From Lapillicoccus sp. (GTDB taxonomy: Bacteria > Actinomycetota > Actinomycetes > Actinomycetales > Dermatophilaceae), in NCBI GenBank assembly GCA_051000455.1, contig JBPCOG010000254.1, positions 1 to 30,644 on the forward strand: a DNA stretch of 30,644 nucleotides. The letters are read 5' to 3'. A program made the position numbers and the translations under genes. Below, piece after piece: positions 1 through 30,644 of this stretch. Position 1 is the stretch's first letter; each line of letters begins with the position of its first letter. The notes under the pieces are model-generated. The model searched no databases and was not told where the DNA came from. It worked only from the letters and a program-made list of their open reading frames with translations.

Positions 1-475
1 AGTGGTGGCTGATCGCGCGCCCGTCCCGGATCGCGCTGTGCAGGCGGCCCCCGACCCGCGCCTGGCTGGGCGGCGCCGGCAGCGGGGCACCGAGGGCGCC
101 GAGGCCCTTCAGCGTCCGGGCGAGCGCAGCAAACGCCGCCGGAGAGGGGCGCAGTCCGTCGAGGCCCCGTGCCCGGGCGACCCGCCACAGATGGGTGAGT
201 GCCTCGTCGAGGTCGCCCTCGACGTCGAGCTCCCCGGTGACGTAGGCCTGGGCGGCGCCGAGCTCGCCCGGGTGCCACATCAGCCGTCGGAGCGCGTCCG
301 GACTGCGCACGAGCACCGCCGGGGCGCCCTCGGGACCGGCGACGGAGCCGTCCCAGGCCGTCAGGCGGACCGGCAGCTCGCCGCGCACGAGCGGGCGCAG
401 CGCCGCCTCGAGCTCCTGGGCGACGCCCGACCGGGTGGGGCTCGCGGCCCGGACACCCGGCTCGAGGCTCGTCAC
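1..475 (-). CDS. Cfa-family (cyclopropane-fatty-acyl-phospholipid synthase-like) SAM-dependent methyltransferase, N-terminal part; runs off the left edge; not in the ORF track
   Basis: Manual translation from GTG 475 (2 nt after the upstream stop at 478): MTSLEPG...ELPVRLTAWDGSVAGPEGAPAVLVRSPDALRRLMWHPGELGAAQAYVTGELDVEGDL...AISHH(Y). These are the typical actinomycete Cfa N-terminal motifs, ending at the start of the HHYD motif. Open to the window edge. Confidence 0.85.
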   Translation of the reverse strand, partial: MTSLEPGVRAASPTRSGVAQELEAALRPLVRGELPVRLTAWDGSVAGPEGAPAVLVRSPDALRRLMWHPGELGAAQAYVTGELDVEGDLDEALTHLWRVARARGLDGLRPSPAAFAALARTLKGLGALGAPLPAPPSQARVGGRLHSAIRDGRAISHH

Positions 476-477
476 GG

Positions 478-1818
478 TCAGGCCGTCGCGACGCGGGACA
501 GGACGACCTGCTGGACGTCGAGGTAGCCGGAGGAGAACCCGGCGCGGGAGTACTCGAGGTAGAAGTGCCACATCCGGGTGAAGACCTCGTCGAAGCCGAG
601 CCGGGAGATGTCCTCGCGGCGGGAGCTGAACCGCTCGTCCCACAGGCGCAGCGTCTGGGCGTAGTGCTGGCCCATGGAGAGCCGGTCGGTCACCCGCAGC
701 GAGGTGTGGCGGCGGGTGATGTCGAGGATCGCCTCGGTCGAGGGCAGGAAGCCGCCGGGGAAGATGTACTTGTGCACCCAGGTGTAGGTGCCCTTCGTCG
801 CCAGCATCCGGTCGTGCGGCATCGTGATCGCCTGGATGGCGACCGTCCCCCCGGGCGCGAGCAGGCGGTCGATCGTCTCGAAGTAGGTCCGCCAGTACTC
901 GTGCCCGACCGCCTCGATCATCTCCACCGAGACGATGGCGTCGTACTGCCCGTTGACCTTGCGGTAGTCGAGCAGGTCGACCTGCACCTGCTCGGCGTAG
1001 CCGGCGTCGGCGATCCGTTCCCGCGCGAGCGCCTGCTGCTCGACGGACAGCGTCACCGTGCGGACGGTTGCCCCGCGGGCGGCGGCCCGGATCGCGAGCT
1101 CGCCCCAGCCGGTGCCGATCTCGAGCACCCGGGTGCCGGCAGCGACGCCGGCGTCGTCGAGCAGCCGCTCGATCTTGCGTCGCTGCGCGTCGGCGAGGTC
1201 GGCCCAGATCGGCTCTGCCACAGGCCCTTCCGCAATCGTGCATCGCTCTCCGGCGAGTCCCTCGCCCGGTATGCTCGGGGTGTCGAACAGGCCGGACGAG
1301 TAGCTGAGCGTCTCGTCGAGGAACTGCTCGAACATCTCGTTGGACAGGTCGTAGTGGCGCGAGATGTTCGACCGGGTGTTGACGGTCGTGTTCTTCTCGC
1401 TACGGGGGTGGCGGGCGACATAGAGCGTGCGCAGCTTCTGCAGCGGCTCGGGCACCAAGGTCGCCATCCGCGCCGCGAAGACGCTCAGCAGGCCGGCGAG
1501 GTCCGGTGCACTCCAGTCGCCGGCCATGTAGGACTCGCCGAAGCCGATGAGGCCGCCGGAGCCCACCCGCGCGGCGAAAGCCTCCGGACGGTGCATCACC
1601 ATCACGGGTGCCTGCGGGTCGTGCGCGGCCGCCCCGAGGACGGTGCCGTCGGGCAGCTCCACGCGCACCTGCAGCCGGGCCGCGACCTGGCGGAACAGCT
1701 TGTCGGCCACCTTGCTGTGGATACGCCGGTTCAGGCCCCTCGGGTAGCGGGCCAGGTCCGGCCACCCGCTGAGGTCGATGGATGGGGAATGCTGGGAGGA
1801 GACCGAGATGGTGCTCAC
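478..1818 (-). CDS. Cfa-family SAM-dependent fatty-acyl methyltransferase (UfaA1/Rv0447c-like)
   Basis: Motifs GFGESYMAGDW, NISRHYDLSNEMF, VLEIGTGWG, DAIVSVEMIEAVG, YIFPGG, F.RMW.FYL.Y. Start moved to GTG 1818, which forms a GTGA overlap with the DUF1365 stop (446 aa). Confidence 0.9.
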   Translation of the reverse strand: MSTISVSSQHSPSIDLSGWPDLARYPRGLNRRIHSKVADKLFRQVAARLQVRVELPDGTVLGAAAHDPQAPVMVMHRPEAFAARVGSGGLIGFGESYMAGDWSAPDLAGLLSVFAARMATLVPEPLQKLRTLYVARHPRSEKNTTVNTRSNISRHYDLSNEMFEQFLDETLSYSSGLFDTPSIPGEGLAGERCTIAEGPVAEPIWADLADAQRRKIERLLDDAGVAAGTRVLEIGTGWGELAIRAAARGATVRTVTLSVEQQALARERIADAGYAEQVQVDLLDYRKVNGQYDAIVSVEMIEAVGHEYWRTYFETIDRLLAPGGTVAIQAITMPHDRMLATKGTYTWVHKYIFPGGFLPSTEAILDITRRHTSLRVTDRLSMGQHYAQTLRLWDERFSSRREDISRLGFDEVFTRMWHFYLEYSRAGFSSGYLDVQQVVLSRVATA

Positions 1819-2549
1819 TGGACTGCCTCCTGGGCGTGGTGCTTCGGTCGGGTCTGGACGGGGAGGCCGCGGGCCCACAGCCGGACGCCCTGCCAGCGGA
1901 TCCTCGTCATGACGACGAACGGCTCCAGGGGCCTGGTCAGTGCGGTGCGCAGCAGGTATGCCGTGCTCGCTGGCCTGGCCCGCCCGTGCAGGACCGCGAC
2001 GAACGGTGGCCGTCCCTCACGCCTGAGGGTCACGCTCACCCGGACCTGCTCCGCCGGTTCCGGCAGGACGAGGTCGTAGTGGCCGTCGACCTCGTTGAAG
2101 GGCGAGACGTAGAGCTGCTTGGGTACCTGCGCCCGACCCGCCGCGTCGGTGCGCACCAGGTAGGCGTGCCGTTCGCCGTAGGTGTTGTGCACCTCGAGCA
2201 CGACGCACTCGAGGCGCTGGTCCGTCGTGTAGCACCAGTAGACGGTGATGGGGTTGAAGACGTAGCCCAGAACCCTGGGGTTGGTGAGCATGAGGATCCG
2301 CCCACCGCGCAGGTCGACGTCCTCGGTCGCGAGGAACGCGTCGAGGTTCTCGCGCAGCGTCCGGTCCGGCGCGCCGAGGTGGTCGCGGGCCTCGAAGCGG
2401 GTGAGGCCGCCGAGCACCGGCCCGAGCTGCGGGAGGGCGTCGAGGTCGACCAGCCAGGAGTAGCTGCGGTAGTGGAAGTCGTTGCGCATCGGGTCGACGC
2501 GGACGTGCCTGATGTCGGTCGCGTAGATCCGGGGGGCGGTCGGCATCAT
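1815..2549 (-). CDS. DUF1365 family protein (Rv0448c / UfaO-like)
   Basis: Motifs H.R..P..N.F.Y.SY.WLVDLD, LGYVFNPITVYWC, EVHNTYGERH.Y, K.LYVSPF, RI.WQ..RLW.RG. TGATG overlap with the upstream oxidoreductase; standard position between the FAD oxidoreductase and cfa. Confidence 0.88.
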   Translation of the reverse strand: MMPTAPRIYATDIRHVRVDPMRNDFHYRSYSWLVDLDALPQLGPVLGGLTRFEARDHLGAPDRTLRENLDAFLATEDVDLRGGRILMLTNPRVLGYVFNPITVYWCYTTDQRLECVVLEVHNTYGERHAYLVRTDAAGRAQVPKQLYVSPFNEVDGHYDLVLPEPAEQVRVSVTLRREGRPPFVAVLHGRARPASTAYLLRTALTRPLEPFVVMTRIRWQGVRLWARGLPVQTRPKHHAQEAVQ

Positions 2550-3934
2550 CAGCTCGTTACCAGGTCGGGCTCGCCGGACGGGACCACGCGGTCAACTGTG
2601 ACAGCGTTCCGCGCGCTCGGCGCGTCGTGCCAGCCCACCCCGAGGTGCTCGGCTGCCCGGAGCCCGGACAGCGCGCCGTCCTCATGGAAGCCCCAGCCGT
2701 GGTAGGCGCCGGCGAACGCGAGCCGCGCGGTGTTGATCTCGGGCAGCCGGCGCTGCGCGGCCAGCGACTCGGGCGTGTAGAGGGGGTGCTCGTAGCGCAT
2801 CGTGTCGATGACGGCGTCGGGGTCGACGAGGTCCTCCCCGCCCAGGGTGACGATGAAGCGCCGGTCGGTGACCCCGGTGATCCGCTGGAGCCGGGTCATG
2901 TCGTAGCTGACGAGCACGCGTCCCGGGTCCTCCCCGCTCGGCCGACGCAGGTAGTTCCAGGAGGCACGGGCCCGTTCGTTGCGGGGCAGCACGGACTCGT
3001 CGGTGTGCAGCTGCGCGACGTTGGTGGAGTACGGCATCGCGGCGAGCACGTCGCGCTGGGCGTCGCTCGGGGCGGTGAGCATGGCCAGCGACTGGTGCGG
3101 GTGGGTGGCGATGACCACGGCGGCGAAGGTCTCGCAGCCCCCGCGGGCGTCGGTGACCTCGACGCCACCCTCGACCTCCCGCACGCCGCTGACCGGTGTG
3201 CTGAGCCGCACCTCGTGGAGCAGGGCGGCAACCCGCTCGACATACCGCGCTGACCCGCCGACGACGGTGCGCCAGGTGGGCGAGCCGAGGACGGTGAGCA
3301 TCCCGTGGTGGTCGAGGAAGGTGAACAGGTAGCGGGCCGGGTACTCGAGGGCCACAGCCGGGTCGCAGGACCACACCGCCCCGACGAGCGGGCGCATGAA
3401 GTAGGTGGTGAAGAAGGGCGAGAACCGGCCACGGCGCAGGAAGGTCTGCATGGTCTCGTCGCCGCTCGTGCTGCCGTCCGCGGCGGCCAGGACCCTGCGG
3501 GCCATGCGGTGGAAGCGCAGCACCTCGCCGAGCATCCGCAGGTATGCCGGCCTGCCCAGGTTGCGCGGCTGCGCGAAGATCCCCGCCAGACCCCTGGCAC
3601 CGGCATACTCGAGGCCGATCTCGTCGCAACGCACCGACATGCTCATGTCCGAGTCCTGCGTCTCGACGCCGAGCTCCTCGAAGAGCCGGGTCAGCGTCGG
3701 GTACGTCCGGTCGTTGTGGACGATGAAGCCGGTGTCGACGGCGACGGTGCGCCCGGCCACCGGAACGGCGTGCGTGTGCGCGTGGCCACCGGGGCGGGCG
3801 TCAGCCTCGAAGAGCGTGACGTCGCACCGGCGGGAGAGGACGTAGCCCGCGGTCAGGCCCGCCACACCACTGCCGACCACCGCGACACGGCGCCTGGCCG
3901 CGGCGCTGTTGCAGGTCGATCCGAGTGGGTGCAT
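2549..3934 (-). CDS. FAD/NAD(P)-binding amine-oxidase-family oxidoreductase (Rv0449c / UfaD-like desaturase)
   Basis: Rossmann VAVVGSGVAGL, GGHAHT, VDTGFIVHNDRTYP, HTDESVLP...RASWNY, FAGAY.GWGFHEDG. Start set at ATG 3934 after a GAAGGA RBS and downstream of the SigK-type promoter (ATG 3967 is the alternative). Confidence 0.88.
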   Translation of the reverse strand: MHPLGSTCNSAAARRRVAVVGSGVAGLTAGYVLSRRCDVTLFEADARPGGHAHTHAVPVAGRTVAVDTGFIVHNDRTYPTLTRLFEELGVETQDSDMSMSVRCDEIGLEYAGARGLAGIFAQPRNLGRPAYLRMLGEVLRFHRMARRVLAAADGSTSGDETMQTFLRRGRFSPFFTTYFMRPLVGAVWSCDPAVALEYPARYLFTFLDHHGMLTVLGSPTWRTVVGGSARYVERVAALLHEVRLSTPVSGVREVEGGVEVTDARGGCETFAAVVIATHPHQSLAMLTAPSDAQRDVLAAMPYSTNVAQLHTDESVLPRNERARASWNYLRRPSGEDPGRVLVSYDMTRLQRITGVTDRRFIVTLGGEDLVDPDAVIDTMRYEHPLYTPESLAAQRRLPEINTARLAFAGAYHGWGFHEDGALSGLRAAEHLGVGWHDAPSARNAVTVDRVVPSGEPDLVTS

Positions 3935-3972
3935 GGGTCGCGTTCCTTCGATGGGGTGGTGGCGCAAGGTGG

Positions 3973-3998
3973 TTCGACGCGCAAGGCCCCGTGGATTG
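3973..3998 (-). promoter_or_regulatory. SigK-type ECF promoter (CAATCC-N15-TCGAA) for the oxidoreductase-DUF1365-cfa-cfa operon
   Basis: Minus strand gCAATCC acggggccttgcgcg TCGAAcc. Same boxes and spacing as the sites at 6242-6268 and 7941-7968. Confidence 0.75.
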
Positions 3999-4012
3999 CT
4001 CCACGGGGCCTT
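3983..4012. terminator. Perfect 13-bp inverted repeat (AAGGCCCCGTGGA-ttgc-TCCACGGGGCCTT), probable terminator after rskA
   Basis: Read directly, 46 nt downstream of the rskA stop. No U-tract on the minus (sense) strand, which is common in actinobacteria. Confidence 0.6.
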
Positions 4013-4058
4013 TCAGGGCGTCCCTCGCCCGTCGCCGGACGGGCTGGTCGCCGGACGG

Positions 4059-4829
4059 CTAGGCGAAGCTGAACAGCGCGATCGGCTCGCTGGTCGGGTG
4101 CAGTGACCCGCCCGCGGGCTCGACCGTGATGCCGGCGGCGGTGGCTGCGGCGGCGTCGCCCTCAAGGACGACGGTCTGGTCAGACGCAGGGGGCATCAGA
4201 CCGGCTGGCTTGAAGGTGCCGCTCGGATCCCGCAGCCACGCCTCGTAGACCTTGCCCTCCGGGGGACCGGGCATCTGCTGGGTGACCAGCACCGCGCGTC
4301 CGACCGACTTCGACCGGACGACGGTCGCCGAGGCGCCGTCGGGGAAGGTCTTGGTGGCCCGCTCCGCGTCCGGCGCGTCGAGCACGCGCTGCGCGACCGT
4401 GACCTGGCCTTGGGACTGGCGGTCCCACGGATGCCAGACCGCGGCGCCGCTGATGAGCAGCACGGCCGCCGCCGCTGCAGCGACGAGCCGCGGCATGAAC
4501 CGAGACTGCGCACTGCGGGCGCGGCCCATGCTGGAGCCTTCCATCCGGCGGCGACCCGCGGTCGACTGGATTCGGGCACCGGCCTCGTCGCGAAGCTGCG
4601 GCGCGAGCGGTCGGACCGCGCTGATGTCGCGCAGCACCTGCTCGCGCAGCCGGCGTGGCGGCGTGGCGACCGCGAGCAGGGACAGCAGTTCTGCGGCCTC
4701 CCGCAGGCTCACGACCTCGGCCGCGCACTCCGGGCACAGCTGGAGGTGCTGCTCGAAGCGGGCGCCCTCCAGCTCGTCGACCGCGTCGATGGCGTAGGCG
4801 CCGGAGAGCGAGTGGATGTCGTCGTTCAT
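4059..4829 (-). CDS. rskA: Anti-sigma-K factor RskA with N-terminal zinc-binding (ZAS) motif
   Basis: Start ATG 4829 forms an ATGA overlap with the sigK stop. IHSLSGAYAIDA...EQHLQLCPEC, one TM helix (LVAAAAAAVLLISGAAVW), C-terminal RskA domain (P.GKVYEAW...AG.M...ITVEPAGGS..PT..P). Confidence 0.85.
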   Translation of the reverse strand: MNDDIHSLSGAYAIDAVDELEGARFEQHLQLCPECAAEVVSLREAAELLSLLAVATPPRRLREQVLRDISAVRPLAPQLRDEAGARIQSTAGRRRMEGSSMGRARSAQSRFMPRLVAAAAAAVLLISGAAVWHPWDRQSQGQVTVAQRVLDAPDAERATKTFPDGASATVVRSKSVGRAVLVTQQMPGPPEGKVYEAWLRDPSGTFKPAGLMPPASDQTVVLEGDAAAATAAGITVEPAGGSLHPTSEPIALFSFA

Positions 4830-5437
4830 GACTGAAGTCCCAATGTGTCGCGGAGCCGGATCAGGCCGTCCCGAATTCGTGTCTTGGCCGTTCCGACTGG
4901 AAGGTCGAGCATGGTCGCCACCTCCGTGTGGGTGTAGCCGCCGAAGAATGCGAGCTCCAGGGCGCCGCGCTGGGCTGGGGTGAGGGTGGTCAGTGCCCTG
5001 CGGACGCGCTCGGCGTCGAGTGTGGCGTGCGCGGCCTCTGCCGTTGTGTCGTAGTCCACGTCCTGGTTCGTTTCGTGGTATCCGTGGTCGCGGCGACTCG
5101 CGGCCTCGGCCGAGCGGACACGGTCGACAGCCTTGCGGTGCGCGATCGTCATCATCCAGCTGAGGGCGCTGCCCCGGCCCGGGTCGAACCGGGACGCGGT
5201 GCGCCATATCTCGAGGAACGCCTCCTGGGAGACCTCTTCGGACTGTGCGGGATCGCGGACGACCCGGAGCACCAGCCCGTAGAGCCTGGAGGAGACCTCG
5301 TCGTAGAGCCTGGCAAACGCCGGCTCGTCACCGAGGGACGCCTGCTTGAGCAGGGCGGAGAGCCGCTGGGGCAGGGCGGTCTCCTCCGGCGTGTCATCGC
5401 CGGAGGGGACCGCTCTGAGGTCAGTCATGATCAGCAT
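4826..5437 (-). CDS. sigK: ECF RNA polymerase sigma factor, SigK-type
   Basis: Region 2 (GDEPAFARLYD...SEEVSQEAFLEIWRTASRFDPGRGSALSWMMTIAHRKAVDRVRS) and region 4 (QRGALELAFFGGYTHTEVA.....GTAKTRIRDGL). Adjacent to rskA and a fasciclin gene. The start may be ATG 5428. Confidence 0.88.
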   Translation of the reverse strand: MLIMTDLRAVPSGDDTPEETALPQRLSALLKQASLGDEPAFARLYDEVSSRLYGLVLRVVRDPAQSEEVSQEAFLEIWRTASRFDPGRGSALSWMMTIAHRKAVDRVRSAEAASRRDHGYHETNQDVDYDTTAEAAHATLDAERVRRALTTLTPAQRGALELAFFGGYTHTEVATMLDLPVGTAKTRIRDGLIRLRDTLGLQS

Positions 5438-5477
5438 TGTGCTCGATCATCAGCCCGCTGTCCCAAGAGGGGCTCGA

Positions 5478-6197
5478 TCAGGGAAGCAGGACCGAGTCGA
5501 TGATGTAGACCGTGGCGTTCGCGGTGGGGACGTTGCCGCAGAGGACCTTGGCGCTGTCCTTGCCGACCGTGAAGTCCGTGCCGGAGCCCTTGACCGTGAT
5601 CGTCGTGCCGGCGAGGGTCTTGTGGTCCCCCGCGATCTGGGTCGGGGAGAGCTTGCCGGAGATGACGTGGTTGGTGAGGATCTTCGTCAGGGTCGCCTTG
5701 TCACCCATGACCTTGGTCAGGGTGTCCTTCGGGATCTTGGCGAAGGCGTCGTCGGTCGGGGCGAACACGGTGATCGCCGGAGCGGAGTTCAGGGTGTCAC
5801 CCAGTCCTGCCTGGGTCACGGCAGCGACGAGGGTCTTCAGCAGCGGGTTGTTGCTCGCTGCCGTGGCGACTGGGTCGGTCGCCATGCCGTTGAAGGATCC
5901 CTTGCCGTCCTTGGGCACGAGCGCGCAGCCCGCACCGAAGACCTGCGAGGCAACCGCCGAGCCGCCGGCCGTGCCGGACGACGTCGGGGCGGACGACGAG
6001 CTCGAGCTGGAGCTCTTGGTCGGGGCGGACGACGACGACGAGCTGGACGAGGTCGGGGCGGACGACGAGCTGGTCGCGGCAGGGGCGGCCGGGGCGGCGG
6101 GGGCCGAGCCCGAGCCGGACGAGCCGCCACAGGCGGCGAGGCCGAGGGGCACGGCGGCGGCCAGTGCGATGAGGGCGCTGTTGCGACGGGTGAACAT
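5478..6197 (-). CDS. Fasciclin (FAS1) domain lipoprotein, MPT83/MPT70-like
   Basis: ATG 6197 after AGGAG. Signal MFTRRNSALIALAAAVPLGLAAC (lipobox), Ser-rich linker, then FG.GC..VP...GSF.GMA.DPVATAASNNP.L.TLV.AV..AGL.DTLN....TVFAPTD.AF.K and VLCGNV.TANATVYIIDSVLLP. Confidence 0.92.
   Translation of the reverse strand: MFTRRNSALIALAAAVPLGLAACGGSSGSGSAPAAPAAPAATSSSSAPTSSSSSSSSAPTKSSSSSSSSAPTSSGTAGGSAVASQVFGAGCALVPKDGKGSFNGMATDPVATAASNNPLLKTLVAAVTQAGLGDTLNSAPAITVFAPTDDAFAKIPKDTLTKVMGDKATLTKILTNHVISGKLSPTQIAGDHKTLAGTTITVKGSGTDFTVGKDSAKVLCGNVPTANATVYIIDSVLLP
5983..6069. repeat. Three in-frame copies of GTCGGGGCGGACGACGA(G/C) (5983, 6019, 6052) encoding the SSSSAPT repeats of the linker
   Basis: Read directly; spacings of 36 and 33 nt keep the reading frame. 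Confidence 0.85.
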
Positions 6198-6241
6198 GTC
6201 AGAACTCCTATGAGTTGGGGTCGTGCGACTGTCGGCAGTGG

Positions 6242-6268
6242 TTCGGTGCGGGCGGCCCGGCGGATTGG
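6242..6268 (-). promoter_or_regulatory. SigK-type ECF promoter (CCAATCC-N15-CCGAA) for fasciclin-sigK-rskA
   Basis: Minus strand CCAATCC gccgggccgcccgca CCGAA, 44 nt upstream of ATG 6197. Closely matches the mycobacterial SigK consensus as I recall it (CCATCC-N15-CCGAA). Confidence 0.8.
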
Positions 6269-6316
6269 CGGGCACCGAGGCAATCGCCGCACCCTGCCCG
6301 GCGGTGGGCGGCGGGG

Positions 6317-6364
6317 ACAGCACGGAGCACCGTCGCCCCCACAGCACGGAGCACCTTCGCCCCG
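6317..6364. repeat. 24-bp tandem duplication (ACAGCACGGAGCACC[G/T]TCGCCCC[C/G])
   Basis: 6317-6340 vs 6341-6364, 22/24 identical, intergenic. Confidence 0.85.
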
Positions 6365-6402
6365 TGGGCGCAGGTGCTCGGTCCGTGCCGGGCGGTGAGG
6401 TG

Positions 6403-7932
6403 TCAGGAGACGAAGACGACGACTTCCTGGATCCCGCTGGAACCGCTCGGGAACGGTGTCGCGCGCTGCTCGATCTGGGGTGCGCCGGTGCCGTCGACGG
6501 CCCGCACCGCGATGGAGTGCTGGCCCGTGGCGGCATCCCAGGGGAGGTACCACTGACGCCAGTAGTCGACGCCGGCGTCGGGCCCGAGCTGCGCCGGCTG
6601 CCACTGGCCGCCGTCCACGCGCACCTCGACCCTGCCGACGCCGCGGTGCTGGGCCCAGGCCACCCCGCCGATGGCCGTCCGGCCAGCCTTGATGGTGGAC
6701 AGCGGCTGTGGCGTGTCGACCCGTGCGGAGGTCTTGATCGGTGCGTCGGTGGCCCAGTCCCGCTTGGTCCAGTACGCCTGCTGCGCCGCGTACGTCGTCA
6801 GCGTGAGCTTCGTCAGCCACTTCGTCGCTCCGACGTAGCCGTACAGGCCAGGGGTGATCAGCCGGGCGGGGAAGCCGTGGACGTCGCTGAGCGGCTCACC
6901 GTTCATGCCGATGACGACCATCGCATCGCGCCCGTCACGGACGACGGCGAGCGGGGTGCTGATGGTGAAGCCGTCCACCGCGGTGCTGAGCAGCTGGTCG
7001 GGGCTACCGGTGACACCGGCCCGGTCGAGCAGGTCGGTGACGCGCACCCCCAGCCAGCGGGCGGCGCCGACGTAGTTGCCGCCAACCTCGTTCGACACGC
7101 ACGTCATCGTGATGTCGCGCTCGATGAGCGGCATCGCGGCGATCTCGGCGAACGTGAGCGTCAGCGGGTTCTTCACCTCTCCGTCGATCTGCAGCCGCCA
7201 GCTGTCCTTGGCGACCCGCGGGACGGTCAGGTTCGTGTCGACCCGGTAGAACTCGGCGTTGGGGGTCCGGAACGTGGAGATCCCCGGCACCGTCTGCTCC
7301 AGGCCCATGGGCAGGGCCTTGGCGGGCGCGGCCGCCTGGGGGAGTTCGACGCCGGCCGGGTCGGTCGCCCGGGCTGCGAACCGCTGGCCGGCAGCACCGG
7401 CCACCACGGCGCCCGCGGTGACACCGGCAGCGCCGACGAGGAACTGCCGACGGGAGCTGTGACGACGGGGGTGCGCCTCCGCCGCGTCGCGCAGGCTGCC
7501 CGTGAGCCACCAGAGGACGGCTGCCCCCACGACGCCCGCGGCCAGGGCGGGGAGCAGGTCGCGAGGGCTCGCGGTGGGTCGGGTCATCGCCGCGACCCCG
7601 GCCAGGCCCACCAGGACGACGATGAAGGCGATCCCCACCCCGAGCCGGCGACGGGAGAGGACCCCCGCGGCCGCGGCGAGCACGGCGGTAGCGACGCCCA
7701 CCGAGGCGAGCAGGACCAGCTTGTCGGAGGTGCCGAACTGGGCGATCGCCCACTCCTTGACCGGGGTCGGGGTCAGGTCGATGACCGTGGAGCCGACGGC
7801 GAGGACGGGTGAGACCGCGGGGTTGACGAAGGCTGCGACGAGGTGACCGAGCGCCATCCCGGCCAGGGCCGCGAGGACACCGGCCGCTGCATGGGTCAAG
7901 GTCCTCAGCGGCATTCGTCGCTCATGTGTCAT
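6403..7932 (-). CDS. Membrane-anchored molybdopterin-dependent oxidoreductase (sulfite oxidase/MsrP-YedY family) with internal twin-arginine motif
   Basis: Four N-terminal hydrophobic helices, SRRQFL plus a fifth helix, then TPNAEFYRVD, W.L.IDG.V, TMTCVSN..GG, A.W.GV, MNGEPL...HGFPARL..PGLYG....KWL, and a C-terminal dimerisation domain (GVAWA....V.RVEV..D.G.W..A). The start may be ATG 7914. Confidence 0.88.
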   Translation of the reverse strand: MTHERRMPLRTLTHAAAGVLAALAGMALGHLVAAFVNPAVSPVLAVGSTVIDLTPTPVKEWAIAQFGTSDKLVLLASVGVATAVLAAAAGVLSRRRLGVGIAFIVVLVGLAGVAAMTRPTASPRDLLPALAAGVVGAAVLWWLTGSLRDAAEAHPRRHSSRRQFLVGAAGVTAGAVVAGAAGQRFAARATDPAGVELPQAAAPAKALPMGLEQTVPGISTFRTPNAEFYRVDTNLTVPRVAKDSWRLQIDGEVKNPLTLTFAEIAAMPLIERDITMTCVSNEVGGNYVGAARWLGVRVTDLLDRAGVTGSPDQLLSTAVDGFTISTPLAVVRDGRDAMVVIGMNGEPLSDVHGFPARLITPGLYGYVGATKWLTKLTLTTYAAQQAYWTKRDWATDAPIKTSARVDTPQPLSTIKAGRTAIGGVAWAQHRGVGRVEVRVDGGQWQPAQLGPDAGVDYWRQWYLPWDAATGQHSIAVRAVDGTGAPQIEQRATPFPSGSSGIQEVVVFVS

Positions 7933-7940
7933 AACCGGTG

Positions 7941-7968
7941 TTCGGGGCGGACGCCTGCTCTGGATTGG
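7941..7968 (-). promoter_or_regulatory. SigK-type ECF promoter (CCAATCC-N16-CCGAA) for the Mo-oxidoreductase
   Basis: Minus strand CCAATCC agagcaggcgtccgcc CCGAA, 8 nt before ATG 7932, so the mRNA may be leaderless. Confidence 0.72.
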
Positions 7969-8061
7969 GGACCGCCCGTGCCGCAGCCAACGCGGCGATG
8001 GCGCCCCGGCTACGTCGTCGTCGGTTGTCCCCGGCCGGGGTGGCGCTCGGCTCGGTGCTGG

Positions 8062-9318
8062 TCAGTCCCATCCGCCGCGAGGAGGCCGGCCGACGTCGAG
8101 GGACTGCAGCGCCCGCAGCACGGACGGGTCCTGGGCCTCGAGCCAGTCGACCAGCTGGTGGAACGACACGAACCGGACGTCCGGGTGGGCGGCCATCTCC
8201 CGGATCGCCGCCTCGACGGCCTCCATGTAGATCCCGCCGTTCCACCGTTCGAAGTGGTTGCCGATGACCAAGGGGGCGCGGTTGCCGTGGTAGGCACGGC
8301 GGAACCCGGCGAGGTAGGCGTCCCGGGCCTGGCCGCGCCACACCGCGCGGGCCGCCGGGTCGCCGTCGGGGGTCTTCGACTGGTTGTACATCATGTTGTA
8401 GTCCATCGAGATGACCTCGAAGTCGTGGCCCGGGAACGGAATCGCCTGCATCGGCAGGTTCCACCGGCCACCGGGGAAGCGGGTCGGCCATACCTGTCGG
8501 CCGGTGCCCGAGGAGTCGTACCGCCAGGTCGTGGCCCGGCCGGCCCGCAGGAGGTTGGCCTGGCCCTGCAGGCAGGGCGTTCGGCCCCCGATGAGCTCCG
8601 CGTCGTAGTCGAACGGCAGCGGGGGTAGGTCGGTGAAGCCGGTAGTGGTCCGCCAGGTCTTCACGAACGAGACGGCCTGCTCGATCTCGGTGTCCCACTC
8701 CTCCGGCGACCACAGGTCGACCCCGCCCGGCCCGCAGAAGTGGCCGTTGAAGTGGGTCCCGATCTCGTGGCCCTCCAGCCACGCCCCGCCGACCTGGTCG
8801 ATCGTCGCGTGGACCGACCGCTCGGGGAGGAACCCGATGTCCGAGGCTCCCACGGGGTGTCGCGGCGGTCGGTAGACCGCGCGTCTGGCGGCGGGCACGG
8901 CATACAGGCCGGTGAGGAAGAAGGTCATCGACGCGGACAGCTCCTCGGCGACCCCACGGAAGTGGGAGAACAGGCGCAAGCCGGTCTCCCCGGCGCCGTC
9001 CCAGGAGCAGATGACAAACTGTGGCGGGGCCTGCCCCGGGACCAGCCGGGACACGGTCGGCTGGCGCGGCTGGACACCGGTGTCCGACGTGCTGCCGTCA
9101 CCGATCAGCCGGGGCAGGCCGGTGGGGGCCGTCGGCGACACCGCGCCGGCAGTCGGTCCTGCGCCCGTCGCCGGAGCCGCGGCGGTGGACGTCGGCGCGC
9201 CCGCCGCCTGCGGGCCAGTGCCGGGCGAGGCTGGCCCTTGCTGGGCGCACCCGGTCAACGTGGCGAGCGCCGCGCCGGCACCGGCGCCCAGTACCGCCCT
9301 GCGGCTGACTGGCCTCAC
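8062..9318 (-). CDS. Tat-type lipoprotein with polysaccharide-deacetylase (CE4/NodB-like) domain
   Basis: GTG 9318: VRPVSRRAVLGAGAGAALATLTGC (twin-arginine and lipobox), Pro/Ala/Thr linker, PPQFVICSWDGAGE, MTFFLTGLY, GHEIGTHFNGH, G.RTPCL, YDSS, SMDYN, RAP..IGNHFE.WNGG.Y. The start is uncertain. Confidence 0.72.
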   Translation of the reverse strand: MRPVSRRAVLGAGAGAALATLTGCAQQGPASPGTGPQAAGAPTSTAAAPATGAGPTAGAVSPTAPTGLPRLIGDGSTSDTGVQPRQPTVSRLVPGQAPPQFVICSWDGAGETGLRLFSHFRGVAEELSASMTFFLTGLYAVPAARRAVYRPPRHPVGASDIGFLPERSVHATIDQVGGAWLEGHEIGTHFNGHFCGPGGVDLWSPEEWDTEIEQAVSFVKTWRTTTGFTDLPPLPFDYDAELIGGRTPCLQGQANLLRAGRATTWRYDSSGTGRQVWPTRFPGGRWNLPMQAIPFPGHDFEVISMDYNMMYNQSKTPDGDPAARAVWRGQARDAYLAGFRRAYHGNRAPLVIGNHFERWNGGIYMEAVEAAIREMAAHPDVRFVSFHQLVDWLEAQDPSVLRALQSLDVGRPPRGGWD

Positions 9319-9583
9319 TCTCAGTCCCCGTCCTGCGCAACCATGGTGCGCACTCCCTAGACGCCGCAGCGCGGCGCCGGGTTGTCCCCTGATCTGTTTC
9401 GGCCGGATGACGTGGCCGTGACCAGCAGGTTTCGGATCCAGCATCACTGCCCGGAGGGGCGCTCCCGCCACGCCGCGCCGGGGCTGGGAGGGCCCTCGCC
9501 AGGTTGCCAAGTCGCGGGTGTTGACGGCAGGGTGTGCCAGATACGAGTCGGACCTGCTGCCCCCCTGCGATTGGAGCCCGGCC

Positions 9584-11254
9584 ATGACCTCCTCCCACCT
9601 CCCCCGCGATCACCACGGCCGGGCCGTCGCCGTCGCCGGCGCCGTTGCAGTGCTCGCCGCCACCTCCGCCGCCTGCTCGGCGGTGACCCCCGCGGGGCAG
9701 CCGTCCGGAGCGGCGTCGTCGGCTGATGTCGCCGGCGACGTGTTCGGGGAGCCCGCCCAGGCCGGTGAGGTCAAGCCCGGAGGCACCCTCGTCATGGCGC
9801 TGTCGGCGGAGCCGGACCAGCTCGACCCCACCCTGTCCCGCAGCCTCTACTCGCGCTACGTGTTCGAGGCGATGTGCCAGAAGCTCTACGACGTGGACCA
9901 GTCGGCCAAGATCGTCCCTCAGCTCGCGACCGCCCTGCCAAAGCTGACGGACGGCGGCAAGACGGTGACCATCCCGGTGCGTGAGGGGGCAAAGTTCTCG
10001 GACGGCACACCCTTCAACGCGGCGGCGGTCAAGTCCACCCTCGAGCGCGGCCTCACGCTGGCCGGATCGGGACGCAAGAGCGAGCTCGGTCCGATCGCGT
10101 CCGTCGAGGCGCCGGACGCAACCACTGTCGTGATCCGCCTCAAGCAGCCCTTCGCCCCGCTGACCGCCGCGCTCGCCGACCGGGCCGGGATGGTCCTCAG
10201 CCCGGCAGCCACCGGGTCGCTCGGCAAGAACTTCGCCACCGCCCCGGCGTGTGTCGGGCCGTTCAAGCTGGCCAAGCGGGTGCCGCAGAACTCGATCGAG
10301 CTCGTCAAGGACCCCAACTACTACGACGCGGCGAAGGTCCACCTCGACGGGGTCACCTACCGCATCATCACCGACGCCAGCATCCGTGCCGCCAACCTGC
10401 GCTCCGGCGACGTGCAGGTTGCCGACTCCCTCTCCGCGCAGGACGTCCCCGCGCTGGCCAAGGAGAGCGCCCTGACCGTGCTGCAGTCGCAGTCGCTGGG
10501 CTACCAGGGCGTGACGTTCAACGTCGGCAACGTCGACGGCGTCGGCAAGCCGGCCAAGCCCATCGACAAGCCGTTCGCCAAGGACCCCCGGGTCCGGCAG
10601 GCGTTCGAGTACGCCGTCGACCGGGCCGGACTCGTCAAGGTCATCTTCAACAACCTCAACACGGTGGCCTGCTCGCCGATCTCACCGAAGAGCGAGTTCA
10701 GCACGGACGCCGCCCAGAAGTGCACCCCCCACGACCCGGCGAAGTCCAAGGCCCTCCTGCAGGAGGCCGGGGTGCCGGCGCCGTACCAGATCACGATGAT
10801 CACCTCGAACAACCCCGACAGCCTGCGCCTGGCCCAGGCACTGCAGTCCATGGTCAAGGACGGCGGGTTCGACCTGCAGATCAAGCCGGTGGAGTACGCC
10901 TCGCTGCTCGACCAGCAGGACCGCGGCGACTTCGAGGTGCTGCAGCTCGGCTGGTCGGGCCGCATCGACCCCGACGCCAACATCACCAACTTCGTCGGCA
11001 CGGGTGGGAGCCAGAACGTCGCCGGGTTCAACGACCCCGCCGTGGACGCACTGCTGGACAAGGCGCGCCTGTCTTCCGACCTCGCGGAGCGCAAGGACCT
11101 CTACGGCCAGGTCGTCGACAAGCTCCACCAGAGCGACCCGCTCATCTACCTGTACCGCCAGCGCAACCTCACCGGCGTCTCGAAGAAGGTCAAGGGCGTC
11201 CAGGTCTTCCCCGACGGCGTCGTCCGCGTCGCCCTCTCCGGCCTCGCGAAGTAG
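9584..11254 (+). CDS. Peptide/nickel ABC transporter substrate-binding lipoprotein (SBP family 5, DppA/OppA-like)
   Basis: ATG 9584 after GGAG; lipobox TSAAC; LDP, PQLA, KFSDGTPFNA.AVK, GPFKL, NP.YY, DPRVRQA, W.G..DPD. Confidence 0.92.
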   Translation: MTSSHLPRDHHGRAVAVAGAVAVLAATSAACSAVTPAGQPSGAASSADVAGDVFGEPAQAGEVKPGGTLVMALSAEPDQLDPTLSRSLYSRYVFEAMCQKLYDVDQSAKIVPQLATALPKLTDGGKTVTIPVREGAKFSDGTPFNAAAVKSTLERGLTLAGSGRKSELGPIASVEAPDATTVVIRLKQPFAPLTAALADRAGMVLSPAATGSLGKNFATAPACVGPFKLAKRVPQNSIELVKDPNYYDAAKVHLDGVTYRIITDASIRAANLRSGDVQVADSLSAQDVPALAKESALTVLQSQSLGYQGVTFNVGNVDGVGKPAKPIDKPFAKDPRVRQAFEYAVDRAGLVKVIFNNLNTVACSPISPKSEFSTDAAQKCTPHDPAKSKALLQEAGVPAPYQITMITSNNPDSLRLAQALQSMVKDGGFDLQIKPVEYASLLDQQDRGDFEVLQLGWSGRIDPDANITNFVGTGGSQNVAGFNDPAVDALLDKARLSSDLAERKDLYGQVVDKLHQSDPLIYLYRQRNLTGVSKKVKGVQVFPDGVVRVALSGLAK

Positions 11255-11260
11255 GTCACG

Positions 11261-12217
11261 ATGGGGCGCTACCTGTTCAACCGCGCCTGGCAGTCGCTGG
11301 TCACGCTCCTGCTCGCCACCGTGGTGGTCTTCCTCGGGATCCGGCAGCTGCCCGGCGACCCGGCGCTCGCCCTCGCCGGCGAGGACCGCACCCCCGAGGC
11401 GCTGCAGGCGATCCGCCAGCAGTACGGACTCGACCAGTCCCTGCCGGTGCAGTTCTGGCGCTTCGCCAGCAACGCCGCCCAGGGTGACCTCGGGACATCG
11501 GTCCGCACCGGGGTGACTGTCACCTCGATGATGCGCACCGCCCTGCCGGTGACCCTCGAGCTCGCGCTGCTGGCGATCGCCATCGCCGTCGTGCTGGGGG
11601 TGGGATCGGGGGTCGTCGCGGCCGCCCGCCGTGGCCGGCCGGCCGAGTGGCTGGCCAACGCGGTCGCGCTGCTCGGCCTGTCCGTCCCGCACTTCTGGCT
11701 GGGTCTCGTCGCGATCCTCTACCTGTCGGTCGCGACCGGGCTGTTCCCCGCGAGCGGCTTCGTGCCGCTGCTGCAGGACCCGGTGGGCAACCTGCACCAC
11801 CTCGTCCTGCCGGCGGTCATCCTCGGCACCGGCCTCGCAGCGGTCATCATGCGCCAGACGCGCTCCTCGATGCTCGACGCGCTCTCGACCGACTACGTGC
11901 GCACTGCCTACGCCAAGGGCCTGCGACCGCGCGTGGTCATCGGACGGCACGCGCTGCGCAACAGTCTCATCGTCGTCGTGACGATCGTCGGTTTGCAGCT
12001 CGGTGCGCTGATCTCCGGTGCCGTCGTCACCGAGCAGATCTTCGGGCTGCCCGGCTTCGGCAAGATGACGATCGACGCCGTGTTCCAGCGGGACTACCCC
12101 GTCATCCAGGCCGTCGTCCTCGTGACGGCCACGGCATACATCGTCATCAACTTCATCGTGGACCTGCTCTACTCCCTCATCGACCCGCGCATCCGGGTGG
12201 CAGGGGACGCCCAGTGA
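11261..12217 (+). CDS. Peptide ABC transporter permease (DppB/OppB-like)
   Basis: PGDPA, YGLD..LPVQF, GDLG.S, P.T.EL, EAA loop DYVRTAYAKGL, VTEQIF.LPG.G, RDYPVIQ. Confidence 0.93.
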   Translation: MGRYLFNRAWQSLVTLLLATVVVFLGIRQLPGDPALALAGEDRTPEALQAIRQQYGLDQSLPVQFWRFASNAAQGDLGTSVRTGVTVTSMMRTALPVTLELALLAIAIAVVLGVGSGVVAAARRGRPAEWLANAVALLGLSVPHFWLGLVAILYLSVATGLFPASGFVPLLQDPVGNLHHLVLPAVILGTGLAAVIMRQTRSSMLDALSTDYVRTAYAKGLRPRVVIGRHALRNSLIVVVTIVGLQLGALISGAVVTEQIFGLPGFGKMTIDAVFQRDYPVIQAVVLVTATAYIVINFIVDLLYSLIDPRIRVAGDAQ

Positions 12218-13104
12218 CCACCGTCGTCCCGGTCGACGTGGCCGTCAGCGGACCGACCGAGCGCAGCACCCGCTCCCGCGTCGTGCGCCGTCTCGCCCGC
12301 AACCCGCTGGCCGTCGTCAGCCTCACCGTGCTGGTGCTGGCGATCCTCGTCGGCGTGCTGGCGCCGTGGATAGCGCCGTACGCCCCGGAGCAGACCGACT
12401 TCGCGAACACCCTGTCGCCACCGGGCACCGCCGGGCACCCGCTCGGGACCGACGACCTCGGCCGGGACGTCCTGTCTCGCATCATCCTCGGCACGCGGGC
12501 CTCGCTGCAGGTCGGCGTGCTCGCGGTCCTCACCGCCCTGCTGGTCGGCGTGCCGCTCGGTCTCGTGGCCGGCTACTTCCGCGCGGCCGACGTCGTCATC
12601 TCGAGGGTCACCGACCTGCTCCTCGCCTTCCCTTTCCTCATCCTCGCGGTCGGTCTCGCCGCGATCCGGGGGGCCAGTCTCGGCAACGCTGCGGTGGCCA
12701 TCGGCATCGCCCAGATCCCCGGGATCATCCGGGTCCTGCGCTCGGACACCCTGCGGCTGAAGTCGCTCGACTTCGTCGCCGCGTCGATCGTCGACGGGGC
12801 GAACGACCTCTGGGTGCTAGCCAGGCACGTCCTGCCGAACGCCACCTCAGTCGTGCTCGTCCAGGCCACGGTCGCGATCCCGGCCGCCATCCTCGGGGAG
12901 GCAGTGCTGTCGTTCCTCGGACTCGGCATCCAGCCGCCCGACCCCAGCCTCGGGACCATGCTGGCCAACGCCCAGCAGTTCGCGGCCCGTGCCCCCTGGG
13001 CCGCGATCCTGCCCGGGCTGACGATCATGGTCCTCGCCCTGGCCTTCAACGTCTTCGGTGACAGCCTGCGCGACGCCCTCGACCCGAAGGGCACCCGGCG
13101 GTGA
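12214..13104 (+). CDS. Peptide ABC transporter permease (DppC/OppC-like)
   Basis: GTG 12214 forms a GTGA overlap with the dppB stop. HPLGTDDLGRDVLSR, RHVLPN, E..LSFLGLG.QPP.PS.G.M, LAFN.FGD.LRDALDP. Confidence 0.93.
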   Translation: MTTVVPVDVAVSGPTERSTRSRVVRRLARNPLAVVSLTVLVLAILVGVLAPWIAPYAPEQTDFANTLSPPGTAGHPLGTDDLGRDVLSRIILGTRASLQVGVLAVLTALLVGVPLGLVAGYFRAADVVISRVTDLLLAFPFLILAVGLAAIRGASLGNAAVAIGIAQIPGIIRVLRSDTLRLKSLDFVAASIVDGANDLWVLARHVLPNATSVVLVQATVAIPAAILGEAVLSFLGLGIQPPDPSLGTMLANAQQFAARAPWAAILPGLTIMVLALAFNVFGDSLRDALDPKGTRR

Positions 13105-14228
13105 GCACCGCATCGCCGACCGCGACCGTACCCCCCGGTGCCGCCGGCGACGCCGTCGGCGCCGTCGGGCCGGTCCTCGACGTCCGCGACCTCACCGTGA
13201 CGTTCGCGACCGAGAACGGCAGCCTCTCGGCCGTCGACCACGTCAGCCTCGTCGTGGGGCGCGGGGAGATCGTCGGCGTCGTCGGCGAGTCCGGGTGCGG
13301 CAAGAGCGTCACCGCGATGAGCCTGGCGGGTCTGCTCCCGTCCAGCGCCCGCGTCGCCGGGTCCGTGCGCCTCCTGGGTTCCGAGCTGCTCGGCGCCGCG
13401 CCGGCAGTCCTGAGGGCGGCCCGTGGCAAGGACATCGCGTACGTCTTCCAGGAGCCGATGACCTCGCTCAACCCGGTGCTGACCGTCGGACGCCAGATCG
13501 TCGAGGTGCTCCAGGTCCACGAGGGCCTGAACCGCCGACAGGCGCGCGGGCGGGCCGTCGAGCTGCTGCAGGTCGTCGGCATCCCGTCCCCGGCGGTACG
13601 GGTCGGGAACTACCCACACCAGCTGTCCGGGGGCATGCGCCAGCGGGTGATGATCGCCATGGCCGTCGCGTGCCAACCGAAGCTGCTCGTGGCGGACGAA
13701 CCGACGACGGCGCTGGACGTCACCGTGCAGGCCGGGATCCTCGACGTCCTCCGGGGGCTGCGGGACACCACCGGGACGAGCATCCTCATCATCACCCACG
13801 ACCTGGGGGTGATCGCCGACATCGCCGACCGGGTGGTGGTGATGTATGCCGGGCGGGTGGTCGAGCACGCCGAAGCGCAGGAGCTCTTCGCCCGGCCCCA
13901 GCACCACTACACCTCGGGCCTGCTGTCCGCCTCGCCGGCCCCCGGGCGGCACGCCGGGACAGACCGACTCCAGGAGATCCCCGGCCTGGTGCCGGTCTTC
14001 GAGAGACAGCCGGATGCCTGCACGTTCGCCGACCGGTGCCCGGCCGCCGACGACCAGTGCCGTTCCGCGGAGCCGCCTCTCGCACTGCCGGGCGGGACCG
14101 GGCGCCCACCTGCCGGGCGCGCCGGCGCCACGCGCCACGCCGGGTTCTCCGACGTCGGGCGTCACCACGTCGCCTGCTGGCACCCCCTGTCAGCGGTGCG
14201 CACCCCGCCCGAGGTGAGTGACCCATGA
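13101..14228 (+). CDS. Peptide ABC transporter ATP-binding subunit (DppD-like)
   Basis: Walker [42 protein letters not shown], Cys-containing C-terminal oligopeptide-transporter domain. Confidence 0.94.
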
Positions 14229-15286
14229 GCGAGCCCCTGCGTGACACCGGCGAGGGCCCCCCGCCGCGGGGGCGCCAGGACGCCGGGACCGCCGTCGTCG
14301 AGCTCGAGGACCTCGCGATGCACTTCGGCCCGGTGCGCGCGGTGGACGGGGTCAGCCTGTCCATCCACCCCGGCCGGGTGACCGCACTGGTCGGGGAGAG
14401 CGGATCCGGCAAGTCGACCGTGGGGCGCTGCATCGTGCGCCTGCTCGAACCGACGGGTGGGGTCGTCCGCCTGGCCGGAACCGACGTCACGCACCTGACC
14501 CGGGCGGCGATGCGGCCGCATCGGCGGCATGTGTCGATCGTCTTCCAGGACCCTGCCGGGTCGCTGGACCCCCGCATGCTCGTCGGTGACATCGTCGCCG
14601 AACCGCTGCGCCTGCAGTCCGGTCGGCTCGGCGCGCCGCAGCGCCGCCAGCGAGTCGCCGACGGGCTGGAACGCGTCGGCCTGCGACCGCAGGTGGCCCG
14701 CCGCTACCCGCACGAGCTCTCCGGCGGGCAGCGACAGCGGGTCAGCATCGCCCGTGCGCTGATGTCGGAGCCGACCCTGCTGGTGGCCGACGAGCCGACG
14801 AGCGCCCTCGACGTGTCGGTCCAGGCCTCGGTGCTCAACCTGCTCGCCGACCTGCAGCGCGACATCGGGTTCGCGTGCCTGTTCATCACCCATGACCTGT
14901 CGGCGGTGGAGTACCTCGCCGACGACGTCGCCGTGATGTACCTCGGCCAGCTCGTCGAGCAGGGCAGCCGGGAGAGCATCTTCCGTTCCCCCCGTCATCC
15001 GTACACGCAGGCCCTCCTCGCCGCCGCGCCCCTGCCCGACCCGGCCCGCCAGCGCGCCCGCCGCCGCGTGCTGCTCGGCGACGACCTGCCCTCCGCCCTC
15101 GACCCACCCTCGGGCTGCCGGTTCCACACCCGGTGCCCGGTCGCCGTCGAGCAGTGCGTGACGCAGGTGCCGGCGCTGCGGCTCGTCGGTCGCGAGCTGC
15201 CGACGACCGTCGCCTGTCACCTCGTGCAGGACGACGGGACCGGCCCGGACGTCCGGGACACGAACGCCGCGGGAGCGACCCCATGA
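14225..15286 (+). CDS. Peptide ABC transporter ATP-binding subunit (DppF-like)
   Basis: GESGSGKS, FQDP..SLDP, YPHELSGGQRQR, DEPTSALD, P.HPYT, GC.FHTRCP. Confidence 0.94.
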   Translation: MSEPLRDTGEGPPPRGRQDAGTAVVELEDLAMHFGPVRAVDGVSLSIHPGRVTALVGESGSGKSTVGRCIVRLLEPTGGVVRLAGTDVTHLTRAAMRPHRRHVSIVFQDPAGSLDPRMLVGDIVAEPLRLQSGRLGAPQRRQRVADGLERVGLRPQVARRYPHELSGGQRQRVSIARALMSEPTLLVADEPTSALDVSVQASVLNLLADLQRDIGFACLFITHDLSAVEYLADDVAVMYLGQLVEQGSRESIFRSPRHPYTQALLAAAPLPDPARQRARRRVLLGDDLPSALDPPSGCRFHTRCPVAVEQCVTQVPALRLVGRELPTTVACHLVQDDGTGPDVRDTNAAGATP

Positions 15287-17088
15287 CCTTCACCACCCGG
15301 CCCACGCTGCAGGGCACCTTCGGCATGGTGTCCTCGACCCACTGGATCGCCTCGCAGTCGGCGATGGCCGTCCTCGAGCACGGCGGGAACGCCTTCGACG
15401 CCGCCGCGTCGGCGGGGTTCGTGCTCCACGTCGTCGAGCCGCACCTCAACGGGGCCGGCGGCGACATGACCGTCCTCGTCGCGACGAGCGAGGACCCGAC
15501 GCCCACGGTGCTCTGCGGCCAGGGACCCGCTCCGGCTGCCGCGACGGTCGAGCACTTCACCTCCCTCGGCATGGACCTCGTCCCCGGGTCCGGGCTGCTC
15601 GCGGCTGCCGTGCCCGGAGCCGTCGACGCGTGGCTGCTCCTGCTCCGCGACCACGGCACCCTGCCCCTCGGTGACGTCCTGAGCCCGGCGATCGGCTACG
15701 CCCGGCACGGACACCCGGTCCTCGAACGCGTCTGCGCGACGATCGCCGGGGTCCAGGAGCTCTTCGAGCGCGAGTGGACGACCTCCGCGCAGATCTGGCT
15801 GAACGGCGGCGGGCCGCCCGTGCCGGGCACGCTGGTCCGCAACGACCGGTACGCCGACACCCTCGAGCGCCTGGTCCGCGAGGGTGAGGCGGCCGGCCCC
15901 GACCGGGTCGCCCAGCTGGAGGCGGCCCGCCGGGCGTGGCGGGAGGGGTTCGTCGCGCAGGCGGTGGACGACTTTGTCGGCACGGCCTTCCGCGACTCGG
16001 GTGGGGACTCGCACCCCGGGGCGATCACCGGCCAGGACCTCGCCGACTTCAGCGCCACCTGGGAGCCGGCGACCACCCTCGACTGGCACGGCCACACCAT
16101 CGCCAAGACCGCGGCGTGGGGGCAGGGACCGGCGATGCTGCAGTCGCTCGGTGTCCTCGACGCGCTCGGGGACGCGGCGTCGCTGGACCCCGCGACCGTC
16201 GACGGCGTCCACGCCGTCGCCGAGGTCACGAAGCTCTCCTACGCCGACCGGGAGGCGTGGTACGGGGACGCCCCCGACGTCCCGATCGGCTCCCTGCTCT
16301 CCCCCGGGTATGCCGCCGAGCGCGCCGCTCTCGTCGGGGACACCGCCTCGCTGGCACTGCGCCCCGGACAGCCCGGTGGCCGGCAGCCCAGGCTGGCGAG
16401 GTACCTCCGTGGCCGGCCGGAATCCGGGAGGCGGGCCGGGGGACCCGTCCCGGTCGACGCGACGACGGGGGAGCCGACCGTCGACGCGAAGGGCGTGACC
16501 CGCGGCGACACGTGCCATGTCGACGTCGTCGACGGCTGGGGGAACATGGTCTCCGCGACCCCGAGCGGCGGGTGGCTTCAGAGCTCCCCCGCCATCCCGG
16601 AGCTGGGGTTCTGTCTCGGCAGCCGCATGCAGATGTTCTGGCTCGAGGAGGGGCTGCCGGCCTCGCTCGCCCCGGGGCGGCGCCCCCGCACCACCCTGAC
16701 GCCCACGCTCGTCCTGCGCGACGGCATACCGGTCCTCGCGTGCGGGTCCCCCGGCGGGGACCAGCAGGACCAATGGCAGCTGCTCTTCCTGCTCCGCCAC
16801 CTCGCGCAGGGCCAGTCGCTGCAGGAGGCGATCGATGCCCCGATGTGGCACAGCACCCACTTCCCGAGCTCCTTCTGGCCGCGGCTCGAGGAGCCGGGCG
16901 TGCTCGTCGTGGAGGACCGGCTCGGTGACGACGTGATCGCCGGGCTCGAGGCGCGCGGGCACGAGGTGCGCCGTTCCGGTCCCTGGAGCCTGGGCCGGAT
17001 GTGCGCGGTCACCCGGGACCCGCACTCCGGGGTCCTCGCCGCGGGCGCGAACCCCCGGGGGATGCAGGGCTACGCCGTGGGCCGCTGA
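15283..17088 (+). CDS. ggt: Gamma-glutamyltransferase-family Ntn hydrolase, no signal peptide
   Basis: ATG 15283 forms an ATGA overlap with dppF. GGNAFDAA, VEPHLNG.GGD, nucleophile motif GDTCHVDVVD..GN.VS.T.S (Thr at 16510-16512), PG.RPRTTLTP, GSPGGD.Q.Q, DP.SG...G..PR (601 aa). Confidence 0.9.
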   Translation: MTFTTRPTLQGTFGMVSSTHWIASQSAMAVLEHGGNAFDAAASAGFVLHVVEPHLNGAGGDMTVLVATSEDPTPTVLCGQGPAPAAATVEHFTSLGMDLVPGSGLLAAAVPGAVDAWLLLLRDHGTLPLGDVLSPAIGYARHGHPVLERVCATIAGVQELFEREWTTSAQIWLNGGGPPVPGTLVRNDRYADTLERLVREGEAAGPDRVAQLEAARRAWREGFVAQAVDDFVGTAFRDSGGDSHPGAITGQDLADFSATWEPATTLDWHGHTIAKTAAWGQGPAMLQSLGVLDALGDAASLDPATVDGVHAVAEVTKLSYADREAWYGDAPDVPIGSLLSPGYAAERAALVGDTASLALRPGQPGGRQPRLARYLRGRPESGRRAGGPVPVDATTGEPTVDAKGVTRGDTCHVDVVDGWGNMVSATPSGGWLQSSPAIPELGFCLGSRMQMFWLEEGLPASLAPGRRPRTTLTPTLVLRDGIPVLACGSPGGDQQDQWQLLFLLRHLAQGQSLQEAIDAPMWHSTHFPSSFWPRLEEPGVLVVEDRLGDDVIAGLEARGHEVRRSGPWSLGRMCAVTRDPHSGVLAAGANPRGMQGYAVGR

Positions 17089-17119
17089 CCGCGCGGAGCG
17101 GCGCGCGGAGACCGCGGTG

Positions 17120-18373
17120 TCAGGCGACCCGGTCCATCCTGCGCAGCACCGAGACCAGCCCGGCCATCGCCAGGGCGTTCGCACCGACGATGAGCCAGAC
17201 GACAGCCGTCACGCCCCGGTCGTAGGCCACGCCGAGGACGGCACCGGCCACGAGCAGGCCGATCCCCCGGACGAACGCGAGCCACCCGAAGGCGACCGCC
17301 CTCGAGTCGCGGCCCACCAGCTCGGTGACCACCGCCTTGACGGTCGAGTCGAGCACCCCGTTGACCACGCCCCAGACGGCGACGCCGACCCAGACCAGGA
17401 CCGCGCGGTCGGTGAAGGCCACGGCGGCGGCGCACGCGGCGACCGGCACGACGAGGAGCACGCCCGGTCCCCGGCGGTCGTAGACCCGGCCCATCACCAG
17501 GCCACTGAGGCCGTCCACGCCCATGGCGAGGGCGAAGAGGACGGGCACCTGGGCGTCGGTCAGCAGGCCACGCGTCTGGGCGTGGAAGGCCAGCAGCGGG
17601 AAGGAGGCGATGCCGCAGGAGAGCACCGCGACCGCGGCCACGTACTGCCAGAACTGGGCAGGCAGGACCGGGCCACCGCTGGCGCCGGGGCGGGCTCGAC
17701 GCGTCTCCGCCTCGGCATTGACCTCCGCGTCGCCGGCCTCCGCAGGGCCCGCGTCAGTCTCGTCCACCTCGTATGCCGCGGGGTCGGGCACCCGGGCGCG
17801 CAGCCAGAGCAGCAGCCCGACGACGAGGACGCCCGGCACGGCGAGCACGCCGAAGGCGAGCCGGTAGTCGCCGGAGTGCACGGAGAGGATCCCGGCGAGC
17901 AGGAGCGGACCGAGCATCGCCCCGAGCTGGTCCATGGCCTGGTGCACACCGAAGGCACTCCCGCGCCCGGTCCTCGTCGAGGCGTGCGAGAGCAGGGTGT
18001 CCTTCGCCGGCGAGCGCACCGCCTTGCCGAGACGCTCGGTGCCGTAGAGCAGCAGGGCGGGCGCGAGCACGTTCGTCGCCCCGATCAGCGGCACGCTGAC
18101 GACGGTGAGGGCGTAGCCGAGGATGGTCCAGGTCCAGTAGTGCCTGCTGCGCCGCACGAGGTAGCCGGAGACGACGCGCAGTCCGTACCCGATGAACTCC
18201 CCTGCCCCGGCGGCGATCCCGACGACGGTCGCCGTGGCGCCCAGGGTGGCCAGGTAGGGGCCGATGATGCTGCGGGCACCCTCGTAGACCATGTCCGCGA
18301 ACAGGCTGACCAGCCCGAAGGTGAGCACGAAGTGCCATGGCCGCAGCGGCACCCGGGTCGTGGTCGCGCTCAC
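17120..18373 (-). CDS. Major facilitator superfamily transporter
   Basis: GTG 18373 forms a GTGA overlap with the selD stop. About 12 hydrophobic helices; LVSLFADMVYEG.RS, ERLGKAVRSPAKDTLLS, G..FG.HQAMDQ.GA..GP, G..YDRRG (417 aa). Confidence 0.88.
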   Translation of the reverse strand: MSATTTRVPLRPWHFVLTFGLVSLFADMVYEGARSIIGPYLATLGATATVVGIAAGAGEFIGYGLRVVSGYLVRRSRHYWTWTILGYALTVVSVPLIGATNVLAPALLLYGTERLGKAVRSPAKDTLLSHASTRTGRGSAFGVHQAMDQLGAMLGPLLLAGILSVHSGDYRLAFGVLAVPGVLVVGLLLWLRARVPDPAAYEVDETDAGPAEAGDAEVNAEAETRRARPGASGGPVLPAQFWQYVAAVAVLSCGIASFPLLAFHAQTRGLLTDAQVPVLFALAMGVDGLSGLVMGRVYDRRGPGVLLVVPVAACAAAVAFTDRAVLVWVGVAVWGVVNGVLDSTVKAVVTELVGRDSRAVAFGWLAFVRGIGLLVAGAVLGVAYDRGVTAVVWLIVGANALAMAGLVSVLRRMDRVA

Positions 18374-19359
18374 CGAACCGTGATGAGCGCGTCGCGGCGC
18401 GGGACGAGCTCGCCGACCACCGGGTGCCCTGGCAGCTCCCCGGCGACGAGCAGGCCCCCGGAGGTCTGCGCGTCGGCGAGGAGCACCAGCTCGTCCTCCG
18501 AGAGGCACGAGTCCACATGCGGGCGGACCCAGTCGAGGTTGCGAAGGCTGCCGCCGGGCAGGTAGCCCGCTGCAATCGACCCGCGGGCGCCCGCGAGGTA
18601 GGGGACCGCGGCGGCGTCGACGACGGCGGAGACCCCGCTGGCACGGACGAGCTTGAGCAGGTGCCCGAGCAGCCCGAAGCCGGTCACGTCGGTCGCGCAG
18701 CGGACGCCGGCCGCCAGGGCGGCCCGACAGGCGTCGCGGTTGAGGGTGGTCATCACCTCCACCGCCTCGGGGAACACCTCCCCGGTCGCCTTGTGCCGTT
18801 TGTTGAGCACGCCCAGTCCCAGCGGCTTGGTCAGGGTCAGCGGTATGCCCGGTGCTCCAGCGTCGTTGCGCAGCAGCCGGTCCGGGTCGGCGAGACCGGT
18901 CACGGCCAAGCCGTACTTCGGCTCCGGGTCGTCGATGCTGTGGCCACCGGCGAGGTAGGCCCCCGCCGCGGCGCAGACGTCCGCGCCCCCGCGGAGGACG
19001 TCTGCGGCGAGCTCGAAGGGGATCCGGTCCCGTGGCCACGCGAGGAGGTTGACGGCGACGATCGGGTTGCCCCCCATCGCATAGACGTCCGACAGCGCGT
19101 TCGCGGCCGCGATCCGGCCCCAGTCGTAGGCGTCGTCGACGACCGGGGTGAAGAAGTCGGCTGTCGCGATGATGGCGCGGTCCGCGTCAATTCGCACAGC
19201 GGCCGCGTCGTCGCCGTTGTCGAGGCCGACGAGCAGGTCCCCCCCCTCGCGCGAGGCGGGGAGGCCGGCGAGGATCTTCTCGAGCTCGCCGGGCGGGACC
19301 TTGCAGGCGCACCCGCCCCCGGCGGCGTACTGCGTCAGCCGGAGGGGAGCGCTCGTCAC
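18370..19359 (-). CDS. selD: Selenide, water dikinase (selenophosphate synthetase), Cys-type
   Basis: LTQYAAGGGCACK (TGC codons), GLDNGDDAA, TADFFTPVVDD...GRIAAANALSDVYAMGG, GGHSI, TDVTGFGLLGH, DAQTSGGLL. GTG 19359 lies 6 nt downstream of TACCGT. Confidence 0.96.
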   Translation of the reverse strand: MTSAPLRLTQYAAGGGCACKVPPGELEKILAGLPASREGGDLLVGLDNGDDAAAVRIDADRAIIATADFFTPVVDDAYDWGRIAAANALSDVYAMGGNPIVAVNLLAWPRDRIPFELAADVLRGGADVCAAAGAYLAGGHSIDDPEPKYGLAVTGLADPDRLLRNDAGAPGIPLTLTKPLGLGVLNKRHKATGEVFPEAVEVMTTLNRDACRAALAAGVRCATDVTGFGLLGHLLKLVRASGVSAVVDAAAVPYLAGARGSIAAGYLPGGSLRNLDWVRPHVDSCLSEDELVLLADAQTSGGLLVAGELPGHPVVGELVPRRDALITVR

Positions 19360-19365
19360 GGCCCC

Positions 19366-19441
19366 ACGGTAGCGCCACCCGTGGCCTCCCGGAGCCCGGG
19401 CCCCTCCTGGGGACGGTGCCGGACGCGGGCCCATCTACAGT
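19366..19441. promoter_or_regulatory. Back-to-back TANNNT -10 boxes: TACCGT (19366-19371, minus, selD leaderless) and TACAGT (19436-19441, plus, selC)
   Basis: Each hexamer is 6-7 nt upstream of the first nucleotide of its gene, the typical housekeeping-sigma geometry in actinobacteria. Confidence 0.6.
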
Positions 19442-19448
19442 GTCCGAC

Positions 19449-19543
19449 GGAGGCGTTTCCCGTCTGGTGACGGGCGCGGTCCTCAAAACCGTAGTGGCCG
19501 GGCATCTCGGCCAGGCGGGTTCGATTCCCGTCCGCCTCCGCCA
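19449..19543 (+). tRNA. selC: tRNA-Sec (anticodon UCA), 95 nt, CCA encoded
   Basis: GGAGGCG/CGCCTCC acceptor stem with discriminator G; 6-bp D stem CCCGTC-TGGT-GACGGG; anticodon arm GCGGT-CCTCAAA-ACCGT; long variable arm TGGCCGG..TCGGCCA; T arm GCGGG-TTCGATT-CCCGT. Lies between selD and selA. Confidence 0.96.
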
Positions 19544-19572
19544 CGTCTCGCCTGCCGTCAGGAGGACAGCGA

Positions 19573-20874
19573 GTGCCGGACCAGCGCAGGTCCACCCCCC
19601 GCACCGACACCGTGCTCGCCGACCCCAGGCTGCGGGAGGCGTCCGGCCGGCTCGGACCGGCGCGGGTCAAGGATGCGGTCGCCGCTGCCCTCGAGCGGTG
19701 CCGGACCGGTGAGATCGAGCCGTCGGCCGTGGTCGACGTGGCGGCCGGGGCGCTGCCGGAGACCGCCACCTCGATGCGACGGGTCGTCAACGCAACCGGC
19801 GTGCTCGTCCACACGAACCTCGGCCGCGCGCCCCTCTCGGCTGCCGCGGTCGCCGCGATGTCCGTCGCCGCCGGTGCCACCGACGTCGAGCTCGACCTCG
19901 GCACCGGGCGACGCGGCCGGCGCGGACGTGGCGCGCTCGCCGCGCTCGCCGCGGCGGTGCCGGACGCGGAGGCCGTGCACGTCGTCAACAACGGTGCGGC
20001 AGCCCTCGCGCTCGTCGCCTCCGGCCTGGCGCGGGGCCGCAGCGTCGTCATCGCCCGCGGCGAGATGGTCGAGATCGGGGACGGCTTCCGGATCCCCGAG
20101 CTGCTCGAGTCGGTCGGAGTGCGGCTGCGAGAGGTCGGGACGACGAACCGGGTGCGCCTGACCGACTACGAGGACGCCGTCGACGCGGACACCGCCTTCG
20201 TGCTCAAGGTGCACCCGTCGAACTTCCTCGTCTCGGGGTTCACCTCCGCCGTGCCGGTGGCTGACCTGGCCCGGCTGCCCGTGCCCCTGGTCGTCGACAT
20301 CGGCTCCGGCCTGCTGGCTCCGCATCCCCGGCTGCCGGACGAGCCCAGCGCCTCCGCCGCGCTGCGGGCAGGGGCCTGGCTCGTCACCGCGTCGGGTGAC
20401 AAGCTGCTCGGCGGCCCGCAGTGCGGGCTCCTGCTCGGCCGCGCGGCTCTCGTGGACGCCCTGCGGCGCAACCCCTTCGCCCGTGCGCTGCGGGTCGACA
20501 AGCTGACGCTGGCGGCCCTGGAGGCGACCCTCACCGGGCCGGTGCCTCCCGTGGTGGCCTCGCTGGCCGCCCCCGTCGCCGGGCTGCTGGCCCGGGCCGA
20601 GCGGATGAGCAGCCACCTGGCCGGGGTCACGGCCGCCTCAGCCGTCCGCTCGACCGCGGCCGTCGGGGGCGGCGGCGCCCCCGGCGTGACGCTGCCCAGT
20701 GCAGCGCTCTCGCTCCCCGCGGGGCTCGCCGCGGCGCTGCGCACGGGTGAGGCGGCCGTCGTGGGACACGTCGAGCAGGGCCGGCTGCTGCTCGACCTCA
20801 TCGCCGTGGACCCGGCGGAGGACGCGCTGGTCGTGGACGCGGTCCGCCGCGCCGTGAAGGCCCGGCAGGACTGA
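19573..20874 (+). CDS. selA: L-seryl-tRNA(Sec) selenium transferase
   Basis: AGGAGG RBS; V.NATGV.VHTNLGRAPL, VVNN.AAA, RGEMVEIG.GFRIP, EVGTTNR, LKVHPSNF, D.GSG, PLP-Lys motif SGDKLLGGPQ.G, ALRVDK. Confidence 0.96.
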   Translation: MPDQRRSTPRTDTVLADPRLREASGRLGPARVKDAVAAALERCRTGEIEPSAVVDVAAGALPETATSMRRVVNATGVLVHTNLGRAPLSAAAVAAMSVAAGATDVELDLGTGRRGRRGRGALAALAAAVPDAEAVHVVNNGAAALALVASGLARGRSVVIARGEMVEIGDGFRIPELLESVGVRLREVGTTNRVRLTDYEDAVDADTAFVLKVHPSNFLVSGFTSAVPVADLARLPVPLVVDIGSGLLAPHPRLPDEPSASAALRAGAWLVTASGDKLLGGPQCGLLLGRAALVDALRRNPFARALRVDKLTLAALEATLTGPVPPVVASLAAPVAGLLARAERMSSHLAGVTAASAVRSTAAVGGGGAPGVTLPSAALSLPAGLAAALRTGEAAVVGHVEQGRLLLDLIAVDPAEDALVVDAVRRAVKARQD

Positions 20875-20877
20875 CCC

Positions 20878-22635
20878 GTGCACGTCGTCGCCACTGCCGG
20901 TCACGTCGACCACGGCAAGTCCACCCTGGTCCGGGCCCTGACCGGTTCCGACCCGGACCGGCTCGAGGAGGAGCACCGGCGCGGCCTGACGATCGAGCTC
21001 GGCTACTGCTGGACCACCCTTCCCGAGGTGGGCGACGTGGCCTTCGTCGACGTGCCGGGACACGAGCGCTTCATCCCCACGATGCTGTCCGGGATCGGGC
21101 CGGTGCCTGCGGTGCTGTTCGTTGTCGCGGCGGACGACCCGTGGATGCCGCAGGCCGCCGAGCACCTCGCCGCGCTCGATGCCCTCGGCGTCTCGCGCGG
21201 AGCGCTGGCGGTGACCCGGTCCGACCTCGCCGACCCCGCGGCCGCCCTCGCGCGGGCCCGTGCCGAGCTCGACCGCACGTCCCTCCGGGGGGCACCGACC
21301 GTCGCCGTCAGCGCCCGGACCGGCAACGGCCTGGACCAACTGCGGGGTCTGCTCGCCGGGATGGTGGCCCGGCTCCCCCAGCCCTCCCCCAGCGCGGACG
21401 TACGGCTGTGGCTGGACCGGTGCTTCCACGTCCGGGGCGCCGGGACCGTGGTGACCGGGACGCTGCCGGAGGGCACGGTGTCCGTCGGTGACCCACTCGT
21501 CGCCGGTGCCGGTGCGCGCCTGCGGGTGCGGGGGGTGCAGACCCTCGGCCGCTCGGTGCAGACGGCCAGCGGGGTGTCCCGGGTGGCGCTGAACATCAGT
21601 GGTGGCGACGTCGTCGAGGTCGGCCGCGGAGGCGTGCTCGTGTCCCCGGGCCGTTGGCTCTTCACCAGCGTGGTGGACGTGCAACTGGGCGCTGACGCGC
21701 CGGACCGGCTGCCCGGGCACCCGGTGCTGCACGTCGGTGCCACCCACTGCGGGACCCGCTCCCGGCCGCTGGGGCGAGGACTGGCACGGCTCACGCTGGA
21801 CGAACCGCTGCCGCTGCGCATCGGCGACCGGGCGCTCTTGCGCGACCCCGGGAGCCGGCTGCTGTGGGGCGTGGTCGTCCTGGATCCGGCTCCGCCGCCG
21901 CTGCGTCGACGCGGTGCCGCCAGGGCTCGAGCCGACCAGCTCGGCGAGCTCGACCCCGCAGCCCCGCAGCTCGCGCGCGAGCTCGCGGTCCGCCGGGTCG
22001 TCAGGCGGTCCGTGCTCCAACGCATCGGCGTGGACACCTCCGCCCCCGGTGACGCGATCGCCGAGGGCGACTGGCTGATCTGTCCCCGCTACGCCGAGCA
22101 GCTGCGTGAGAAGCTGGCGCACCTCGTTGCCGAGCGGGCCCGGCATACCCCGCTCGACCCCGGCCTGCCGGTCGGGGCGCTCGCCGGCGCGCTGGACCTG
22201 CCGGAACCCGCCCTGGTGGCGGCGCTCGTGCGCGAGCCGCTCCTGCTCGCGGGCGGGCGGGTCACGACGGCTGGTGCCGCGTTGCCGGACCGGCTCGAGC
22301 GTGCGCTCGCCGTCCTCGAGCAGGACCTGAGCGCCGAGCCGTTCGGCGCGCCGACCGCGGACCGGCTGCGCGAGCTCGGGCTGGACACGAGCTCCGTGGC
22401 GGCGGCCGTTAGAGCAGGGCGGTTGCTGCGTCTGGCGGAGGGCGTCGTCCTGCGACCGGGCGCGGACCTGCTGGCCGTGGCGAGGCTGGCCGGGCTGAGG
22501 CAGCCGTTCACGACCAGTGAGGCACGCCAGCTGCTCGGGACCACCCGCCGGGTCGCCCTCCCGCTGCTCGACCACCTGGACCGGCAGGGCCACACCCGGC
22601 GGTTCGCGGACGACCGCCGCAGCGTCCGGGGCTGA
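20878..22635 (+). CDS. selB: Selenocysteine-specific translation elongation factor
   Basis: ATAGHVDHGKSTL, EE..RGLTIELG, FVDVPGHERF..TM..G, DR.F.V.G.GTVVTGT, C-terminal winged helix FTTSEARQLLGTTRRVALPLLDHLD..G.TRR. Confidence 0.95.
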   Translation: MHVVATAGHVDHGKSTLVRALTGSDPDRLEEEHRRGLTIELGYCWTTLPEVGDVAFVDVPGHERFIPTMLSGIGPVPAVLFVVAADDPWMPQAAEHLAALDALGVSRGALAVTRSDLADPAAALARARAELDRTSLRGAPTVAVSARTGNGLDQLRGLLAGMVARLPQPSPSADVRLWLDRCFHVRGAGTVVTGTLPEGTVSVGDPLVAGAGARLRVRGVQTLGRSVQTASGVSRVALNISGGDVVEVGRGGVLVSPGRWLFTSVVDVQLGADAPDRLPGHPVLHVGATHCGTRSRPLGRGLARLTLDEPLPLRIGDRALLRDPGSRLLWGVVVLDPAPPPLRRRGAARARADQLGELDPAAPQLARELAVRRVVRRSVLQRIGVDTSAPGDAIAEGDWLICPRYAEQLREKLAHLVAERARHTPLDPGLPVGALAGALDLPEPALVAALVREPLLLAGGRVTTAGAALPDRLERALAVLEQDLSAEPFGAPTADRLRELGLDTSSVAAAVRAGRLLRLAEGVVLRPGADLLAVARLAGLRQPFTTSEARQLLGTTRRVALPLLDHLDRQGHTRRFADDRRSVRG

Positions 22636-22643
22636 GGCTCAGC

Positions 22644-22925
22644 TCACGGCTCGACCGTGACGCCCTTCCAGAAGGCCACGTGGTCGCGGATCTGCTCGGC
22701 GGCAGCCTTCGGCTCGGGGTAGAACCACGCGCTGTCGGCGTTGCTCTCGCCCTTCACGTCAAGGGTGTAGTACGACGCCTCGCCCTTCCACGGGCACGTG
22801 GTGTGCTTCGCGCTGGGGCGCAGCAGGTCCGGGTTGACCGAGGCCAACGGGAAGTAGTGGTTGCCCTCGACGACCACCGTCTCATCACTGTCGGCGATGA
22901 CTTCGCCGTTCCATACTGCACGCAT
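22644..22925 (-). CDS. DUF427 domain protein
   Basis: ATG 22925 after GGAGG. MRAVWNG.VIA.SD.TVVVEGNHYFP, T.CPWKG.ASYY, AWFYPEP, HVAFW.GV (93 aa). Confidence 0.9.
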   Translation of the reverse strand: MRAVWNGEVIADSDETVVVEGNHYFPLASVNPDLLRPSAKHTTCPWKGEASYYTLDVKGESNADSAWFYPEPKAAAEQIRDHVAFWKGVTVEP

Positions 22926-23062
22926 GTCGACCTCCACTGACGTTGATGTCCTGGCCCGCTCGGGCGGCGGCGGGCTGGACGTGGGAACCTCGGCGGTGGA
23001 CCCCTTTATTCCGGGCACGGGCACGGACCCCGGGCGCCACCACCCGAGCGGAGGACACGCGC

Positions 23063-23800
23063 ATGCGGTACACGTGGGCGGCGCCGGTGTACGACCTGCT
23101 CTCGGCGGAATGGCCGGTGTACCGAGTCGGCCGCCTGGCGGGGATCGAGCGGCTGCGACTGCGGGCAGGAGACCGGGTCCTGGACGTCGGGTGCGGCACC
23201 GGGCTGAACCTCCCGCTCCTGCGTGCCGCGGTCGGCACTTCCGGGCGGGTCGTCGGCGTCGATGCCAGTGCGCAGATGCTGGAGCTGGCTTCGCGGCGGG
23301 CGAGCCACCGCGGGTGGACCAACATCGACCTCGTGGAAGCGGATGCGACTGCGATGGACGCTCTCGAGATCCGGCGCCCCCTCGGCCACCGAGGCGGCGA
23401 CCGCCCCGGCTCCGGGGTGGCCGAGGGCGCCGACGCGGTCCTGTTCACCTACTCGCTGTCGCTGATGCGGCCATGGCAGCAGGCGTGGACCTGCGCCCTG
23501 AGGGTGGCCCGTCCCGGTGCCCGGGTCGCGGTGGTGGACCTGGCCCTCCCGGGGGGCACAGCCACCCCATGGCGACCTCTGGCGCGGCTTGCCTGCGCCC
23601 TGGGGGGTTCCGACATCGCCGCCCGCCCCTGGACGGCCGCCGAGGACGCGCTGGAGCAGGTGTCCCGTGCCACCCTCCGCGGCGGGCACATCGAGGTGCG
23701 CGTCGGCACCGTGCCGTCGGCCACCGCGCCCCCAGCCCCAGACCCCAGCACCGAGCCCCAGCACCGAGCCCCAGCACCGAGCCCGAGGAGTTCGCCATGA
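23063..23800 (+). CDS. Class I SAM-dependent methyltransferase (UbiE/PmtA-like fold)
   Basis: ATG 23063 after GGAGG. Y..AAPVYD, motif I VLDVGCGTGLN, VVGVD.S.QML, D.V.FTYSLS, RPG.RVAVVD. The C-terminal tail is built from a 13-bp repeat. Confidence 0.85.
   Translation: MRYTWAAPVYDLLSAEWPVYRVGRLAGIERLRLRAGDRVLDVGCGTGLNLPLLRAAVGTSGRVVGVDASAQMLELASRRASHRGWTNIDLVEADATAMDALEIRRPLGHRGGDRPGSGVAEGADAVLFTYSLSLMRPWQQAWTCALRVARPGARVAVVDLALPGGTATPWRPLARLACALGGSDIAARPWTAAEDALEQVSRATLRGGHIEVRVGTVPSATAPPAPDPSTEPQHRAPAPSPRSSP
23743..23781 (+). repeat. Three perfect tandem copies of the 13-mer CCCCAGCACCGAG
   Basis: 23743-23755, 23756-23768, 23769-23781, immediately before the GAGGAG RBS of the HAD gene. Confidence 0.95.
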
Positions 23801-24486
23801 GTGACGCACCTGACACCGTCGTCCCGCCTGACGTCGTCGCCTTCGACGTCAACGAGACGTTGTCGGACATGGCACCGATGGCGGACCGGTTCGCCGACGT
23901 CGGCGCCGAACCTGCGTTGGCGAAGCTGTGGTTCGCCAGCCTGTTGCGTGACGGGTTCGCCCTCGGCGCCGCCGGCGACGCGTCACCGTTCCGGGACATC
24001 GCGCCGGAGGTGCTGCGGACCACGCTGGCAGGCTGCCGGCTCGACCGCGACCTCGATGCCGCCGTCGAGCACGTCATGGACGGCTTCGCCGAGCTGTCGG
24101 TGCACGACGACGTGCGCGCCGGCATCGTCGCCCTGGCCGGTCTCACCCGCGTCGTCACGCTGAGCAACGGCGCGAGCGCCGTCGCTGAGCGCCTGTTCGA
24201 GCGCGCCGGTCTGCACGGCCATGTCGAGCGCTTCCTGTCCGTGGACGACGCAGGGGCCTGGAAACCCGCCCGGGCGCCCTACCGGTACGCCGCCAGCGCC
24301 TGCGCGGTGGACCCCGGGCAGATGATGCTCGTCGCCGTGCACCCGTGGGACATCCACGGCGCCCGACGTGCCGGGCTGAGAACCGCGTGGGTCAACCGCG
24401 GAGGCGACCGCTACCCGGCATACTTCTCGCGCCCGGAGGTCGAGGTGACCTCCGTCGGGCAGCTGGCCGGCCTGTGGGGGGCCTGA
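23797..24486 (+). CDS. HAD-superfamily hydrolase, haloacid dehalogenase type II-like
   Basis: ATG 23797 after GAGGAG, ATGA overlap with the methyltransferase stop. VAFDVNETLSD, LSNG, SV.D...WKP...PY, LVAVHPWDI.GA.RAGL.T.WVNR. Confidence 0.88.
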   Translation: MSDAPDTVVPPDVVAFDVNETLSDMAPMADRFADVGAEPALAKLWFASLLRDGFALGAAGDASPFRDIAPEVLRTTLAGCRLDRDLDAAVEHVMDGFAELSVHDDVRAGIVALAGLTRVVTLSNGASAVAERLFERAGLHGHVERFLSVDDAGAWKPARAPYRYAASACAVDPGQMMLVAVHPWDIHGARRAGLRTAWVNRGGDRYPAYFSRPEVEVTSVGQLAGLWGA

Positions 24487-26606
24487 CCAGCACCGCGGAC
24501 CGTCTCGGCGAGGGCTGCGGCCCGGGCCGAGCACAGGACGTCCTCGAGCAGCAGCGTGCGGCCGTCGGGGCCGCCCAGCGGGACCCGCCAGTTCGGGTAC
24601 TCGTCCGTCGTGCCCGGCTGGTTCTGGGTGCGACGTTCGCCCACGGCGTCGGTCAGCGCCACTGCGACCAACCGGGCCGGGGTCAGGGTCAGGTAGCGGT
24701 GCAGCGTCGACACGACATCCGCCGGGCCCGCGTCCGCCGCGAGCAGGCCGCGGTCTCGCAGCGTCGACAGCCAGGCGGCCCGCTCCACCTCGTCGGTGGC
24801 CAGCTCCTCGTCCAGCGGTGCGGTCAGCAGGCCGAGCTCGTCTCGCAGCCGCACGTGGTCCCCTGCCAGGTAGCCGGCGGTCGGGGGCAGGTCATGGGTC
24901 GTCACCGACGCCATGCAGTACTCCCGCCACTGCTCCGGGGGCAGCGGCTTGCCGGCCTGGTCCATCTCGAACCAGAGGACCGAGGTGCCGAGGATCCCGC
25001 GCTGCCGCAGGTACTGCCGCACGGAGGGCTCCACCAGCCCCAGGTCCTCGCCCACCACGACCGCGTCGGCCCGTCGCGCCTCGAGCGCGAGGATGCCGAT
25101 GAGCGCCTCGTGGTCGTACCGGACGTAGGTACCGGTCGACGGTGCCTGACCCGCCGGCACCCACCACAGGCGGAACAGGCCGATGATGTGGTCCACCCGC
25201 ACTCCTCCGGCATGGCGCAGCACGGCGGCGAGCAGCTCGCGGTACGGGAGGTAGGCCGCCTCCTCGAGCCGGTCCGGGCGCCACGGGGGCTGGCTCCAGT
25301 TCTGTCCCACCTGGTTGTACGCGTCGGGCGGGGCGCCCACCTGGACCTGCTGGGCGTAGACCTCGCGCAGCCGCCACACGTCGGCACCGCCGGGGTGCAC
25401 ACCCACCGCGAGGTCGTGGACGACCCCGATCGACATGCCGGTGCCGACCGCCTTCGCCTGCGCACCCTGCAGCTGCTCGTCGGTCACCCACTGGAGCCAC
25501 CGGTGCAGTTCGACCTGCTCGCAGTGGGCGTCGCGGAAAGCCGCGACCTCGGGCGAGGAGGTGTCCTGGAGCGGTCCCGGCCAGGTGCGGAAGTCGTTGC
25601 CGTGCTCCTCGGCGAGGGCACTCCACACGGCGAAGTCGCGCAGGCTTGCCCCCTCCCGCTGCTGGAAGGCGCGGTAGTCCGCCTCACGCCCGGCCGTGCG
25701 GGGAACCGCGTGAACGAGCCGCAGCGCCTCCCGCTTCGCGGTCCACGACGTGTCGCGGTCGATGGCGCCCGGGTCGCCGAGCTGCGCCCGCAGCCTCGCG
25801 CGGATGCCGTCCACGGCGGACCGCTGCGGGGGCTGCAGGTCCGCGTACTCCGGTATCCGCTCGACCCGCAGGTAGAGCGGGTTGAAGAACCGCCGCGAGC
25901 TCGGCAGGTACGGCGAGGGCTCGAGCGGCGCCACCGGCTCGGCCGCGTGCAGTGGGTTGACGAGGACGTACCCGGCCCCATGCACCGACCCGGACCACAC
26001 CGCCAGGTCCGCCAAGTCAACGAGGTCACCCACCCCCCAGGAGCGGCTCGACTGCACGCTGTAGAGCTGCGTGGCGAAGCCCCACTCGGTGCGGCCCCCG
26101 AGTCGCGCCGGCAGGCCGAGCCACGGCGGGGTGACGACCACGGTGGTTCTCGACACGAGGTCCCCCGACCGGGCACCGACCGTGTGGTAGCCGAGCGGCA
26201 GGTCGTCCGGGAGCTCGAACGTCGCCTCCCCGACGAGGGCCCCGGCGACCTGTCGCGGTTGCACCCAGCGGTCCAGCTGGCGCAGGCCGCCGCGCGTCTT
26301 CCCGGTCTCGGTGTGCAGCCAGACCTCGACCGGGTCGCCGTGCGGGAGGTGGACCGGGAAGGCGTGTGCGGTGCCCTGCTGGACGACCAGGCAGGCCGGG
26401 AGCATGCGGGCCCAGCGAGCGTCGTCGCGGGCCACCAGTGACGCTGCGGCGGCCGCCGCCGTGGATGCGTCGACCTCCATGGCTGCCAGCACCGCGGTCA
26501 CCGTCGCTGCCGGCACCTCCACACGGTTGCCGAGCCAGTCGTGGTACTCGGTCGCGACGCCATACGCTGCGGCGAGGTCGCGCAGGTCCTGGGTCAGCTC
26601 CGGCAC
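24411..26606 (-). CDS. malQ: 4-alpha-glucanotransferase (amylomaltase, GH77)
   Basis: LA..YGVATEY.DW, WG...QLYSV.S..SWG.GD..DL, NPLHA, SPY.PSSRRF.NP.Y, HDLAVGV, VGAPPD.YN..GQNW..PP, RVDHI.GLFRLWWVP, VVVGEDLG, THDLP, NQPGT.DEYPNWR. GTG 26606 lies 6 nt after CATGAT. Confidence 0.95.
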   Translation of the reverse strand: MPELTQDLRDLAAAYGVATEYHDWLGNRVEVPAATVTAVLAAMEVDASTAAAAAASLVARDDARWARMLPACLVVQQGTAHAFPVHLPHGDPVEVWLHTETGKTRGGLRQLDRWVQPRQVAGALVGEATFELPDDLPLGYHTVGARSGDLVSRTTVVVTPPWLGLPARLGGRTEWGFATQLYSVQSSRSWGVGDLVDLADLAVWSGSVHGAGYVLVNPLHAAEPVAPLEPSPYLPSSRRFFNPLYLRVERIPEYADLQPPQRSAVDGIRARLRAQLGDPGAIDRDTSWTAKREALRLVHAVPRTAGREADYRAFQQREGASLRDFAVWSALAEEHGNDFRTWPGPLQDTSSPEVAAFRDAHCEQVELHRWLQWVTDEQLQGAQAKAVGTGMSIGVVHDLAVGVHPGGADVWRLREVYAQQVQVGAPPDAYNQVGQNWSQPPWRPDRLEEAAYLPYRELLAAVLRHAGGVRVDHIIGLFRLWWVPAGQAPSTGTYVRYDHEALIGILALEARRADAVVVGEDLGLVEPSVRQYLRQRGILGTSVLWFEMDQAGKPLPPEQWREYCMASVTTHDLPPTAGYLAGDHVRLRDELGLLTAPLDEELATDEVERAAWLSTLRDRGLLAADAGPADVVSTLHRYLTLTPARLVAVALTDAVGERRTQNQPGTTDEYPNWRVPLGGPDGRTLLLEDVLCSARAAALAETVRGAGQAPHRPASCPTEVTSTSGREKYAG

Positions 26607-26665
26607 GCGCCCATCATGTCTCATGGTCCCGGCACGGGTGGAGCGCGGCCATGCGGGCAACGAGG

Positions 26666-26761
26666 CTCCCGGTGGCGCCCCGCCGCGGCGTTCACTCCCG
26701 GTGGCTCCCGGTGACGGCGCTCACTGCCGGTGACTCCCGGTGACTCCGATGGCTCCGGTGG
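26666..26761. repeat. Array of seven degenerate 9-10-bp CTCCCGGTG(G/A) units in the malQ upstream region
   Basis: Units at 26666, 26695, 26705, 26724, 26734, 26744 and 26753. Confidence 0.8.
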
Positions 26762-26762
26762 C

Positions 26763-26978
26763 TCAGCGCCGGCGGTCGCGGTTGCGGCTGGGCCGCGCCC
26801 GACCGTCGGGACTGCCGCGGAGCAGCGTGTACATCAGCCCGAGCAGTACCGCCCCCACGATGACGACCGCGACCAGCGCGTCACGGGCGAACAGCACGGC
26901 GATGACGATCGCCACGGCGTACACCGCCGGACCTGCGCGTCGCACCAGGCGTCTGTCGATGACGGGCCCCCTCACCAT
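26763..26978 (-). CDS. Small two-helix membrane protein (71 aa), unknown function
   Basis: MVRGPVIDRRLVRRAGPAVYAVAIVIAVLFARDALVAVVIVGAVLLGLMYTLLRGSPDGRARPSRNRDRRR. GC3-rich codons, two hydrophobic stretches, basic flanks, weak GGGA RBS. Confidence 0.6.
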   Translation of the reverse strand: MVRGPVIDRRLVRRAGPAVYAVAIVIAVLFARDALVAVVIVGAVLLGLMYTLLRGSPDGRARPSRNRDRRR

Positions 26979-27042
26979 CCGTGCCAGTCCCCAGTCTGCG
27001 CCTTCTCCGCCGCGAAGGCAACGCGTTCGAACGTGCCGCCCT

Positions 27043-27591
27043 CTACCGAGCACGGAGAGTGTCGATCCACGTGTCGAGGTCTCGGGCGCGGTTGAACAGC
27101 AGCACCGCCGGTCCGTCGGGGGCGGCCTGCCACGAGCGCAGGCGCCCGCGCTTGCGGGCAAAGGAGCGGAAGTGCCAGGCGATGATGGAGTCCCGGGTCA
27201 GCAGCGTGCGAAAGGACTCGGTGTTGCCGTTGCAGACCGGCTTCTTGTCGGTCGCGCGCCGCACCGACCGCCTGACGACGCGCTGGAGCGAGAACCACCG
27301 CGGATAGTCGAGGCCCACCACGAGCTCGACGCGCGGAAGCACCAGATCGAGCCACCCGGCGTACGCGGTGTCGAGAACCCACCCGTCCGCCGCGACGACC
27401 GCCGCAAAGCGCCGTCGCTGTTCGTCCTCGACGACCGGAACCCAGTCCGGCTCCCACGTCAGCTCGTCGGCGAGGGTGAGCGGCAACCCTGTGCGTGCGG
27501 CAATCCGACGCGCGGCCGTGGTCTTGCCCGAACCGGTGACGCCGTAGACGAGGATTCGACGTGCCGGGGCGGAGCCGGTCGCTGGGGGCAC
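27043..27591 (-). CDS. P-loop adenylate-kinase-like / topology-modulation (FlaR-like) protein
   Basis: RILVYGVTGSGKTT, D.L.W.P.W, WVLD.AY, V.LD.PR...L.RV.RRS. GTG start 6 nt after TATCGT (leaderless). Confidence 0.82.
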   Translation of the reverse strand: MPPATGSAPARRILVYGVTGSGKTTAARRIAARTGLPLTLADELTWEPDWVPVVEDEQRRRFAAVVAADGWVLDTAYAGWLDLVLPRVELVVGLDYPRWFSLQRVVRRSVRRATDKKPVCNGNTESFRTLLTRDSIIAWHFRSFARKRGRLRSWQAAPDGPAVLLFNRARDLDTWIDTLRAR

Positions 27592-27637
27592 GCCGAAACG
27601 ATAGGCCGCTCGACCGCGGCACGTGGGCGCTCGGCGG

Positions 27638-28159
27638 CTACCGGTTCTTGTGGGAGCGGACCCAGGCCTGGGGGTCCTTGTCGACGGGCGGGACTCCGGT
27701 AGCGGCCTTGACCGACTCGTAACGCAGGAACGTCACGGCGATCTCGTGCCGGAGGTCGCGGTCGGCGTGGAGCCGGAAGTCCGTGAGGTCCTGGCGCTCC
27801 TCCTCGGCCATGTGGTCGCTGTTGGCGACGTTGGCGTCGGTGACCGCCTCCCACCACTTGTCGCTGCCGGCCTTGCACCGCCGCACCTTGCGGATGGCGT
27901 CGCGGATCTCGTTGTGGTCCTTGATGGCGTCCGAGACCTCCTCGTCGACGCTGTCCGCGTCGGCGGCACCCTTCCCGAGCCGCAACAGCTCGGGATAGAA
28001 GTACTTCTCCTCGGCCTCCGCGTGCGTCTCGAGGAGGATCTGGAGCCGGGTCCACAGCGCAGCCAGCCCGTCGGCGTCGTCGCGCGGGTACTCCTCGAGC
28101 ACCGCGAACATCCGGCGCTGCTCGCCGTGCTGGTGAAGGATGACTTCGGTGATGTCCAT
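27638..28159 (-). CDS. Hemerythrin/HHE cation-binding domain protein
   Basis: ATG 28159 after AGGAG. His/Glu ligand pattern H..QR, H..AEE..FYP, DH.E, H..EEE (173 aa). Confidence 0.85.
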   Translation of the reverse strand: MDITEVILHQHGEQRRMFAVLEEYPRDDADGLAALWTRLQILLETHAEAEEKYFYPELLRLGKGAADADSVDEEVSDAIKDHNEIRDAIRKVRRCKAGSDKWWEAVTDANVANSDHMAEEERQDLTDFRLHADRDLRHEIAVTFLRYESVKAATGVPPVDKDPQAWVRSHKNR

Positions 28160-28271
28160 CGGCGCTCCTCGCGTGGGATCCAAGGACTTGCCAGTATGCC
28201 GTCCCGAGCGGCCGGCGGGACAGCGCGGCCCGGCCCTTCACCAGGCCCAGACCCGGGGGCGCGGGCCCACC

Positions 28272-29378
28272 TCACTGGGGGAAGGTGCTCCAGCGCATCG
28301 ACAGCCACAGCCCGGCCAGCAGCAGCACGGCAGCGAGCGCAGCGAACCCGGCGCTGATCTCGACCTCCTGTTGCTCGACCCGGACGTGCTTCGGAAGGTC
28401 CGAGAGGACGCGGTTGAGCTGGTCCGCGTCGGTGGCCCTGAAGTACTCCCCGCTGGTCGTGGCGGCCACCGCCCGGAGAGCCTCCTCGTCGACCACGAGG
28501 TAGCGGCTCGGGACGGCGTCTTCCCGCACCGTGGGGCCCCCCGAGGGCCCTTGCGCCGCGGGCACCCCGCCGAGCTGGTCCCAGGTGCACACCATCTGGC
28601 GGGGCGCGCTCGTCCCGAACCCGATGGGGTAGACGCGGATCCCGCGCGCCGCGGCCTGGGTGGCCGCCTCCTGCGGGGTCACGCCCCGCGTGTTGGCACC
28701 GTCCGTCAGCAGCACGATGATCTCCGGCGCGATGGGCGCCCCACCCGGGCTGGGCCCGCGTGGCCCCGTCGGGGTCCCGCTGGGCCGGCCCCCGCCAGCG
28801 GTGCCGCCGGGGGCCGCGTCGGCCGGCGCGACGTTGGGATCGAGCTCGGAGATGGCGTCGACGGACTTGAGGATGGCCGCACCGATCGCCGTGCCGCGAC
28901 CCGTCGTCAGCGTGTCCACGGACCGGATCAGCTGCTCCCGGTCGGTCGTCGGGGCGACCGAGAGCTGTGCGAAGCCGGAGAACAGCACGAGCCCGATCCG
29001 GGTCTGGTCGTCCTGTGACCGGACGAACCGCCGCACCGCCTCCTGGGCCGCGGAAAGCCGGTTCGGGCTGACATCGGTCGAGCACATGGAGCCGGACACG
29101 TCCAGCGCGAGGATGACCGCCGAGCGGGCCACCGGGACGTCGGCGCGCACCTGGGGGCGGGCGCTCGCGACCGCGAGCAGGCCGAGGCTGGCCAGCACGA
29201 GGGCGATCGGCAGGTGCCTGCGCCACCGGCGCTGGTCGCCGGCCGCAACCCGGACGAGCGCGACGTTGGAGTAGCGGACCGCCCGCCGGCGTCGCCGTCG
29301 CAGCTGCCACACGTATGCCGCGAGCAGGGCTGCAGCGGCGAGCAGGCTCAGCAGCAGGTAGGGCTGCGCGAAGGACAC
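28272..29378 (-). CDS. VWA-domain membrane protein (BatA-like N-terminus)
   Basis: MSFAQP..L, LA.ARP, MIDAS motif ILALDVSGSM, NRL.AA, GTAIG..I, VLLTDGAN, RVYPIGFG, DEE.LR.VA..T.GEYF.A, C-terminal TM helix. Confidence 0.9.
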   Translation of the reverse strand: MSFAQPYLLLSLLAAAALLAAYVWQLRRRRRRAVRYSNVALVRVAAGDQRRWRRHLPIALVLASLGLLAVASARPQVRADVPVARSAVILALDVSGSMCSTDVSPNRLSAAQEAVRRFVRSQDDQTRIGLVLFSGFAQLSVAPTTDREQLIRSVDTLTTGRGTAIGAAILKSVDAISELDPNVAPADAAPGGTAGGGRPSGTPTGPRGPSPGGAPIAPEIIVLLTDGANTRGVTPQEAATQAAARGIRVYPIGFGTSAPRQMVCTWDQLGGVPAAQGPSGGPTVREDAVPSRYLVVDEEALRAVAATTSGEYFRATDADQLNRVLSDLPKHVRVEQQEVEISAGFAALAAVLLLAGLWLSMRWSTFPQ

Positions 29379-29380
29379 GG

Positions 29381-30367
29381 CTAGATCACCCGTCCCGAAC
29401 GCAGCACCGACAGGGCCGCCCCGCAGAGGAGCAGCAGGGTCGCAACGGCGGCCACGAGCGACGTCACCTCGTGGGGCACCGTTCGCGAGGTCCAGGTCAG
29501 CTCGATCGAGTCGTAGACCTGCGCCAGGGCTCCCGCGTCCGCCGCCGCGTAGTAGGTGCCCCCCGTCGTCCGGGCGATCGCCTTCAGGGTGTCCTCGTCG
29601 AGTGCGGTCGCGATGCTGAAGCCGTCGACCTGCAGCACGCTCCCGCTGGCGCTGCCCAGCCCGATGGGGTAGATCCGCACGCCTGCGGCGGAGGCGAGGT
29701 CGGCCAGCTCGAGCGGATCCGGCCCGTTGGTGTTCTCCCCGTCCGAGAGCAGGACGATCGCGGTGCCGCCGTAGTAGCCGATGGGCGTGTCCTGGGCGTT
29801 GCCTGCGTCAGACTGTTTGCCGACGGTAATGACCTTCCCCGCGATCGCGCTGAGCGAGGCGAGGATGCCGCTGCCGATCGCCGTGTTGCCCTGCGGCGCC
29901 AGCCGGTTGACCGCAGCGAGGACGTCGGCCCTTTCCGTCGTTGGTTGCTGGGCGACGAGCGCGCTGTCCCCGAACGCGACCACCCCCATCCGGATCCACG
30001 ACGGCTGCTTGTCCACGAAGCCCCTGGCTGCGGCCTTGGCCGAGTCCAGCCGGGTGGGCTGGGCGTCCTTGGCGGCCATGCTCGTCGAGACGTCGAACGC
30101 GAGGATGACGGTGCCCTCCCGCCTCGGCTCCGCCACCGAGGCCGTCGGACGGGCCAGGGCGAGGAGCATGAGGGTGAGCGCGGCCAGCAGCAGCGCGGGG
30201 GCCAGGCGCCGTGCCCGGCCCCGGCGCGGGGGGGCGGGCGTGACGAGGCCGAGGGCGGCGAGGTCGGCGCGGCGCCGGGCCTGACCACGCAGCAGCTGCC
30301 GGTAGTGGACGAGCAGGGCCGGGACGGCGGCGAGCGCGAGGAGCAGCCACGGCCAGGCGAAGGTCAT
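29381..30367 (-). CDS. VWA-domain membrane protein (BatA/BatB-like)
   Basis: MTFAWPW.L, LALARP, ILAFDVSTSM, TRL..AK, TAIG.GI, VLLSDGEN, RIYPIG.G, DE.TLK.IA..TGG.YY.A. Confidence 0.9.
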   Translation of the reverse strand: MTFAWPWLLLALAAVPALLVHYRQLLRGQARRRADLAALGLVTPAPPRRGRARRLAPALLLAALTLMLLALARPTASVAEPRREGTVILAFDVSTSMAAKDAQPTRLDSAKAAARGFVDKQPSWIRMGVVAFGDSALVAQQPTTERADVLAAVNRLAPQGNTAIGSGILASLSAIAGKVITVGKQSDAGNAQDTPIGYYGGTAIVLLSDGENTNGPDPLELADLASAAGVRIYPIGLGSASGSVLQVDGFSIATALDEDTLKAIARTTGGTYYAAADAGALAQVYDSIELTWTSRTVPHEVTSLVAAVATLLLLCGAALSVLRSGRVI

Positions 30368-30644
30368 CGCCGCCTCCGTCGCCGCAGTGCGGAGACCCGC
30401 ACGAGAGCCCGGACGAGGTCCTCGTCGGTGAGGATCCGGTGCAGGTCGACGCCGGCGCCGCGGGTCGCCTCGACCAGCTCGGCCTGGCGGGCCTCGGCTG
30501 CCTCCCGGAGGCGCTGCCGGAACGCCGGGTCGTCGGTGTCGACGAAGATCTGCTCACCCGTCTCGGCATCCTCCACGTAGACCATCCCCACCGCCGGCAG
30601 CTCGAACTCGCGACGGTCGCCGACCTGGATGGCCACCACCTCGT
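30364..30644 (-). CDS. DUF58 family protein, C-terminal part (MoxR-associated); runs off the right edge
   Basis: (H)EVVAI.V.D.RE.ELP.VG.V...DAETGE...VDT; ATGA overlap with the VWA gene; standard MoxR-DUF58-VWA gene order. Confidence 0.85.
   Translation of the reverse strand, partial: EVVAIQVGDRREFELPAVGMVYVEDAETGEQIFVDTDDPAFRQRLREAAEARQAELVEATRGAGVDLHRILTDEDLVRALVRVSALRRRRRR

Follow-up and report, generated by a model that had tools for sequence, protein, structure and literature searches.

The sigK locus and its sigma factor

The window, i.e., the whole stretch of 30,644 nt that was analysed, carries on its minus strand a row of genes for a molybdenum oxidoreductase, a fasciclin protein, a sigma factor with its anti-sigma factor and several enzymes of lipid modification, together with two hairpins:

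6403..7932, minus strand: gene of a membrane-anchored molybdopterin oxidoreductase (Mo-oxidoreductase) of 509 aa, with a sulfite-oxidase/MsrP-like domain (PF00174, 2.1e-39)
6342..6392, minus strand: long GC-rich hairpin that directly follows the stop codon of the Mo-oxidoreductase gene (z = -2.1 for the fold of 6265-6405)
5478..6197, minus strand: gene of a fasciclin-domain secreted protein or lipoprotein, homologue of Mpt70/Mpt83 (PF02469, 6.7e-30)
4826..5437, minus strand: sigK, encoding an ECF sigma factor of 203 aa (NF007228, 258.6 bits)
4059..4829, minus strand: rskA, anti-sigma-K factor gene (RskA_C, 3.7e-24, 86 bits; NF052375, 186 bits)
3983..4012, minus strand: hairpin with a perfect stem of 13 bp and a GCAA loop, some 45 nt past the rskA stop codon (region z = -4.0)
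2..3934, minus strand: lipid-modification operon, amine oxidase-DUF1365-CMAS-CMAS (profile matches)
2549-3934, minus strand: FAD amine oxidase gene
1815-2549, minus strand: DUF1365 gene
478-1818/1878, minus strand: CMAS-type methyltransferase 1 gene
2-475, minus strand: a second CMAS-type gene, cut by the window edge after its N-terminal part (64% identical to the second such gene in L234, the closest relative)

The Mo-oxidoreductase gene forms a single-gene unit, and its product matches the SoxC, SorA and MsrP models, all below cut-off. The hairpin that follows it is terminator-like, lacks a U tract and was not called by a simple terminator scan. The fasciclin protein has a low-complexity linker, with repeats in the part of the gene that encodes it. 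Only 40 nt, in which folding found no significant hairpin, separate the fasciclin gene from sigK; the sigK stop and the rskA start overlap as ATGA, and the two genes are presumably co-transcribed. The second hairpin, in a region for which none of 200 shuffles folds as well, probably marks the end of the fasciclin-sigK-rskA transcript. In L234, the lipid operon continues with a DUF1295 gene. The host is an uncultured soil/rock actinobacterium. A search of public RNA runs gave none that contains this DNA, and four runs of unspecified kind consist of DNA-like contigs from a strain of about 98.5% identity, in which ends do not accumulate.

The assignment of the sigma factor to SigK is well supported by its sequence: it passes the NCBIfam SigK model NF007228 (cut-off 226 bits; the next model reaches 126 bits), and its best PDB match is M. 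tuberculosis SigK (4NQW_A, E = 1.4e-46), followed by RpoE of R. sphaeroides (2Q1Z, 6.8e-24). The gene after sigK encodes an RskA-type anti-sigma factor (RskA_C and NF052375), with additional weak matches to RskA_N and zf-HC2. In the assembly, which is 81% complete, this is the only RskA and the only RskA_C protein, and a single SigK-like sigma factor was found, with no close sigK paralogue; each of the seven other ECF-like sigma factors is at most 29% identical to SigK. Alignment to 4NQW_A places Ala and Thr at the positions of the two cysteines that form the disulfide of M. tuberculosis SigK (Cys133/Cys183). This pair is found in 94% of ECF18 and 56% of ECF19 members (PMC7509140); being frequent and not universal, its absence does not exclude membership in the SigK group.

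Bipartite boxes in the window and in the assembly

A search for CAATCC-N15-17-CGAA returned exactly three matches in the window, all on the minus strand (3973-3998, 6242-6267 and 7941-7967), while 0.04 were expected from 100 dinucleotide shuffles, none of which reached three. All are intergenic and oriented toward a gene:

7941..7968, minus strand: P_moco, predicted SigK promoter (-35 CAATCC 7967-7962, 17-nt spacer, -10 core CGAA 7944-7941)
6242..6268, minus strand: P_fas, predicted SigK promoter (-35 CAATCC 6267-6262, 16-nt spacer, -10 CGAACCACTG from 6245)
3973..3998, minus strand: P_amOx, predicted SigK promoter (-35 CAATCC 3998-3993, 16-nt spacer, -10 CGAACCAC from 3976)

The preliminary description had read these same three boxes, each just upstream of a transcription unit, and both their positions and their strings hold; its spacings of N15, N15 and N16, counted up to T/CCGAA, correspond to 16 (P_amOx), 16 (P_fas) and 17 nt (P_moco) between CAATCC and CGAA. 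The last A of CGAA lies 45 nt before the fasciclin ATG (6197), itself preceded by AGGAG, and 39 nt before the amine oxidase ATG (3934); ribosome sites of the type AGGAG or GAAGGA are present wherever there is a leader. At P_moco, the first possible ATG (7932) is only 9 nt away, and the Mo-oxidoreductase mRNA therefore probably has little or no leader. The -35 box of P_amOx falls within the loop and 3' arm of the hairpin at 3983..4012. A scan of 300-8300 for consensus sigma-70 promoters and terminators gave nothing relevant, and Rfam has no match at the promoters, the hairpins or the leader on contig C118 (see below), its sole match being a tRNA-Sec elsewhere in the window.

Across the assembly, the motif has nine matches, three in the window and six on other contigs (C99, C118, C151, C289, C305 and C369), and all nine fall in the 12.6% of the assembly that a crude gene caller left non-coding. 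The reversed pattern, used as a control, has one match, in coding sequence, and 60 hexamer permutations of the same composition average 1.0 intergenic match; given the 41 intergenic CAATCC hexamers, the Poisson P is 1.5e-10. The six distant sites are co-oriented with the genes that follow, which encode a peroxiredoxin, a CYTH-CHAD protein, an alpha/beta hydrolase, DUF7455-DUF456 and a secreted protein; at the remaining site, what follows is a leader ahead of the gene for a secretion ATPase. With a PWM trained only on the sigK-locus sites of relatives, the top ranks in the genome are taken by seven of its intergenic CAATCC sites, four of them outside the window; P_fas is joint second (score 30.2) and two distant sites score as high. 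The C151 site, with a 15-nt spacer, scores poorly. The region downstream of the C118 site was considered as a structured small RNA and this was rejected: its overall fold is no better than that of shuffles (z = -0.04), so that only a terminator-like hairpin is reported there.

Conservation of the box in relatives

Footprinting covered 20 relatives around sigK, the closest relative L234 (whose SigK is 81% identical to that of the window) and three named mycobacteria, M. kyorinense, Mycobacterium sp. PSTR-4-N and Mycolicibacterium iranicum. The named Mycobacteriales genomes were reached via a groEL1 primer (PMC7509140) and then searched for sigK and fasciclin genes. In all, 40 sites of the form C[A/C]ATCC-N16/17-CGAA[C/T] were compiled before orthologous units in about 25 genomes from several families and two orders, the genes behind the relatives' sites being those for the Mo-oxidoreductase, fasciclin, amine oxidase, DUF1365 or sigK. 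The box, as defined from the sites compiled here, reads (C)C[A/C]ATCC(G)-N16/17-(GCnC)CGAA[C/T](cAC) and is found before the operon of sigK itself, before fasciclin genes and before amine oxidase-DUF1365-CMAS genes. It accompanies sigK in every genome examined, and relatives have five to nine sites each (zero to two for the control pattern). In alignments of the window with L234, only the -35 and -10 boxes are conserved, while spacers and leaders diverge; the hairpin at 3983..4012 is not kept in L234, whereas the boxes are. Of 10 promoters of Mo-oxidoreductase orthologues, 7 show the 17-nt spacing, and in L234 the independently called start codon of this gene lies 10 nt after CGAA. The boxes thus behave as promoter-type bipartite sites tied to sigK, as the preliminary description had proposed.

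CCATCC is the -35 box associated with SigK in mycobacteria, and the CAATCC of all three window boxes had been taken as a possible lineage-specific specificity. All nine sites of this genome, as well as the three corresponding sites of L234, do have CAATCC, and the intergenic results of the pattern and PWM scans include not one of the genome's 28 matches to CCATCC-N15-17-CGAA. However, both hexamers are used side by side in four single genomes (L033, L036, L038 and L040), the promoters of the named mycobacteria read CCATCC, CGATCC or CAATCC-N16-CGAAT, and in Mycobacterium sp. PSTR-4-N it is CAATCC that precedes DUF1365-sigK-rskA, so that this interpretation is not supported.

A probable SigK regulon core and its possible periphery

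Taken together, these data make it very probable that the three boxes are SigK promoters and that the local units form the core of the regulon. Beyond them, no fewer than five or six units on other contigs are preceded by this box as well. SigK-carrying RNA polymerase would read all three boxes, SigK itself being encoded between them: upon release or activation of SigK by RskA, three adjacent minus-strand units would be transcribed, namely the Mo-oxidoreductase gene, probably as a leaderless mRNA, the fasciclin-sigK-rskA unit and the amine oxidase-DUF1365-CMAS-CMAS operon. Transcription of the second unit from the predicted P_fas would create a positive feedback loop with a built-in resupply of the anti-sigma factor. 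Positive autoregulation, already put forward in the preliminary description, is plausible in view of the short hairpin-free gap before sigK, the ATGA overlap and the nine relatives in which sigK is the first gene and the box lies directly before it. The three units would then be the conserved core of an ECF18/19-type SigK regulon and not the whole of it.

This last point bears on the earlier suggestion of a complete SigK regulon made up of the three promoters, a self-contained block of about 8 kb read by a SigK of possibly altered -35 specificity. The local sites are indeed real and clustered, and the uniform CAATCC of this genome and of L234 fits such a view, but the six further intergenic sites, the five to nine sites of relatives and the mixed use of both hexamers contradict it and make it very unlikely. 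Nor is the clustering in one block special: in M. kyorinense, a stretch of 8 kb holds sigK together with the CMAS, DUF1365 and amine oxidase genes and two fasciclin genes. Matching boxes clustered at a sigma gene would indicate the core of a regulon rather than its limits, which only a scan of the whole genome can show.

Two other explanations question the role of SigK or the nature of the boxes. That the promoters are read by a different ECF sigma factor, sigK being one target among others, could be argued from the seven further ECF-like sigma genes and from the ATCC core shared by the -35 elements of related ECF groups (TGATCC-N16-CGTA, PMC5507510); this is nonetheless very unlikely, given the low identity of these sigma factors to SigK, the co-localisation of the motif with sigK in about 25 genomes, its position directly before sigK where this gene leads the operon and the SigK-dependent promoters reported before fasciclin genes in mycobacteria (PMC9861118). 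Even less credible is a reading of the repeats as operators of a DNA-binding repressor or activator, or as chance matches in GC-rich DNA. The location of the P_amOx -35 box inside a perfect hairpin could point to a protein- or RNA-level element, but this hairpin is the part that L234 lacks. Chance is ruled out by the shuffles and the genome-wide statistics, and operators by geometry: the motif is bipartite, non-palindromic and strand-specific toward the downstream gene, with a fixed spacing of 16-17 nt and a distance of 9-45 nt from start codons.

Under SigK control as predicted here, the locus is an ordinary SigK regulon of a known kind. In the M. tuberculosis complex, SigK-RskA is Rv0445c/Rv0444c and its targets are Rv0449c-Rv0446c and mpt83-dipZ-mpt70. 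The sigma and anti-sigma families are the same in both systems, as are the target families (fasciclin proteins and amine oxidase-DUF1365-CMAS) and, judged on the named mycobacteria, the promoter type; sigK also appears to be autoregulated in both. Control of the fasciclin genes mpt70 and mpt83 and of the sigK locus by SigK is documented (PMC4105308; PMC7509140; PMC9861118). The present locus differs by its gene order (fasciclin, sigK-rskA, then the lipid operon), by a SigK devoid of the redox cysteine pair, by predicted extra targets (peroxiredoxin, CYTH-CHAD, hydrolase and DUF7455) and by the membrane Mo-oxidoreductase as an additional conserved core target, which none of the three examined mycobacteria has beside sigK. 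ECF18 and ECF19 sigma factors pair with RskA-type anti-sigma factors (PMC7826278; PMC7509140), as the window sigma does. Within this clade, the cysteine-free SigK is a minority state, in which RskA is absent or truncated in 23% of cases versus 2% for cysteine-bearing SigK (Veyrier 2020, PMC7509140); here, in contrast, it coexists with a full-length RskA.

There is also a likeness to the RpoE-ChrR type of ECF regulons for singlet-oxygen and oxidative stress, as in Rhodobacter sphaeroides (RpoE) and Pseudomonas syringae (PSPTO_1043). Their core consists of amine oxidase, RSP1090 and cfaS homologues, controlled from TGATCC-N16-CGTA promoters, and their dispersed periphery contains an esterase gene and genes of the oxidative-stress response (PMC5507510). 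Both promoter types have ATCC as the core of the -35 element and a 16-nt spacer, and among solved structures RpoE of R. sphaeroides comes second, after M. tuberculosis SigK, in its match to the window sigma. The two systems differ in the -10 element, CGAA[C/T] in the present boxes but CGTA in the RpoE-ChrR type, and in the anti-sigma factor, which is the membrane-bound RskA here and the cupin protein ChrR there. No gene for a photolyase turned up, either in the sigK gene row or downstream of the predicted sites.

Environmental relatives with a regulon that can be read from sequence give hints on the signal of SigK-RskA and on the function of its fasciclin targets, in mycobacteria the antigens MPT70 and MPT83. 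Somewhat tentatively, with the odds close to even and slightly against, the data may be read as a dispersed regulon for envelope and oxidative damage, under a cysteine-free SigK, in a Dermatophilaceae/Intrasporangiaceae-like lineage. Its core would comprise the leaderless membrane Mo-oxidoreductase, possibly acting in MsrP-like repair of oxidised exported proteins, the fasciclin protein and a furan/cyclopropane-type lipid operon; its variable periphery would include a Bcp-type peroxiredoxin, the CYTH-CHAD protein, the alpha/beta hydrolase, DUF7455-DUF456 and, ahead of the secretion ATPase gene, a short transcript that ends in a hairpin. Most of the six distant sites are not conserved in genus-level relatives, where the homologues of the CYTH-CHAD and peroxiredoxin genes had no such site in front of them; the DUF7455 site alone is kept, in two other genera (G019 and G021). 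If this reading is true, oxidative envelope damage would be pointed to as the SigK signal, and two hints lead there jointly: the membrane Mo-oxidoreductase is a conserved partner whose promoter geometry implies a leaderless mRNA, and the peroxiredoxin gene either has its own SigK-type box or sits at the end of a CMAS-DUF1295 operon. A conspecific contig retains the peroxiredoxin site, and peroxiredoxin homologues (54-68%) lie directly after CMAS-DUF1295 in other metagenome contigs.

The SigK gene row and its boxes

The assembly that contains the window (as contig C366) is fragmented (2.6 Mb in 457 contigs, 72% G+C, 81% complete); near-identical DNA was found in metagenomes from sediment, soil and rock, and SigK homologues in Lapillicoccus, Terrabacter and Intrasporangium show 73-78% identity, which marks the source as a Dermatophilaceae/Intrasporangiaceae-like actinobacterium. 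The first 8 kb of the window form a single row of minus-strand genes:

7932-6403 (-): membrane Mo-oxidoreductase (PF00174)
6197-5478 (-): fasciclin protein
5437-4826 (-): sigK (NF007228, 258.6 bits against a cut-off of 226)
4829-4059 (-): rskA (RskA_C), whose start overlaps the sigK stop (ATGA)
3934-2549 (-): FAD amine oxidase
2549-1815 (-): DUF1365 protein
1818/1878-478 (-): CMAS-type methyltransferase
475-2 (-): second CMAS-type gene, start only

Further along, a tRNA-Sec gene lies at 19449-19539 (+) (Rfam RF01852, 79.8 bits).

As the preliminary description had it, the pattern CAATCC-N15-17-CGAA occurs at 3973-3998, 6242-6268 and 7941-7968; these are its only three matches in the window, all on the minus strand, against a mean of 0.04 in dinucleotide shuffles, and each falls in one of the row's three intergenic gaps. 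From the end of CGAA, the ATG of the amine oxidase is 39 nt away, with a GAAGGA ribosome site, and that of fasciclin 45 nt, with an AGGAG site, while the first possible Mo-oxidoreductase ATG follows after only 9 nt. In alignments with L234, the closest relative with the same gene order (SigK 81% identical), conservation is limited to the -35 and -10 boxes, and spacers and leaders diverge.

The comparison drew on the surroundings of sigK (about 20 kb) in 20 relatives from the same family and order, on L234, and on three named mycobacteria reached via a groEL primer scan. In nearly all of these genomes, C[A/C]ATCC-N16/17-CGAA precedes the Mo-oxidoreductase, fasciclin, amine oxidase, DUF1365 or sigK gene. 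The 40 compiled sites, including two or three within coding sequence that are probably chance matches, give the extended consensus (C)C[A/C]ATCC(G)...(GCnC)CGAA[C/T](cAC). Their spacer is 16 nt in 32 cases and 17 nt in eight, seven of the latter being Mo-oxidoreductase promoters.

The motif accompanies sigK in all genomes compared and lies immediately upstream of sigK in relatives whose operon begins with it. The present genome encodes one RskA and one SigK-like sigma factor, its other ECF sigmas being at most 29% identical, and the closest solved structure is M. tuberculosis SigK (4NQW, 1.4e-46). The assignment to SigK is well supported by this best match among solved proteins, by NF007228, by the co-occurrence of motif and sigK and by the boxes before sigK itself, and the three boxes are predicted SigK promoters. 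Eleven genes have been placed under SigK control (PMC7509140), and a SigK-dependent promoter precedes each of mpt83, mpt70 and dipZ (PMC9861118).

Proposed transcription units

Going beyond the sequence itself, we infer transcription, units and feedback as follows. Free SigK would start three units. The first would consist of the Mo-oxidoreductase gene, whose mRNA is probably leaderless, since its start codon lies 9 nt past CGAA in the window and 10 nt in L234, where it was called independently; this unit would stop at a long GC hairpin (6342-6392). A 24-nt tandem repeat (two copies, 95% match) occupies 6317-6363, past the Mo-oxidoreductase gene and ahead of the fasciclin promoter. A search of public RNA runs found none containing this DNA; the four sequencing runs examined consist of DNA-like contigs, whose ends are not informative, from a strain with about 98.5% identity. 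In run X16 this strain has an extra copy of the repeat, inserted behind 6315.

The second unit, fasciclin-sigK-rskA, would be read from the fasciclin box; the 40-nt gap upstream of sigK contains neither a box nor a significant hairpin (fold z = -0.4), and box and gene order recur in at least seven relatives. Such an arrangement would provide positive feedback and resupply of the anti-sigma factor. A perfect 13-bp hairpin with a GCAA tetraloop, 3' of rskA at 3983-4012 (-) (region z = -4.0), is probably the end of this transcript. Its loop and 3' arm contain the amine oxidase -35 box, an overlap particular to this genome and absent from L234, where the hairpin is not conserved. The third unit would be the amine oxidase-DUF1365-CMAS-CMAS operon, which in L234 extends into DUF1295, the family to which M. 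tuberculosis Rv0446c belongs.

Candidate sites elsewhere in the genome

A genome-wide scan gave nine matches, all of them intergenic as defined by a crude GC3-based gene caller (12.6% of the assembly non-coding). Six lie on other contigs, which contradicts the earlier view of a self-contained regulon:

C99: precedes a CYTH-CHAD protein
C118: ~110-nt leader with a 10-bp GC hairpin at its end, followed by a T2SSE-type ATPase gene
C151: weakest site, 15-nt spacer; unknown protein with a signal-peptide-like N-terminus
C289: precedes an alpha/beta hydrolase
C305: precedes an AhpC/TSA (Bcp-type) peroxiredoxin
C369: precedes DUF7455, then DUF456

The reversed control pattern matched once, within coding sequence, and 60 hexamer permutations of the same composition averaged 1.0 intergenic matches, CAATCC topping the list with nine. 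Of the 96 CAATCC hexamers in the genome, 41 are intergenic, and 0.35 of these would be expected to have CGAA at the right spacing (Poisson P = 1.5e-10; for the six distant sites alone, 1.2e-6). When a PWM was built solely from sigK-locus sites of the relatives, leaving out this genome, seven of the genome's intergenic CAATCC sites took the top ranks (C118 30.8, C99 30.2, fasciclin promoter 30.2). The C118 box is the highest-scoring SigK-type site of the genome; the hairpin, with a weak T tail, follows ~100 nt past it and >200 nt before the ATPase gene, and this region (G000:C118:10441-10600; L002 3442-3600) may give rise to a short transcript dependent on SigK or to an attenuated leader. The leader has no Rfam match and its overall fold is no better than that of shuffles. 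A weaker intergenic candidate, CAACCC-N16-CGAAT, is found at G000:C420:587-612 (+) (PWM 17.2).

Five relatives carry one to nine CAATCC-N16/17-CGAAY sites each, 25 in total (20 intergenic) against two for the reversed control. Among the genes downstream of them are one for an amine oxidase, located away from sigK, and those for DUF7455, another ECF sigma, a cupredoxin, an acyltransferase, a ferritin-like protein and a TatC fragment. In one relative (L240, G019:C11:26976-30003), CAATCC-N17-CGAAT lies upstream of a second ECF sigma gene, a distant one (26% identity to SigK), which may reflect a sigma cascade.

The distant sites show limited conservation. That of DUF7455 is also present in two other genera (G019, G021), and no box was detected upstream of CYTH-CHAD or peroxiredoxin homologues at genus-level distance. 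A metagenome contig of the same species (97% identity) keeps the peroxiredoxin box, with two spacer changes. The peroxiredoxin homologues next in similarity (54-68%) immediately follow CMAS-DUF1295 on three metagenome contigs (L261, L262, L274; gap ~28 nt); since they end the type of operon predicted to be SigK-controlled here, they independently support a link of this peroxiredoxin to the regulon. This suggests that the Bcp-type peroxiredoxin is a recurrent last gene of putative SigK-type lipid operons in other actinobacteria.

Specificity, clustering and known systems

The system is a predicted SigK/RskA (ECF18/19-type) regulon with the usual promoter and the usual fasciclin and lipid targets. 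Compared with M. tuberculosis SigK, its gene order differs, it has a conserved, probably leaderless Mo-oxidoreductase partner, and its predicted periphery has an oxidative-stress flavour. Ala and Thr replace the disulfide-forming Cys133 and Cys183, leaving no redox cysteine pair, and this cysteine-free SigK is paired with a full-length RskA (weak zf-HC2 match). The related RpoE-ChrR type, whose promoters read TGATCC-N16-CGTA and whose targets include amine oxidase, RSP1090 and cfaS homologues (PMC5507510), has the ATCC core in common with it, and likewise the lipid module.

The initial observation is sound and of an ordinary kind; the two more ambitious inferences drawn from it, a self-contained regulon and a new specificity, fail. 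Regarding the latter, the 40 compiled sites read CAATCC (22), CCATCC (17) or TCATCC (1), and in four relatives' loci (L033, L036, L038, L040) a single genome has CAATCC before one SigK-locus gene and CCATCC before another. Upstream of DUF1365-sigK-rskA, Mycobacterium sp. PSTR-4-N has CAATCC and Mycolicibacterium iranicum CCATCC; the first fasciclin gene of M. kyorinense has CCATCC and the second CGATCC. The second hexamer position is degenerate in these predicted promoters, and the exclusive use of CAATCC, seen in this genome and L234, is a local habit and does not point to altered recognition.

Nor is the clustering in one block special. M. kyorinense E861 (L222, G041:C87:57000-76900) has sigK-rskA, CMAS, DUF1365, amine oxidase and two fasciclin genes in ~8 kb of one contig, with SigK-type boxes upstream of both fasciclin (mpt83/mpt70-like) genes, so that this slow-growing mycobacterium has side by side what M. 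tuberculosis carries at two loci.
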